From a virus (Duplodnaviria; Caudoviricetes), in the IMG/VR virus record IMGVR_UViG_3300048598_000287, positions 213,198 through 277,197 of that record: a stretch of DNA of 64,000 nt; one strand, written 5' to 3'. Positions within the stretch are counted from its first letter, which is position 1. Each line of letters begins with the position of its first letter. Below are positions 1 to 64,000 of the stretch, piece by piece. The position numbers and the translations under genes were made by a program. The notes below the pieces were generated by a model, which saw only the letters and a program-made list of their open reading frames with translations, ran no database searches and was not told the origin of the DNA.

Positions 1-889
1 GCCGTGAATCATTGTTCAAAGCCCTGCATGTTCCCGTAGCATTTGCTTCCGATGTGAACGGTATGTTAAGAAAATTTTTACAATAGTATATAGATGGGAT
101 TTTGAGAAGATACCTGGATGTTGCTGGTTTACATAATACAGTGTCATATGAATCAGAAGAACAATATTTATGCGGGTTTTCATCAGGTAAAGAAGACGTC
201 AACTTATATGTCCATTGTTCCATGGTATCAAAGAAAAGAACATATTTAGGAAACTTTCTGTTCATCTTCTGAAAAATATTCTTTATTTTCTTATTTACTG
301 CTGCACGAGAAGAACATTCTTTAACATCTATTGCTGTATTATTAATACGGCAGATCAGGACGCCAAAATTAGGTTCCGAATGTTTAGAAATATCTGCTAA
401 AAGCTGCATCCCGCAATCCGATAGCATTGCCAATTTAATAATGTTCTCTTCAAGCCAATAATGAGTCATATATGACGCATTGATGTTCATTGACCTAGCG
501 CGAGAAAGTATTTCCTGTATACGGGCAATCATTAAACTGTCAATGCCTAGCCAAGGTGCATATTTATCGATGATGAGCCTTTTAGCTGAATCAGATAATA
601 CATATTCATAGATATCATTATTGTCACTGGAATCAGTATGACAATTTATTCTTAGCGGATCGTTATATTTCACATCAATATATGTCCGGTATTTATCGCA
701 GGCAAAAAATAGTCGCATGTTATCATCAGACATGTTGCAGTCTACATAATCAGAAACGCACAAGATTTTATTTGCATTTAAAGCAGGAGCATCAGAGGCA
801 TTTATGAAATCAGACCAGTGTAAATAAAATGTTCCATTTGATATACTATCTTTGCTATAACGCATTTGGCATCCTGTATTTGCTTCCAT
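1..889 (-). CDS. Hypothetical protein, runs off the left edge (>=296 aa, MEANTGCQMRYSKDSIS...)
   Basis: Manual translation: ATG at 889, open to position 2 with no stop, so it is missing from the ORF track. Its first ~29 codons lie in repeat copy 1. Confidence 0.8.
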   Translation of the reverse strand, partial: MEANTGCQMRYSKDSISNGTFYLHWSDFINASDAPALNANKILCVSDYVDCNMSDDNMRLFFACDKYRTYIDVKYNDPLRINCHTDSSDNNDIYEYVLSDSAKRLIIDKYAPWLGIDSLMIARIQEILSRARSMNINASYMTHYWLEENIIKLAMLSDCGMQLLADISKHSEPNFGVLICRINNTAIDVKECSSRAAVNKKIKNIFQKMNRKFPKYVLFFDTMEQWTYKLTSSLPDENPHKYCSSDSYDTVLCKPATSRYLLKIPSIYYCKNFLNIPFTSEANATGTCRALNNDSR

Positions 890-989
890 ATATTCTTTTG
901 CTAAAGTTCATCAGTAATTCTTTAATATAGTAAAAAATAACCGTTATGTCAATGCTATTTTAAAAAATCGCCTGATGTTCCGAATTCCA
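802..989. repeat. Direct repeat copy 1 (188 bp)
   Basis: TTATGAAATCAGACCAG...GTTCCGAATTCCA aligns with 3826-4010 with 5 substitutions and 3 nt of indels by manual comparison. Confidence 0.97.
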
Positions 990-3738
990 CTTTGGGGAGG
1001 GCATCGACGATGTCCATGGTTTTGATGCTTAGGTCGATGACAGAAAGGAGGGTGTCGAGGATGTAGCGGGGGTTTTGGTGTTCTTTTGCCCAGTCGTTGC
1101 AGTCGTTTGTGATTAGGCTCGCTTTGTCCTGGGTGACGGCATAGCGCTCGACTATCCAATCGATGGCGGATTTACCGTTTACGATGTAATCGTAGGCACG
1201 GGCGGGAATGTTTTCAATGGTGATCTGAGGGTTGTAGAGAATCTTGAATTTGTCGGACTTGCCTGCGAAGCGCATTTTGTCAGGAATGCGGAAATACTTG
1301 TAGTCTTCAGGGGTGCCGCTTGCGCTTTTGTCCCCTGCGATGTTTATGCCGAGTTTTTTGGCGAGCGCCCTGGCCTCGGCGGTGGATTTCTCATAATTCA
1401 GATGGAGACCGGCTAGGGCGCGGCCCGCTTTTTCAAAGGCGGCGAAATCTTCGTAGCCGGAGACGAAAATGATTTTCGGGAGCGATTTCTTGAGGTCGTC
1501 TTTGAAAGTTTCCCGGTAGTCCTTGCTGTGGAGGAACCCGTAGACGTAATAGAAGATGTTTTCTTTGGTGATTTTTTTGTTTGCACCGTAGATGCGTCTG
1601 GCTTCAGCTAGAGCCCAGTTGGAGACCCCGTCTTTCCTTTCAAGTTCCTGTGCAAAGAGGTCGCCTTTATTTTGTTCCGAATAGTAATGGAACGGGAAAC
1701 ATTGACTTTTCCCTATGAGTTCAAGGTCAGGAAGAGTATTTGAAATGATACAGGAAAAATCTTTGGTTACGCCAATTCCAGAAACGCAGATGACGAGGTT
1801 TTGCGTATCGGGGGTGGGGAAAAGACGAGGGCTAAGGCCAAAGCACTCTATTAAATCATTTTGAGCATATAAATTTTGTTTTTGAAAGGGTCGATAAGAT
1901 CCCAATCTTACAAAATCATCGGAATATTCAATATTTTTTCCATTGACTAGTGATTTTTTTAGTCCGCGTGTCCAACTTATTTTTGTTGGATCACTGCTGA
2001 GAATGTCTTCCAGTTTCTTTCCTGATTTTACTGCTTTTTTATATAATTCCCGCTGAGAATTGTAGAAATCTACACATGATTTCATATTCTTTTGCAGGTT
2101 TTTCTCCGAGAATGAATAAACCCAAGAATCTCTATTTGTAGCCACACCAATAGCATTTGTTTCAAACAAACTTTTTGTTCCCGTGTCAAATTTCTTTTCA
2201 GGAGCAAGTGGTGTTAGCGTATCAAATACGCCGCCACGTTGGTTGATCCAGTCGGCTTTTTCGTTGGGTGTAATTTGTTCCCACTTTATATGTTGAATGG
2301 ATACAGCTTCTTTCAATATTTCCAGTTTACGCTCCCGGGTCAGGTAGTCGCCGATGTCGTGGTAATGGATTTCGCAGGGCCGCCCTTTCTTCGCGGGATT
2401 GTAAACGAGGAAGGTGATGGTCACGGGAGTACGGCTGCCGCTCCCGAATATTTTGCCGCCTTCTTTCCTTGAAAGTTCTCCGCTCGTCCGCTGGTTCCCT
2501 CGTAGGTTGAGTACCCAGATGCCCGTGAACTCTTCGACCAGACATTTCCGCATACCGTCCTGCCCGTTGCCGTCCAACCAGCCGCCATTGGAGATAAAGG
2601 CGACGATGCCGCCTTCCTTGTTCTTTTGAATGCGGTCGCTTGCAAAACGGAATGCCTTGATATAGGAATCGTAAAGGGATTTTTTCAGGTTTGCGGTGGA
2701 TTTCGCGGCATAGCTATCTTCAACCCTGGCGTCCAATACAGGGTAGCTTAAATTCTGGGCGTTGTCGTTTGCGCTTTTTTGCCCTACGGAATAGGGCGGG
2801 TTCCCGATTATCACGCGGACAGGAATTCTACGCTGCCGTTCCACTTCCCTGTAGTTGTCATCAAAGTAGCCATCCAGCTTCGCCGCCTCCTGGCTGCTTC
2901 CGTCATCGCTTTCCGCCGTCTGGAAGGTATCGGTCAGGCAGATTCCGTTAAAGGGCAGGTATGCGGCCGACTTGTTCAAATCGTGGTAGACGCTTTCGAT
3001 GTTCACGTCGGCAATGTAATAGGCGAGCAGCACGATTTCATTCGCGTGGAGTTCCTTTTTGTATTTGCGCTCCATGTCCTCCTTTTGAATGAGTCCGCTC
3101 TGAAGGAGCCTCGTGATGAACGTGCCCGTTCCCGTGAACGGATCCATGATGTGAACGTCGCGGTTCGTCAGATCGGTTTTGAATTCATCGTGCAGAAGAA
3201 TATTCACGGAATGGATGATAAAGTCAACGCACTCGATCGGCGTATAGACTATGCCCAGTTTTTCAACCGTGGTCGGGAACGCGGATTTGAAGAACTTTTC
3301 GTAGAGTTCCTTGATGACTTTCTGCTTGCCTTCGAGGTTATCGAGCTGTCCGACGTTTGTGCGCACGGAGGTATAGAATTTTTCCAGTTCCCCGGCCTCT
3401 TCGTTCACGCCCTGCTTCTGGAGTTCCCTGATGACGCGGGCCATGGTACGCGATATGGAATTGTTGTCGACGAACTTGTAGTCGGCGAACAGGGCGTCGA
3501 ATACAGGCTGCGTGATCATGTGCTGGGCGAGCATCTGCACCGCGTCGTTTTCGGTCACGGAATTGTTGATGTTCTTCCGGAGCGCCGCCAGATATTTTTC
3601 AAAGAGCTGCTTTGTCCGGCTGTTCTGCTCCGCTCGCAGGTAGTCAATCCGGGCGATGTATTTCTTCGCGATGACGCCGACATCCTGCTTTCTTGCATTC
3701 GCAAAATTGATCGTATGATTTGTTGAACGGGCCATCAT
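955..3738 (-). CDS. N6-adenine DNA methyltransferase derived from a Type ISP (LlaGI/LlaBIII-like) R-M enzyme; coupler-MTase-TRD only, no nuclease or helicase
   Basis: GIVYTP, motif I DPFTGTGTF, motif IV IIGNPPYS, LNLRGNQRTSGELSRKEGGKIFG, YRPFQKQ, YIVNGKSAIDWIVERY...NDCNDW...PRYI. 927 aa with no Walker A/DEAH. GC content visibly above the flanks. Confidence 0.92.
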   Translation of the reverse strand: MMARSTNHTINFANARKQDVGVIAKKYIARIDYLRAEQNSRTKQLFEKYLAALRKNINNSVTENDAVQMLAQHMITQPVFDALFADYKFVDNNSISRTMARVIRELQKQGVNEEAGELEKFYTSVRTNVGQLDNLEGKQKVIKELYEKFFKSAFPTTVEKLGIVYTPIECVDFIIHSVNILLHDEFKTDLTNRDVHIMDPFTGTGTFITRLLQSGLIQKEDMERKYKKELHANEIVLLAYYIADVNIESVYHDLNKSAAYLPFNGICLTDTFQTAESDDGSSQEAAKLDGYFDDNYREVERQRRIPVRVIIGNPPYSVGQKSANDNAQNLSYPVLDARVEDSYAAKSTANLKKSLYDSYIKAFRFASDRIQKNKEGGIVAFISNGGWLDGNGQDGMRKCLVEEFTGIWVLNLRGNQRTSGELSRKEGGKIFGSGSRTPVTITFLVYNPAKKGRPCEIHYHDIGDYLTRERKLEILKEAVSIQHIKWEQITPNEKADWINQRGGVFDTLTPLAPEKKFDTGTKSLFETNAIGVATNRDSWVYSFSEKNLQKNMKSCVDFYNSQRELYKKAVKSGKKLEDILSSDPTKISWTRGLKKSLVNGKNIEYSDDFVRLGSYRPFQKQNLYAQNDLIECFGLSPRLFPTPDTQNLVICVSGIGVTKDFSCIISNTLPDLELIGKSQCFPFHYYSEQNKGDLFAQELERKDGVSNWALAEARRIYGANKKITKENIFYYVYGFLHSKDYRETFKDDLKKSLPKIIFVSGYEDFAAFEKAGRALAGLHLNYEKSTAEARALAKKLGINIAGDKSASGTPEDYKYFRIPDKMRFAGKSDKFKILYNPQITIENIPARAYDYIVNGKSAIDWIVERYAVTQDKASLITNDCNDWAKEHQNPRYILDTLLSVIDLSIKTMDIVDALPKVEFGTSGDFLK

Positions 3739-3743
3739 ATAAA

Positions 3744-3752
3744 TAGTTTATA
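3744..3752 (-). promoter_or_regulatory. Late-promoter-like motif TATAAACTA upstream of the methyltransferase
   Basis: Exact copy of the motif found before structural genes, 5 nt upstream of the ATG. Confidence 0.75.
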
Positions 3753-3789
3753 TCCTTCATATAAATTATATCTTTATTAACTTACACTC

Positions 3790-3818
3790 TTGCATATATT
3801 CCATCAATTTACTATATT
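3790..3818 (+). promoter_or_regulatory. Putative sigma70-type promoter TTGCAT-N17-TATATT facing repeat copy 2
   Basis: Similar to TTGCAA-N16-TATATT (14312) and TTGCCA-N16-TATATT (19587), which precede replication genes. Confidence 0.4.
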
Positions 3819-3825
3819 TTCTGTA

Positions 3826-3912
3826 TTATGAAATCAGACCAGCGTAAATAAAATGTTCCATTTGATATGCTATCTTTGCTATAACGCATTTGCATCCTGT
3901 ATTTGCTTCCAT
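3826..3912 (-). pseudogene. Truncated, frameshifted duplicate of the 5' end of the ORF starting at 889
   Basis: CGCATTTGCATC here versus CGCATTTGGCATC in copy 1 (1-nt deletion). Homology stops at 3826. Confidence 0.75.
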
Positions 3913-4010
3913 ATATTCTTTTGCTAAAGCTCATCAGTAATTCTTTAATATAGAAAAATAACCGTTATGCCAATGCTATTTTAAAAAATCACCTGATGTT
4001 CCGAATTCCA
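3826..4010. repeat. Direct repeat copy 2 (185 bp)
   Basis: Matches 802-989. Contains the 3' end of the polymerase-like gene, the intergenic spacer and a frameshifted start of the 889 ORF. Confidence 0.97.
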
Positions 4011-5535
4011 TCCGTTCCTCTTCGGTAAATGTAGGAATTTCAATATTTGAAAGGGCGTCGTCAAAAATTTTCTTAGCTGCTGAAGCATATCGTTCATCTA
4101 CGATAATGCTGTCATGAACGGTGCAGACAGGACAATGTAAGTTATTTTTAATATTTTTGTAAACTATTCCAAATACAAGATGGCTTTCTGTACGTTGAAG
4201 TTCATGCGCCAAAGCTGTATGATTTTTATATTTAATTAGCTGTATTACCTTATAAAGAGAAGGAAACTCTGCTTTCCATATATATTGAATGGCTTTAACG
4301 AGCCGATGCTTCTTGTGAGAGAAGAACGGTCCGCAGAAAAGGCATGTGAGAAATTCTTTCTTGACTTCAGAACGGTCGCATGAAAGACACATAGAATCAT
4401 TAAGAAAAGAAAGAAAATGTTCATAAAGAGAACCAGAAACAAGAAGTGAACGATAGGAAGAGAGGTCAGAGTGGAAAGTTTTAATGAAAGAAGAAGTAAA
4501 TAAAGTGGAATAATGTGAGTAATCAAATTTCATATCTATATATGAATCCACAATATGTTCTCGCCCGTCATAATGTGATATGAAGTTATCGAACACCTTG
4601 TATAGAAAAGCTCCCTGAGAACTTTTAATGTCAATTCCCACAGTTGGACGTCCATCACATAATATACAGTTTTTTCTGACTTCTTTTTTTATCTGCGTTA
4701 TGTTTGTATGGACTCGTCCATATGCGTCTCTTTTGCAATATATAGAATATGGATCATTGACATATCCGTCAAATGCGTCAACCTTGTGCAATTCTTCAGA
4801 CATTCGTTCGGCTGATATCTTATTTTTTGATACCATATCTGATAATATTCGATGGCTTTTATCTTTATCTATTGAAAAATGCTGTAAATCTTCATATAGT
4901 TCCCTGATTTGTGGAAGACTCATCTGTTCTTTCTTTACTTCTTCTGCATGAAGCGAAAGCCTTCTATAAAGTCTTGGATTTGAAATTTTAATTACCCGGA
5001 CTCCGCCCTGCCTTTTTGGAATGTCGCCTGATGTCTCCTGATTTTTTGTAATCAGATATCTATGGACATATAACAGGAAATCTGAAGTGAACCAATAGTG
5101 CTTACATTTTCCTTTCACTTCTTTCGTACCTTTTATATATGAGTCGCTTCTACCGATGATGCCCATTTGTATAAGGATTTTTACATATTTTAGATAGTTA
5201 GATCCTATTATTCGATTGTATATGCGTGAATATATAGGAACCGCCCATCGTGTAAGATCTATAGGCCATCCATGTTTCATTGCTATGTTGAATGCTATCT
5301 GATATCGTCGATATATCGTATTTATGATGTACAGAAGGTATTCATAGTTTTCCGCTATGCTTCCAGATAGCTCATTATTGGTTTGCATATATTCAAATAT
5401 ACGGTTAGGCACAAGCATCTTGTCGAAAGTGTATAAGCTGTCCGACTCTGCGAAGTGGTCTAGTACGTTTATTGAAGAAAATGCGTTTTTTGTCATCGCC
5501 ATACAATATACATTTTTCTGAATCATTTTTGGCAA
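3976..5535 (-). CDS. Small family-A-like polymerase (TV-Pol-like) with possible N-terminal winged helix and no exonuclease domain
   Basis: GRVHT, motif A GIDIKSSQ, motif B RSEVKKEFLTCLF, LQRTES, motif C TVHDSIIV. True start may be the ATG at 5526. Confidence 0.75.
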   Translation of the reverse strand: MPKMIQKNVYCMAMTKNAFSSINVLDHFAESDSLYTFDKMLVPNRIFEYMQTNNELSGSIAENYEYLLYIINTIYRRYQIAFNIAMKHGWPIDLTRWAVPIYSRIYNRIIGSNYLKYVKILIQMGIIGRSDSYIKGTKEVKGKCKHYWFTSDFLLYVHRYLITKNQETSGDIPKRQGGVRVIKISNPRLYRRLSLHAEEVKKEQMSLPQIRELYEDLQHFSIDKDKSHRILSDMVSKNKISAERMSEELHKVDAFDGYVNDPYSIYCKRDAYGRVHTNITQIKKEVRKNCILCDGRPTVGIDIKSSQGAFLYKVFDNFISHYDGREHIVDSYIDMKFDYSHYSTLFTSSFIKTFHSDLSSYRSLLVSGSLYEHFLSFLNDSMCLSCDRSEVKKEFLTCLFCGPFFSHKKHRLVKAIQYIWKAEFPSLYKVIQLIKYKNHTALAHELQRTESHLVFGIVYKNIKNNLHCPVCTVHDSIIVDERYASAAKKIFDDALSNIEIPTFTEEERMEFGTSGDFLK

Positions 5536-5565
5536 AATTCATGAAAAATGGCAGTTATGCTCATT

Positions 5566-5581
5566 AAAAACGTATTTTAAT
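5566..5581 (+). promoter_or_regulatory. Early/middle-type motif AAAAACGTATTTTAAT upstream of uvsW
   Basis: Related copies at 11733, 12967, 15866 and 18432, all directly before non-structural genes. Confidence 0.65.
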
Positions 5582-5630
5582 GGTGCAGAGCACCTTGGTA
5601 AGGAAATGCTAATGGTTTCGGAGATAACAG

Positions 5631-7352
5631 ATGAACGCATATTTTGATTTTTTAGAAGGAAATTCGTCGGTTGTGACCGTTTCCGGAGGAAGTGACACGG
5701 CAATGCGTCGCGTATATAGTTTTATGAACGGGGCCATAAAGTATCATGACAAGCAGGCCGAATATAGCGATGAATATAAATATGGTTTCGGAGATAATTT
5801 TGTTAATTTTTATGATAGAAAAACCAATTCGCTGCCAATAGGACTTATTCCGAGATTATGTTCTCTTATAAAGGGACAGTTTCCTGATATTACGATAGGG
5901 CTTTCTCCTCGCATCCGTTCGATGTTCACCCCTCCGGTTCACCTTAGCAACGAAGACATACTTAAGTATGCAGATACGCTTAATATACATGACCGTAAGA
6001 GTGGACACGCGATGTCTCTTTATGATCATCAGCTTAAGCTAATATATGAGGCGATGAATCATAGAAGAGGATCATTGAAGGCGTGCACATCGGCAGGTAA
6101 ATCATTGGCCATGTATGTCATGACAAGATATTTGAATGAAGTCGAGCATAGGAAAGTACTGATCGTAGTTCCTAATCAGGGTCTGGTACTTCAGCTTTAC
6201 AATAATTTTTATGACGATTATGGCTGGGATGATGCTGGAAATACATGCACGCTTATATACAGTGATTCCAAGGATAAGGTCACCGCTGCTAAAAAGAAGA
6301 AGCTGGCTGAGCTTAACATGGGAGAACAGGCGATGCTTAAGCCGGTGACTATTTCCACATGGCAGAGTCTTCAGCATAAAGAGCCGGAGTTTTTCAAATC
6401 ATTTCAGGCAGTCATAGTGGACGAGGCGCACGGTACCAGGGGAATTAAACTACGGACGATACTTGATTTATGTATTAACGCAGATAATTTCAAGATAGGC
6501 GTGTCCGGAACGCTTCCTGATGATGGTCTTGACGCAGGATATATAGAATCATCATTAGGTAAAAAATACGACATAGTGAATCTTAATGAATTGGTCGAGA
6601 AAGGACTGCTTACTCCTGTTAAGGTGGTCGCTCTTTTTGTGCCTTATCCTGTGGATTGCCGCCCTATGATATGTTATTCCAAGTTCGATGAAGAATACTC
6701 CATCGTTACTGGAAACCGTAGCCGGCTTGACATAATGGACATGCTTATCGGAAGCGGAAAAATAACGACATCGCAGAACACCGTTATACTTTTCAGAAAC
6801 ATAACTCCTCTTGAGACGATGCTGTCTTATTTATCTGAAACACATCCGGAATTCAAATATCATGTGATAAAGGGAGAAATAAAGGCGTCTGAAAGAGAGT
6901 CCATAAGGAACATGATGGAAGACAGTTCTGGAAATATACTCATCGGTACATATGGATGCCTACAGGCCGGGATGAACATAAAGAATCTGGATAATCTGGT
7001 TTTCGGAGATCCTGGAAAGTCAATGTATATGATTTGCCAATCGATAGGAAGAATTGTGCGGAAGAATTTTGGAAAAGAGGTGGCTACTTGCTATGATATA
7101 GTTGATGATGCATCCTATCTAGTTCATGGACGTAAAAGAGGAAATTACATGAGGCAAAACTGCATGGTAAGGCATTTTGGAGAGCGGATGAAATATTACG
7201 AGAACGACCATATTCCGGTTACTACGGTTGATCTTTCCGGGATTGTAGATGCCGATATAAAAATAGATGACATAAAGAAAAAGCGGAAGGAAAAGGCCGA
7301 TAGGAAAGGCAAAAAACCCAATAAAATGAAAGGATACCGTAGGCAGTTTTAA
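5631..7352 (+). CDS. uvsW: UvsW-like SF2 DNA helicase
   Basis: LYDHQ, CTSAGKS, VDEAH, SGT, GMNIKNL, QSIGRIVR, YDIVDD; T4-like context. Confidence 0.9.
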   Translation: MNAYFDFLEGNSSVVTVSGGSDTAMRRVYSFMNGAIKYHDKQAEYSDEYKYGFGDNFVNFYDRKTNSLPIGLIPRLCSLIKGQFPDITIGLSPRIRSMFTPPVHLSNEDILKYADTLNIHDRKSGHAMSLYDHQLKLIYEAMNHRRGSLKACTSAGKSLAMYVMTRYLNEVEHRKVLIVVPNQGLVLQLYNNFYDDYGWDDAGNTCTLIYSDSKDKVTAAKKKKLAELNMGEQAMLKPVTISTWQSLQHKEPEFFKSFQAVIVDEAHGTRGIKLRTILDLCINADNFKIGVSGTLPDDGLDAGYIESSLGKKYDIVNLNELVEKGLLTPVKVVALFVPYPVDCRPMICYSKFDEEYSIVTGNRSRLDIMDMLIGSGKITTSQNTVILFRNITPLETMLSYLSETHPEFKYHVIKGEIKASERESIRNMMEDSSGNILIGTYGCLQAGMNIKNLDNLVFGDPGKSMYMICQSIGRIVRKNFGKEVATCYDIVDDASYLVHGRKRGNYMRQNCMVRHFGERMKYYENDHIPVTTVDLSGIVDADIKIDDIKKKRKEKADRKGKKPNKMKGYRRQF

Positions 7353-10240
7353 AATCCGAACACTTCCCGCCTCGCTTTAGTTTTGCGAAGTTTTTGCTTA
7401 TCTTCCGACATCCTGGACTTTAGTTCTTCATCTTCCTTCTTGCGGGCCTTTGCCTCGATGGATTTTATCGACGGAGAACTGTTTCCATATAGGTTGATTC
7501 GCAAAGATGCTTCGGTTATCGATATTTTTTCCATTGCCGATTGTATGTTATCGGAATCCATGGAATTTGACAGCTTTGACGATATTATAGGAATAAGTTC
7601 CGATGATATGGAAGAATCAAGAAGATCTATCCTTGACTTGACCATTGTTAGCAAGGATTTCAGATGAGTAGCGTAGTTGAACGTTATTCCTGAATTGATT
7701 GATATGTATTTTTTAATGTCGCCAATTTCAGACGCAGATATTATGCCATCCTCATCTGTTCCATTAGAATGCTTGATGAGATATATGGACCTAGCAAGAA
7801 TATCATACATCATGGCGTTGAATAAATATTCTTTTTCGCATGGGGATCCTCCATATGTATATCTTTTCCCGGTAAGGGTCATTTGTCCACTGGATATTAG
7901 GATCAGTGTCTGAGCGGTAGGATATGTGTATGACTGTTCGAATGCTGGCGGGATGTCATCTGAATTCCGTATGGCATCATTATAAAGTCTTATTATGGAT
8001 TCTACCAAGGTTCCTATTGAAAGCACATGCTGCTTATGTTCGTCCTTTGCGTCTTCCGTTTCTGGAAGAGTCCTTGCAGAGAAAATCTTTTCAACTATTC
8101 GTATTGTATCATTATCTTTTCCCAGTTCGGCATAGATGGATTGCTTTGTTTCTGCATTCATCTTTCCTGCCGCTTTTAATGTCTCCTGTATTTCATCGCA
8201 TTTGTTATCGATGACCGTGTTATATTTTAACGATATGGATGAATAAAAGCCCTGCTGTGATACATTCCATTGATTCAGATGGCTATTTGAGCTGAGCGTT
8301 TGCTGTATGACGGACTTATAATTGGCGAGATCTTTCTTGGATATCTGGGTCGAGTTTATCGGAGATATGTTTTCTCCGATTCCCGAATTTATGACATCGA
8401 TGACTTCATTGAGAGTGCCGATTTTTTTAATACCATCCATGAACGGCGCCGCTGCGGCTTGCAAGGTTTTCAATAGAATGTCTTTTCCTTCCGCCAATGA
8501 AGGCTTATCTGGATACTGGATGTCTTCTTCTGAAAATGACCCTAGTTCACGCTGAGACATATGTCTCCAGGTATCATTCGTATTCATCGCATATCCACAA
8601 TTACGCATTGCGGTGGATATCGATTCATTATATCCTGACGGTATGGGCTTTCGTTTAATTGAATCAATTTTTTCCGGCGCATCGGACGATATGGATGCCT
8701 TTCTTTCATCTTCGTCTAGCATTTCATTGTTTTCAAGAAATTCTATTGTTACACTTAAATCGCTGTCTCCTGAATATGATGCTATTGGGATATATTCTCC
8801 ATCTTCTGCAATTCTGATGATTTTCTCAACTACGCCGTCAAATCCGGACAGGTCATATGATATTCCGTTTCTTAATATTTTCGGATTGAACGATGATCCG
8901 CGACGTAGATTTGCAACATCAAGTTTAGCCACTCTTGCCATGGCATATAGGGTTTTAGCAAAATTTGTCATTTCGGTTTCATTTCCGAATTCCACTGTTT
9001 TGTTATTTTGTAACTCATTTGAATAACCGTCAATGATCTGTTGTATTTCCACTTTTTTCTGGCATATGGGGGCATTACATTTTCCTGCAGGTTCTCCGGA
9101 AAGGATATTTTCCAGAGCGGATACATTCTCCGGCCCGGCAGACACGATTTGCCCTATTAGGGACATTATGACCGGAACAGCCATATGTTCGGAATCTTCC
9201 TTTCCTATGGAATCGTCTATATGACCATTTGTCACTGTTTCAAGCATCTTTCCTATGGCCATCTGCGGATTATTCGTTGGAGTAAGAGTTTCCGGCTGTG
9301 CAGTTATGTCAGTGTTGTCTGAATTACTAGATTCTGGACCGTAGGTCAATGAATTAAATACGGAAGATGACTCGCCATCATCATTTGTATGGGCCATCCC
9401 GGATTCGGTATTATTGAATTCGTTCTTGCTGACGAACATCACGAAATAATTCTTGAACGCATCATACTGATCCTTTTCAAGGAGTATTTTTTTTCTCTGC
9501 CCGTCCATTATTTTTGGCGATGGCAATCCAAGAGGGGACATTATATTGTACATTACCTGCATGAACAGTTCTAGATTAGATTTTCCGCTGAATTGCTTAT
9601 CTTCTTTTGCCAGGACAAGCTCTATGACTGGTATGGTAGTTCCATTTTCTCCACTACCGTTAGGGTTCATCTTGAATGTTCCGTCAAATCGGCTGTCTGC
9701 AAAGTTTTTAAGCGTATCCACTATGCTTCTTGCAGTTTTAATCGCGGTGCGGGTCTTGTCAATAGAAGCATATTTATATTTTTCGTCGAATGCAGCGAAT
9801 TCAGATGATGCGAACACTGATTTTGTATATATAGAAACGAAATATCCAGCTAGTTCACCGCCTGTAGAAAGCGCATCTTGGACGAATGCTCTCGGTTGGA
9901 ATGCTTTTATTGCATTGGCTATTTTTTTACCTTCATATAGACGGATCATTGATTTTGGCGTTTCTGGAAGAAATTTGAATGATGAATCCGATTTGCTAGG
10001 ATCCGTTAGGGATGGAATTATAGCATTCAACGAAAGCCGTTTCTTTATCTCTCCTATGCTGGCAGATGATGTTTTCTTATCGGTGTTTCCAACCATGGCG
10101 TTGATTATTTCGTCGGTGAGAAGATCGACGGTTTCCGGGGTATAGAGCTCGTTAAGATATCCATTATGCAGTTCCTTTCCCGGAATCGTGGTTCTTATAT
10201 AATATATCAATGCATATAGTTTTTGAAGAGTATTGAACAT
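7349..10240 (-). CDS. Large hypothetical protein (963 aa), probably late/virion
   Basis: Long ORF with TATAAACTA at 10267-10275 upstream; no motif recognised. Confidence 0.7.
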   Translation of the reverse strand: MFNTLQKLYALIYYIRTTIPGKELHNGYLNELYTPETVDLLTDEIINAMVGNTDKKTSSASIGEIKKRLSLNAIIPSLTDPSKSDSSFKFLPETPKSMIRLYEGKKIANAIKAFQPRAFVQDALSTGGELAGYFVSIYTKSVFASSEFAAFDEKYKYASIDKTRTAIKTARSIVDTLKNFADSRFDGTFKMNPNGSGENGTTIPVIELVLAKEDKQFSGKSNLELFMQVMYNIMSPLGLPSPKIMDGQRKKILLEKDQYDAFKNYFVMFVSKNEFNNTESGMAHTNDDGESSSVFNSLTYGPESSNSDNTDITAQPETLTPTNNPQMAIGKMLETVTNGHIDDSIGKEDSEHMAVPVIMSLIGQIVSAGPENVSALENILSGEPAGKCNAPICQKKVEIQQIIDGYSNELQNNKTVEFGNETEMTNFAKTLYAMARVAKLDVANLRRGSSFNPKILRNGISYDLSGFDGVVEKIIRIAEDGEYIPIASYSGDSDLSVTIEFLENNEMLDEDERKASISSDAPEKIDSIKRKPIPSGYNESISTAMRNCGYAMNTNDTWRHMSQRELGSFSEEDIQYPDKPSLAEGKDILLKTLQAAAAPFMDGIKKIGTLNEVIDVINSGIGENISPINSTQISKKDLANYKSVIQQTLSSNSHLNQWNVSQQGFYSSISLKYNTVIDNKCDEIQETLKAAGKMNAETKQSIYAELGKDNDTIRIVEKIFSARTLPETEDAKDEHKQHVLSIGTLVESIIRLYNDAIRNSDDIPPAFEQSYTYPTAQTLILISSGQMTLTGKRYTYGGSPCEKEYLFNAMMYDILARSIYLIKHSNGTDEDGIISASEIGDIKKYISINSGITFNYATHLKSLLTMVKSRIDLLDSSISSELIPIISSKLSNSMDSDNIQSAMEKISITEASLRINLYGNSSPSIKSIEAKARKKEDEELKSRMSEDKQKLRKTKARREVFGF

Positions 10241-10266
10241 CCGAAATCTCGGCTTAACGTCGAAGA

Positions 10267-10275
10267 TAGTTTATA
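10267..10275 (-). promoter_or_regulatory. Late-promoter-like motif TATAAACTA
   Basis: Exact motif 26 nt upstream of the ATG at 10240. Confidence 0.75.
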
Positions 10276-10345
10276 TATGCGGCGTGCCGGAATTGCTTCA
10301 GAATAATGTATATTCCAATATAGCGGAACATGCGGGAAAATACTT

Positions 10346-11731
10346 ATGTCATATGAAGTAGAAACATATAAATACGATACACGCCGGCTGATGGTTGTCG
10401 ATTGGTCGAGCGTTGCATACCAGAACATTTTTTCCATAGGATCCGGAAGAAATGCGGGAAAATATGGGGTGCTTACTCAGGAAGATGAACTTCGCCTATG
10501 GCGAAACAAGATGGTAGTTTCTATGTATGAATTCATCCAGGCGTTTAATCCACTGAATATAATAATAGCGGTAGATGGAGAATCTTGGAGAAAATCGTAT
10601 GTAAAGCAATATTATAATGACAATGCCATTGTATATTACGATGATCATGCGATGTATACTGAAGCTGATAATTATGGCTATAAGATAATGAAATGCGGTG
10701 AAACATATATAGTTGAACGTGTTGAAACCAAGAAGTTTTCAATATTCAGGAATCTTAAGCATTGCTTTCTTGGGCAGCTTCCTGCTGACAAAAATGCGCT
10801 TATATGGAACCTGTATGAAAAGGAAAGCAGACCGATAATTCATTCATATAAAGGAAAACGTAAGTTTTCTATGTGGGACGTGGTTACTCCTAAGGATGTA
10901 TGGAGGAAACATAAGGATGAATTTGCATTCACTATCAGTAAATTTTTCCGCTCTATCCCGATCAGGGTATCTGGTGCCGAAGGCGATGACGTGATATATA
11001 ATTCTGTCCAGGCGCTTAAGAATGAATATCAAAGCATTGTCATAGTCACCCGGGACAGTGATATGCTTCAGATAGATGTTCCTAATCTTAAAATATATGA
11101 CCATCTGAATGATAATTTCATGACATGCACATCGCCCAGCGAATATCTTGCCACTAAGATTTTACGTGGAGATTCCAGTGATAATATTCAGGGAATGTCA
11201 ATAGATGATCCAAAGAATCCTGGATTTCCGAAATCAAAACAGATCGGGGAAAAGGGGGCAAAGACGCTTTTGGAATCCGGTGAGAATGTGTATGAAAAGG
11301 CTAAGCGAGAAGGATGGCTTAAACAATACACGCGTAATGCTGACCTTATAGATCTTAGTCATACCCCAGAATCTATTAAAGAAAAAATTGCAGAATTATG
11401 CATATTTTCTCCGAACCCCCCAGATGACATTAATGGCATGTCCAGTCTTGGGATAACGCAGAAAGTAATTGATTTATGCATAAATCTTAGGAGCAGGGGA
11501 TTTTATTCTTTTCTTCCCGCCGACTGCGCATCGTCAGTAAATATATCATTTGAAAATGAACGTAAACAGCAGGAAGCACATATTGAAAACATAAAGGACG
11601 CAATGACATCCCCAATATCGGCGCCTTCTGTTGATGATATAGTGTCGCATATGTCGCCTGAAAATGATATGATAAGGGATTTCAAGAAGATAGATGTTTT
11701 CCCTGATCCGCTTGGCGAAGTGCCGTTTTGA
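10346..11731 (+). CDS. rnh: T4 RNase H-like 5'-3' exonuclease/flap endonuclease
   Basis: VVDWSS, AVDG, YKGKR, AEGDDVI, TRDSDMLQ, LRGDSSDNIQG, IGEKGA. Confidence 0.9.
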   Translation: MSYEVETYKYDTRRLMVVDWSSVAYQNIFSIGSGRNAGKYGVLTQEDELRLWRNKMVVSMYEFIQAFNPLNIIIAVDGESWRKSYVKQYYNDNAIVYYDDHAMYTEADNYGYKIMKCGETYIVERVETKKFSIFRNLKHCFLGQLPADKNALIWNLYEKESRPIIHSYKGKRKFSMWDVVTPKDVWRKHKDEFAFTISKFFRSIPIRVSGAEGDDVIYNSVQALKNEYQSIVIVTRDSDMLQIDVPNLKIYDHLNDNFMTCTSPSEYLATKILRGDSSDNIQGMSIDDPKNPGFPKSKQIGEKGAKTLLESGENVYEKAKREGWLKQYTRNADLIDLSHTPESIKEKIAELCIFSPNPPDDINGMSSLGITQKVIDLCINLRSRGFYSFLPADCASSVNISFENERKQQEAHIENIKDAMTSPISAPSVDDIVSHMSPENDMIRDFKKIDVFPDPLGEVPF

Positions 11732-11732
11732 C

Positions 11733-11747
11733 AAAATGTATTTTAAT
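11733..11747 (+). promoter_or_regulatory. Early/middle-type motif AAAATGTATTTTAAT
   Basis: Recurrent intergenic motif, followed by a GAGG RBS. Confidence 0.6.
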
Positions 11748-11765
11748 ATGAAATGAGGAATTATT

Positions 11766-12959
11766 ATGAATCCTAGCGTATGTTTGTTATCAAGAATATC
11801 TAGTCAGTCTAAAGATGATTTTATGCGGTGGTGTGCATATCATTCCACCATTGGATTCCGGAAAATTTATATTTTTTCGGATATTCAGCCTGAATGGTAT
11901 GAAGAGGCTAAAAAAGAAATTATTGAAAAGTATCATGACTTTTCTTTTATCCGTGTTGACGTGAAGTGGAAAAGAATGAGCGAAATGATCCGTTCATTTT
12001 GCCAGCATTGCGTTAACGGTGATTGGGGAATGGTCATGTCTACCGACGAATGGCTGTTTTCTTCTAAGAAAGCCGAATTTGACATAAGGAAGCTGATATC
12101 ATATGTGATTCAGAGAAATCATGCACATGCGGTTACCATATATAAAGAATATGTCCGTAAAACGGATTCCGGATTTATGTCAAAGAATTATGGGACATAT
12201 TCGCTTAATACCGGCAAATTTCCCGTATCAAGTTCGGTTCTGTTCAGTGTTCAGGATGCTAATTCTAATCCTCTTTCCGGGCCGGCGATGCCTTCAGAAA
12301 GAGATCTATGGATTGACACCAGATGGGAAAAAATGACGCAGAACCGACTTATGTCGGAGATGCCTGAATTTTCCAAGTGTTCGGTAAAAATAATGAAAGT
12401 TGTTTCCGATGAGGACATAAATGATGCAGGAGCAGAATCTGAATTCAATTTTAATGAAATCCAGTTTGGCACGTATTTTTCTGGCAAATTTCCTGATGTT
12501 TTTTCCACGAATCCGTCTAGTCCTGTTATTGAAGATGTAATTAAATCTGATCCGTCTATTAAGAATGAAAATATACCGTTTACAGACGACGGCGCAGTGA
12601 TAGGTAAGGTGCTTACCGGAATAATGCAGGAAGAATCACTCGAAGGCATCATCAATGACATGAAATCATATCCCATTCATGTAAGTGAATCTGATTTGAA
12701 GCTGATATATGAACGAGAGGCCCGCAATGTAATCCGTGATAATGCGCCATATAGGACCCTTCTTGAAATGCTGTCAAAAGGCGCTAAGCAGAAAGATATT
12801 TTGAAGGCTATTAGAGTATCCCCAAAGACGCTTAAAAAGATGAAAGGAATTCTTGAAACAATTCCTGCTGTGATCAAGAATGAATTTTCTGATGAACCAG
12901 AACCGGCATCTTTTAATAAAGAAGAGGAAATCGGAAGCTCTTCAAAAGATGAGATGTGA
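11766..12959 (+). CDS. Degenerate glycosyltransferase-like (GT2/GT92-type) domain fused to a C-terminal HTH
   Basis: WCAYHSTIGFRKIYIF and WGMVMSTDEWL resemble GT-A EWxxYHxxxGFxxIYIY and DxDE motifs. LSKGAKQKDILKAIRVSPKTLKK is HTH-like. Confidence 0.55.
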   Translation: MNPSVCLLSRISSQSKDDFMRWCAYHSTIGFRKIYIFSDIQPEWYEEAKKEIIEKYHDFSFIRVDVKWKRMSEMIRSFCQHCVNGDWGMVMSTDEWLFSSKKAEFDIRKLISYVIQRNHAHAVTIYKEYVRKTDSGFMSKNYGTYSLNTGKFPVSSSVLFSVQDANSNPLSGPAMPSERDLWIDTRWEKMTQNRLMSEMPEFSKCSVKIMKVVSDEDINDAGAESEFNFNEIQFGTYFSGKFPDVFSTNPSSPVIEDVIKSDPSIKNENIPFTDDGAVIGKVLTGIMQEESLEGIINDMKSYPIHVSESDLKLIYEREARNVIRDNAPYRTLLEMLSKGAKQKDILKAIRVSPKTLKKMKGILETIPAVIKNEFSDEPEPASFNKEEEIGSSSKDEM

Positions 12960-12966
12960 TCGGATG

Positions 12967-12982
12967 AAAAACGTATTTTAAT
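12967..12982 (+). promoter_or_regulatory. Early/middle-type motif AAAAACGTATTTTAAT upstream of uvsX
   Basis: 16-mer identical to 5566-5581. Confidence 0.65.
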
Positions 12983-13024
12983 CATGATCGGCAATGTCGC
13001 CGGCATAATATTAACGGATGGATT

Positions 13025-14278
13025 ATGGCAAAGAAAAAGGATGCAAAAGAAGCAATTGACGATGAATTTTCATTTTTTGACAAGGTAAAGACACTTGATA
13101 AATATGTCGATGCCGGGTATGAAATGGAAGACTACGGAACGATAGATAGTGGATCGTATGCCCTTAATGCTGCCCTTAGTGGTGATATTTTCGGCGGATT
13201 TAATCTTAATAAGCTAGTGATGGCAGCAGGCCTGAAGGGTTCCGGAAAATCATTCATCGGAAAATTCCATTATGCCAAACAGCTTATTGACAAGGGATAT
13301 TTCATATATTATTATGATTCTGAAAATGAATGTACGGAAAAGGATCTAATAAATAAGTTCGGATTCATCCCGCATCACTTTAAGCTTATTCCGATTAATA
13401 CCATAGAATTCCTTACAGAATCCGTAATGGGACTTATAACCCAGTTTGAAGAAGATAAGGGAGCCAGTTACAAGAATAAACGTAAGGTGGCGATCGTTAT
13501 TGATTCCCAGGGAATGCTCACCACTGAAAAGACTAAGGAAGACGTAGCAAAGGGAAGCAATAAACAGGACATGACAGGAGCTAAGCTTCTGAAACGTTTT
13601 TATAAGCTAGTTACCGTGCGTCTTGGACGCCTGGGAATTCCTGCTTATATAACGAACCATATGTATAAAGATCCTTCCATTATGTATGGTGATCCGACAT
13701 CTATCGCTGGCGGAGAAGGTGCGCTGTATGCATGCAGCACCATCTTCAAGCTTACAAAGACGTATGGAAAGAAGGATGAAAATAGCGGGGAAGTCCCATA
13801 TGTAGTACTCAATGCCCTGGTAGTGAAGTCCAGAACATGTAAGGAAAAGTGGGGTGTTCCTATCCTTCTTGATTATAAGACTGGCCTTAACAGATATTAT
13901 GGACTGCAACGGTTTGCACAGGATGCCGGACTTATTTGCGAATATTCAGCAAAGGAATATCCTGAGCTGCCACAGCCTGTGGTAAATGGAAGAAAATTCG
14001 CGGGAAAGAGCTGGGTAATCATGGATCCAAAGATTCCTGAAGGCGAACGAAAAGTTTGCCCTGAAAAGGATCTGTATCGCGGAGATGCAATCGGGACCAT
14101 CCTTAATGAGATAAATGCGTATGTCATCGAGAATTATAAGCTTCATTCTCCCAGCGAGTTCAATTACAAATCGTCTGATGACATTGAACTTGCATTCACG
14201 GATGACGATGTAAGCAAGGCGGAAACCGAGATCGAGCAGAAAAATGAGGCAGATGCCACGCCGCGAAATGATGATTGA
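13025..14278 (+). CDS. uvsX: UvsX/RecA-like recombinase
   Basis: DSGSYALNAALSGDIFGG, Walker A GLKGSGKS, YDSE, VIDSQG, ITNHMY, GGEG, KSR. Confidence 0.93.
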   Translation: MAKKKDAKEAIDDEFSFFDKVKTLDKYVDAGYEMEDYGTIDSGSYALNAALSGDIFGGFNLNKLVMAAGLKGSGKSFIGKFHYAKQLIDKGYFIYYYDSENECTEKDLINKFGFIPHHFKLIPINTIEFLTESVMGLITQFEEDKGASYKNKRKVAIVIDSQGMLTTEKTKEDVAKGSNKQDMTGAKLLKRFYKLVTVRLGRLGIPAYITNHMYKDPSIMYGDPTSIAGGEGALYACSTIFKLTKTYGKKDENSGEVPYVVLNALVVKSRTCKEKWGVPILLDYKTGLNRYYGLQRFAQDAGLICEYSAKEYPELPQPVVNGRKFAGKSWVIMDPKIPEGERKVCPEKDLYRGDAIGTILNEINAYVIENYKLHSPSEFNYKSSDDIELAFTDDDVSKAETEIEQKNEADATPRNDD

Positions 14279-14283
14279 TCATG

Positions 14284-14308
14284 AAAGAGGCCATCAGGCC
14301 TCTTTTTT
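14284..14308 (+). terminator. Rho-independent terminator
   Basis: AAAGAGGCC-ATCA-GGCCTCTTTTTT after uvsX. Confidence 0.85.
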
Positions 14309-14311
14309 CTA

Positions 14312-14339
14312 TTGCAAAAGTCACCGGATGTTCTATATT
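14312..14339 (+). promoter_or_regulatory. Putative sigma70-type promoter TTGCAA-N16-TATATT
   Basis: Lies between a terminator and the helicase start. Confidence 0.45.
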
Positions 14340-14369
14340 TGTATCATATTTAATTGATGGGTAAATATT

Positions 14370-15857
14370 ATGGTAGTTTCTGATCTGAGCGATTCCGAAT
14401 ATGTGCTGCGCTGTTTTTTTGAAGATGAAAATATACGCCTACACATCGTTGATAAGATGAAAGAAGAATATTTTGATGACAAGGGGGACAAACAACTAGT
14501 CTCGTTGATAAATATGTTTGCAAAGAAATACAAGAGATACCCAAGCGCACAGGAACTTATAACAGGGCTTAATCAGAATGCCGGATATGGAGAAGATGCC
14601 AAGGCGAAGCTTCTTAGGATAACTAAAGATATAGGACATATAGATCCAGAGTATCGAAAGACTCTTATCGAGAACTATTTTCAGTTCACTATTTCGCAAA
14701 ATATGATGGAAGAATATGCATTATCAATGCATGACAAAAATCCGGAAAACATGCGCGCCATTATGCCTAAGATGCGGGAAGCTCTTAATTTCAGGCTTAA
14801 CGTGGACATGGGACTTCATTATATCAGGGATGTATCCATTGCCAAAAGGGCTCTTGGCGATATGACGAAGAGCATTCCTTCATGCATCGGAGAAATAAGA
14901 AAATACACGAGCGAGACTCCCGATGCAAAGGATACATGTGGAGGATATTTTAGAAAATGCCTATCAGTAGTTGGCGGAACATCTGGCGGTGGAAAGTCTA
15001 TGTTCATGGTGAACGAGGCGGCATATGCCGCTGTCATGGGATATAATGTTGTGTATATCAGCCTTGAACTTGATGCGGCAAAAATATGGGAACGCGTCAC
15101 CAGCGCAATAATTGATGTTTCACGCTATGAGATAATGGAAATGAGCGATGATGCCATAACAGTTAAGCTAGAAAACGCTCATGATAACTCAATACCTCAT
15201 CCCGGAAATCTGTTCATAAAATGGATGGCGACAAGAAAGACCACGCCATGCGATATAGAGTCTTATCTAAATGAACTGGAACAGGCAGAAAATATAAAGG
15301 TAGATTTACTTGTGGTTGATTATATAGGAATAATGAGTCCGGATCATGGTACGGTGCCGGCAAACGCCGGATCATATGACAGAATTCTTTATTCGGCTGA
15401 GCAACTTAGAAATATCGCGGTAAATCGTGATATGGCCGCTCTTACCGGAACACAGCTGCAGAGAAGCGGATACCGTATCAAAGATGTGGGATTGGACAAT
15501 ACGTCTGAATCAATGGGTCTTCCTAACACATCTGATCTTTATATTTGTATAGTTCATGATGTTGCAATGAAGAAAGCCGGATATCTGTGCTATACCATAT
15601 CAAAGAACCGGTTCGGATCTAGCGACGTTAATTTCTATACAAAAGTAAATTGGGCTCATATGAGAATATCTGATATAGATGAGGATGACATGCAGATTAT
15701 AAATCAGATAACGATGGAACAGGAAACTAAATCTGCGATGAACATGCCAGGACAATATCCTGCTAGACCACAGCAGCCTAAAGCAGGTAATCAGGACATT
15801 TCATCCATCCAGGATAAAAAACCAGGACACCCCATTAATATTGCGAAGCTGTATTAA
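14370..15857 (+). CDS. gp41: Replicative DnaB-like helicase (T4 gp41-like)
   Basis: GTSGGGKSMFM, ISLEL, VVDYIGIM, TGTQLQRSG, SESMGLP, KNRFG; follows uvsX as in T4. Confidence 0.92.
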   Translation: MVVSDLSDSEYVLRCFFEDENIRLHIVDKMKEEYFDDKGDKQLVSLINMFAKKYKRYPSAQELITGLNQNAGYGEDAKAKLLRITKDIGHIDPEYRKTLIENYFQFTISQNMMEEYALSMHDKNPENMRAIMPKMREALNFRLNVDMGLHYIRDVSIAKRALGDMTKSIPSCIGEIRKYTSETPDAKDTCGGYFRKCLSVVGGTSGGGKSMFMVNEAAYAAVMGYNVVYISLELDAAKIWERVTSAIIDVSRYEIMEMSDDAITVKLENAHDNSIPHPGNLFIKWMATRKTTPCDIESYLNELEQAENIKVDLLVVDYIGIMSPDHGTVPANAGSYDRILYSAEQLRNIAVNRDMAALTGTQLQRSGYRIKDVGLDNTSESMGLPNTSDLYICIVHDVAMKKAGYLCYTISKNRFGSSDVNFYTKVNWAHMRISDIDEDDMQIINQITMEQETKSAMNMPGQYPARPQQPKAGNQDISSIQDKKPGHPINIAKLY

Positions 15858-15885
15858 AATGGAAAAAAATATATTTTAATTAAAA

Positions 15886-16323
15886 ATGTATAGGGCCGCT
15901 ATGTTTTCGATATTGGATGACGTGCAGAAAGAAAATATTTGCAATAGAATAGAGATTATGTTCGCTACACCGTCGATTAAGGATGGTGCATGCGGGATAT
16001 TTACAATGCCCGAAGTCCTTATAAAAGAGCGGGCCGCATATTTTAACGAATGCATTTTGACCGTCTATGAAGTTCTCCATTCAGGAGATTCCCATATCTG
16101 CATGTTCGAAGTGATTTCGTCTCTTGACTCATTTTTTGACCTAGATTTTTTGGTTAAGAACGTTCTGTCAGAAGATATTCTTGATATCATAGTAGATGAG
16201 ATAATGGATGATCTTATGATAAATAATAAAATGTCTAGGCTTGACATTAGTAAATCAAGCCTTCCTCCATCCATACAGGAAAAGATAATGGAAAGATTTA
16301 ATAAACGTGAGGAAAAGGTATGA
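15886..16323 (+). CDS. Hypothetical protein, weakly gp33-like (late transcription co-activator)
   Basis: Acidic helical stretch FEVISSLDSFFDLD...LSEDILDIIVDEIMDDLMI and position near gene 32. The resemblance is weak. Confidence 0.35.
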   Translation: MYRAAMFSILDDVQKENICNRIEIMFATPSIKDGACGIFTMPEVLIKERAAYFNECILTVYEVLHSGDSHICMFEVISSLDSFFDLDFLVKNVLSEDILDIIVDEIMDDLMINNKMSRLDISKSSLPPSIQEKIMERFNKREEKV

Positions 16324-17021
16324 AAAATCATGTAATACGCAGTTCAGAACTTAAACAAATAACTGAATTTAAAGAAAAATCTAGTAAGCAGCTGAAATCA
16401 TTAAATGATGATTTATACATTCTTGCTAATGGAGGTGGAAAATGCTCCTCCCTGGATAAGACGGCATTCATGCCTACAGGTCCTAAGGCATATCAGCTTA
16501 CGGAAAGCAAACAATATCAAACCTGGCTTATCACTAGAAGGGAAGCTACTGGAAATCCCATGCTAGGAAAGGATTATTTTTCGGCGGCACCGGAATATGG
16601 AGAGACATCAGAAAAAGAATACGAAAAAGTGCTTAATGATAAAGAGTCCACCAATGTCGTTGAAGATTATGTGGATGAAACCGGAAAATCCAGCATCAGG
16701 ATAAAAGAAGATTATGATCCTAACGGCGCCAATTCAGTGGATGATACCGAGGAAATGGGCGAAGATGAAAAGCAAGTATTTGATTTTGCTGCGATAAAGG
16801 ATACTGTCATAGGTCATCTTGAATGGAAAATGGATGATATAATGGATGCTGTAGAGGATGCCCTAGGAGAATTACACTCCGATGATGAAAATTACCATCA
16901 GCCAGAGAATCTTAGGTCGGTGGTGGAAGAAATGCAGCATATAGAAAAGGCTAAGCTTCTTACCTATAAGGAAGTCCACCCATCGCTTTTGCCGGATGAG
17001 TCAAATGTATCAAAAAAATAA
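16320..17021 (+). CDS. Hypothetical acidic protein
   Basis: 233-aa ORF overlapping the upstream gene by ATGA. Confidence 0.7.
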   Translation: MKNHVIRSSELKQITEFKEKSSKQLKSLNDDLYILANGGGKCSSLDKTAFMPTGPKAYQLTESKQYQTWLITRREATGNPMLGKDYFSAAPEYGETSEKEYEKVLNDKESTNVVEDYVDETGKSSIRIKEDYDPNGANSVDDTEEMGEDEKQVFDFAAIKDTVIGHLEWKMDDIMDAVEDALGELHSDDENYHQPENLRSVVEEMQHIEKAKLLTYKEVHPSLLPDESNVSKK

Positions 17022-17129
17022 TATATATCTGATGCCATAAATGAAGCAAAAGTGAATAAATTATATGCGCACGACTATCGTGCATATAAACAATGTGCAT
17101 GATTTAATTTCAGTAGTAAAGGTAGTAAT

Positions 17130-18386
17130 ATGAATAATATGATTAATGCTGATATCGACCTGAATTATTCACCTACGAGTGATGCTTCAGGAATCCAGCA
17201 ACCACGTTCCACAGAGGAATCCGCCCAGAGAGATCCTAGACTCTGGTCTACATCTCTTACGGATGAAGTAAAGTCCTATTTTGCCCAACTCCGGATCCTT
17301 CCAAATCCAACACCAACGTCTGATGGAAAGGTTACCTTGAACGGATATCCGTCCAGATGTATTCAGAAGCATAAAATCCGTATTGGAAATTCTAAGTATT
17401 TGACCGCAAAGTGCCTTAAGACTAATAATCCGGATGCATACTGCCCGTATTGTGACTGGGCATGGAAGCGGTATGATATGCTTAAGAAAGCTAATGAAAG
17501 CAATCCGTCTGCGGAACTGTCTTCGGAGATCAAGAAAAATCTGCATAATCTCCCGTTTGAAGTATGGGCCAGCAATATTCTTCTCCGGAATGATCAGGTT
17601 CATCCAGAACTGAATGGGCAGGTGAAAATCTGGGAACATTCGCAGAAGGTGAATGACATTATTGATTATCCGCGTAATCCGGAAGAAGTGGAAAAGCGTA
17701 AAGCGGCTAGAAAAAAGAAGACCATGGCTCCTGCAATTAATCCGCTTGCCTTGCAACAGGTAAAACGGTTTTATCCAGATCATCCAACTTCCGGGCATGA
17801 CTTCATTGTTAGTTGCCGCGAATCTGACAATATCATCGATGGCAATAAGCGTCCGTTGGCTACTTATGAAGGAAGCGCATTTATTGATGATGCTAGTCCT
17901 ATTGCCGCCACTCGTGAAGAGGCTATCGCAATCTTGAATCAATGTGTAAATTTGAATGATTATGCTGCAGAAGGTATAGAATCAGTAGAACAGGCTAAGG
18001 CACATCTGCATAACTGGCTTAGCTCTACTTCTGACGATGTGGAAACCGGTGCTGATAATGCTCAGCCTACTGGAAATGTTCCTGCTGCCAGGGCAAACCC
18101 TAATGTGACTCCTGTTTCTGGAGCGGCATTCGCCCCTGGATACACAAAGCATCCGGCTGCTTCTTCGGTATCTGCGCCGAATAACCAATATGCTGCTCAA
18201 GCGGCGGCTCCTCAGACTGCGGATGATTGGCTGTCTGGAACACCGATATCTCCGGCTACCGTGAATAAGCCTGTTCCTGCGTCTAATATGGCAATGCCGG
18301 CGGCCCCTGCATATTCCGCTCCTGCTGGAACACCGATTAATCAACCGATGGCACCAGGCGGATTTACCGATGACCTGCCGTTTTGA
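17130..18386 (+). CDS. gp32: Single-stranded DNA-binding protein (T4 gp32-like)
   Basis: LRILP, Zn site H...C-x8-CPYC, NILLRND.HPELNGQVKIW, GHDF, long Ala/Pro tail ending DDLPF. Confidence 0.88.
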   Translation: MNNMINADIDLNYSPTSDASGIQQPRSTEESAQRDPRLWSTSLTDEVKSYFAQLRILPNPTPTSDGKVTLNGYPSRCIQKHKIRIGNSKYLTAKCLKTNNPDAYCPYCDWAWKRYDMLKKANESNPSAELSSEIKKNLHNLPFEVWASNILLRNDQVHPELNGQVKIWEHSQKVNDIIDYPRNPEEVEKRKAARKKKTMAPAINPLALQQVKRFYPDHPTSGHDFIVSCRESDNIIDGNKRPLATYEGSAFIDDASPIAATREEAIAILNQCVNLNDYAAEGIESVEQAKAHLHNWLSSTSDDVETGADNAQPTGNVPAARANPNVTPVSGAAFAPGYTKHPAASSVSAPNNQYAAQAAAPQTADDWLSGTPISPATVNKPVPASNMAMPAAPAYSAPAGTPINQPMAPGGFTDDLPF

Positions 18387-18392
18387 TCAATG

Positions 18393-18421
18393 AAAAAGGG
18401 TGCGCCAAGCGCACCCTTTTT
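18393..18421 (+). terminator. Rho-independent terminator
   Basis: AAAAAGGGTGCGC-CAA-GCGCACCCTTTTT. Confidence 0.9.
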
Positions 18422-18465
18422 GTTGTAATGGAAAAATGTATTTTAAATAAAACAACGAGTATAAT

Positions 18466-19557
18466 ATGATAGTATTAAATTGCGTCTCATCTTCTCTTAG
18501 AATAATGGCCAGCATTCTTTCTGGACTAAATGATTATTCTGAACCGGTAAAAATGACATTTAATGAAAAGTCTATCCGGCTTACATTAAAATGCGGCCTG
18601 TCATTTGATGTTGATGTGAGTGAAGAATCTGAAGATATGGAAGGATTTCCAGAAGGAAGCGTCTGTTATGTGAGCGCTAAATATCTAGGGATATCCATCA
18701 ATGCATGCATAGACTCATCATGTATGATGTTGATTAAAGAATCGGACGGAACTATTCATCTTGGCGCTGATCAAGTAAAGTCAGCTGATGGATCCGATGA
18801 ATTCGGATATGAAGTGGAATTTAAGTCAGTTGATCCATTTGATGAGAAACCGTTTTCTGACGGAGGAATATCATTCACAATGGAACAGAGCGATATGGTG
18901 GAGCTTATGGGAATATCCGAATCATTCGGAAGTGTTGACATATGCAGAAACACCGGAGTCGTGTCATATAGATCAGGAAATGATATTATTACGGTAGTTA
19001 CCAAGTATAATATCAGTAATGCAGGAAATTCCAAGTCATCTCCTAATTTTGAAATAAATTTGACGGAAGAAATAGTGCGCATGCTAGCTTTTATGGGAAA
19101 TGGGACTATAGATATATCCATCGATGAAACTAATTCATTGATCAAGGCAGATGACGGAAAGATGCAGCTTATAGCAAGTTATGAAAAAAGAAAGTATGAC
19201 ACTGCAACGTTTAAAAATGGAAATACTAAATTCATAATATCCGGTAATGATTTTGGCGCTATTATTCCAGCGTTGTGTGGGAGCCTTTCCGAAAAATCTA
19301 ATGATGAAAAGATAGACTTTAATTGGGTGTCAACAAATTCCGTTGGTGTATCGTGGAAGAATCCATATGGGGAAAGTTATATTAATGTGGAATGCGGGGA
19401 TTCTAATAAGTTCGAGCCATTCTCCATTGGATGTTCTACTCTAGCCATACTTCTTGGGGCGGTGCATGATTCATCCGTAATGTTCTGCGAGAACGGTGAT
19501 GGGAAGAATATTGCATTATGCACATGTCGTAGATATCAGCGAAAGTTAATTTTTTGA
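18466..19557 (+). CDS. Hypothetical protein, possibly a three-domain (DnaN/beta-type) sliding-clamp fold
   Basis: 363 aa, the size of a beta clamp. A threefold beta-alpha pattern (CYVSAKYL / FEINLTEEIVRML / FSIGCSTLAILL), and adjacent to the gp45-like gene. Confidence 0.4.
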   Translation: MIVLNCVSSSLRIMASILSGLNDYSEPVKMTFNEKSIRLTLKCGLSFDVDVSEESEDMEGFPEGSVCYVSAKYLGISINACIDSSCMMLIKESDGTIHLGADQVKSADGSDEFGYEVEFKSVDPFDEKPFSDGGISFTMEQSDMVELMGISESFGSVDICRNTGVVSYRSGNDIITVVTKYNISNAGNSKSSPNFEINLTEEIVRMLAFMGNGTIDISIDETNSLIKADDGKMQLIASYEKRKYDTATFKNGNTKFIISGNDFGAIIPALCGSLSEKSNDEKIDFNWVSTNSVGVSWKNPYGESYINVECGDSNKFEPFSIGCSTLAILLGAVHDSSVMFCENGDGKNIALCTCRRYQRKLIF

Positions 19558-19564
19558 TACAATG

Positions 19565-19585
19565 ACCGGCTAATGCCGGTTTTTT
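19565..19585 (+). terminator. Rho-independent terminator
   Basis: ACCGGC-TAAT-GCCGGTTTTTT. Confidence 0.8.
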
Positions 19586-19643
19586 GTTGCCATAACTGAA
19601 AAAATATGTATATTTAACTGAACTTAACCAAATAGAGTCATTT

Positions 19644-20555
19644 ATGGGAAAAATTCATATAAGTCCGGAATTTTTTAATATACTTAAAACGACCAATTCA
19701 ATGATGAAGATGAAGGCCGTGCTTATATTTAAAGGAAAGACGTCGGACAATAGATACACCGGAAAATATTATTTTAACGCAATATGTGACAGCGCGTTGA
19801 TTCATGTTATACTTACTGATAATGACGTATCATTTGATGATGACCGTTTTCAGATAGCGTCTCTTAATGATTTCATAAAGTATGCGGAAACCGCAGGTTA
19901 TCCAAAATGTGACATATCGGTCAGAAGAGAAAGATCTATACGAGGAATGGAATATGATAACATCATATTCAATGGGCGGGATAAAGAGGCCCGTATCGGG
20001 GTTGCTGATGACAGTGTATATGTCGATAATAATTATATGAAGATTTTCAGTGATCGCAGTGCCGACAAACTTAGGTTTGTAGCTAAACTTGGATTTAATC
20101 CTTCCGCAATGAGTGACATCGCAAAAGATATAAAACTGATGAAGTCTTGCAAAGCGGTATCCGTCGCTGTCGATGAGAAATTTAATTGTAAGTTTCTTAT
20201 AAAGGGAAACGGAACCCAGCAGATAACCAGAAAAATAGATTCCCGGTATTTTTTCATTGAAAATGAACAGTTCTGTAAGGAAGCGTTCAATGAGAAGACC
20301 CCTCAAAGATTATTTCCTTCTGGGGCATTCAGATTCATCGATACCTTCGGGGAAGATACAGAGATTGAACTTAGGCATTATAAATCGGCATCAAATGACA
20401 TTTTGACAATGAAGGCCTATATACAAAAGAATGGCGCTATAATTGATTTGACGTCCACCGAAAAGAATCCACCGAGAAGCAAGATAGAAATAGTCATTGG
20501 ATTCAGTGAACTTCAGTATAAGTTGGTTTCTAATGTGGATTATGTAAACGGATGA
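19644..20555 (+). CDS. gp45: Sliding clamp (T4 gp45-like)
   Basis: IHISPEFFNILKTTNS and FQIASLNDFI resemble gp45 MKLSxxTxxxLKNF and IYDLNxFL; replication context. Confidence 0.6.
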   Translation: MGKIHISPEFFNILKTTNSMMKMKAVLIFKGKTSDNRYTGKYYFNAICDSALIHVILTDNDVSFDDDRFQIASLNDFIKYAETAGYPKCDISVRRERSIRGMEYDNIIFNGRDKEARIGVADDSVYVDNNYMKIFSDRSADKLRFVAKLGFNPSAMSDIAKDIKLMKSCKAVSVAVDEKFNCKFLIKGNGTQQITRKIDSRYFFIENEQFCKEAFNEKTPQRLFPSGAFRFIDTFGEDTEIELRHYKSASNDILTMKAYIQKNGAIIDLTSTEKNPPRSKIEIVIGFSELQYKLVSNVDYVNG

Positions 20556-21667
20556 GTAATTTTCAGGATATTCCGGATTCAGATTTGGAATCCGCAGTGC
20601 GTGAGGCATACGGCGATCAGGACCTTGTGGAAGATGTCGGTTTTTTTAATTTTGTATGCCCATATTGTGGAACCATTTCTGAAAATCCAATGGCAAAAAT
20701 AAAGCGGAAGGCATATGTATATACAAACACATGGATGTTCATCTGTTATAAATGCCTTAGGGAACACCATGTGATGGTGGATTTTAAAGAATCATATCCT
20801 GAAATTTACAAGAGACTTATTTTTCAGAAATATGGACATCATGGGCAGAAAAAACAGCCATCATATAAAAAGGTATATATCAATGGCGCATATAACTTTA
20901 AAGATGGAGAACTCGTTCCTCTTGATGATCTATATGACGCAGATGCTATCCGTGCTGCTGATTTCTGCCGTAAGCGGAATATCAGGCAGGATGTATATTC
21001 CAGATGGTTTGTATGCAAGAGAGGCAAGCAATTTTTAGATAGAAATCCTGATGGTAGCGTTAAGCTTAATAAGCTTGGCTTTCCAATAGGAAATGAATAT
21101 GGAAACCGGCTTATAATTCCATACTATCGATTCGGCGGGACATGGATACAGTTTGATGCGAGATCGCTAGATCCTAATAATACGCTGCGCTATAGAAATT
21201 ATACCGGGGCAAAACGAGAGTTATATAATGGTGATTTCATTCATTTTGACCGCCAATTTTATATTCTTGAAGGATCAATCGATTCAACGTTTATTAAAAA
21301 TTCGGTTGCTATAGGTGGACTTCAACACTTTATGTCATTTGTTAATGAGAATCCTGATATATTGAAATATAAGAAGAACTGCACGATTCTTTTTGACGCT
21401 GATGACCCTGGGATAAGTGATTTAAGAAAAGTCATGAAACTTGGGTTTAACTGGTTTGATTGGTCAAAACTTATAAATGACAATAAGGATTCTGCGTCGT
21501 ATGGAAAGCCTGTAAAGGATGTTAATGACGCGGTTTTAAACTGCAGCTCAATAAAGATGACATCAGATGGATGTATAGACCCGGAATTCATATCTGGGAG
21601 GACATATTCTTCTGAAGCAGGAATAATGATGCTTAATCTTAAGTATGGAGCTCCTAAGAAGCGTTAA
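20552..21667 (+). CDS. gp61: DNA primase (T4 gp61-like)
   Basis: Zn finger CPYCG...CYKC, RLIIPY, DARSL, TOPRIM ILEGSIDS and LFDAD, KDVND. Confidence 0.92.
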   Translation: MSNFQDIPDSDLESAVREAYGDQDLVEDVGFFNFVCPYCGTISENPMAKIKRKAYVYTNTWMFICYKCLREHHVMVDFKESYPEIYKRLIFQKYGHHGQKKQPSYKKVYINGAYNFKDGELVPLDDLYDADAIRAADFCRKRNIRQDVYSRWFVCKRGKQFLDRNPDGSVKLNKLGFPIGNEYGNRLIIPYYRFGGTWIQFDARSLDPNNTLRYRNYTGAKRELYNGDFIHFDRQFYILEGSIDSTFIKNSVAIGGLQHFMSFVNENPDILKYKKNCTILFDADDPGISDLRKVMKLGFNWFDWSKLINDNKDSASYGKPVKDVNDAVLNCSSIKMTSDGCIDPEFISGRTYSSEAGIMMLNLKYGAPKKR

Positions 21668-23966
21668 GCTTATCATTATGGTCTTTAGCATAGGCATTAT
21701 CCCAATTGCTACTATCTGAAAGATTGCTATTGGATATTTTTACCGGAACATTAGGAAGAATCTTAGATAAGTCTATCTCGCTATTATCAAATTCGGATAG
21801 GCTAGGATCATCCTGAGATACTTCTAGGTGAATACAAGGATCGGTTTCAACTGGTCCATAACCTTTGGGAGCGAAAAATTGTCTGAGAACGGTCTGATAC
21901 GAATTATCTTTTTTACCACGGGTAGTATTTTTATATGTTTGTGATGAGAGATAGCATATGGTTGAAAACTTTTTAAGTTGCGCTTCGGTCACTTTAGGAT
22001 TTTTAGCATATACTACGCTTGTCGCTATATCTGCGCATTGAGCTTCTTTAGGATCTCTTGTATGATTTGACACTGGATTATTGGTACCGTATGCCTTGCA
22101 TTTAGCTATCATTGCGTCTAACGCTGCATCGGCGCCAGAAGAATTGGACGGGAACGGGTATTTTGCATATGCCTGCGTATATGCCGAATTTCCTGCCGAA
22201 TCCGTAACAATCCTTCCGTTTTTTGCCACTTTTGGAGTCATTCCAGTATCACCCTTTCCATAATATTTATACCATATTCTTGCATATTCGTCATTCACCG
22301 ATTTTCCTTTAGCTGCATATGAACAGTTGGGCTGCCCGGTTTTTTGCATGTTCCTGAACATTATTTCCGCTTGTTTTTCCGGGCTCCTATATAATGACGT
22401 TACCATTACATATTTAACTCCGGCCAGCCGGCATAGGTAAGTGATCACATTTTTAGTACGTGTACTCATATTTCCTTCTTGGGCTTTGACGTCTATGGTT
22501 ACGTCAGTCGCCGGAGGAGCGCTAGAAGCCTTATTTTCATGAACAAGTATGGTTGATTTGAAGAGACCTGGAAGATTTCTGGAAACCATCGAGATTCTTT
22601 TACACTTGCTGTCTATTTTTGCTGGGTCTTCCCCATATTCAGGAGGATTGAATCCAACGTATTTATATATTAGATTGGCTTCATCTACTCGGCGTTTTCT
22701 CATTTTTGCATCAAGCGTTTCAGGATTTGTAGCAAAGGTAAGCCGGGAAAGTATATCGGCTATGTAGGTGAAATATTTATTTGCAATTTTGTCATCTCTA
22801 GGAACGCCTTCCACTGTTATGGATGATGTCATATTGGCATCTGATACAACCAGTTTGCCATTTAGTATGTATCTATCGCCTTTAAGAGGAACAATGGACA
22901 TGGGCTTTGAATATCCTATATGGTAAGACATTCCTGTTCTAAGGCAATAACTAAGGAATGACGATGTGGAGAATGATGAATTATCGCATACGAAACCGGT
23001 AGTTTTAAGATAACTTACCAGGGCAGTCTTTACAGCATCCGGGCATGAATTATGAGAAAGCATTCCCCAATGATAATACGGCCAGTTTTGGGTGTATATT
23101 ATGGCACCCCATACGGAAAGCTGTATATATCTGTAATATGAAAAGCGCATCTGATCATTCGTAAGAGATATTGCCTTTTCTTTATCCGATAATGAGTTTG
23201 TTGATTTTTTTGCTGATGCGCTCAAAATAAGTTCAAACTGTTCCTCTGTTATTCCTCCTTTTAAGTCTCCCTGCGGTTCTCCTTTTTCGTCCACGGTGAT
23301 TACGGCGAATATCTTTTTAAGTACCATTAATTTTGAGGTTCCGCCTATATTAAGAGGTATTCCTGCACCAATCATAAGTGATCCGGACGATTCATATATT
23401 GAGGCGCTTTTCTTTAATTCGTGATCATACAGAAATGACCAGTCAGGCATAAAATGTCCGGGAGGAAAACATGATCCCATGCTTATGGGAAGTCCGCCTA
23501 GTCCAATTAAAAGAGGTGGCATGATATCTATATCATATGGATTAAGCCCCATCATGGCGGCATTCGCCGTATACATTCCTTCTGCCGATGCCCCTATAGG
23601 AGCAAGAGCCTCTGTCGCGCTTAATCCAGATTTGATAGCGTCCGTCTGGGCTTTTGTGCATGTAAGATATCCATCAAGCTTATTGACGATTTCTTCCATT
23701 TTGGTGGACATGACGCCATAACTGTCATTTCCTAGAAAATCTTTCATCATATCGGAAATGGCGCTTGCAAGGGCGCTCATCCTACGCTTATTATAATCGG
23801 GGACAGAATCTCTTTGCCATTGAGTTAGCCCATTGTCTTCATCATCTATATCATAGAATCCATATTTATTCAATATCGAATAAAAGGTTCCTTCCCGTTC
23901 CGATGTCCTTGATGCGGCATCATCTATGGAAGTTTTTAACTCACCCGTGTAATGACCCGCTATCAT
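21654..23966 (-). CDS. Multidomain peptidoglycan hydrolase: pesticin/T4-lysozyme-like domain plus peptidase M15-like domain
   Basis: DWSFLYDHE...SGSLMIGAGIPL and RRVDEANLI (muramidase-like); VTSLYRSPEKQA, SNH, ADI, CIHLEV (M15 Zn ligands H/D/H). Confidence 0.6.
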   Translation of the reverse strand: MIAGHYTGELKTSIDDAASRTSEREGTFYSILNKYGFYDIDDEDNGLTQWQRDSVPDYNKRRMSALASAISDMMKDFLGNDSYGVMSTKMEEIVNKLDGYLTCTKAQTDAIKSGLSATEALAPIGASAEGMYTANAAMMGLNPYDIDIMPPLLIGLGGLPISMGSCFPPGHFMPDWSFLYDHELKKSASIYESSGSLMIGAGIPLNIGGTSKLMVLKKIFAVITVDEKGEPQGDLKGGITEEQFELILSASAKKSTNSLSDKEKAISLTNDQMRFSYYRYIQLSVWGAIIYTQNWPYYHWGMLSHNSCPDAVKTALVSYLKTTGFVCDNSSFSTSSFLSYCLRTGMSYHIGYSKPMSIVPLKGDRYILNGKLVVSDANMTSSITVEGVPRDDKIANKYFTYIADILSRLTFATNPETLDAKMRKRRVDEANLIYKYVGFNPPEYGEDPAKIDSKCKRISMVSRNLPGLFKSTILVHENKASSAPPATDVTIDVKAQEGNMSTRTKNVITYLCRLAGVKYVMVTSLYRSPEKQAEIMFRNMQKTGQPNCSYAAKGKSVNDEYARIWYKYYGKGDTGMTPKVAKNGRIVTDSAGNSAYTQAYAKYPFPSNSSGADAALDAMIAKCKAYGTNNPVSNHTRDPKEAQCADIATSVVYAKNPKVTEAQLKKFSTICYLSSQTYKNTTRGKKDNSYQTVLRQFFAPKGYGPVETDPCIHLEVSQDDPSLSEFDNSEIDLSKILPNVPVKISNSNLSDSSNWDNAYAKDHNDKLNAS

Positions 23967-24673
23967 TTGCGTCTCCTTAATTTTATCATTAGATCGCCGT
24001 TTTCGCCATTATTCTTACCGCTGTTTCCTTTTCCAATGAATCTATAGTCCATCGTTTTTCCGTCATGATAGAATGACATAGTTACGTCTTTTTTAATATA
24101 TCCGGTACCGCCGCATATATTGCATGCTTCCTTTACTTCAAGACCTTTTCCCATGCAGTTCAGGCATTTTGTAACGACATCCTTTGCACCTTCGCTGGAT
24201 GATATTACTGACCTTATTTTCCCTTTTCCCCCGCATTTAGGGCATTTTCTGAATTTGCTGGCCCCGGTGCCGGAACAATTATAACACATCGAATTTCGTG
24301 AATATGTAATTGGAATTTGCCCTGGCATAAAGAGCTTTTCTTTAGAAATCCGGATGGTTTTAGTTATATTACGTCCTTTTTTCTGCATACTTTTTCCAGT
24401 AGGCTTTTTACCGAAGTTTTTGGCTATATTACATTCTCCGAAAAGCTTTGACCATAAGGTGAAGTCAGAATGGAACGAATGCTCCTTATCATATTTTGCC
24501 CTGAGTTCCTTAGTTTTTATAAGATCATATGCTTCTGTTATATCTGCCATTTTACTTGCGGTGTCTGCACCGGAATGATCTGGATGATATTTTATGGCAA
24601 GCGATCTATATGCTTTTTTAATGTCATCATCTGACATTTCCCGGGTTACGCCCATTGTTATATATGGATCCAT
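23963..24673 (-). CDS. dnaJ: DnaJ-like co-chaperone (J domain plus Zn finger, shortened C-terminus)
   Basis: IKKAYRSLAIKYHPD and four CxxCxGxG repeats. Confidence 0.93.
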   Translation of the reverse strand: MDPYITMGVTREMSDDDIKKAYRSLAIKYHPDHSGADTASKMADITEAYDLIKTKELRAKYDKEHSFHSDFTLWSKLFGECNIAKNFGKKPTGKSMQKKGRNITKTIRISKEKLFMPGQIPITYSRNSMCYNCSGTGASKFRKCPKCGGKGKIRSVISSSEGAKDVVTKCLNCMGKGLEVKEACNICGGTGYIKKDVTMSFYHDGKTMDYRFIGKGNSGKNNGENGDLMIKLRRRK

Positions 24674-24696
24674 GCTAAGCCTCGTTTTTCAATAAA

Positions 24697-24749
24697 TAGT
24701 TTATAATGCAGTGAAAGGCAGTTTTCGGATATCGCCGGAGTATAAACTA
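24697..24749. promoter_or_regulatory. Divergent pair of TATAAACTA motifs (24697-24705 minus, 24741-24749 plus)
   Basis: Two exact copies pointing at dnaJ and at the 24775 operon. Confidence 0.8.
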
Positions 24750-24774
24750 TATTCGCACGAATTAGGGCTGAATA

Positions 24775-25122
24775 ATGAATTGGAAAAAGCAAGTTAATAA
24801 ATTATACAGCAGAAAAACGGGAAGAAAGGCACGGATGTTTCCAGGATCTGTTGGCATGGGATACGGACCTGCTTATCCGGATTCTGGAAATTTCGATATG
24901 TCGTCCGTTCCTGGAGGATCAGCCGGAGATGGCGGTATGTCTGGCGGTTCTGCTGCCATAGGTGAATCAATTGAATCGGGAAATGAAGATGACGATCTTT
25001 TGATGAGTGATGATGATAAGCTTCTATATGCGATTCGTGGAATAATTGAAAATGCCAAAATAGCATATGAGTCAATCTCCGGAGTGCCATATGAAGATGA
25101 TGAACAATCGGAAGGGAAATAA
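24775..25122 (+). CDS. Hypothetical late protein (Gly-rich/acidic)
   Basis: 115-aa ORF after the late motif. Confidence 0.7.
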   Translation: MNWKKQVNKLYSRKTGRKARMFPGSVGMGYGPAYPDSGNFDMSSVPGGSAGDGGMSGGSAAIGESIESGNEDDDLLMSDDDKLLYAIRGIIENAKIAYESISGVPYEDDEQSEGK

Positions 25123-25127
25123 CTAAT

Positions 25128-27053
25128 ATGAAATCAGAATTGTTTGCAGATACTGTGGATGATATATATCAGAAGAGCTTATCAGACGTTCCGGAGGAAA
25201 ATTTTCCTATAACAGATTTCCTTAATGATGAATTTGTGTCTGACTTTATAACGGCATTTAATGGAAGCAAACTCAATGGTGATTCTTTGACACCGGAAAT
25301 GGTTAAGTCATTGTTTTCTGAAATAGAGGAAGATAGAAATGCAGTTAATTCTGATGCTATGCATACTGGAATATCTGATATTTCTGATGATATGTCTATA
25401 TTGCAGAATTTCATAGATGGCAAGCGCAGATTCGATTCTATGGTTAATACCGCATATCATGATGTATGCAATTCAGGAAACGGTAAGGACTGTGCTGAAA
25501 TGATAGCCAAGGTAAGAGACCGTATGGCAAAACCGGCTCTTATATCTGGAGATACCCAGAATGTAAACTTATCGGATTATGAATCCGTCGGAAAGTATTA
25601 TTCTGGAATAGGCCTTTTATCAGGAAATGATGGTACTGCTTTTAACATGCAGTATGCAATGAATCATCCTGAAGTATCCGAAGAATTTTTAGCCCTAATA
25701 TCCTCCATAGTAAGCAAGACATATACAGTCGCCGATCTAGATGCTCTACGATGGGCAGCTAAGATATCAAAGCCATATTGGACGGCAAGAAAATCAGGAA
25801 AATACCAGGATAGCCAGTCTAAGGAAATCGCTGATAAGCTTGGCGATTTATACATGGCAACGACGGTTAGTTACAGGGCAATAATGTCAAATTCGGAAAA
25901 ATCGGATGGTAAAATATCTGATTCAGACGGATATCTATATATAGTAAAGCCACTGATAATTACAGGTAAGATGACGTATTCTGATGATGGAAACATGATA
26001 ATTTCTGAAAAAAGTGTGGATTCATCAGACATATCATCAATGATGGATAAAATAGAATCCGCCGTGTTTTCATTTTCCGGATATACGGATGAAACCCATG
26101 TGCTTTCATATCCTTCTGGAGCAGTGGAAAATGCAAGCTCGCTAGAAAAATATATACATCTTGTTAATAAGGTTAAATCGGCTGGTAGCGATGGATACCG
26201 GCTTATTAACATAGTGAAACTATATATTCTCGCTATGGCATTTGCCACTGAATTTGATGGAAGATCGGCGGTGCCCTCAATTGAATCAGAAAAAAAGATA
26301 GAGGCATACATAGGGGATATGTGCACTAAGTTCAGTGAATTTAACATATCTAAAAATGATATATTCAATATATACATATTGTTCACCTCTTCCATCCCAA
26401 GACTTCCGTTTGAAAAATACGTAGCAAGGAAAAAGGACTTATATAATGGCATTTATGAATTTGTCGATCAATGCCGGGAAAATGAGATAACCGACACATC
26501 TATGGAAGAAAAGGCAGATACCATGAATGTGATCAATGCGATTAATGGAAAGTTTTCTACTGTTCAGATTAACTTAAAGACATCCAAGATAACGGTATCT
26601 CATGAAATAACTGATTCCGATGTATTTTCCATATGTGACTTTTTAGGTGAATCCCTTACATCATCCATTAAAAATGAAAACCGATTCATGAATTATATCG
26701 TCGGCTCCGTGTTTAAGGACTTTTCTCAGAAAATTAGTACAGGAATATCTAAGCCTATTTCCGATGCCGTTGTTACATCTGCATTTTGCAGAGAAGAATT
26801 TAACCGGCTAATGTCAATTGGTAAAAAGATGAATTACATCATATCTCCACAGCAGGGAATTTATTCTCTTGATGTTAGCAAATCCAAGGATAAATCATTC
26901 GCGGATTATTCTGAAGAGCTGCGAAAATATGTAAGAAACTGCTCGTATGATGCTTTTGTTAAAGAGTTCGGAAAATCTCCGGAAAATGGGTTCTCCCTAC
27001 GTTATGTAAGCATGATGAATAAGATGATTGGGAAAAATGCGGAGAACGCATAA
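25128..27053 (+). CDS. Hypothetical protein (641 aa)
   Basis: Long ORF in a late operon; no motif recognised. Confidence 0.75.
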   Translation: MKSELFADTVDDIYQKSLSDVPEENFPITDFLNDEFVSDFITAFNGSKLNGDSLTPEMVKSLFSEIEEDRNAVNSDAMHTGISDISDDMSILQNFIDGKRRFDSMVNTAYHDVCNSGNGKDCAEMIAKVRDRMAKPALISGDTQNVNLSDYESVGKYYSGIGLLSGNDGTAFNMQYAMNHPEVSEEFLALISSIVSKTYTVADLDALRWAAKISKPYWTARKSGKYQDSQSKEIADKLGDLYMATTVSYRAIMSNSEKSDGKISDSDGYLYIVKPLIITGKMTYSDDGNMIISEKSVDSSDISSMMDKIESAVFSFSGYTDETHVLSYPSGAVENASSLEKYIHLVNKVKSAGSDGYRLINIVKLYILAMAFATEFDGRSAVPSIESEKKIEAYIGDMCTKFSEFNISKNDIFNIYILFTSSIPRLPFEKYVARKKDLYNGIYEFVDQCRENEITDTSMEEKADTMNVINAINGKFSTVQINLKTSKITVSHEITDSDVFSICDFLGESLTSSIKNENRFMNYIVGSVFKDFSQKISTGISKPISDAVVTSAFCREEFNRLMSIGKKMNYIISPQQGIYSLDVSKSKDKSFADYSEELRKYVRNCSYDAFVKEFGKSPENGFSLRYVSMMNKMIGKNAENA

Positions 27054-27062
27054 GGAGGCGAT

Positions 27063-28442
27063 ATGTCGGCAAAACTTGAACTTTATAAATATACAGGAAA
27101 GGATGGCGATTTTGGCACTCATGTGGAAAGTCTTGGCATAAAAAGAATAGATACCTGTGTGCCTTCGGTATATTCTTCGGAAGCTCTTGACGGGGATACA
27201 AAGCCATCTGATGATGCAAGTGATTGTTCCACCTATTGTATATACCGTCCTGATTCTCCAGAATGTAAAGCCTATTCATTCGAATGTGTTTTTAAACTGG
27301 TTCTGAAGGATGCTCCTGATTACCAGCTTAGCAATGTCAGACTTTATCCTGTTGGTCCAAGACCGGCAGGAGACGATACCGCTCGCTTATATATAGGTAA
27401 TTCAGTTGATTATCATAAACCCACCAATAGTAAGTCAGCTCTTGCCATAAATGACATATGGGAATATTCAAAGGATAATCCGTTTTATCTTACGGTGGCA
27501 GGAAATTCCGGGCAGATTCTGGATTACCGCATAACGGATACTTCATACAATGTAGAATGGAAGGATTTCGGATATGGAAATGTTATGGTTCTTAATGGGG
27601 TTAGACAGCCCATGATACCAGTAGCTAACAGGCAAGATGGAATTCCTGCTGACGTCGTGTTTAAAAATCATACTTTTATGAAAGAAAATGCTGATTTCAT
27701 ATGGTTTGCAGATCCGTCCACCGGAGAAAATATAACGGATGCAATTTCCAAAACGCAGGTGATAGATGGAATTCAGACTACCACCGTTAGTGTGGGAATA
27801 GACATCATGGCAAAATATCCAGGCGGAATAGTATATTTTATACCTCATGCCGCAGAAACCACCGGTTATTTTATGAACTGGGCGGTTATGCCTTCGCAGG
27901 CGCTTCCTGGCGGGAAAATAGTTGACAAGATCATTGAAACGCATGATGTTACAGTATCATGCGATGCATTTGGAAATCCTGCGTATTTTATAGACGGATC
28001 CATTAGACCGATGATAACTCTTTCTCCTGGAGTTATATATCGATATTTAAACCATTCAGGAGATGCTTTTCCTATGAGATTTTTGAAGGATGGAAGAATT
28101 CCTTCTGCAGATAATGTGGATAATGTTGCTACCGACGGTATAAATGTTCTTAATGGTGGTACTGATCAGGAAGAAATATTTATTGATCCTGAAGTGACAA
28201 TAAAGCATGCCGCTAGAATATCGGCATATCAGGCAGTATGTGGAGTAGGACTTGGAAATATGGTATTCGTTCATCCAGTATGCATGATAGGAAATTACAA
28301 TATATGCCGTCCTATGGGGTCCATATACAATCCTATGCTTGCTGGAGAGACGGATTACGTATATCTTCAGCTTGAAATAGATGGAAGCACTCATCCAGGA
28401 TACTGCGTCCCTGATATAAAGATTGAATATGATGAGAATTAA
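27063..28442 (+). CDS. Putative virion structural protein
   Basis: AGGAGG RBS; beta-rich; internal repeat VLNGVRQPMIPV / FIDGSIRPMITL. Confidence 0.55.
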   Translation: MSAKLELYKYTGKDGDFGTHVESLGIKRIDTCVPSVYSSEALDGDTKPSDDASDCSTYCIYRPDSPECKAYSFECVFKLVLKDAPDYQLSNVRLYPVGPRPAGDDTARLYIGNSVDYHKPTNSKSALAINDIWEYSKDNPFYLTVAGNSGQILDYRITDTSYNVEWKDFGYGNVMVLNGVRQPMIPVANRQDGIPADVVFKNHTFMKENADFIWFADPSTGENITDAISKTQVIDGIQTTTVSVGIDIMAKYPGGIVYFIPHAAETTGYFMNWAVMPSQALPGGKIVDKIIETHDVTVSCDAFGNPAYFIDGSIRPMITLSPGVIYRYLNHSGDAFPMRFLKDGRIPSADNVDNVATDGINVLNGGTDQEEIFIDPEVTIKHAARISAYQAVCGVGLGNMVFVHPVCMIGNYNICRPMGSIYNPMLAGETDYVYLQLEIDGSTHPGYCVPDIKIEYDEN

Positions 28443-28464
28443 TTTTCTGGTTAAACTCAAAGAG

Positions 28465-28473
28465 TATAAACTA
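28465..28473 (+). promoter_or_regulatory. Late-promoter-like motif TATAAACTA
   Basis: Exact motif upstream of the 28505 gene. Confidence 0.75.
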
Positions 28474-28504
28474 TGTGTATATGAATCGTTTTATGAGGAA
28501 CAAA

Positions 28505-30085
28505 ATGACTAACGATAACAAAAAGCCAACAGTGATGGAGTTGAATTACGCATTTGACTCATCGCCGGTGATGTTTGAGTCTATTATGAATGAAGCCCCA
28601 GTTCAGTATGGCCCACAGGAACTGGAAGGCGATACGGTGACAACGCCAGAAGGCGACGAGGTCGTTGATCCTCGTGGCATAATGGATGTCAATGTATCGG
28701 CTCCTATTCAGTCAGGTCCGGTATTCAATTCTGACGTGGAGCCGATTTCCAATGAAGATGGCGATAAGTATATGAATGAGTTTGAGGACTATATACAGAA
28801 CCTTCATAAGATAGAGATTTCTGATGAAGACCTTGATGTAGCCGGAGCAACTATTCAGATGCTTAATAACACGCGTCAGGATGTTACCGGATTTATCCGT
28901 CAGCAGATTGCCGATGCCACCGCTCGTCTAAATACCCAGAACAGCAATCCGGCTATGCCGGACGGTGTTTCTTCCGATATGACAGGAGAAGGAAGGCTTC
29001 CCTCTGATACGGTTGATAACAATACGGGTGTTTCTGCCGGTGGTGAGCTTAACGGATCCGTAGCTGAACCGTCCGCTGACATTGGCGGAATGGAAGTAAA
29101 ACCGACAACTCATCTTACCCCTGAACCGGATGAACAGAGTCCGTCCGAACAGGTTAGCGGACTTGAGAATGTCGATCTCGGGCTTGGAGGAGGCGAACCT
29201 AATGTAGAACCGTCTACCGGAGATGCCGGTGCGGGAGAATCAGCTACGGAAGGTGTTCCTTCTGGAGAAGCCGAACCGTCTACTGAAACCAATATACCTA
29301 CCGATGAAGGCACAGCAGAAACGGAATCAGGATCGGATGATACGGATAATTATGATCCATTTAAGGATTTGACATCTGATGAATCAACCGAGCCAAAGTC
29401 CGCCGAACCAAAGGTAGAAGATACTAAATCCGAGGAAACTTCAGGAGAAACAGAACCTCCCGCCAAGGATGAAGAAAATGCCCCCGATAAAGAAAAGTCT
29501 GAAAAAAAAGAAGAACCGCCTGATAATGAAGATACCGACAAAGAAAAGAAAGACACGGCTCTTACTGAATCTGTAGAAGCCGCCAGAAAGAGCTTTTCTG
29601 CTAAGCTTGAATCAATCCTGGATGATTATAGAAAGAGAAAGTCAATCCGCAATGCTAAGATTCAGTGTGAATCTATCGTAGCTAATGCGAATAAGAAGCT
29701 TGCTGATTCTGATCATGCCATAATGGATAATTCAGCTAATGAAAAATCGACCAAGATCAAGGCTAAATGCGAATCAATTATCAAGGCATATAATGATTCA
29801 ACGAAGGAAAAGGACCTTACCGCCAAACTGGAATCCATCATATATAATTATAAGGCAACTAAAGAGGCGGAAGCAAAAAAGCCGAGCGCTGCAGTAAAGC
29901 CAATTAATGAAGCCGCCGAGATGTCCGCATTGAAGGCAAAATGCGAGTCCATCATATCTCGTGCAACCCGTTATGACAAGCTTACCGCTAAATGTGAATC
30001 GATCGTCAATGGATATCGTGCAACGGAATCTAACGCCGAGGCAGCGAAGAAAATAATCGATAAATATAATGCGACATTGGCATAA
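28505..30085 (+). CDS. Acidic low-complexity protein with (K/Q)(L/C)ESI repeats, candidate prohead core/internal protein
   Basis: ATG at 28505 with GAGGA RBS (the track starts at 28475). Six (K/Q)(L/C)ESI(I/V/L) repeats in the C-terminus. Confidence 0.6.
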   Translation: MTNDNKKPTVMELNYAFDSSPVMFESIMNEAPVQYGPQELEGDTVTTPEGDEVVDPRGIMDVNVSAPIQSGPVFNSDVEPISNEDGDKYMNEFEDYIQNLHKIEISDEDLDVAGATIQMLNNTRQDVTGFIRQQIADATARLNTQNSNPAMPDGVSSDMTGEGRLPSDTVDNNTGVSAGGELNGSVAEPSADIGGMEVKPTTHLTPEPDEQSPSEQVSGLENVDLGLGGGEPNVEPSTGDAGAGESATEGVPSGEAEPSTETNIPTDEGTAETESGSDDTDNYDPFKDLTSDESTEPKSAEPKVEDTKSEETSGETEPPAKDEENAPDKEKSEKKEEPPDNEDTDKEKKDTALTESVEAARKSFSAKLESILDDYRKRKSIRNAKIQCESIVANANKKLADSDHAIMDNSANEKSTKIKAKCESIIKAYNDSTKEKDLTAKLESIIYNYKATKEAEAKKPSAAVKPINEAAEMSALKAKCESIISRATRYDKLTAKCESIVNGYRATESNAEAAKKIIDKYNATLA

Positions 30086-30110
30086 CTGAAGAATGATTCA
30101 TATATTGATG

Positions 30111-30137
30111 AAACGGCGGGCAATACCCGCCGTTTTT
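30111..30137 (+). terminator. Rho-independent terminator
   Basis: AAACGGCGGG-CAATA-CCCGCCGTTTTT. Confidence 0.88.
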
Positions 30138-30164
30138 GTATTAATCCAAAATATCGCAAATCAT

Positions 30165-30173
30165 TATAAACTA
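30165..30173 (+). promoter_or_regulatory. Late-promoter-like motif TATAAACTA
   Basis: Exact motif upstream of the baseplate operon. Confidence 0.8.
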
Positions 30174-30184
30174 GTTATGAAATA

Positions 30185-32803
30185 ATGGCGGATATCATGG
30201 CAAACAGCATTTCACGAAAATATACCAATATATCATATGATGACATACGCGATAACCTGATAACGATATTGAAGGCAAAGGGCGGGAGACTTGCCGATTA
30301 TAGCACATCATCGTATGGACGTATGCTGCTAGAGATGTTCTCTGGAACTGCCGATCTTATGGCATATTTTGCTGAAAGTTCATTTAACAATGCTTTTTTG
30401 GAAACGGCATATAGCGATCCGGCCATTTATGCCGGTGCAAGAATGCTAGGATATAGTATCCGGCGTCCGGTTCCTGCTAAAACCGCATTTGCGATCCAGA
30501 CAAAAAAGACAGGCGTATATGGAAAGATAAAAGTGTATATACCTATGGGAACACAATTCAATCTAGGAACAAGCATAATAACCGCGGTTACTGACAGCGA
30601 ATGGGTATATGACCGGAATGAAGACACCGGGGAGACTGGGCTTCTTACGTTAAGTTCTGGGAATTGCGTATGTGCGGAAGGATATTTCAAGACGGTGAAT
30701 TTTGTATCTTCAGGGACGCAGAATCAGTCATTTATAATTCCTGATACCGGATTCAGCGATTATTTCGGGGATAATGATCCAAACTATACGGATGATCACC
30801 TATTTGAAGAAAGAAAAAATTCATTCACATCAGTCACTACAGATGCTTCACTGGTCGATAATTTTGACAGCACTGATGCTATAAATGGAAATATTTATTG
30901 GAGGATATCCAGACGCGGAATAACTGATCCGACAACGGAAAATACGGTGAATGATATAGAGGCCTTTGTTGACGGAGAAAATTTTACCACTAATTATACA
31001 TCTCTTATTGAAACATCAAATGACGGTTATGTTCAGATGAAATTCGGGGATGGCCTCAAATCTGCCATACCTTATGGCGAAATTGTGGTAAAATATTTTT
31101 ACACCAATGGCGAAGCAGGAAATCTTATAAATGTTTCCGGGACTAAAATAACCCCCTATAAAACCAGCATTCATATAAGAAATGAATATGAGAACGAATC
31201 TGATATAACGCTTGACGATTTGACATTTGCCTTGACGACAGATCTTAAGGGAGGACTTAACATTGAATCCAAGGAATCTGTCAGGATTAATGCCCCGGCT
31301 ATATACAGTACCCTTGACCGATTGGTTAATAAGCTTAGCTATCAGATATTCCTTAGTAGATATGCAGATATAAAATACGCGAACGCGTTTGGTGAAGATG
31401 TGCTTAACACCAAACTTCCGGACGGTACACTTGACATAAAATACATGAATCAGGTCCGGTTTACTGCAATAAAGGATTTATATCGGCTTAAAGATGAAAA
31501 GTATTATCCTACTGCTCCTGATGAATATTTTCTTTCCGGCTTCAAGGTAAACGGACTGATGTATATATGGCAATATGACAATCAGACTATGCCAAACAAG
31601 ACAAGCGCGTATAAATTCCGTACTGCCATGGAAGACATGGTTACCACATTATCGTCTAAACTGGTTAAGTCTCTCGGGACTACATATGATGGCACTGCAT
31701 CCGACATGAAATCTCTTATTATGGATTCTATGTCCGGTACATATGATGATATCACTGTTTTACCTTATATAGACACAGTTTTCGGCGTAAAATTTACCCC
31801 TTATGACTTTGTAGAGTCGGGGAGTGAAATATACAGCATACTTAAAGAACTTACCCGCAGAGGAATGATGACTATAGGATCCGGATATCATCTTTATGTA
31901 TATCCGGTTGTGCATAACTATAAGATAAAGATGGATCTAGTACTTTTCCGTGGAAATAATTTCAGCGATATAAAGGATAAGATAAAATATAGCGTATATA
32001 AATATTTAAAGGAAAGCACGGATTTCCGCACTGGCATATATAGGTCAAAAATTGCACACCTAGTTCATACTTTTCCAGAGGTTGCCGGTGTTAACGTGAC
32101 ATTCGAGGCAGCAAATGATACATATTCCGGTCTTGACCTGACTTCTCTTACATGGCTAGGCGATGCAACCGGCGAATATATATCATCCGGATCAATAAGT
32201 CTTAATGGATTCGACATATCGCTTGATTATACTCATAAAGCTTCCGGTAAGTCATCATATGCGGAAACCCTTATGTTTTCCGTGGGCGGGCAGACTGAGA
32301 ATGCGGCGTTGATAACGGCATATTATAAGAAATATCTAGCTACAGTGTCGAATGATTCATATGTGATAAAGAGCGGTATAACTGAAGATGACATTGACAA
32401 ATTTGTCGCGTATATATGGAACCTTCTAATGCAGTCCATGATGAAACCTATATATCAGATATATAAGGATACCAGGAGCACGGGAGATCTTGACAAGGCT
32501 AACCGATATTATGACGTGATAGAAGCGATAAAGGGATGGTCAATAAGTTCATCAGGCACCCTGGAATTCATAGAAACCGATAATATAAAATCCATGACGG
32601 AAACCGGAGGAAAATACATGTATGATTACATACGGTATGGGCTGGAATATGTGAAGCTCGTTCGTAATGTCCTTCTATACAAGGTGGCCACCGGTGTAAT
32701 TGACTCTGATGGAAACATAACTAATTATTCAATGGATAACGAGATAGCACAATGTGAGATTCTTCCTGAAGACATAACGATTTCATATGATAACAATGTA
32801 TAG
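30185..32803 (+). CDS. gp6: Baseplate wedge subunit (T4 gp6 / baseplate J-like)
   Basis: SYDDIRDNL, NAFLETA, ARMLGY, MKFGDG, YFYTNGEAGN, GGLNIESKESVRINAP, RLVNKLSY. Confidence 0.85.
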   Translation: MADIMANSISRKYTNISYDDIRDNLITILKAKGGRLADYSTSSYGRMLLEMFSGTADLMAYFAESSFNNAFLETAYSDPAIYAGARMLGYSIRRPVPAKTAFAIQTKKTGVYGKIKVYIPMGTQFNLGTSIITAVTDSEWVYDRNEDTGETGLLTLSSGNCVCAEGYFKTVNFVSSGTQNQSFIIPDTGFSDYFGDNDPNYTDDHLFEERKNSFTSVTTDASLVDNFDSTDAINGNIYWRISRRGITDPTTENTVNDIEAFVDGENFTTNYTSLIETSNDGYVQMKFGDGLKSAIPYGEIVVKYFYTNGEAGNLINVSGTKITPYKTSIHIRNEYENESDITLDDLTFALTTDLKGGLNIESKESVRINAPAIYSTLDRLVNKLSYQIFLSRYADIKYANAFGEDVLNTKLPDGTLDIKYMNQVRFTAIKDLYRLKDEKYYPTAPDEYFLSGFKVNGLMYIWQYDNQTMPNKTSAYKFRTAMEDMVTTLSSKLVKSLGTTYDGTASDMKSLIMDSMSGTYDDITVLPYIDTVFGVKFTPYDFVESGSEIYSILKELTRRGMMTIGSGYHLYVYPVVHNYKIKMDLVLFRGNNFSDIKDKIKYSVYKYLKESTDFRTGIYRSKIAHLVHTFPEVAGVNVTFEAANDTYSGLDLTSLTWLGDATGEYISSGSISLNGFDISLDYTHKASGKSSYAETLMFSVGGQTENAALITAYYKKYLATVSNDSYVIKSGITEDDIDKFVAYIWNLLMQSMMKPIYQIYKDTRSTGDLDKANRYYDVIEAIKGWSISSSGTLEFIETDNIKSMTETGGKYMYDYIRYGLEYVKLVRNVLLYKVATGVIDSDGNITNYSMDNEIAQCEILPEDITISYDNNV

Positions 32804-32811
32804 AGGATACC

Positions 32812-35800
32812 ATGGCAACTAATCCAATAGCAATAAATGCGTGTGGAAAATTCAGATTTATCGATTTCATGAACTATATCCCGGATTTTCTTAAAGAAGA
32901 AAAGGACGTGGTCACTCTGATGCAGATATTCAGCGATTATCTGAATAATGCATACCGTAACATAGAAGATTCCACCAAGTTCACTTTCAGTTTTCTCACG
33001 ACCGAATCAATGATGAAGACATGTAAATCCGGGGTAGACGATCTGGTAAATAAGCTTTCGGCATGCTCCGATAATGACCTATATGTATATTATCTTTCCA
33101 TGCCACGCACAAACGTAAATTCTAATTCCATCGAGAAACTTTCTTATGCAACGGCGTCGATATATTATGATGGATCCATGAAGGATATATTGCCTATAAA
33201 TATCGTCACTGACACACTTTCCACTTCTATATCTGATGGAGATGTCCTGTATATAAAATTCAATGATGGAAATACGTATCCATATTATGTAAATATGACT
33301 GATGGGACAATAGTCATAGAGCAAAAAAGATATTCTCAGGATCCATTTAAATCAACGCTCAATGTGATGATCGATGGCTCTCCGAGAATAGTGAAGTTCA
33401 TTCCTAAAGATGTAGGAGAAACGATATCATCATATGTCGGACAGCTAGGAGAAGTGGATATATATGAAATAAAATTTGATCTGACGATAAATACGGTCGA
33501 AAACGCGGCTTCTCATTATGTAAAGACTATAGGAAACGAATCCGTTGAGATAGATCTTTTCGGATACACCAGTGGAAACCATGGGGCGTATTCTGATTAT
33601 GTAAAGATTCCTTACATGAATGATAAATCCATATTTGAGTGGCGTGATGGAAATCCTACTGGCGTATTTTATTTCAGCGATCTGTATGAATTTGAAAATG
33701 GCACCGATTCATCAATATACAAGGAATACCATATAGATAAGATGTATGTGACTGGCGATGGGTATACATGTTATCTTACGCTGTCCAGCGCCCCGTCGTT
33801 TGCCGTAAATGATACATTTCGCATAGACAGCAGTGAAATAATAGGAACAAGCGCATCAGCTGATGTCACTCTTTATGGTGAATATACAGTAAGAAACATC
33901 ATAGGAAACGTAGTGATAACATCATTATCAAGCAAATTGGAGAACAGTCCGGTTACTAGAAAAATGACATCATATAATCGGTTGTATAAATATTCGATAA
34001 ATTATGCAAGGTCGGAATATGATGTTACATCGATAACACCCATGCTTAAATGGAGCCGGTTAGATTCCATAGGAACGCCATCTATATTATCCGGCGATAG
34101 ATTATATACATATGATGCCATCGAAAATAAACAGATAGGATATCTTACATTTTCTGATATTTTTCAGTATGAGACAGGTACTTCCGGATCCGATATCATA
34201 TATAAGAATGTGGTGTCTAAATATATACACATTCCATCTGCCATGAAACTTGATACATTCTCTCCTGTATATATGGAATATTGCCCATACATAAGTACAT
34301 TATCAGCGGAAGAAAAGGCTTGGATAACGGCAAACGCTGGATATTTAAACCAGCCGGTTTCTGGATATGATTCATCGGCGGACAAAATGCTTTTCCGTCT
34401 TCTTATGGACAACTCAAATGTAGGATTCAAGATAAGCGGGGCCACCATAACAAAAGCGGTTGCCGATAAGATCCGACTTAAAGTATATTCTATAAATGGA
34501 GCATTTGGAACGGCATATACCGCAACGGCAGATAATACGGACGCAGTCATTTTTTCAAAATCAATTCCTGAATCGGGCGATATTTGCCTGCTATCGAGAA
34601 TTGTCCTTGATACAGAGGCATCTGCGTATTCCACTAAGACAAAGATTAGCAAAATATACAATGTAGTCACCGTTGAACAGATGGATAGTGCTTCCGGAAA
34701 ATATCATGTATATTTTTCTGATAGCATTCCAGAAGACCCTACTAACACATTATCTTCATTTATAAGTGTATCATTTCTTAAACGTTCAGAAGATGCCGCC
34801 ATGGCGGTTGCCGACGGTACCATAACTGACTTATATTTATATTGCAAATATGTATACGGGGATATATATAGTCATGATTATTGGATGTCTGATTCCGGAC
34901 AATTTGCATTAAAATGTGCATATACCGATGAGCTTGGTAATGTGTCGGATATAGTGAAATTTTCGCTGGGAAATCAATATTCTGCAGGGGATCTTGTTTA
35001 CCGTGATGATAAGAAAAAAGTATATAAGGTAATGCTAGAAATAACGGGTACGGAGACCTTGATGGAGATAACCGAGAAGGGATTGATGTATCCATATATG
35101 TATAATGTGGCAAAGATAGGAACGAAGACGGTTTATAATGATTATATGAAAGGCATATATAAGGCAGGATCACTAACATATGGGAAATCCCCAGATCTTT
35201 CAGAATATTCTGATTATTCTAATGCAATGAGCACGTTTTTTTCCGCTAAGGCGGAAGACAATTCTCTTATTTTTGGATGGAAAGACCGGGAATATCTGCT
35301 TAATCATGCAAATTACAATACGGAAGGAAAGGCAAGGAATGGATTTGCCGAATTTTATACCACAGGCGAAGAATATGACATCGTTTTGAAGAATTTGGAA
35401 TACTATTCGATAGCAACTACCATTCCTGATGAGGGGGTGTTACTTAAAGGATTGACAAATGAAATATCAGAAACGTCTTCAAGTTACATAACGGCTGCCA
35501 GACAGACGGATGGCTCATATATTGTAAGCGTAAGGATTGATAGCCATGGATTTCCTGATAATTCGCGCATTCGGGTTTCCGGAGCAGGAACGTCAGACTA
35601 TTTTGTATTTGACACTCCGGATAATGAATTTGATGTGATAACGGTAGTTGATAAGAATAATTTCACATTCGCTAGAGAATCCGATTGCCTTGATGACATG
35701 GTTCAGGGAAATACCGGATTCCAGGTAACTTATTACCGGTCAATTTATAATCCAGTTACCACGGCGGCATATTATTTTTCCGCTGATTCAACGCATTCTG

Positions 35801-37950
35801 CAAATTATCTATACATTACCACAAAATATCCTCATGGATATTCGACTTATTCAAAAGTAACCCTTATAAATATGCCGACAACGGCAGAAAATGCAGGATG
35901 GATATCTAATTCAATCAATACTGATCATAACATAAATAAGATAGTCAATGATTATACATATGCCATTTATCTAGATCCGTCTAACGTTCCGGTACGGATG
36001 TCATCCGGTGTGCTTAAATACACTACCGGAACAACTACAAATAATAATCAGCTATATGATTCATATTCAGTTGAGTATCCTGAGGATGGTGATGTCATAA
36101 AAATAGGAGATACTTATTATAAGGTTTCTTCTGGGGAATGGGTTCAGCTTTCCGGAGATACTATAGAAACGCCATTCATTATTTATACTCATCAGAATCT
36201 GTTTGATGTAACTTCAACCAATCCGCAAAGCGCAGTAGGGGATAGCAATGAGATAGAATCCATAATATTTGATGGAATTGATGAAGTAACCGTTATAGTT
36301 AGAAACACAATGGATCTTTATGCTGGGAAGAGCTGTGTGTATGTCCATGATGTGTATCCAATGGCATATAATGGCAGGTTTGTAGTTAATTCAGTATTGA
36401 CACCAAGAATGTTTACGTATAAGGTTTCTCCAGGAAAAATAACGGAAACTAAAGGAAGAACCATAAATAACGGAAAGATGAAATGTGAGGAAGGAAAATG
36501 GTTCCGTTATGAAGTTAGCGAAGTCGAACTTAGTAGGAAATCCGTATATGACATATATAAATATGGAAAGAAAACGGTGAATCACATAACTGACATTGCA
36601 ACGGATAATTATATAGCCACTGAATCGGCACATGGGCTGAATGCAGGGGATGGAATAGTTATATATAAAGACGGCGCATATGTCAACGCCGTTGTCGATA
36701 CGGTTATTTCTAAAAATTCTTTCAGTTATCTTGGGGCTCCTGACGGGGATTATTCTGGAGGATATGTATTCAAGGGAATATATATAGCGGCTTCCACTCA
36801 TGCGGATGACGTTAATCCATCCGGACTATATTCACAATATATAGCTTCGCTTGACCGGACATATACGTTTTCGGAAGGCGACATCGTGTTCGCTAATGAT
36901 AATTTGGCTGACGACATGCCTAAGACATATATAGCTAGGGAAGGAATATGGACTCCATGTACGGAAAAGCGTATAATGAAGATACATAAGATAGACATAG
37001 ATAAATATCATAACGCAGCATGGGATACTGCTGATACACTGGTTGATATCGATGAATACATATATCGCCCATATTCTTATCCTGAAGTGGTTGCACAGAT
37101 GGGTGTCGATCTTGATGAGGGGGAGAGTTCATATGTTATGCCTTTTCATATCCGTAACTATAATTTTGCCGGACCATATATAGAACATCTTGATAGCACG
37201 GTTCTTCCGGAATATCAGTTCAACTCAAAGAAGGATTATGCTTCTGTGGCGCAGAGAAGCGATTTTTCGGATACTGATTTCAAGGGTATTCCGGACATGA
37301 AATATCCCCTTGTAGAAAAACTTGAACGTCTTATCTATCTCCGTGATGCCCAGGTGATAGATTATGATCTTATAGGATATCTTGCCAGATTCATGGGATA
37401 TGACATAACTGATGCTAAAAATGAGATTGAGGCAAGTATAATGTACAGAACCCCGGAGGATAAAGAGAAAGCCGTCAGGGAGACCGTATCTAACTTGCCG
37501 CAGGTTTATACGCTTGGCGGAACACAGTCCGGATTAGAAATGCTTCTTGAAACTTTTGGCGTTGTTGCGGATGTTATAGTAAAATGGACAAATACAGAAT
37601 CACCATATGGCGAACTGATAAACGAGGATGATGTAAGGGCAAGGCAGGATGCCGATTATGAAAACGGAAAGTATGGCAACTGGGTCCCTACACCTCATGT
37701 AGCAGTTAAAATAAGTGCCACTGAAAACTATAAGAATGGAATGATAGATGACGCGTCATACGTCACTTTAATAAAGAACATAAAAGCATTTAAACCTATT
37801 CAGACGGTTTTTGACGAGTTCATAAAATATGTAGAAGCGGATAGGGGAAAAATATATGTTAGTAATGCATCATTCATAACGTCAGGACGGATGAGCATTA
37901 ACATGAATTGTGAAATCGATCCAGAAGATGAATCAGGAATATGCGGGTAG
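32812..37950 (+). CDS. Large baseplate wedge protein (gp7-like)
   Basis: Follows gp6. N-terminal YIPDFLKE, C-terminal LARFMGY...YTLGGTQSGLEMLL...FKPIQTVF, internal HGF/HGY/HGL beta modules. Confidence 0.6.
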   Translation: MATNPIAINACGKFRFIDFMNYIPDFLKEEKDVVTLMQIFSDYLNNAYRNIEDSTKFTFSFLTTESMMKTCKSGVDDLVNKLSACSDNDLYVYYLSMPRTNVNSNSIEKLSYATASIYYDGSMKDILPINIVTDTLSTSISDGDVLYIKFNDGNTYPYYVNMTDGTIVIEQKRYSQDPFKSTLNVMIDGSPRIVKFIPKDVGETISSYVGQLGEVDIYEIKFDLTINTVENAASHYVKTIGNESVEIDLFGYTSGNHGAYSDYVKIPYMNDKSIFEWRDGNPTGVFYFSDLYEFENGTDSSIYKEYHIDKMYVTGDGYTCYLTLSSAPSFAVNDTFRIDSSEIIGTSASADVTLYGEYTVRNIIGNVVITSLSSKLENSPVTRKMTSYNRLYKYSINYARSEYDVTSITPMLKWSRLDSIGTPSILSGDRLYTYDAIENKQIGYLTFSDIFQYETGTSGSDIIYKNVVSKYIHIPSAMKLDTFSPVYMEYCPYISTLSAEEKAWITANAGYLNQPVSGYDSSADKMLFRLLMDNSNVGFKISGATITKAVADKIRLKVYSINGAFGTAYTATADNTDAVIFSKSIPESGDICLLSRIVLDTEASAYSTKTKISKIYNVVTVEQMDSASGKYHVYFSDSIPEDPTNTLSSFISVSFLKRSEDAAMAVADGTITDLYLYCKYVYGDIYSHDYWMSDSGQFALKCAYTDELGNVSDIVKFSLGNQYSAGDLVYRDDKKKVYKVMLEITGTETLMEITEKGLMYPYMYNVAKIGTKTVYNDYMKGIYKAGSLTYGKSPDLSEYSDYSNAMSTFFSAKAEDNSLIFGWKDREYLLNHANYNTEGKARNGFAEFYTTGEEYDIVLKNLEYYSIATTIPDEGVLLKGLTNEISETSSSYITAARQTDGSYIVSVRIDSHGFPDNSRIRVSGAGTSDYFVFDTPDNEFDVITVVDKNNFTFARESDCLDDMVQGNTGFQVTYYRSIYNPVTTAAYYFSADSTHSANYLYITTKYPHGYSTYSKVTLINMPTTAENAGWISNSINTDHNINKIVNDYTYAIYLDPSNVPVRMSSGVLKYTTGTTTNNNQLYDSYSVEYPEDGDVIKIGDTYYKVSSGEWVQLSGDTIETPFIIYTHQNLFDVTSTNPQSAVGDSNEIESIIFDGIDEVTVIVRNTMDLYAGKSCVYVHDVYPMAYNGRFVVNSVLTPRMFTYKVSPGKITETKGRTINNGKMKCEEGKWFRYEVSEVELSRKSVYDIYKYGKKTVNHITDIATDNYIATESAHGLNAGDGIVIYKDGAYVNAVVDTVISKNSFSYLGAPDGDYSGGYVFKGIYIAASTHADDVNPSGLYSQYIASLDRTYTFSEGDIVFANDNLADDMPKTYIAREGIWTPCTEKRIMKIHKIDIDKYHNAAWDTADTLVDIDEYIYRPYSYPEVVAQMGVDLDEGESSYVMPFHIRNYNFAGPYIEHLDSTVLPEYQFNSKKDYASVAQRSDFSDTDFKGIPDMKYPLVEKLERLIYLRDAQVIDYDLIGYLARFMGYDITDAKNEIEASIMYRTPEDKEKAVRETVSNLPQVYTLGGTQSGLEMLLETFGVVADVIVKWTNTESPYGELINEDDVRARQDADYENGKYGNWVPTPHVAVKISATENYKNGMIDDASYVTLIKNIKAFKPIQTVFDEFIKYVEADRGKIYVSNASFITSGRMSINMNCEIDPEDESGICG

Positions 37951-39173
37951 CTATGATTTTCGATGAAAATGTTTTCTATGATGCGGTGGTCGTTACTAAT
38001 AAAGTGGACCCTAATATGAGAGGGGGGGTTCAGGCTCGTATAATAGGATATACTGATGAGATAGATGATGAGTCTCAGCCATTCGTATATCCAGAATTAA
38101 ACTGCGCGGCGGCAGTTCCGGAAAAAGGTTATTACCTTAGGGTAAAATTTGAGCATGGAAACGTCATGTCTGGACGATATGTCGCCGTATCACAGACGAA
38201 ATCTGGATTTTATCCTGATGAATATTCCGCTACGACATCATATCCAAACGTATCCGTATATAATATGGGCGGAGACGGATATGTAAAGACATATGACAGG
38301 GCAAAGCAGGTTACCCAGATAGATTGTCCTAATGGCGCGCATGCCACATGGGATGGTGACGGGAACATTATCATGACAAGCGATAAAGCATATGAACATG
38401 CAGGAGATGGAGCTAGACAGGAGGCAGGAAAGGCCGAACATAATGTTCTTACCGAAGCTACTATTGATATATTCACCTGTATGCCGGTAGGCGCAGGAAC
38501 TCTTCATCAAGGAAGCGAGTATCTTACTATCCCTCATGTTTCAGCAAGGACGATAAAATCATATTCTTCACCATCCGCCGACCCTTCTACTGACGATGCG
38601 GTTCCTATGGTATCCGGTGATCCATCAGCCATTACACTTCCTATAAATAACGCCAATGGCGAAAAGGTGGATGAGGTGGAACTTTCTCTTACTAAAAACT
38701 ATATATCCAGAGTTGATAAGAAAATAGATAAAATCATAATCGGGGTCAGCGATGTCAAAAGCTTCCCGGCAATGGCTGAAGAATTCATGAAACCAGGATC
38801 TCAATCAAGTGCTCATTATCTGATAGGAAGAATTGACGGTGATCCTGAAATTGCTTCGGAAACGGTAAACAAAACGCTTACTAACAGCGGATTCTTACAG
38901 TTCATTCAGCTTGACCAGGATGCATATTATGCCGGAGGAGTGTATGATTCAACTGGAGAATGCGCGAACAAGAATGCCGTGTCCATTGTGCTTATAGCAT
39001 CGGAAAATAAGCTGTCCAGTATAAGCGGATATACGCAGTTTCAAAAAGATACGGTCAAGGAACTTATAGTTCATATAAGGACTACTGCAAAAGATGATAC
39101 CATCCCTGTTGTGCTGGCAAGCACATTGTCCGGGGTTCCTAAACTTCCTGCTATAACGGAAAAGTTTGAATAG
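37941..39173 (+). CDS. gp5-like baseplate hub/spike OB-fold protein with a degenerate amidase_2-like C-terminal domain
   Basis: VVTNKVDPNMRGGVQARIIG...PEKG...VKFEHG (gp5/VgrG OB); SAHYLIGRIDG, AYYAG, NKNAVSIVL, YTQFQ (amidase_2-like). Start may be 37953. Confidence 0.65.
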   Translation: MRVAMIFDENVFYDAVVVTNKVDPNMRGGVQARIIGYTDEIDDESQPFVYPELNCAAAVPEKGYYLRVKFEHGNVMSGRYVAVSQTKSGFYPDEYSATTSYPNVSVYNMGGDGYVKTYDRAKQVTQIDCPNGAHATWDGDGNIIMTSDKAYEHAGDGARQEAGKAEHNVLTEATIDIFTCMPVGAGTLHQGSEYLTIPHVSARTIKSYSSPSADPSTDDAVPMVSGDPSAITLPINNANGEKVDEVELSLTKNYISRVDKKIDKIIIGVSDVKSFPAMAEEFMKPGSQSSAHYLIGRIDGDPEIASETVNKTLTNSGFLQFIQLDQDAYYAGGVYDSTGECANKNAVSIVLIASENKLSSISGYTQFQKDTVKELIVHIRTTAKDDTIPVVLASTLSGVPKLPAITEKFE

Positions 39174-39199
39174 AAAATGCCCGGAATACGGGCATTTTC
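39173..39199. terminator. Bidirectional terminator between convergent genes
   Basis: GAAAATGCCCG-GAATA-CGGGCATTTTC. Confidence 0.85.
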
Positions 39200-39218
39200 A
39201 TTACATAATTTGCATCAA

Positions 39219-40190
39219 TCACATAGAAAATAGATCTGCGTCTTCGCTGGATTTCGAATCATTCACTGTTTTCTTTGCATGGATACGGTCTAATGAGCGT
39301 TTTTTTATATTATTCATATAATCTTTGCTACTCAGACTGGCGAACATGTTAGGTTTCGCTGTCGTTCCCGATTTAAGCTTTCTTGTAATAACCCTGAAGA
39401 AATCAGACATGACTGATTCAACTTGAGATTTGTCTTCGAACGGAGAGAATTCATCCTCCAGGGTATCATGATTATATCCTATAGGATCTGTCGGGGATGA
39501 TTTTCTATATGTTTCATATGCTTCTCCCGTGCCTTTTTCTTCTGCTATTTTCTTAAGCTCTTCCATGGTGAGTTCATGAGCATTCTCACGGTCTTTAATG
39601 TCTTCATATCCGGATTTAGAAGAAAATTCATTATTGAATGCCGAATCAATTGCATCTTTGGCAGGTATGATTTTTGCACTTTTAGGAGAAGTCACCTTTG
39701 TTGTGTAGTCATTGGTTTTTTCCTGTATATTTTCAAGGATCTTTTTTATCTTGTTCTTATTTGATTCCACTGAAAGTTCGGACGGACTCATATTGCTATT
39801 ATAATTGACTGAGAATGATTTAAGCAATATTATCAACTTGTTGATGTAATGAGCAAGTGATATCGGCTTACCATATTCAATATATGAATCAATGAGATCT
39901 TTTCCGAAGCTAGTTGATGATTCTGCTGTGTGCTCGTTGGGATGGGTTTCTACGGGCGGTTCTTTTTGAATGTCGTCCCCTAAGTTTAATTCATTCTGCT
40001 CATCACTGGTGGGAAGGACAGTGCCATATTCATCTGATTCCGGGTTTGAAATATCGTCTTCCGGATAATCAGAAAAGGAATGCGATGATTCAAAACACGT
40101 ACGATATAGATTACATATCGTCATATAATCGTTATTGCCAAGTCCAAGCTTTGATATAGCGGATTCAAATAATGATAATGAAGTTTTCAT
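39219..40190 (-). CDS. Hypothetical late protein with a conserved N-terminal leader
   Basis: Late motif at 40215-40223; N-terminus similar to the 53420 protein. Confidence 0.7.
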   Translation of the reverse strand: MKTSLSLFESAISKLGLGNNDYMTICNLYRTCFESSHSFSDYPEDDISNPESDEYGTVLPTSDEQNELNLGDDIQKEPPVETHPNEHTAESSTSFGKDLIDSYIEYGKPISLAHYINKLIILLKSFSVNYNSNMSPSELSVESNKNKIKKILENIQEKTNDYTTKVTSPKSAKIIPAKDAIDSAFNNEFSSKSGYEDIKDRENAHELTMEELKKIAEEKGTGEAYETYRKSSPTDPIGYNHDTLEDEFSPFEDKSQVESVMSDFFRVITRKLKSGTTAKPNMFASLSSKDYMNNIKKRSLDRIHAKKTVNDSKSSEDADLFSM

Positions 40191-40214
40191 GAAAGTTGCA
40201 CGCTAATTTAATAA

Positions 40215-40258
40215 TAGTTTATATATCTGGCATGAAAAGCGCATCGCATTATAAACTA
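40215..40258. promoter_or_regulatory. Divergent pair of TATAAACTA motifs (40215-40223 minus, 40250-40258 plus)
   Basis: Two exact copies in a 92-bp divergent intergenic region. Confidence 0.8.
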
Positions 40259-40282
40259 TGATCGTAACTGAGAGAGTATAAT

Positions 40283-43200
40283 ATGGCAAGAAGAACGCAG
40301 ATAACTAAACGGGGTCTTGAATTACTGGCATCCAGCTCGAAGGCGACAGGCCAGCACTGGTGGATCGGCTGGTATTCCCTGGCATACGTTCCTCAGGAAA
40401 TGAAAAATGATTCCGGAGAAGTCATAACATCAAGCTCCACCAAGCTTACGACTGGCGGAGACATGATATACAATATCTTTCAGGGCGACATGAAGGGTGA
40501 CGGATACGCCTATTCAGATACTAATTCTAAGTTTGGCATGGTGAATTATGACAGCAATGTGAAAAAGAATTATAGGTATGTCCTTGATTCGTCTGGAAGA
40601 AACAATCTTGTTACATGGGTGGACGGGGATTCCGGACTTAAAGGCGCATATGTATATCGCGGGGTTCAGATATCATCTGATTCAGGAACAGTAGAAAAAA
40701 CATCTTCCAACATACCGGTTCCGGCACCGCTTTTTTATACAGGGGCATCTCCTGCAGAGCGTGGATATTCATCAACTGGAATGTCGGCTTTCCTTAAAGC
40801 AGGAAAGACGGATGACGTATCTAATTTTTTCCCCACGGATACTGTAGGTACGGTAACGGTTCCTAGAATATCTACGGATTTTAGAAAATACAATGCATAC
40901 AAGTCAGGATTCAGTGTTGGCGGTGATACCGGAAGTTATTCCGGAAATCTTCCTATAACGGGAATGGACGTCGATGGATGGCTAGCTTCAGATCAGACAT
41001 ACACACAGGGTGACAGCACAGACATGAGCTATGACTATAATGCGTATTGCCATGAATACTGGAAAGCACTTAGCATATCCAATTTTAATCGATATTGTGC
41101 CCCGGTGAATAATTCCGGATTGTCATATGACGATGATACAGGATGTCGTAACATGGCAAAGGTTACAAAATATTTTCCGGTTTACGCCTATGATGTTACA
41201 AGTACGGAAACGACTGACAGTAATGAATATGTTACTGGAATACGGATCAAGATAAAGATTAACTTGATGGCGAAGTCATCTTCATCGGAACCATATTATT
41301 CACCGGCAGAAGCTAATGAAGATGGAACAGGAGTAGCCTCTCTTACCGATGCATTCTCTAATGTAACTGATGGTGCAGGGAATCAGATATTCGCATCAAA
41401 CAGCATTTCTTTCAAGTTCAACCGTATGGGAATTTATGCGGTTCCAATGAGGCAGTATGGATGCACTGATAATAATGCGACCAATGCCCAGTATCAGATA
41501 GATACAGAATCTGAACCGGTGCTTTTCGCAATATGCGATTTAGATGCAACGACGACTATTAGTGATGCCAGTGACGGTCTTAATGAGTTTGAATCAGATG
41601 TGTTCTTCGATCTTTCTTCCGCAGTTGCCGATTCTGCCGTTATCAGGGAAAGCGCGGTATTCTATAATCTTTATTCGGATGACTCCATTGAATGGTATAA
41701 AAATCAATTGATCGCAAACGCGTCAACTGCGGAAGCGGTCACTAACATGCAAATAGAACTTGGATATCTAAAGAATAAGTCATCTTCTTCAGGAACGTGT
41801 TGCCCTAATGCGGCGGGAAAAAGTGAGGAAAAATCAACATATAGTGGGCTTAGGAACCTAGTAGATGCCAAGGATCTTAATTCGAATTCAGTGAGAAACC
41901 GACTGGCATATGAAGAAGGAGAAGATATCTCTGCCATATATGATTCGGTAACATCGGCGGCCAATTTTGTGGGAACTACAAATGGCAACTTAATCATAAG
42001 GGAATCTGCTGGCGGAACTGCTATGCTTGCCGGAGGATTTTCCGGAGCACAGACAGCAAAAGAAACGGTAGTCACCTTTGATAATAAAATATTTATCTAT
42101 CAGGTAATTGATGATACCCTTGCTTATACAAGAGCATATGGCGTGCCAAAAACAAATATCGGTAAATATTCCATATTGACGTGCCCATATTATGAACTGT
42201 CCTCGGTTGCATTAGATGAAAGTAATTCACGCGATGTTTATGAATATGATGATAATACGTATAATCCATATATAAATAAGACAACCCAGATTACGACTAT
42301 ATATAGAACGGGCATCTATGCTAGTAATAATAAGGCTACTATAACAAAATCCTCAGAAGGAATATCTACGACGACGGTCGTGGATGGAGTTACGACAACT
42401 ACTGACGGGATGTCATTGATCGCATCAGATAGTGATTTGGTTAATGAGATTAGCGCCGAGTTTAATGATCACGAAACAGAAAGGGCATATACATTCCCAT
42501 ATGAGCATAATCAGGATGGAACCGTTTATAAGGCAGTCACCTATAAATTTCCAAGGGCATTATTTTATAAAGTATCGACATCGTTATTTACCGATATAAA
42601 TAATAGAATCTCCTCAACGGGATGGAAAATTCCAACTAAAGCAGAATGGGCATATATAATAAATGCCACTGATAATGATTTTATAAAGAGATTCCGGGGA
42701 GAAACCCCATATTGGGCAGGAATAACCGATTCCGGCACTGGAGGAACATATCCGTTAGGAGGCGTATATCAAAGCCATTCCGGATGGGGAATCACGTATG
42801 GAAGCGCAGATTTGCCTTGTGCATATTTTGCCATAAGTGACGATGCGGACAATGTGGTACGATTTGACGGAACTACACTTAGCATAGTATCCAGACCATC
42901 GACGACTGACTATTCTGTAGGATATGTTCCATTGATCCTTATTCATGAAAGCAATATCGCCATTCCTGCAATAACAGACTATGCACTTGGCTCGGATTCA
43001 TATGCATTGATGCAGGGATCCGTCTCCGATGGAGAGCATGACCTTAACGCTAGCGAAGATAGCGTTATGCATGATTCTCCTTACAGCTCTATGTTAAGCG
43101 GATACTACAATTATGTTAATAGATCATCGTTCACTACGCTTTTGGGGGGACACGATAACATAATAAATAATACGCTGTATGGTGAAATACATGGATACAA

Positions 43201-44857
43201 TAATTTAGTCAATGGAAGCAGTGAAAATCCAAATACGTCGATGCGGCTAACCGGACGGGATAATGAAATATCCGGGCGTATTGTAAATTCAGATCTTAAC
43301 ATATGGGGTAGCTGGGTTCGAAGCGCGTTGATTTCTGAGAGTGCCGTATATGGAAGGAACATAACGGTAAATGCAGCTATTGTAAATAGTTTCATTAATT
43401 CATATGATTTAGATGTTACCTCTATCATATCGGATTCCATAATTAACGGCGAAGGCAAATTTGGAAATGTCATATCATCGCTATGCCTTACCGGAAAAGA
43501 TTCATCTGAAAAATTAGGACAGATCGACTATTCTGCCTTGATAGCATATAATGCCAGTATTACGGAAAAGATAACGGGCAGCGGAAATTGTCAGAATTCA
43601 CATTCAGTCATAATGTTTTCTGAGGGAGATGACCTTAGCAGCTATATATATCATAGTGATATAAATATGGACATCCCATTTAAGGACAATGGATTTGAAT
43701 CATCTTATATGAACTGTGTCTTGGAAGATGTCCATGTATCGCATAGTAGTATAAATATGACAAGTTCCTCTATAGGTTCTAATTATATACATGAGGCCCT
43801 CGTTGAACATAAGGGAGAAGTGAATCACTCGTTTATAACAGGATGGTCTGATTTATTTACTCTTGCAGAAGCTACAGGAAATAGCCATAAGATAGATTAT
43901 GGTGTGATGATGCTAGATGATAGCCGTATATGCAGAAGTGATTGCTCATATGTAGATGTCTCTGGGCATGATATATGCTTTACGTCTTCTACACTGAAAT
44001 ATTCAACTCTGCGCGGAGATAATAATTCATTATACCATTCCAATATAAGCTATTCCAGTATAATAGGGAAAACTAATTCTTTACTTCAGCTTACATCTGA
44101 GAATTTGCATGTCTTCGGAACTTTCCAATACACATCAAATCCACCCAGGACACTGAATAACATGCTGATGCTAACCGCCATAGATGGAACCACCGTAGGA
44201 ACCGGTACTGATCAGGCGGAAGGTTATATATCCACCTTTTCTGACGCTATTATAGGTAATGCGAATAATTATCCCATGATAGTGAGCATGGGTGGAATTG
44301 GCATGTACATGAATAAGATGTGGCTGGGAAATGAAGGAGTTTCCGCCGGTAAATCCCCTGCGATAGGAGATGTGCTCAGAGTTGTCGGAAACGAAGGCAA
44401 TCTTGCGACTGTATCATGGGGAGCCGGGGGAAATAGCGCATCGACTGAATATCTATGCCAAAGTGTATATTCTACAGATTCAGTAAATACTGGTAGCTTA
44501 AAGCTAATGAAGAATTATGATGCCGATTGGACATCTAATGGATATACACATTCATGTATGCAAAGCGCTGGATATAGGTCGGCTGATGGCGGATATGTGA
44601 ATATATCATCCGGAAAATATAGAATAGACTGGTCGGTTGCATTTAACAGTACAGCCTCGGTATGTTTTTATAGCCTTATTGGAAATCCTGTATTTTATGG
44701 ATCCGCTAAATATGATGTTAATTTTCCTAATGCGTATTTCACCGGAAATTCTGGTTCCCTTATTGTTTCTGCTTCTACAGACAGCACCGTTTGCATAGAA
44801 GCTTCTGGAACCGGTATATTTAATGGCTCTTCTGTAATGATAACAAAGCTGTTGTGA
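40283..44857 (+). CDS. Tail fibre / receptor-binding protein (1524 aa)
   Basis: N-terminal ITKRGLELLA and FNRMGIYA...LFAI resemble tail-collar/fibre anchors; internal GWKIPTKAEW module; long Ser/Ile/Asn beta-helix-like region. Confidence 0.6.
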   Translation: MARRTQITKRGLELLASSSKATGQHWWIGWYSLAYVPQEMKNDSGEVITSSSTKLTTGGDMIYNIFQGDMKGDGYAYSDTNSKFGMVNYDSNVKKNYRYVLDSSGRNNLVTWVDGDSGLKGAYVYRGVQISSDSGTVEKTSSNIPVPAPLFYTGASPAERGYSSTGMSAFLKAGKTDDVSNFFPTDTVGTVTVPRISTDFRKYNAYKSGFSVGGDTGSYSGNLPITGMDVDGWLASDQTYTQGDSTDMSYDYNAYCHEYWKALSISNFNRYCAPVNNSGLSYDDDTGCRNMAKVTKYFPVYAYDVTSTETTDSNEYVTGIRIKIKINLMAKSSSSEPYYSPAEANEDGTGVASLTDAFSNVTDGAGNQIFASNSISFKFNRMGIYAVPMRQYGCTDNNATNAQYQIDTESEPVLFAICDLDATTTISDASDGLNEFESDVFFDLSSAVADSAVIRESAVFYNLYSDDSIEWYKNQLIANASTAEAVTNMQIELGYLKNKSSSSGTCCPNAAGKSEEKSTYSGLRNLVDAKDLNSNSVRNRLAYEEGEDISAIYDSVTSAANFVGTTNGNLIIRESAGGTAMLAGGFSGAQTAKETVVTFDNKIFIYQVIDDTLAYTRAYGVPKTNIGKYSILTCPYYELSSVALDESNSRDVYEYDDNTYNPYINKTTQITTIYRTGIYASNNKATITKSSEGISTTTVVDGVTTTTDGMSLIASDSDLVNEISAEFNDHETERAYTFPYEHNQDGTVYKAVTYKFPRALFYKVSTSLFTDINNRISSTGWKIPTKAEWAYIINATDNDFIKRFRGETPYWAGITDSGTGGTYPLGGVYQSHSGWGITYGSADLPCAYFAISDDADNVVRFDGTTLSIVSRPSTTDYSVGYVPLILIHESNIAIPAITDYALGSDSYALMQGSVSDGEHDLNASEDSVMHDSPYSSMLSGYYNYVNRSSFTTLLGGHDNIINNTLYGEIHGYNNLVNGSSENPNTSMRLTGRDNEISGRIVNSDLNIWGSWVRSALISESAVYGRNITVNAAIVNSFINSYDLDVTSIISDSIINGEGKFGNVISSLCLTGKDSSEKLGQIDYSALIAYNASITEKITGSGNCQNSHSVIMFSEGDDLSSYIYHSDINMDIPFKDNGFESSYMNCVLEDVHVSHSSINMTSSSIGSNYIHEALVEHKGEVNHSFITGWSDLFTLAEATGNSHKIDYGVMMLDDSRICRSDCSYVDVSGHDICFTSSTLKYSTLRGDNNSLYHSNISYSSIIGKTNSLLQLTSENLHVFGTFQYTSNPPRTLNNMLMLTAIDGTTVGTGTDQAEGYISTFSDAIIGNANNYPMIVSMGGIGMYMNKMWLGNEGVSAGKSPAIGDVLRVVGNEGNLATVSWGAGGNSASTEYLCQSVYSTDSVNTGSLKLMKNYDADWTSNGYTHSCMQSAGYRSADGGYVNISSGKYRIDWSVAFNSTASVCFYSLIGNPVFYGSAKYDVNFPNAYFTGNSGSLIVSASTDSTVCIEASGTGIFNGSSVMITKLL

Positions 44858-44923
44858 ACTAGATAGGACGAATATCCGGTGAAGCGAAAGAAACGTCTTC
44901 CCTTTAGGGAGGGAGTAGTTCAC
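44854..44923. mobile_element. 70-bp miniature remnant of an IS200/IS605 (TnpB-type) element
   Basis: Ends in CTTCCCTTTAGGGAGGGAGTAGTTCAC (hairpin with a TTTA loop, then GTTCAC, as in IS605-group right ends). Begins with the inverted 8-mer GTGAACTA. Confidence 0.55.
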
Positions 44924-44939
44924 TGTCAGAATATATATA

Positions 44940-44948
44940 TATAAACTA
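44940..44948 (+). promoter_or_regulatory. Late-promoter-like motif TATAAACTA
   Basis: Exact motif; suggests the real start of the next gene is 44981 or 44990. Confidence 0.75.
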
Positions 44949-47900
44949 TGTATGAAATTAGGCCCATACCAGGGATTTTTATGTCAAAAATGAGTGAAGT
45001 GATATTGGAAGCGACTACCACGGATATCTACAGTGGAAACGAGATGGCAAACGCGGTTTCTGAAATGCTTAAATATGAGTTCGTCATACCTAATTCTGCC
45101 GTTTCTTCTAATAATGCAATTCTTTCTGGTAATGATGTAAAGAAGACTGATAAAACGGATGACGGATCTTTTTATTATAAGATTAATTTTCTTTCTGCCG
45201 TTGATGCGTATGAGCATTTCCAAAAGAAGATCGCGACATTAAATGATTTTTTATCTGGACTTGGGGCGGCGGTTGAACTTGAAAGCGGAAAATCTCCACT
45301 TTATGGCAGTGGCGAAACTGCGGATAAATATCCACTTGCATCAAAGATACCTGAAGGAAGTAAGCTTTTTGAAAGTTTTGCAAAGATTATCGGAGCAGGA
45401 ATAGGCACGTTCAGTTCTGACATGGTAGAGGAAAAAACTGATTCTTCCGGAACGACTATACATCGCATAGGGGATTCTGATAAAAGAAGCACGGAAACGG
45501 TCACTAATGCCACCATGTCTTATTTTAAACATCTCGAATCAGCGCTAGATAATACTATATATCTGCAAACATTAGGCGATGCTGAATATCCTTCGGTAAA
45601 ACAGATATGCTCCGCTATGGTAGAATTCATATTTGATACTTTTATAGGCATAAAGAAAGTTACTAGGACGCCTTCTACAGTATCATTTTCTTCCCTGTTT
45701 GCACCTGAGGCAAGCGATGATGCTACACCGGAAATAAAAGCCAACCGTGACCGGCTAAGCCAGATACTGTATAATGCCGTAATTCAGGGAGAAAGCGGAA
45801 TTAATAATGCGGATAAGGAAGTTGGCGGTCCTGATGCCGATATACATGGCAGTTATGGAAATAAGTGGAGCATAGCGAATGCGGGAACGACTGATTTGAG
45901 GGAGATTCCGGCAGCAAAAGAAAACATCGATAAGATAAAGACAAGCAAGGTATATCCTAAATATGCAGTGGATGTCATACGGCTTGGGAATGCCACCATA
46001 GATAAGATGGAATACAATGCGCCAAAGATTATGGACATTTTTAAGCATATTCTGAGTGCGTCCGGGCATGAAGCCGTTGCAAATAATATGAAAATTGTGA
46101 AAGACGGATTTCTTGATGTAACGGTAGACGACTTTTTAGATGCAGTTAACGATCCTAAGGTACGTGGAAACAACGCGTGTATCAAAGGAAAGATGTTCAG
46201 CAAGAATAATATCGACTGGAAGGATATTACCCGAGATATAAAGAATGCGGTTCCCGGAAATGGATCCCGTGCATTTTATGTAGTAGGTGAATCCAGGAAG
46301 GAAAATAGCCAGGGTGAACAGACGTCACCTGATTCGGTAGGGCAGCAGAGAAAAGAAATGGTTTCTGGCGATGTGATCAGTAATGACGGATCAATAATGC
46401 TTGCCTTACGGGATGGCAATGAACTTAAAATAGATGTTAACTCCATAGAAGACAGCATTCCTACATTTAACGATTATGTATATGACCATGTGTACTGCCG
46501 TAAGAATTCAACTACATATTTTCTATGCATCCTTCATGGGATAAGCTTTGTCGCCCCTCTTGGAGAAAATGACGAGGTGAGCACTGTCCTTACGCCAAAG
46601 ACGATTTCTGCAGGATTACATAAACGGGTGAAAGGCGGTAGTACAGACTTTGCCTTCTCAAGTTTTGCCGAGGCAAAAAAATCCGGAATATACAAATATT
46701 GCGATGCGGTAAGCAAAGGCCTTATTAAAGGTCGGATTAAAAGCATGTCTCCGCAATTTTCTATGGAAGGAAACGGCAAATTGATCGCCTTGATTGATAA
46801 GATCAAGGAATTGAAATTTTCTGGTAATGACGATGCTGCTTATGAACTTATGTCAGAGGCGGTTAAGAAAATTAGTGCGTTCGGACCATTTGCTCAGGAA
46901 AAGTATAAAGGAAATACGGGAATGATGGAATTTTCTGACATTCCTGTAACTGATGAAACTGAAGTCACAAATACGTTACGCGGAATATATGATCTAGACA
47001 AAACCGGAAAATATACCAAGGAAGATGTAATATCTATATTGAACGCCATTAAGCCGGGTGAATGGGAAATATCGGGGTGGAATTTTGCCAAGACCAAAAA
47101 GGCTGTCACTGCAGAGGAAAAAGAAGATGAAACCCCGGATGGCCAGGGATATGATTCTGATGCCGGCACTAATGAATTGGCTGCCGTGCCCAGTGAGGAT
47201 GACGTTATAAAGGCAAATGCCAAGGAATCCATCGGATCAGAAATGTCATTCCTGGATGCAACGGAAGACCTTATGGGAAAGGTCACATCTTCATTGAATA
47301 CGTCCAGCAGCATGGAAGCGGTTAAACATGATCTGAACTTGGCAATAAATGCTATTAAAGTCACTGATGTGACTGATCAGCAGATGATGAATAAGCTGAC
47401 ATCATCAATAAAGAATATAAATGCGGATAATCCTGCGGACTGGGTAGAGACTGCCAGCGATATGATCGATAATGCCCACCGGGCGGCAGAATTCATCCAG
47501 GGAGAAGACGATACATTCAGCATTGATTCTATAGCGGCGGCAGTTAACTTTTCCGCCGGAAATAAGCAGAAGAACACGCTGAAAGCGGAAATACGTAATT
47601 ACATAAATGGGAATGTGGAAGGAAAGGGAATTCCGGACACTAAAAAGATAAATGACCTTTCTGATAAATGCACCGATATCATATTCGCCCTGGCCAGGAT
47701 AGGCGATAGTAATGCGTCTGCTTTTGGATCTTTAGATGTCGGGGTTAATGGTAAAATATTTAATGCTGTCAATCTTAAAACGGCATATCAAAATTATGCC
47801 AAGAAATCCGGAGAAACTATAGCCATAAAGGACGTATCCATAAAGGCAGCCTGCGATTTTCTGGCTGGAGGAGATGGACATGCCGGGACGCTTTCTGGAA

Positions 47901-50467
47901 TAGTATCATCGTTGACTGGATTGAAATCTATAGAGAATGCCGGCATTAAACGGGCAACCTCTAAACCCGTTGTAAATTATCCATATGATGAAAAAACCCG
48001 AACCCCTGCTGATGAAGCGGTAGCTGATTTTTGCACATATAATTTGGAAGATGTCGATTCCGCATCTTCTCTGGTTAGCAAAATGTTCGCCGCCTTTTCA
48101 AATGATGCGGTAGAGACTAAACTTGACCGGGTGTATAATAATGTTCCTGATGCAGTTCTTAAAACTGATGCCATCACCGGGGTAAGTGATGTGGGAAAAC
48201 TTACGAAAGAAGCCGTTTCATTAACAGAAAAATATCTGAGCTATGCGAACTCCAAAGCAGGTAAGTATGATGAAGCGACCGCATGGATAAATGATGTGTA
48301 TTCTGGAGTATACACGGTGGAATCTACATTTAAGGCCACCGAAGTTACCGGAAGCGAATCATTGCTATATATGTATAACGGTGAGCAAATAGATTTACTC
48401 CGGGTCAAGAATATGCTGCTTGATTTAAAATATCTTGCCGCTAGTTATAATGAGCTTGGCATTAAACTTTCCGCTAATACGACGAATGTAGAAAAGGCCA
48501 ATGCAAAGGGAATTGAGAATCCGTATTTTGATTCAATCATTGAAAAATTCATCACGTTGTGCGATACTCCTGAACAGCTGTCCGATCCCTCATCGAAAAG
48601 GGTAATTGATGATGTGTTCAGAAACATATTATCTAACCCGATGTCTTATCTGGTTAATTTAAATACGATGCTCATTACTCTGTTCGCGTATTATAAGCGA
48701 ATAGAATCAAGGTCGAATGAATCCATAGAATCGCCCTCTTATATGACCGGAAGTAAATCAGGAATGGGCAATAAACGCATAGCTGTGCGGAAATCAGAAT
48801 ATGACAGCACGGTGAAAAGCTATATCGATACGGTAAATATCGCGGATGCGGTTTGCAATAGCCGAATATATAGCGAAACATATGCGGGCCAGGGGGACAT
48901 TAAAAAACTGGCGGCTCAATATGAAGCCGTGTATGACAAATATTTGAAAGGAGAGCCAGGAATTTCAGACGAATCCGCTGCGGAAGCAATTGAATTCCTC
49001 ATAATGGATGTATCGACGAAGGTGAAGAACTCAATTAAAAATTTCAGCCCGTCTGATGTTACCGATGTCCTGTCGGCTAATATACGCAGATTTAAAAATT
49101 CTGCGCCTAATAAGGAAAACATAAAAAATACGGAAAAACTTGCAGAACTGTTTTTTAACCTTAAACAGATAGACGGCAACACCGAACAGGGAACCTCCCG
49201 TTCGAAGGATTTTGCCGATGCTATCAGCGAAAGTAACAGATCAAATAATTCACCTGCTAAGTCGGCGATAAGTGCTCTGACTAATTACGGGGAACTGTTT
49301 GAACTTGCAAATAAGATAAAAGTAAGTAAAAAATATAAAGAAGAATTGGGAAGCAATCCAGAAAAAGCAGTGCGCGATGCGCTTGATACATATCGTCATT
49401 ATAAGGAAAATCACGATGTCGCTAAAGGAGTGATAACAAACGCATTGGAAACCCTTATATTAAACTCCGGCCATGGATTGGCGGATTCAAAATCCAAAAG
49501 TATTTCTGGAGAAAACAACGATTATTTGAAAGAAATGGCAAACTATCTAAAGGAATTATCCAATGTCGATCGGTCTGCCTATAAAGAATTCATATCATCA
49601 GTTGATGCTTCGGAGAAAGACGGAATTAAGCCAAAGGATGTTTCTTCCGCAGTATCCACGGTAAATGAGCGTAGGCCCATTGCAGCTGATCTGCAGACAA
49701 TAGTAGATAAGATATATGGCAATGTTAATAAAGGAGTTATAAAATATACCGTAGACAATCTTGACGCTGATATAAGCGCGATGGGCGTATCTGATGAAAC
49801 GGGTAACAACATTAATGACGCTGCGATAGACTCGTCTTTTTACACCATAATATCGATGCTTAAAAAGGCGGCTATGTCAAAGGCTACGGTGGAAGTCAAG
49901 AATGTATGTGCCGCTCTAGTAGGCCACATTGATCATTCTAATGTTTCCCTATACAAGAAAGAAATCCTTGACTATTATGTATGGCGAATGAACGGGTTTA
50001 AATTTGAATTTCCACCCAGCCGTCTTTCTCATTTAAGTGCAAATACAACCGCGTTGGGAGATTTGTATAACATGATAAGATCGGATTTGGTGCGTGCGCA
50101 TGATTCAGGAAACACCAGGCTTACTGATAAATTGGCCGCGTTGCTTGATGAAACGCCGGCCTTTGCCGATCTTAATGAGACCGAGCGGTCAGAACCCGTT
50201 AATAAGAGCTCTCTTGCTGCATCTAGAACTGCGTGGTCAGCGAAGCAAAAAGTAATGACTGCTGCCAGCGAAGATGCAAAGAACATAAAAACAATAGAAA
50301 CCGCTTTCTCAAGGATGAATAAGACAACCCCCCATCCTAATAAAGCAACCCTGTATCAATATATAATGGATATGCTTAATGATACCGAGGCAGGAAGACG
50401 GCTATACAATCAGATCATGAAATCTTACCCTGACGTTGTGGAAGAGCAGATTAAAAAATATAAGTAA
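44948..50467 (+). CDS. Very large hypothetical protein (~1830 aa), candidate internal virion protein
   Basis: Long ORF with a late motif and an early ILEA motif; probable start 44981. Confidence 0.7.
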   Translation: MYEIRPIPGIFMSKMSEVILEATTTDIYSGNEMANAVSEMLKYEFVIPNSAVSSNNAILSGNDVKKTDKTDDGSFYYKINFLSAVDAYEHFQKKIATLNDFLSGLGAAVELESGKSPLYGSGETADKYPLASKIPEGSKLFESFAKIIGAGIGTFSSDMVEEKTDSSGTTIHRIGDSDKRSTETVTNATMSYFKHLESALDNTIYLQTLGDAEYPSVKQICSAMVEFIFDTFIGIKKVTRTPSTVSFSSLFAPEASDDATPEIKANRDRLSQILYNAVIQGESGINNADKEVGGPDADIHGSYGNKWSIANAGTTDLREIPAAKENIDKIKTSKVYPKYAVDVIRLGNATIDKMEYNAPKIMDIFKHILSASGHEAVANNMKIVKDGFLDVTVDDFLDAVNDPKVRGNNACIKGKMFSKNNIDWKDITRDIKNAVPGNGSRAFYVVGESRKENSQGEQTSPDSVGQQRKEMVSGDVISNDGSIMLALRDGNELKIDVNSIEDSIPTFNDYVYDHVYCRKNSTTYFLCILHGISFVAPLGENDEVSTVLTPKTISAGLHKRVKGGSTDFAFSSFAEAKKSGIYKYCDAVSKGLIKGRIKSMSPQFSMEGNGKLIALIDKIKELKFSGNDDAAYELMSEAVKKISAFGPFAQEKYKGNTGMMEFSDIPVTDETEVTNTLRGIYDLDKTGKYTKEDVISILNAIKPGEWEISGWNFAKTKKAVTAEEKEDETPDGQGYDSDAGTNELAAVPSEDDVIKANAKESIGSEMSFLDATEDLMGKVTSSLNTSSSMEAVKHDLNLAINAIKVTDVTDQQMMNKLTSSIKNINADNPADWVETASDMIDNAHRAAEFIQGEDDTFSIDSIAAAVNFSAGNKQKNTLKAEIRNYINGNVEGKGIPDTKKINDLSDKCTDIIFALARIGDSNASAFGSLDVGVNGKIFNAVNLKTAYQNYAKKSGETIAIKDVSIKAACDFLAGGDGHAGTLSGIVSSLTGLKSIENAGIKRATSKPVVNYPYDEKTRTPADEAVADFCTYNLEDVDSASSLVSKMFAAFSNDAVETKLDRVYNNVPDAVLKTDAITGVSDVGKLTKEAVSLTEKYLSYANSKAGKYDEATAWINDVYSGVYTVESTFKATEVTGSESLLYMYNGEQIDLLRVKNMLLDLKYLAASYNELGIKLSANTTNVEKANAKGIENPYFDSIIEKFITLCDTPEQLSDPSSKRVIDDVFRNILSNPMSYLVNLNTMLITLFAYYKRIESRSNESIESPSYMTGSKSGMGNKRIAVRKSEYDSTVKSYIDTVNIADAVCNSRIYSETYAGQGDIKKLAAQYEAVYDKYLKGEPGISDESAAEAIEFLIMDVSTKVKNSIKNFSPSDVTDVLSANIRRFKNSAPNKENIKNTEKLAELFFNLKQIDGNTEQGTSRSKDFADAISESNRSNNSPAKSAISALTNYGELFELANKIKVSKKYKEELGSNPEKAVRDALDTYRHYKENHDVAKGVITNALETLILNSGHGLADSKSKSISGENNDYLKEMANYLKELSNVDRSAYKEFISSVDASEKDGIKPKDVSSAVSTVNERRPIAADLQTIVDKIYGNVNKGVIKYTVDNLDADISAMGVSDETGNNINDAAIDSSFYTIISMLKKAAMSKATVEVKNVCAALVGHIDHSNVSLYKKEILDYYVWRMNGFKFEFPPSRLSHLSANTTALGDLYNMIRSDLVRAHDSGNTRLTDKLAALLDETPAFADLNETERSEPVNKSSLAASRTAWSAKQKVMTAASEDAKNIKTIETAFSRMNKTTPHPNKATLYQYIMDMLNDTEAGRRLYNQIMKSYPDVVEEQIKKYK

Positions 50468-50484
50468 AATGTAATGATTTAATT

Positions 50485-50515
50485 AAGATCCGGGTGTAAT
50501 ATCCCGGATCTTTTT
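50485..50515 (+). terminator. Rho-independent terminator
   Basis: AAGATCCGGG-N8-CCCGGATCTTTTT. Confidence 0.88.
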
Positions 50516-50588
50516 GTATATGATTTTTCTCTGCCGAGATAGAACAGGCCTCTTAAAGTGATGATACTAATATTCGTTCGCAAGATCG

Positions 50589-50597
50589 TATAAACTA
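50589..50597 (+). promoter_or_regulatory. Late-promoter-like motif TATAAACTA
   Basis: Exact motif upstream of 50625. Confidence 0.78.
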
Positions 50598-50624
50598 GTT
50601 ATTGAAATGAAACGGAAAACATAA

Positions 50625-53405
50625 ATGGACCAGGCACTTTCTGACATGATGGCGTTTTTTGAAAAGAAGCAAAATGAATCCGGCGAACCCGCCATTTCTC
50701 CGGAAGACATAAAGAACAAAATAATTCATATCGGCAATTGTTCGAAAAGCGTCGACACTATGTCCAGCAGGGCGGATGAACTGATTTCTTATATAAAAAC
50801 CAGCAATCTAGAAAACGATGTTAAAGATGCTGAAGATATAATAACCGCAATGGAACAACTAAAGAATAGACAGGATTCTATATACAATAAGGTTATATCA
50901 ACAGATGAAACTGCCATGCCTGAAAAGGATAACGATAACACGATTTCAGATTATGAAACCGAATGCATCCAGCTATCTAATTCTTTTGCAATGAAATTGC
51001 AAAAACTTAAGGCTATATATCGAAAGGTAGAACAGGAAAATAAGATTATTGAGGAAAATTGGGATGTCCAGCAAAAAACTCCATCATCTGGTAATGAGAA
51101 GCCCTCCGATAATGATGCCGATGAAAGTGAAGGAAAAGGAAACGGAGAACCATTTGATCAGGCGACTCTTGATGCCATAATTGGGGATACTACTTCATTG
51201 GCATCAGGAGTATCTGATGAAGCTGACATTAGAGATGAACTTAGGGAAGGCATAACTAAATGGTTTTCAGATAACGAATCTCTTGGTGGAATGTCAGATT
51301 TAGCACGGAATATTCTGAATGGAAGCGATTCCAAGAATATGAAGGTCATGCTGTCAGACCTGAAAACAGGGAATCCTGATATGTATGAAAAATATGTGCA
51401 GTCAACGAAGGGGGCATATATTCCTATCGGGGACATGATACGTAATAATATGCAAGATGGATATGCATCTGCGATAAATGTTCTTGCCATGATTGTTCCT
51501 GATATGGCAAAAAAGATGAATGAAAAGATGGAATATTCATCGATTAAAGATATCCTTTCAGGATTCTGTTCATTCGTTAAAACGGCGTCATCAAATTCTA
51601 CCCTGCGATTTTATTCGGGTGCGGTATTTTCTATTGTAAGTTATCTGAAGGCCAACGGGATCAATCCGCCATCCGTAGTCGATGCAATGAATATATACAC
51701 ATCAATTGGATCCGGGGAGGCAGATGCAGAAGAGATAGCAAAGGTTTCCCTTACCCGGGCAGTGTCTGGGACGCTTGCCAGGAATTCTTTCATAATTGAA
51801 GCGCTTACCGAGAATGGAATAGACATCGGAATAACGGCAGTTCCTGATACCGTTGCATCTAAATCAGTGCAGAATGCATATACCATGATGACTGGCATAA
51901 TATATAGGATGTATGAGGGCGATATTGAACCGGTTGTCAAATCATATGTGAATGCGTATCGGAGACTTGAGACGTCTAACAAAGATTTTCTAGAACGGAT
52001 TAAAACATTAGAGCAATCAGGAAATGAATCCGGATTTTATAACATGTTAGAAACATTTCGTAATGAAAAGACAATTAATCTTGATATGCGGGATGCTGAA
52101 CTTAACAAAAAGGCATATAAAAATTCTGAATCCATCGCATTATGGAATGCAATAGTCCAATGCATGAGTGGTATGAGTGAAAAATACGGGAAAGACTATG
52201 ATGAAACATTGGTTAATGAAGCATTCGACCGAATATCTTCTCGTGGATATGGCGCATATAATGAAGATGTTATAAATGGTGTATGTGAAGACATGTTCAA
52301 TTCGAAAAAACCCGTCGTAAATGATGACAAAAATACGGTTAGCCATACTTCTGGATCAGGAAAGACTGGAAATGCATATATTCCTTTTGGATACGGACTT
52401 AGCAAATCTCATGTAGAAATGGGTAAACCATATACGGAAGTGTTCGGAATGCCTTATATAAATATCAGGCATCCAATATTTAAAACGATAGCAATGAAAT
52501 ATACCGAATCATTTAAGCGTAGCGAATCCAGACTTGAATCAAAAGATAATCCTGAATTGAAGAAACGTGTTAAAATGATAAAGACCCGCGCAGATAAGGC
52601 AGAGGCCCAGCTTAAAGCAGAAATAAAAAAGGGTAGCTTAATGAGTCATATGTTCAGCGATGCTAAGGATAAGACTACTCAGGTTTCTGGAGAAAAGCGG
52701 GATCTTCTTACCAGAATAGATGACAAGCTTAGAAAAGTCACTTCCGTAATAAGCAATGGAATGACGACTAAGAACATCCTTGATCTTATAAAGATGGCGA
52801 TTGATGGTGACGAGATTCCTGTTTCCAGGAACACTCTAGTGGTACGTGCTACTCCGGAGACTGGATATAAGAACAATCCTATGATATCTACAGAAACAAA
52901 TGACACGTTTGCGTTTATAAGTGTGGAAAATCCTATTAAACCTGAAAAGAACGCGGCGGTGTCTAAAAAATATCTTAAACAATTCTATAATATAATTAAT
53001 CCTCTGGATAATGCCGATGAATATATAGCATGCGGGGCATTCTCTCCTTCAATGACGGATGGTTCTGGTGCGGATGATATGATTCGTGCTCAGATGCTTA
53101 GCGTATCGCATGGACTAGTAGATGCTGGAAGTGTTCCTGAATCTGCAGTGAATCTTTTTCGGCGTGACATAATGGAGCATGATGGATATCCTTACACTTA
53201 TGTATTGGTTAGCGATGACGGCGCCGGACGGAATTCCGAGGGGATAGGACGGCAAAATGATACATATAAGATAACTAAACGTCTACCGCTTGGATTGACC
53301 TGGATGAAGACTGGTTCTAGCCTTGTTGCTATACATGTAAAGGGAAATGGAATGGATGGGCTTTTCGTCATGGAAAAGCGCGATGCGGATGTGTTGTTCG
53401 AATGA
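50625..53405 (+). CDS. Large hypothetical late protein (926 aa)
   Basis: Long ORF with a coiled-coil-like N-terminus and a late motif. Confidence 0.72.
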   Translation: MDQALSDMMAFFEKKQNESGEPAISPEDIKNKIIHIGNCSKSVDTMSSRADELISYIKTSNLENDVKDAEDIITAMEQLKNRQDSIYNKVISTDETAMPEKDNDNTISDYETECIQLSNSFAMKLQKLKAIYRKVEQENKIIEENWDVQQKTPSSGNEKPSDNDADESEGKGNGEPFDQATLDAIIGDTTSLASGVSDEADIRDELREGITKWFSDNESLGGMSDLARNILNGSDSKNMKVMLSDLKTGNPDMYEKYVQSTKGAYIPIGDMIRNNMQDGYASAINVLAMIVPDMAKKMNEKMEYSSIKDILSGFCSFVKTASSNSTLRFYSGAVFSIVSYLKANGINPPSVVDAMNIYTSIGSGEADAEEIAKVSLTRAVSGTLARNSFIIEALTENGIDIGITAVPDTVASKSVQNAYTMMTGIIYRMYEGDIEPVVKSYVNAYRRLETSNKDFLERIKTLEQSGNESGFYNMLETFRNEKTINLDMRDAELNKKAYKNSESIALWNAIVQCMSGMSEKYGKDYDETLVNEAFDRISSRGYGAYNEDVINGVCEDMFNSKKPVVNDDKNTVSHTSGSGKTGNAYIPFGYGLSKSHVEMGKPYTEVFGMPYINIRHPIFKTIAMKYTESFKRSESRLESKDNPELKKRVKMIKTRADKAEAQLKAEIKKGSLMSHMFSDAKDKTTQVSGEKRDLLTRIDDKLRKVTSVISNGMTTKNILDLIKMAIDGDEIPVSRNTLVVRATPETGYKNNPMISTETNDTFAFISVENPIKPEKNAAVSKKYLKQFYNIINPLDNADEYIACGAFSPSMTDGSGADDMIRAQMLSVSHGLVDAGSVPESAVNLFRRDIMEHDGYPYTYVLVSDDGAGRNSEGIGRQNDTYKITKRLPLGLTWMKTGSSLVAIHVKGNGMDGLFVMEKRDADVLFE

Positions 53406-54106
53406 TGATTGAGGGCAGTATGAATAAATATGACGTGTTTGTTGAAAGTATATCACGGCTTGGCCTTCAGGAAAATACCGTCGCCGCGATGCGTGGATTG
53501 TTTGAGGCATGTTTCCCTAATGTTCTTACTGAAGCTACCATGGCTCAGCTCGCTGCACCAGTAGATGAGCTTAGAAAACTAAGAAGCAAATCGTTGACGT
53601 TTCATTTCACCGACCTCACCATGAGCAAGGATGGACAGGCGGTTGTTCATTTTATCGTTCCATCCCAGACTAAAGGCGGATCAGTTAATTATGATGTATA
53701 TATAGAGTTTATTCCTCCGAAAGGAACGCTATTCAGCATGGCGCAGGGGACAATGCGGCCCGCGCAAAAGATCGCTCTTCTTAAATCATGTAATGTGAAG
53801 GTTTTTTGCACATGCCAGGATTTAAATTGGCATGGAATGAAATATAATCTTAAACACGTCTATGATAGTTATCTTGAAGGATACGAATCATCGGAAGGAA
53901 TTCCTCCTGGAGGAGAAGATATCGCGCCTAATGTCAGGGATCCTCACCGGCATAACCGTGTATGTAAGCATCTCATTGCAGCATTTAAGGCGGTGCTTAC
54001 TAACTGGACGTCAATAATAAAAGCTGCGAAAACATACCATGTTCCGCCATCGAAGGCTCATGCCATATCAGAAGAATCCGTTCCTGAACCAGGAATGGAG
54101 CCATAG
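53402..54106 (+). CDS. SWIM-type zinc-finger protein with N-terminal leader
   Basis: VFCTCQD...RVCKHL (CxC...CxH). Probable start 53420 after GAGG. Confidence 0.65.
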   Translation: MMIEGSMNKYDVFVESISRLGLQENTVAAMRGLFEACFPNVLTEATMAQLAAPVDELRKLRSKSLTFHFTDLTMSKDGQAVVHFIVPSQTKGGSVNYDVYIEFIPPKGTLFSMAQGTMRPAQKIALLKSCNVKVFCTCQDLNWHGMKYNLKHVYDSYLEGYESSEGIPPGGEDIAPNVRDPHRHNRVCKHLIAAFKAVLTNWTSIIKAAKTYHVPPSKAHAISEESVPEPGMEP

Positions 54107-54214
54107 TTCATTCGGGATTTTCCAAATATATGATGTCGTAAGTATTTTAGAGATCATTTCATTCAGGAATTCACATCACCGGACTAAAGTATGGAAATTG
54201 TATTCCGCAGATCT

Positions 54215-54223
54215 TATAAACTA
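54215..54223 (+). promoter_or_regulatory. Late-promoter-like motif TATAAACTA
   Basis: Exact motif upstream of the prohead operon. Confidence 0.8.
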
Positions 54224-54247
54224 TACCTGAATGCTTCTTAAAGTTAT

Positions 54248-54427
54248 ATGGCTGACGTAAAAATAAAAGATAATGATGCCAGAGCGCTGATGAGTTATTT
54301 GCTCAATAACGATTCAGTGAACGTCGCTAAATTAGTGAATGTGTATATGGAATCTGCGTATAGTTCATATAGTAATGAGAAGACCCAGGCCATCATGGAA
54401 GGGATTTCGATACGCAGGAATGCGTAA
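54248..54427 (+). CDS. Small prohead core protein (gp67-like), 59 aa, missing from the ORF track
   Basis: MADVKIKDNDARALMSYLLNNDSVNVAKLVNVYMESAYSSYSNEKTQAIMEGISIRRNA. Pattern resembles the gp67 N-terminal helix (LIxxIxxNDxVxxxKLFxxxM); sits between the late motif and the protease gene. Confidence 0.65.
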   Translation: MADVKIKDNDARALMSYLLNNDSVNVAKLVNVYMESAYSSYSNEKTQAIMEGISIRRNA

Positions 54428-54442
54428 TCGGGGGATGCCGGT

Positions 54443-55165
54443 ATGAGTAATGAATTAATAGGAATACCCAATTTTTCAGACAGCAAGGTATATGTCGGGG
54501 AAAGAAAGGATATTTTTGGAAATACAGTTAAACGTCTTATACTGGAAGGCTCGGCAATAGTATGCGATGAGCCGGGAATAAATGGCCGTTCTTATCCGAT
54601 AGAAATCATATCAAGGGAAGTTGCAAAGCTTAACCGGACAAAGGTATCAAAGGGCAGACTTGCCGGAGAGCTTAATCATCCAAGGATAGATTCAGAGGCA
54701 AATCCGAAGGATTATCCTATATTTGAGATGAACTTGTCCAAGACGTGCGCGTTGATTGAGGAATTGCGTATGGATGGGAAAAATCTGTACTGCCGCATGG
54801 TAGTGGCAGAAGACACGGATGCCGGGCGTAATCTTGCCGGAATGATAAAGATAGGATATGTTCCTGGATATTCTCTTAGGGGTGCAGGATCCACTATTCC
54901 GTGTGGGAATTATGAAGAGATCACCGATGATTACATAATGATAACCGTGGATGTGGTGGGAAATCCGTCATTTGATGATAAGGCGTTGATAACCAGCCAT
55001 TATGAATCTACGGAAGGAAAAAGGATGCCGCATAAGGCTCTTGTAGAATGCATAAATAATTATGGCAGGGAGATTGTTCTTAACCGTAATATAGATTTTA
55101 GGACTGACCATTATAAGCGTTATAATGCAGGTTCGCTAGTTAACTATTTTAGAAGCAGAGGATAA
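54443..55165 (+). CDS. gp21: Prohead core protease (T4 gp21-like)
   Basis: NGRSYP, GELNHP, YSLRGAGS, DVVGNPS. Confidence 0.93.
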   Translation: MSNELIGIPNFSDSKVYVGERKDIFGNTVKRLILEGSAIVCDEPGINGRSYPIEIISREVAKLNRTKVSKGRLAGELNHPRIDSEANPKDYPIFEMNLSKTCALIEELRMDGKNLYCRMVVAEDTDAGRNLAGMIKIGYVPGYSLRGAGSTIPCGNYEEITDDYIMITVDVVGNPSFDDKALITSHYESTEGKRMPHKALVECINNYGREIVLNRNIDFRTDHYKRYNAGSLVNYFRSRG

Positions 55166-55166
55166 T

Positions 55167-56117
55167 ATGCAGCTGTCGGAAATATTGAGCGAAAAGGAAC
55201 TTGGGACAATTCCTGCTGATATAGCGGTAAAGATAGAGTCCGCCTGTAATAAGCACATAGCTGATTATGATGCCAAAGGAGATCGAAAATTCGGTTCTTT
55301 GGTAGAGGCGGTGTCCGGTCAGTTTAATGAACTTGTGAATACCGCCGTAAAGAAGAAACTTGACGGAATGGAAGAGAATACGGTTAATGGTAAATTGTTT
55401 GAGGCGTTACAAAAGATAGTTAATGTACTGGAAGAATGCCAGATAGAAACAAGCCAAGTTAAGGAAGCTAAAAAGGCAGTTGAGAAGCTCAAAGGAGATG
55501 TACAGGATAAAATCGTTGATTATAAACGGGCAATGAAAGAACTCATGTATGCCAAGATAGCAGATAAGGTTTTGCGGGAGACAAACGGATATAAACCAGA
55601 GCTTCAACAGAAGGCGGTGGAATATTTTACTAATCCAACGCTTAATCTGAATCTAGATGACATGAAGAGAGAGGATATCATTAATTTCATTAATGGAGTA
55701 GAGGATGACAAGATCTCCGATAGCGAATTCAGTGGAATCGGTGAGACAAAACCACCCAGCCAGATAGACATGACGGAATTAAACGAAATTGCTAATAGTC
55801 TTGCCATGGATGATATTGAGGAAAATGGCCTTGATAATTATAGGAAACGAAACATGGCAGTAAATGATGTCCGCTATCCGATAGGTGGAATGCTTACCGG
55901 AGGCAAAAAAATTGCTCGCTCTCCAAAGGTGGCGGGTGTAGGATCAACTACTGCTGCATTTGAAGCTCTTGGAAATGGGCTTTCTCAGAACAAAGTATTC
56001 AATAGCCCGGATGTTACCCCTGAAATGCTTAATGCACCGACTTCGCTTAATCAGGAATCTGATGATGATGTCTCCCAGGCCATGTCCATGTTGAATACGA
56101 TGAATGGATTCATTTGA
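55167..56117 (+). CDS. Prohead core scaffold protein (gp22-like)
   Basis: Directly after gp21; helical/coiled-coil and acidic, with LVEA/LFEA/AFEA motifs. Confidence 0.55.
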   Translation: MQLSEILSEKELGTIPADIAVKIESACNKHIADYDAKGDRKFGSLVEAVSGQFNELVNTAVKKKLDGMEENTVNGKLFEALQKIVNVLEECQIETSQVKEAKKAVEKLKGDVQDKIVDYKRAMKELMYAKIADKVLRETNGYKPELQQKAVEYFTNPTLNLNLDDMKREDIINFINGVEDDKISDSEFSGIGETKPPSQIDMTELNEIANSLAMDDIEENGLDNYRKRNMAVNDVRYPIGGMLTGGKKIARSPKVAGVGSTTAAFEALGNGLSQNKVFNSPDVTPEMLNAPTSLNQESDDDVSQAMSMLNTMNGFI

Positions 56118-56124
56118 TGAAATT

Positions 56125-56151
56125 AAAAATCCCCGGACACCGGGGATTTTT
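56125..56151. terminator. Bidirectional terminator
   Basis: AAAAATCCCCGG-ACA-CCGGGGATTTTT between convergent genes. Confidence 0.9.
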
Positions 56152-56156
56152 CTTTT

Positions 56157-56909
56157 TCAAAAAGAGAAATCTGCAGATGCCCGGACCTTTAGATAAGGCT
56201 CGCCGTCATATCCTGCGCCAACATATCCTCTGAACGGTCCTACATAAAGGCCTATGCCTGCATCACCTTCATTTATTTCTGATGGGTCCCACTTTCCTTC
56301 ACCGGCAATAAATAATGGGCCAAGGCATGTCCATTCAACTATTCCACCGATAGCATCGCTTATTTCCCCATCTGAACGTGCTTTCACATGTACAAATAGT
56401 TCCGCTTTTCCTTTTCTAATGTTCGCTGTTTTAATTGACTGCGTGGATCCGCTATCTTTTTTGGTAATTTCTTCATAAGATGCATCCATTTCCGTATGGT
56501 CATTTTTTTCGGATGCCTTCTTATTTAGAATGGCGATAGAATCTTTTAAACCAGACATTTCCTTTTTATATTCATCTGTTGATTCTGATTGCTCTACATA
56601 TACCTCTCGTATACTATCTTTATATATAGTGCGTATGATTACCTTGGCGGTTTTTTCTGACGCAGATTTGCTTTCTGATGATGAATCCTTTGAATATGAA
56701 GATACCATGGCAGCACTGTCCAATGTCTTCTGAAGGGTATTGATCATGATCTTATTTGAATACAGTACGGCAGTTACTGAATCTCGGTATGTTGATGAAT
56801 TATTTTCATATTCATTCCGCTGATTTACTGAAGCCATCGAAATTACTATAATGACAATTGCCAATATACCGCATATCACCCATGGGGCATATTTTTTAGC
56901 CGTTTCCAT
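56157..56909 (-). CDS. Spanin-like membrane protein (N-terminal TM, coiled coil, C-terminal amphipathic beta strands)
   Basis: WVICGILAIVIIVISM TM segment; C-terminus GIGLYVGPFRGYVGAGYDGEPYLKVRASADFSF; overlaps the holin-like gene. Confidence 0.5.
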   Translation of the reverse strand: METAKKYAPWVICGILAIVIIVISMASVNQRNEYENNSSTYRDSVTAVLYSNKIMINTLQKTLDSAAMVSSYSKDSSSESKSASEKTAKVIIRTIYKDSIREVYVEQSESTDEYKKEMSGLKDSIAILNKKASEKNDHTEMDASYEEITKKDSGSTQSIKTANIRKGKAELFVHVKARSDGEISDAIGGIVEWTCLGPLFIAGEGKWDPSEINEGDAGIGLYVGPFRGYVGAGYDGEPYLKVRASADFSF

Positions 56910-57222
56910 TAGGTCCTCCAGTTTCCTGATTGCTGTCCGATTCCTGGGTTCCGTCAGATGAACTGTTATCTGAATTCATTAAGGAATTAGGTCCAACTCC
57001 CTTTATATCTTTAACGGCATTAACCACTTTCTTTCCGAAATACAATCCTGCCGTAGTCATCGCCACGGCAAGATCATTGGCCGTGATTGATCCCATGCTG
57101 CAAGTAGCCAGTTTATAAAGAAATATATAAAATGCTAGATTAGTAAGAGATAGATTTCCTTGGACATCAGTAAGCTTGAAAAATGCCAGGATACTTTTGA
57201 AGATATTGCGTATTTTTCTCAT
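56896..57222 (-). CDS. Holin-like small membrane protein
   Basis: 108 aa, two hydrophobic segments, GLYFGKK then a charged tail; GATAAACTA variant at 57250-57258. Confidence 0.55.
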   Translation of the reverse strand: MRKIRNIFKSILAFFKLTDVQGNLSLTNLAFYIFLYKLATCSMGSITANDLAVAMTTAGLYFGKKVVNAVKDIKGVGPNSLMNSDNSSSDGTQESDSNQETGGPNGNG

Positions 57223-57323
57223 TATATGCCTTATGCTTTGATTTCATAGTAGTTTATCGTTCGAATTTTTTGTGAGTAAAAATATATTTTACCATAGTAA
57301 TCCTATATAAAGGAGAATATCAT

Positions 57324-57845
57324 ATGGCTACATATCTCAATCTTGAAACAGGTAGAGAAGAGCGGGTAGTAGAGGAATCGCATGAATTGATTCCTCAACG
57401 AATAGACAAGTTCGAAGTATTTTTTAAAGCGGCTAATCCAGAGGATGATCATGTGTATAGTAATCTAGATTTTAATTCTCTCCATATGCTTACCTATAGT
57501 GCTAGAGAAGAAGTCAATGAAAAAAATCATCATCTCATACTCATTGTATCCGTAGATATTACGGGAATTGCGATGCAATTGCGAGAAATGCTTGATCAAT
57601 ATGGTTCAGATCATCCACTTACAATAATAGTACGTCATTATGCCATGGATGGATATGGAACCTTCGATGAAGAATATGATATTGATAGAATTGATGGCTA
57701 TATTGGGCCAGCATATGCATATAATCTAGACAGTGATGAAACTAAGGAAAAATATGCTGAAGCAGAACTAACCCTGAACATAGTTCGCCACCGATATGCA
57801 TATAATAAGGAATCGGAAAAGTCCCGGAAAAATACATGCCGATGA
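57324..57845 (+). CDS. Hypothetical protein
   Basis: AAGGAG RBS; AAAAATATATTTTA upstream. Confidence 0.72.
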   Translation: MATYLNLETGREERVVEESHELIPQRIDKFEVFFKAANPEDDHVYSNLDFNSLHMLTYSAREEVNEKNHHLILIVSVDITGIAMQLREMLDQYGSDHPLTIIVRHYAMDGYGTFDEEYDIDRIDGYIGPAYAYNLDSDETKEKYAEAELTLNIVRHRYAYNKESEKSRKNTCR

Positions 57846-57891
57846 ATTGGCTCATTGGAACTAATGCCTAGATATATCCTGAAGGTAGTTC

Positions 57892-60231
57892 ATGAAAAGC
57901 AAATACGACGAACTGTGGAAAATTCCGGAAGACACCCTTAGCCTGGCATCGGATTATGACATTACGCCTGAAAATAATGATGCCGATATTTCGGACATGA
58001 ATTATCTATCAGTAAATTCATCAGGTAAAGTAAACTATGCCGAGATAAAATATGAGATTCCAAAAGATGCTAAGCAGATACTGGATTCTAATGTAGAATA
58101 TGGAATGTATTCAATATCCGAAGCTGACAAGGTGCTTAAGGATAATGTAAAATATATTAGCCTTCGGTATATATGCCGTAATTTAAACCGGACGGTAGAA
58201 TGGGTGAATGACCGTGACATATTGCATAATCTTTTTTACATGATAGACAGAAACGGAGACCGTTTATATAGAGAGGATGATGTCATTGGCAGGTGTGATT
58301 TTCTTCATCTAGAATTCCGCCGTATGGATCTTCCGTTTTCAATATTTAACCGTATTGATGCTGCTGAATATCTTGGTATGTCTCAGGAGGAGTTTGAGTC
58401 TGCTTTGCATGACATTCCGAGTAAAGAGCAATATGCTGAAGGCGGGGAACATTTCAGCGTATATTACAAAAAAGATCTTGATTCATATTATAGGCATCAT
58501 TTTTTCATAAACATGCTGGCTAAATCAGGAGCCACAATTTCATATGAAGACGTATGTGACGTGTTCGGAGTGCGGAGCATTCACTTAAAGGAATTTCTGC
58601 TGACGCATGCTCCGCAGAAAATGAAAACCAACGATGGATATTTGACCGATAGGTATTCATCTGAAAGCATCCGGGAATATATGGATGCTCATCCAGGAGA
58701 TAGATCTATATACCGTCCTCTAGGGAAAATAGTGTCGAGCGATATAGCTAGAATATATATAATGGCAGAAAGAAAGGAGTGGCTTACCGCCAGATATGAG
58801 AAAAAGATTTTAAAACCGGTGAAGACGGCATCAGGGGCCAGAATACGGACAGACCGGGGGTTTACCATGTTTCTAATATCGGACCTTGATGATTATATTT
58901 ACAATAGGGAAACCGGAGAGGCATATGGACTTGGAAAGGAATTTATCCGCAGATCGCATATCAAGAATAGATATGGGGTGAATGATAAATGGATTGACAC
59001 ATATGTAAAGAATAGTTCCGACGTCCATATAAAAGTGTCTCCCGGAAATGTCATGACATGGGATACATATCATGTATCAAACCGTCGGGACATCATAACG
59101 GGAATAGATGCCGTTGATGTAGAAGCTTTGATAAAGAACGGACATTTTATTGACATAACTAAAGAATATGTCAGAAAAAAATTGAAAATTGACCAGGAAG
59201 AAAACGCAAAGAAGTATAAGATAGGAAAGTTTGCCATTTTGGCAATGCATAAGAAATACGTGGATTCTAAACGGAAAAGCCCGTATCAGTATAATGAAGT
59301 CACGGATGATGACATATCCCTTGCACTGGATACTAAAATAAATGAGGAACGGCTTATAATGCAGGAAAAACGCCGTGTTATTTCAAAGATACGTAAAGAA
59401 TCCCTGCAACATGATAATAAGATGCGAACTATACTGGGGCTTAATCCTACGTCAGGAAACGCTACGTCTAAAAAAGAGATACTTCGCGAAATGAATTCTC
59501 CTCAGATTTTTAGATGCGTATATAAAAGGGGAAAGTCTAATATATATAAAAGATTTAATCCTCCATATGAGACATATGACTATATATCTGTTGTGGATCA
59601 TTTTTTCACAAGAAAGTCAGCGATAAGTAAGACATCGCTAATCATGAAGGCTATGAAATCAGGTATGATGAAGATGGAAGATATTGCATTCACCTGCTAT
59701 CCGGGATGGTTTTTGTTCATGGATAATTATTCATGCATAACGGATCTGATGTTCAAAGATAGGTTGAATGCCCTTCCTAGCGATATAGGACTTGTCGGTG
59801 CATATGGATGGAAGTCTATTACTCCCGACGGTGACTGGAGGAACCTAGATGACACATATGGATGTTATGACGCGTTTTCTTCTAAATCCGGGATTTCTAA
59901 AAAAATCATAGGGAAATCCGGATGTGGAGGAACACGGGAAGTCCGCATAATAGGCGGGCCTTTCATTGCCATTAGGGCCAGCATGGTTCCGGATGCGTTA
60001 CGGCTTAAAATACTTGATGGCTATATAGCAGGTGACGATCATATAGGAGCAGTGCTTTCAATGTTTTGCTATGAATGCAGAAAAAAAGTGTGCGTAATAG
60101 ATGCTTCATCAATGTGCTGTTCTGATTATTTAGGTTATGTCGGTGAAGATGACTGGAAAGATGACCAGATAGAATTCGTTATGCGGTGGCAGGCACAAAT
60201 TAAGAAGATTTCTACCGCACCGGCATTATAA
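57892..60231 (+). CDS. Tandem HTH-repeat protein with a C-terminal degenerate glycosyltransferase-like domain
   Basis: FNRIDAAEYLGMSQEEF, ISYEDVCDVFGV, YSISEADKVL (MerR/Xis-like); WFLFMD, IGLVGAYG, EVRIIGGPFIAIR (GT2-like). Confidence 0.55.
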   Translation: MKSKYDELWKIPEDTLSLASDYDITPENNDADISDMNYLSVNSSGKVNYAEIKYEIPKDAKQILDSNVEYGMYSISEADKVLKDNVKYISLRYICRNLNRTVEWVNDRDILHNLFYMIDRNGDRLYREDDVIGRCDFLHLEFRRMDLPFSIFNRIDAAEYLGMSQEEFESALHDIPSKEQYAEGGEHFSVYYKKDLDSYYRHHFFINMLAKSGATISYEDVCDVFGVRSIHLKEFLLTHAPQKMKTNDGYLTDRYSSESIREYMDAHPGDRSIYRPLGKIVSSDIARIYIMAERKEWLTARYEKKILKPVKTASGARIRTDRGFTMFLISDLDDYIYNRETGEAYGLGKEFIRRSHIKNRYGVNDKWIDTYVKNSSDVHIKVSPGNVMTWDTYHVSNRRDIITGIDAVDVEALIKNGHFIDITKEYVRKKLKIDQEENAKKYKIGKFAILAMHKKYVDSKRKSPYQYNEVTDDDISLALDTKINEERLIMQEKRRVISKIRKESLQHDNKMRTILGLNPTSGNATSKKEILREMNSPQIFRCVYKRGKSNIYKRFNPPYETYDYISVVDHFFTRKSAISKTSLIMKAMKSGMMKMEDIAFTCYPGWFLFMDNYSCITDLMFKDRLNALPSDIGLVGAYGWKSITPDGDWRNLDDTYGCYDAFSSKSGISKKIIGKSGCGGTREVRIIGGPFIAIRASMVPDALRLKILDGYIAGDDHIGAVLSMFCYECRKKVCVIDASSMCCSDYLGYVGEDDWKDDQIEFVMRWQAQIKKISTAPAL

Positions 60232-60235
60232 ACTA
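60227..60235 (+). promoter_or_regulatory. Late-promoter-like motif TATAAACTA
   Basis: Exact motif overlapping the upstream stop codon. Confidence 0.72.
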
Positions 60236-60270
60236 TGATTGATTAGACTATAAAAGTCGGAGTTCGATGC

Positions 60271-61734
60271 ATGAATACCACATCTATGTCATATGTGAGC
60301 ACTGAAAGCGGACCTGTTGTTCCAGCCAAGTCCATTCCAATAAAAATGATGAAGAATATCATTGCAGATATCCAGGGAAAACATTGCCGAGGAGAATCTA
60401 GGACGGATTGGGGAGATCTGGCAAAGAAATTCAATAAAGATGCCGGACCGCATGAATATACGACTATACAGGATATACTTAAAAAGGCGCTAACTGAAGC
60501 AGCGGCAGGATCGGTTGGCCAGTCTTTGTTCCGCATGGATTTGGGAAATGTGGTGTGCGATTCGGCGCATGCCAAGTTCAAGATGAACAGGAAAAATCAT
60601 TCGGTTGTGGTGGATTTGTTATATCCAAATTCTAACGGAAATATAACAATGAGATTTAACGTCGATGATGTCGGTGAAAAAATGTTCGAACTGTCATTGG
60701 ATAGCGAACATTATATAAATGGATTTGGTCGAACTCTCATAGCGTGTTGTGACAACGCCATAACGGATGCTGAAAATATGACCGAAGAACCTGATATTTA
60801 TGAGACCGAAAATGGATATGAACCTTTAATGGCATCAGATATGCGTGATTTGCGAGATATGGCGAAACAGCTAATGGAGGCCGATTTCGGAGCGGAAGAC
60901 TTTGCCGCGGCTCCGTCGGATCCGTCTGGCGCAGTTCCTTCTCCGGATGCCGGGTCAGCTCCTGCTCAAGGAGGAGATCCGTCGACTGTATCATCCGCTG
61001 GAACGGGAAAATCGGAAATAGGTGGCGATCTAGAACGTGACGACGATGTCGTTAATTTTGCGGATGAATGTCGTGCGAATCTTAACACGGAGACTTCTCT
61101 GGATACCAGTCAGAATGGAAGTTTTAATCGGTTCACCGATATTCTAGGAAGCAAGATGGCTAATGCCACTAGGAAAGCTTCTTCAGGTGTAATTCTTACC
61201 GGAAAGCAGATAGTCAATGGAACCATGGGAATAGCCACTACAATGAGTGCGGATGAACGGATATCTACTTTCCAGGAATATTATGATCAATTCAAGGGAG
61301 AGCTGACTAAAAAGGAAATGGATGCTTTCCTTTGGTGGCTAGAAAATAATGATTGCCATTCTGCTTTGGAATTTGAGGCGTGGTTAAGAGGAAATCCAAC
61401 AATGCGGGCATTGAAAGAACGTAAAGATGCCGAAAAGGGAATATCTAATTCAGGAAATAATCAGGCGGAAAACATGGATGCCCTTAGTCTTCCTTCTGAT
61501 AACCAGGAGATTTCAGGCACGGGAGAAGGGCAATCTTCGGGCGGAGATATGTCCAGTTTTGATGGAGGATTTAACGAAGAACCTTCTGGGAATATCCCCG
61601 AATCAACGGCTTCTAATATTGGAGGAGTCGGATCTATTGCAAGTGGGATAAGTGATGAGCTTAATATTAATGGAGAGCAAAATCCAGAAGAACCTAAATC
61701 AGAAGAAACCCTGCAGGGAGGGACTAAAGTATGA
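60271..61734 (+). CDS. Hypothetical acidic late protein
   Basis: 487 aa; LTEA and LMEA motifs; low-complexity linkers. Confidence 0.7.
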   Translation: MNTTSMSYVSTESGPVVPAKSIPIKMMKNIIADIQGKHCRGESRTDWGDLAKKFNKDAGPHEYTTIQDILKKALTEAAAGSVGQSLFRMDLGNVVCDSAHAKFKMNRKNHSVVVDLLYPNSNGNITMRFNVDDVGEKMFELSLDSEHYINGFGRTLIACCDNAITDAENMTEEPDIYETENGYEPLMASDMRDLRDMAKQLMEADFGAEDFAAAPSDPSGAVPSPDAGSAPAQGGDPSTVSSAGTGKSEIGGDLERDDDVVNFADECRANLNTETSLDTSQNGSFNRFTDILGSKMANATRKASSGVILTGKQIVNGTMGIATTMSADERISTFQEYYDQFKGELTKKEMDAFLWWLENNDCHSALEFEAWLRGNPTMRALKERKDAEKGISNSGNNQAENMDALSLPSDNQEISGTGEGQSSGGDMSSFDGGFNEEPSGNIPESTASNIGGVGSIASGISDELNINGEQNPEEPKSEETLQGGTKV

Positions 61735-62363
61735 CCGGAGACGACATAATAATAAAGCCCACTCCGCTAAGTAGCGGAAGACCTGTTGAAAGCGATCTGG
61801 CCGCATTGACTGGAATTGATCAGGGAACCGTATCGGCTAAACTTGATGCGGAAGTGCGCAAACAGACAGAGGATAGAATGATGAATCCTACGGCATATAC
61901 ATTGGTTAATGATCCATATGATGTGCAACGTTCTGCAGCAGAGACGGTAAAAGAACAATTAATTAATCCTCAATATGATATAAAGCCTGATAGTGAGATG
62001 ACGGACGAACAGGCTCAGGGATCAGATGCATTCAGCGCAGGAGAAATGTCCGACATTGATGATGTAGCACAGATGGCGAACAGCATTTATCCAGATGATG
62101 CAGATGATAATGCAGCATCTATCATAAATGATGATTTTTATACCGGACATGGTAAATCGCCTGATGATACGGCAGGATCGGTAAATAGTAATTCAGATAT
62201 GACTAATACGTCATTGGACATGATTAATTCTATCCAGCCGGAAGCTCAGCCTTCGGGATATCAATCTTCCGAGGATGAGGCATCCGACACGGTTCTTCCT
62301 CCTGAAGAATCTGAGCAGAATACATCCGAAGAAGGGGAAGCTTCTGTTCCGGATACCATATGA
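61731..62363 (+). CDS. Hypothetical highly acidic protein
   Basis: ATGA overlap with the upstream gene. Confidence 0.7.
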   Translation: MTGDDIIIKPTPLSSGRPVESDLAALTGIDQGTVSAKLDAEVRKQTEDRMMNPTAYTLVNDPYDVQRSAAETVKEQLINPQYDIKPDSEMTDEQAQGSDAFSAGEMSDIDDVAQMANSIYPDDADDNAASIINDDFYTGHGKSPDDTAGSVNSNSDMTNTSLDMINSIQPEAQPSGYQSSEDEASDTVLPPEESEQNTSEEGEASVPDTI

Positions 62364-62381
62364 TTTTTGCGAGGTGCGAAT

Positions 62382-63038
62382 ATGTCTTTTAATGAAATTC
62401 CCGGGCATGAAGTCTTTGAATCTGTAATGAACGAGGTGACTCAAGATGTACCAGATGATACAGATGATATGTCTCCAGTGGATGGATTCCAGATAGATGA
62501 TGGAAATGATAACCCATTTGATGAGCATTTTAAACTGTTCATAAAAAATCCTGAAAAGATAGATGACTCCATGCTTGATGAACTTGGAAAACTGATTGAC
62601 GGAAAATACAGCGATGACTTCAGGGATATGAGACGGATTGTATCAAAACCCGATACAGTGGAACAACTTAAAAGCGCAGATATGGTAGAATATATAACAT
62701 ATGATGGAAACCCAGTAGGTGTGCTCACAGTTACGGATCCTACCGTGGAGAATTATATGAATATTATTCCACGCGATACCTATTCAATGCATAGCGCATA
62801 CAATCTTGATAATAGGGTTGAGGTTGAATATTTTGTTGTTGCATCGGAATACGATGAGTATCCAATAGCCGAGGAACTATCGAGCCATCTTATAGAGCAA
62901 AAAATATCAACATTTCTTGTATGTCCGGCTGATGACGACACTACTATAAATCTCATGAATAAAGTACATTATAAATATATAAAGACCTTCCGTACGGATT
63001 CCGTGGATTATGACGTAAATCTATACGTCAATGGATAA
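62382..63038 (+). CDS. Hypothetical protein with a degenerate GNAT-like fold
   Basis: ATG at 62382 after GAGGT. YDGNPVGVLTV, VEYFVVASEYDEYPIAEEL and TTINLMNKVHYKYI follow GNAT spacing. Confidence 0.5.
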   Translation: MSFNEIPGHEVFESVMNEVTQDVPDDTDDMSPVDGFQIDDGNDNPFDEHFKLFIKNPEKIDDSMLDELGKLIDGKYSDDFRDMRRIVSKPDTVEQLKSADMVEYITYDGNPVGVLTVTDPTVENYMNIIPRDTYSMHSAYNLDNRVEVEYFVVASEYDEYPIAEELSSHLIEQKISTFLVCPADDDTTINLMNKVHYKYIKTFRTDSVDYDVNLYVNG

Positions 63039-63073
63039 AAATATAATTTAAATTAAAATGGAAGGAATTTAAT

Positions 63074-63616
63074 ATGAATAACGAAGAGTATTTTGGGAAC
63101 AATCAGCAGCCATATTATCCTCAGCAAATGTCAGCTCAAGCACTTCCAGGATATGGATATCCAATTCAGCAGCCAGGATATGCGCCTCAACAGCCGTATA
63201 TCTCAGCAGCTCCGATGAACCCGATGCCACCGCAAGGTGGGTATGGACCAGGACAATATCAGCCACAACAGCAGCCTCAGATGCAACCGCCTAATGCGCC
63301 AATACCGTCCAGGAGATATTCTAATCCCCAGGAGGCATGGAACAGCTATAGTGGATCTATAGACGCTACGGAAAGTATAGATCAGATGAATAAGGTCCTT
63401 GACATGATAAATGGGAACTCCGACATTAATGCAGTCGATTCAAAGGCTAATATTAATGCCGTTCTATTAACAATGGATCATCTTTCTAAAATTTTAAAGA
63501 CGCCAGAAGATTGGTTCCCAAAAGAGAAGAGCAATCTGGTTCCAACATTTAAACCTAGTCTATCAAAGCTGTCTGATGGACTTCAAGCATATATTAAAAA
63601 GCTATCCATTCTTTAA
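63074..63616 (+). CDS. Hypothetical protein with a Q/P/Y/G-rich low-complexity N-terminus
   Basis: AAGGA RBS; QQPYYPQQ...QYQPQQQPQMQPP. Confidence 0.75.
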   Translation: MNNEEYFGNNQQPYYPQQMSAQALPGYGYPIQQPGYAPQQPYISAAPMNPMPPQGGYGPGQYQPQQQPQMQPPNAPIPSRRYSNPQEAWNSYSGSIDATESIDQMNKVLDMINGNSDINAVDSKANINAVLLTMDHLSKILKTPEDWFPKEKSNLVPTFKPSLSKLSDGLQAYIKKLSIL

Positions 63617-63625
63617 AATGTATTG

Positions 63626-63649
63626 AAAGGCGGAATTTCTTCCGCCTTT
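63626..63649 (+). terminator. Rho-independent terminator
   Basis: AAAGGCGGAA-TTTC-TTCCGCCTTT. Confidence 0.8.
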
Positions 63650-63677
63650 GCCATATATGGAGGAATGGCAAAAACTG

Positions 63678-63686
63678 TATAAACTA
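63678..63686 (+). promoter_or_regulatory. Late-promoter-like motif TATAAACTA
   Basis: Exact motif upstream of the collagen-like gene. Confidence 0.78.
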
Positions 63687-63711
63687 GTGATGACAATTGC
63701 CATGGCTAGTT

Positions 63712-64000
63712 ATGTTTAAAGCTAAGAAAATAATAGGGTTTGATAAATATTCGACGTCATATACAGGAACTGCCACTGGAGCATATTTTTTAGGAACGAT
63801 TATCATAGACGAAACAACCGGAAAACGGAAAACGGTTGCCGTGAGCATTGATGCAGTTAAATCTGCTGCGCATGGAAATACAGGCCCCACAGGGCCAACA
63901 GGGCCGACCGGTCCGTCAATAACAGGTGGAACCGGCCCGTCAGGCGAATCCATAACAGGACCAACGGGCCCGACAGGGCCAACAGGGCCGACCGGTCCGT
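63712..64000 (+). CDS. Collagen-like (Gly-Pro-Thr) fibre protein, runs off the right edge
   Basis: [12 protein letters not shown]...[43 protein letters not shown] 28-bp exact repeat at 63889 and 63973. Confidence 0.85.

Follow-up and report, generated by a model that had tools for sequence, protein, structure and literature searches.

How does part of a bacterial restriction enzyme come to stand as a phage gene, and what might the phage gain from it? The question is raised by a GC-rich methyltransferase gene in a large T4-like jumbo phage from gut and sewage (Duplodnaviria; Caudoviricetes). We analysed a window of 64,000 nt, positions 213,198 to 277,197 of the 277-kb IMG/VR record IMGVR_UViG_3300048598_000287; coordinates below are window positions unless prefixed G000, which refers to the whole record. 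An initial annotation had proposed capture of the modification half of a bacterial Type ISP enzyme, with the gene lying between 188-bp direct repeats and under a phage late motif. We consider it probable that this is a chimeric, Type ISP-derived orphan methylase that protects phage DNA from a matching Type ISP enzyme; its activity, timing and benefit are what we infer from the sequence.

A Type ISP modification half in a phage genome

The gene (955–3738, minus strand) encodes a chimeric orphan DNA methyltransferase of 927 aa, with a coupler, a gamma-class N6-adenine methyltransferase and a Type ISP specificity domain. Pfam matches comprise PF22240 ISP_coupler (5.5e-40, model positions 7–125 of 126), PF02384 N6_Mtase, PF07669 and PF18135 Type_ISP_C (2.9e-105, model positions 2–341 of 342), and the same search found neither an Mrr nuclease nor an SF2 helicase-like motor in the open reading frame. 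The protein aligns with LlaGI 556–1404 and LlaBIII 720–1576, and the catalytic motifs I (FxGxG) and IV (NPPY) are intact (DPFTGTGTF and GNPPYS, aligned with LlaGI). In 300-nt windows, GC content is 0.50–0.54 within the gene versus 0.29–0.38 in the flanks (overall, 48% for the gene versus 41% for the genome); the spot counts first reported, 37/60 at 3481 and 36/60 at 1321, were reproduced exactly.

The closest relative, P0002, is a fused, full-length bacterial Type ISP enzyme of 1535 aa with an Mrr nuclease and a helicase (80% identity). The Type ISP-derived body of the phage gene, from the coupler to the native C-terminus (979–3680, minus strand), places residues 18–920 against P0002 630–1534. 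A second fused enzyme, P0089, is 84% identical across the portion that it covers, and the remaining relatives reach at most 59%. The nearest homologues are thus fused enzymes and not natural stand-alone methyltransferases, which bears out the proposed capture of a modification half. The search for a full-length donor succeeded as far as P0002 and did not reach the direct donor: the P0002 gene is AT-rich at the DNA level and the phage gene has a GC3 of 0.6–0.7, so P0002 is not that donor, and when genome contigs were scanned for a closer donor among bacteria, the top matches, from Bacteroidales and Prevotella MAGs, reached no more than 56% identity. Only two of 50,697 GenBank phage records carry an ISP relative, both full-length at 1559 aa.

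The restriction half is absent from the 277-kb record, as had been annotated. A tblastn search of the record with the N-terminal 629 aa of P0002 gave no nuclease match and a lone, generic helicase match at 21% identity, to the conserved phage helicase that is also present in relatives without the cassette; because the record is just 66% complete (CheckV), the absence of a restriction partner is not absolute. The neighbouring helicase (5631–7352) was considered as the missing ISP motor and rejected, being conserved in cassette-less relatives and matching phage helicase families.

Repeats, joints and the origin of the two ends

The direct repeats that bracket the gene are real. The downstream copy (802–989, minus strand; 188 nt) supplies the methylase with its last codons and stop (955–989) and goes on through an intergenic spacer to the live start of ORF600. 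The upstream copy (3826–4010, minus strand; 185 nt) has the final 11 codons and the stop of ORF519, then the spacer and a dead remnant of the ORF600 head, 40 aa in length (3812–3934, minus strand). The copies are ~96% identical, with 5 substitutions and two indels (3 nt in total), at a spacing of 3021–3024. Because the insert sits inside this 188-bp duplication of the ORF519-tail, spacer and ORF600-head junction, both neighbouring genes are whole. ORF519 (3976–5535, minus strand) is a conserved phage gene beside the replicative helicase and the donor of the methylase tail; ORF600 (2–889 in the window, G000 212284–214086, minus strand; 600 aa in the whole genome) is an accessory gene that some strains lack or carry with a frameshift. 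Neither gene could be assigned a function from Pfam, PHROGs or the ESM Atlas, which leaves the initial label of a ‘polymerase-like’ neighbour without a basis. A megablast of window positions 1–8000 against GenBank phages returned no match, nor did scans of viral contigs with the ORF519 protein, the repeat core or the leader pattern.

A GC jump with a repeat at each edge is also what an assembly chimera might look like, and the initial annotation had named such an artefact as a risk. This reading is refuted, and we give it practically no credence: eight independent assemblies, from other samples and other assemblers, cross both repeats with the same structure at 99% identity.

As read from its alignments, the methylase gene is a three-part chimera of a TnpB left end, an ISP body and an ORF519 tail. 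An 87-nt leader (3739–3825, minus strand) stems from a TnpB element's left end; two further copies lie elsewhere in the same 277-kb genome (83–87% identical to the leader, at G000 204877–205026 and 97313–97468). The first 19 codons (+1 nt; 3681–3738, minus strand) are of tnpB origin, as their alignment to copies B and C of tnpB indicates, and the first 17–19 residues of the methylase have no Type ISP homology. The cassette thus keeps the 5′ 145 nt of the element, without RuvC, the zinc ribbon, the right end or the guide-RNA region. Copy C is an intact TnpB of 432 aa that matches PF07282 (zinc-ribbon/TNB; E = 3.9e-14) and PHROG transposase families 12300 and 506; a search of two tnpB loci against Rfam at the gathering threshold gave no match. 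At the other end, the last 7 codons and stop come from the ORF519 tail, which is native to the ORF519 family, as its relatives indicate; the P0002 gene terminates ...GATTTCGGAGAGTAA. The short AT-rich N-terminus fused to the coupler was therefore described correctly at the outset; what had been missed is that this N-terminus and its promoter are the TnpB 5′ end, and that the C-terminal 7 residues are from ORF519.

Joint J1 (3825/3826) has 15/19 matching bases between ORF600 codons ~32–37 and the tip of the element. Joint J2 (3680/3681) lies within the left arm of a 10–11-bp tnpB hairpin (−19 to −21 kcal/mol), and joint J3 (979–989) lies within a shared GAATTCGGA (8/9 match). Short homologies at all three joints, one of them in a hairpin, point to illegitimate recombination through microhomology, or to template switching in the course of replication, as the route by which the chimera was built, a pathway that we infer from the joints. 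The three leader copies are only 83–87% alike; the chimera may have been made in this phage or imported ready-made.

These joints bear on what was captured. Natural two-gene split ISP systems exist, and the methylase may therefore have been a gene of its own in the donor; only its extreme ends would then have been replaced. P0038, on a bacterial conjugative element, is such a gene (932 aa; coupler, MTase and specificity domains) with a 719-aa Mrr-plus-helicase gene directly upstream, and several relatives of 860–940 aa begin 30–60 residues ahead of the same conserved AKKFI motif. We regard this origin as unlikely: the two closest relatives (80–84%) are fused, the short forms are at most 58% identical, and J2 falls within the region homologous to the coupler (Pfam model position 7), where tnpB codons replace the native start. 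On the preferred reading, a bacterial single-chain Type ISP enzyme would have been cut just after the helicase and its coupler, MTase and specificity part retained; this part would have acquired the TnpB leader, a late-type promoter motif, and the start and first 19 codons, with the ORF519 tail closing the gene.

The motif, TATAAACTA (3744–3752, minus strand), was confirmed 5 nt upstream of the methylase ATG. It resembles the T4 late promoter, which has the consensus TATAAATA at −13 to −6 (PMC1524935), and occurs 13 times in the window versus 0.72 expected (39 exact copies in the genome versus ~6.6). It stands ahead of genes for the baseplate wedge, the sheath stabiliser and endolysin, and does not precede those for replication (helicase, exonuclease and UvsX). 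From this likeness and the gene context, late expression of the methylase is plausible. However, the motif was not seen before the Gp23 gene, and its modal distance to the ATG is 23–27 nt genome-wide; a transcript starting from the methylase motif, at 5 nt, would be nearly leaderless.

The TnpB leader recurs beside other methylases. At a second locus it stands ahead of two other, unrelated methyltransferases in different strains, so that three methylases in this phage lineage each follow a truncated leader copy immediately and in the same orientation: the ISP-derived gene, a 560-aa Eco57I/TaqI_C-type gene and, in other strains at that same locus, an unrelated gene of 537 aa. The genes flanking the three leader copies are not paralogous, and hence there is no shared target gene. 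The sole intact tnpB has no methylase neighbour, and a scan of metagenome contigs with the leader pattern returned only the intact tnpB locus of the same phage. We tentatively raise the possibility, which we think more doubtful than not, that the TnpB 5′ end is a recurrent capture platform that repeatedly joins and expresses foreign methyltransferase genes; its left end would supply the late-type promoter, and the hairpin just inside the gene would serve as the joint for incoming methylases. The repeated pairing of a truncated TnpB 5′ end with methylase genes suggests a testable mechanism of phage gene capture and, if it is driven by breaks that TnpB makes or by template switches that the hairpin induces, an RNA-guided transposon nuclease would feed the anti-restriction repertoire of the phage.

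Variation among strains and the role of the methylase

The cassette is present in contigs from 12 other samples, eight of which span both repeats. The upstream repeat copy is the same in the window and in all but one of 12 related contigs, the exception being L045 with a single change, and the downstream copy is polymorphic among strains, with two haplotypes. The initial annotation had called for empty-site relatives, and one contig, from sewage (L038), has an exact empty site; its allele has one of these haplotypes, with downstream-copy variants at every diagnostic site. By sequence, a state before insertion explains it no less well than excision does; it may be a precise excision product, but only if the crossover fell within the repeat's first 19 nt. 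Excision or amplification through the repeats is plausible.

Diversity within the cassette is low, with 6 variable sites in 2.5 kb versus ~6.5 per 500 nt in the flanks, and polymorphism is 5–8 times below that of the flanks. The open reading frame is intact in 9 strains, and the polymorphic codons (25 synonymous and 13 non-synonymous; pN/pS ~0.14) establish purifying selection on the methylase protein.

These data also bear on whether the cassette is selfish cargo of a TnpB (IS605-type) transposon, kept by mobility or homing with no benefit to the phage. Its 5′ end is the left end of an element that moves among strains (an insertion at G000 210870 in L019, L020 and L021), and its presence–absence polymorphism and low diversity would fit. 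However, the cassette has no right end, TnpA or intact tnpB, a single right end of the element exists in the whole genome, IS200/IS605 transposition does not make a 188-bp target duplication, and the pN/pS value points to selection on the protein. We therefore consider selfish cargo very improbable.

The specificity domain has a history of its own. A low-GC segment (1759–2178, minus strand; aa 521–660) is a swapped-in mosaic piece, with a GC3 of 0.29 versus 0.61–0.74 elsewhere in the gene, and is 54% identical to P0002 (80–89% elsewhere) and 76% identical to P0010. A gene-conversion tract of 290 nt (1354–1642, minus strand; CDS nt 2097–2385) is replaced in L039 and L042 by a version ~13.5% diverged, with 39 linked differences common to both; outside this tract, the gene has 6 variable sites only. 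The mosaic segment and the conversion tract establish ongoing exchange with other ISP genes, and such swaps are what an arms race over the recognition sequence would produce.

The methylase could instead serve in epigenetic control of phage genes or packaging, or block the host ISP enzyme as a non-methylating decoy bound to its sites; the coupler domain is kept, though a plain methylase would not obviously need one. Intact motifs I and IV, and swaps that fit an arms race, argue otherwise, as does the L038-type strain, which lacks the cassette and is otherwise near-identical, so that the cassette is not a core function. We judge such roles improbable, marginally less so than selfish cargo. Type ISP enzymes are expected to recognize an asymmetric site; methylation is on one strand, and cutting needs unmodified head-to-head sites (PMC3553950). 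Under the favoured protective reading, the most likely substrate is an asymmetric 6–7-bp Type ISP target on replicating phage DNA, which the protein would methylate on one strand, and the progeny would then be immune to hosts with a Type ISP enzyme of the same specificity.

Comparison with known systems

Type ISP enzymes have been studied mostly in Lactococcus. The specificity-domain swaps suggest updating of the methylase, and Type ISP enzymes may thus be weighty enough in gut and sewage communities that a jumbo phage keeps and updates a matching methylase. The whole route from host defence gene to phage counter-defence gene is legible at base resolution: the cut point in the enzyme, the gain of a mobile-element promoter and start codon, the 188-bp duplication that spared the neighbours, and a surviving exact empty site.

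The coupler, MTase and specificity domains align end to end with LlaGI and LlaBIII (PDB 5FFJ and 4XQK; E = 4.5e-207 and 1.2e-187). In contrast to those enzymes, the gene is phage-borne and lacks the Mrr nuclease and SF2 helicase, with 19 TnpB codons at the N-terminal end and 7 phage residues at the C-terminal end. The split ISP-like P0038 locus likewise has a separate coupler–MTase–specificity gene (932 aa) that starts near the same domain boundary, but it is only 56% identical, and its nuclease–helicase gene lies immediately upstream, a partner that the phage lacks. The MTase and specificity core is also homologous to that of the single-chain Type IIL/IIG enzyme DrdV (PDB 7LO5; MmeI family; E = 5.8e-134); unlike the phage methylase, Type IIL/IIG enzymes have an N-terminal nuclease and no coupler or helicase ancestry. 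Over its leader and first 19 codons, the gene matches the TnpB (IS200/IS605-type; intact, 432 aa) of this genome, an element with strain-specific insertions.

Orphan anti-restriction methylases of phages include the Dam enzymes of T4 and P1 and the multispecific methylases of Bacillus phages. Like these, the gene described here has no cognate nuclease, resides in a lytic phage genome and presumably protects progeny DNA; unlike them, it has its origin in a single-chain translocating Type ISP enzyme. The orphan-methylase strategy is already known in phages, and what is new is its ISP-derived, three-part chimeric variant.

The methylase cassette and its empty site

The window forms the last 64 kb (213198–277197) of a 277-kb IMG/VR record with a CheckV completeness of 66% and a GC content of 41%. 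The genome encodes a Gp23-type major capsid protein, a UvsX-like recombinase, an exonuclease, a helicase, a baseplate wedge protein and a tail-sheath stabiliser. In phages that have 54–63% identical versions of ORF519, the gene upstream of the methylase, Gp23 and a T4-type portal lie nearby; this and the gene content identify it, on sequence grounds, as a jumbo phage of the T4-like kind. Its close relatives were all recovered from human-gut or sewage metagenomes, and the hosts are probably Bacteroidota, judging from Atlas taxa and the best bacterial homologues.

The direct repeats reported around the methylase gene in the initial annotation (802–989 and 3826–4010; 188 versus 185 nt) were recovered by repeat search and pairwise alignment, and differ by five substitutions and two indels totalling 3 nt. 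They are real rather than an assembly artefact, as both copies are crossed by eight contigs from other samples at ~99% identity; the cassette is present in contigs from 12 samples in all. On the minus strand, each copy contains the end of a gene (11 codons and the stop; …EFGTSGDFLK*), a 40–45-nt spacer and the first ~36 codons of ORF600, the gene downstream of the methylase. Upstream, this tail ends ORF519 (3976–5535), and what the copy holds of ORF600 is a dead stub of 40 aa (3812–3934); downstream, the repeat provides the final codons and stop of the methylase together with the live ORF600 head. Relatives of ORF519 in other phages keep …IPTFTE.E.ME… up to the repeat tail, so the tail belongs by origin to ORF519, from which the methylase received it. 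The label ‘polymerase-like’, previously attached to a neighbouring gene, found no support. ORF600 (window 2–889) belongs to no known family and has only one distant relative (36% identity); it is split by a frameshift in L020 and L021, shortened at the N terminus in L041, cut to 73 aa in L044 and missing from the more distant relatives L023 and L026, as a dispensable accessory gene.

An exact empty site is present in L038, an 80-kb sewage contig in which ORF519, a single 188-nt unit and ORF600 follow one another. Among the sewage and gut samples with this phage, ERZ22666053 represents the empty allele and ERZ28615082 the filled one. In ORF519 protein sequence, L038 does not differ from the filled strains; over 3.5 kb, its left flank matches three of them exactly, and it nests within filled-strain diversity in both flanks. 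Excision through the repeats is possible. However, L038 has the downstream variant at all five sites that separate the two repeat copies, so that a repeat-mediated deletion would need a crossover in the first 19 nt, and its repeat haplotype is the one that L039 and L022 have in their downstream copy. A surviving pre-insertion allele fits these data at least as well as a deletion product does. No amplified form of the cassette was seen in the assemblies, which would collapse one anyway.

Across nine strains, the cassette (excluding one tract) contains 6 variable sites in ~2.5 kb, against ~6.5 per 500 nt in the left flank and ~5 per 250 nt in the right; the upstream repeat copy is invariant except for one change in L045. 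Given this low variability and the near-invariant upstream repeat, the cassette looks like a segment that has recently spread through a recombining population. None of the nine full copies has a disrupted methylase ORF, and its polymorphic codons comprise 25 with only synonymous and 13 with amino-acid-changing differences (rough pN/pS of 0.14).

Three sources and three joints

The methylase ORF (955–3738, minus strand, 927 aa) has ISP_coupler, N6_Mtase/Eco57I and Type_ISP_C domains, and aligns with the solved structures of LlaGI (556–1404) and LlaBIII (720–1576) from the coupler to the end, with methyltransferase motifs I and IV intact. Its GC content is 0.50–0.54, compared with 0.29–0.38 just outside; the GC-rich gene had been noted from two 60-nt spot counts, both of which are exact. 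The best database relative outside the phage, P0002 (1535 aa), comes from a bacterial MAG contig and has Mrr nuclease, ResIII/helicase, coupler, methyltransferase and Type_ISP_C domains. Phage residues 18–920 correspond to P0002 630–1534 at 80% identity, and the alignment reaches the second-to-last residue of P0002. Another fused enzyme, P0089, reaches 84% identity over the part that it covers; all other relatives are at most 59% identical. P0002 itself is ruled out as the direct donor, as its DNA is AT-rich and the phage gene is GC-rich (GC3 of 0.61–0.74). A 930-aa coupler–MTase–specificity protein with 57% identity to the phage enzyme occurs on two further contigs (L017 78–2870 and L018 53–2845), which break just upstream of it; DprA-like, HAD, phosphoribosyltransferase-like, T5orf172 and Exo_endo_phos genes follow.

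When the N-terminal 629 residues of P0002 were compared with the phage genome, the only match was a generic one (21% identity) to the helicase of the phage. This helicase is also present in relatives without the cassette and was rejected as an ISP motor; the available part of the genome therefore has no restriction half. The proposal that a bacterial restriction–modification gene was captured and its restriction half lost is supported by this absence and by the fused nearest relatives.

The 5′ end has a different source. A 151-nt stretch over the leader and first codons has two paralogues in the genome, at 204877–205026 (87%) and 97313–97468 (83%), both of which are the 5′ ends of tnpB genes. 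The second gene is intact (432 aa; Cas12f1-like TNB domain, PF07282, E = 3.9e-14, and PHROG transposase matches), and 14 of the 19 N-terminal methylase residues are identical to it. In a three-way alignment, homology begins at the element tip, which coincides with the end of the upstream repeat (3825/3826), and ends after AAGCAGGATG at methylase codon 19/20; the leader, the motif TATAAACTA, the start codon and residues 1–19 are thus of TnpB origin. The intact TnpB-only element lies outside the window (G000:C1:96034–97477; L014 4035–5478), is 1.44 kb long with a GC content of ~50–56% versus 41% for the genome, and has the right end ...GCATTT(C/A)G(A/G)CTAAC, which abuts TCT in both insertions. 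The same element is inserted at genome position 210870 in L019, L020 and L021 and is missing there from our genome, indicating that the element is mobile now or was recently.

At the joint of repeat and TnpB leader (3825/3826), ORF600 GTCTGATTTCATAATACAG and the element tip GTCTAATAACATGATACAG match at 15 of 19 positions. The joint of TnpB codons and ISP body (3680/3681) breaks within the left arm of a perfect 10–11-bp tnpB hairpin (−19 to −21 kcal/mol); many ISP homologues have W-A-K-D-V/I-G here, which makes a GGATG microhomology plausible. At the joint of ISP body and ORF519 tail (979–989), the donor-type ending GATTTCGGA and ORF519 GAATTCGGA have eight of nine bases in common. Transposition does not fit as the route, given the lack of a right end and of TnpA in the cassette and the 188-bp duplication; IS200/IS605 elements are not known to make long duplications. 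The microhomologies, the hairpin joint and the 188-bp stagger fit a pathway that we infer, in which the three-part chimera would have arisen by microhomology-mediated template switching or illegitimate recombination in replicating concatemers, with re-entry staggered 188 bp behind the exit point.

The methylase gene is itself a mosaic. Residues 521–660, in the specificity domain, have a GC3 of 0.29 and are 54% identical to P0002 and 76% to a protein fragment, P0010, and in the same domain L039 and L042 have a common 290-nt tract that carries 39 linked differences. Differences between LlaGI and LlaBIII likewise lie chiefly in the specificity domain (PMC3553950). Repeated swapping of recognition-domain pieces would be expected if the phage has to keep pace with the specificity of the enzymes that it encounters.

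A shared leader and its promoter motif

The motif TATAAACTA was confirmed 5 nt before the methylase ATG. It occurs 39 times in the genome (~6.6 expected), nearly always upstream of an ORF and with a modal distance to the ATG of 23–27 nt. Genes behind it include those for the baseplate wedge protein, the tail-sheath stabiliser and two endolysin/amidase-like proteins; it was not seen before the Gp23 gene, nor found before the helicase, exonuclease, UvsX and ORF519 genes, three of which have a CGTATTTTAAT-like element. In T4, late promoters have the consensus TATAAATA at −13 to −6 (PMC1524935). Genes behind TATAAACTA are likely to form a late class, which makes late timing of the methylase plausible. 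The distance to the ATG is only 5 nt in the methylase, as in tnpB, and a transcript from this motif would therefore be nearly leaderless; a late-type start would fall 6 nt after TATAAACT. Alternatively, the gene could be expressed by transcripts that run through from ORF519 or from the duplicated region upstream of ORF600.

Genome-wide, TATAAACTA has two upstream flavours (...GTTTTCTTCCGCAAATCTTA-TATAAACTA and ...CCGGCAT-TATAAACTA), which may represent two sub-classes of late or middle promoter, and it often forms back-to-back divergent pairs 30–45 nt apart (in the window, for example, 24697/24741 and 40215/40250). A second motif, (A)AAACGTATTTTAAT, lies before the helicase/ORF519 divergent pair, ORF397 and UvsX (window 5571–5581, 12972–12982 and near 11730; 2 exact copies versus 0.08 expected) and is a candidate promoter of early or middle replication genes.

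The other truncated leader precedes a different methylase. This 713-nt tnpB fragment is broken by a perfect 36-nt tandem duplication (L015 5197–5268; G000 205196–205267) that brings a stop after 85 codons. On one side of the fragment is an MFS-transporter gene and on the other, in the same orientation and 247 nt downstream, the gene for a 560-aa Eco57I/TaqI_C-type methyltransferase, which is followed by an IS256-family transposase. In L022 and L044, the TnpB leader is kept only to the ATG and is followed by 136 nt of unrelated DNA, another methyltransferase, of 537 aa and with 24% identity in the catalytic core, and an ISL3 transposase. In L038, the methylase-plus-IS256 segment is, from its gene order, apparently inverted relative to our genome. 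Three different methylases behind truncated copies of one leader hint at a capture hot spot or at selection for capturing promoters, in a sample of three from a single lineage; scans of viral and metagenome contigs did not find the pattern outside this phage lineage. The MFS transporter, truncated tnpB, methyltransferase and transposase form a hypervariable accessory island (G000:C1:203600–209400; L015 3600–9001), and two tandem 81-nt units, 79% identical, lie in a coding region upstream of the MFS gene (L015 2758–2919; G000 202757–202918).

Comparison with known systems

The phage methylase lacks two of the domains that define Type ISP enzymes and is therefore a derivative of that type rather than a member. 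Bacterial split systems differ in having a 719-aa nuclease–helicase gene followed by a 932-aa coupler–methylase gene; the nearest relatives are fused, but the donor could already have been split in two genes. Only two of 50,697 GenBank phage records have ISP relatives, both unverified 11-kb Listeria ‘phage’ contigs; the one examined encodes a full 1559-aa enzyme, and the other gives an identical match. Orphan methylases are well established as phage counter-defences. What is new here is the source, a single-chain translocating enzyme, together with a readable three-joint construction with a TnpB 5′ end and a surviving empty site.
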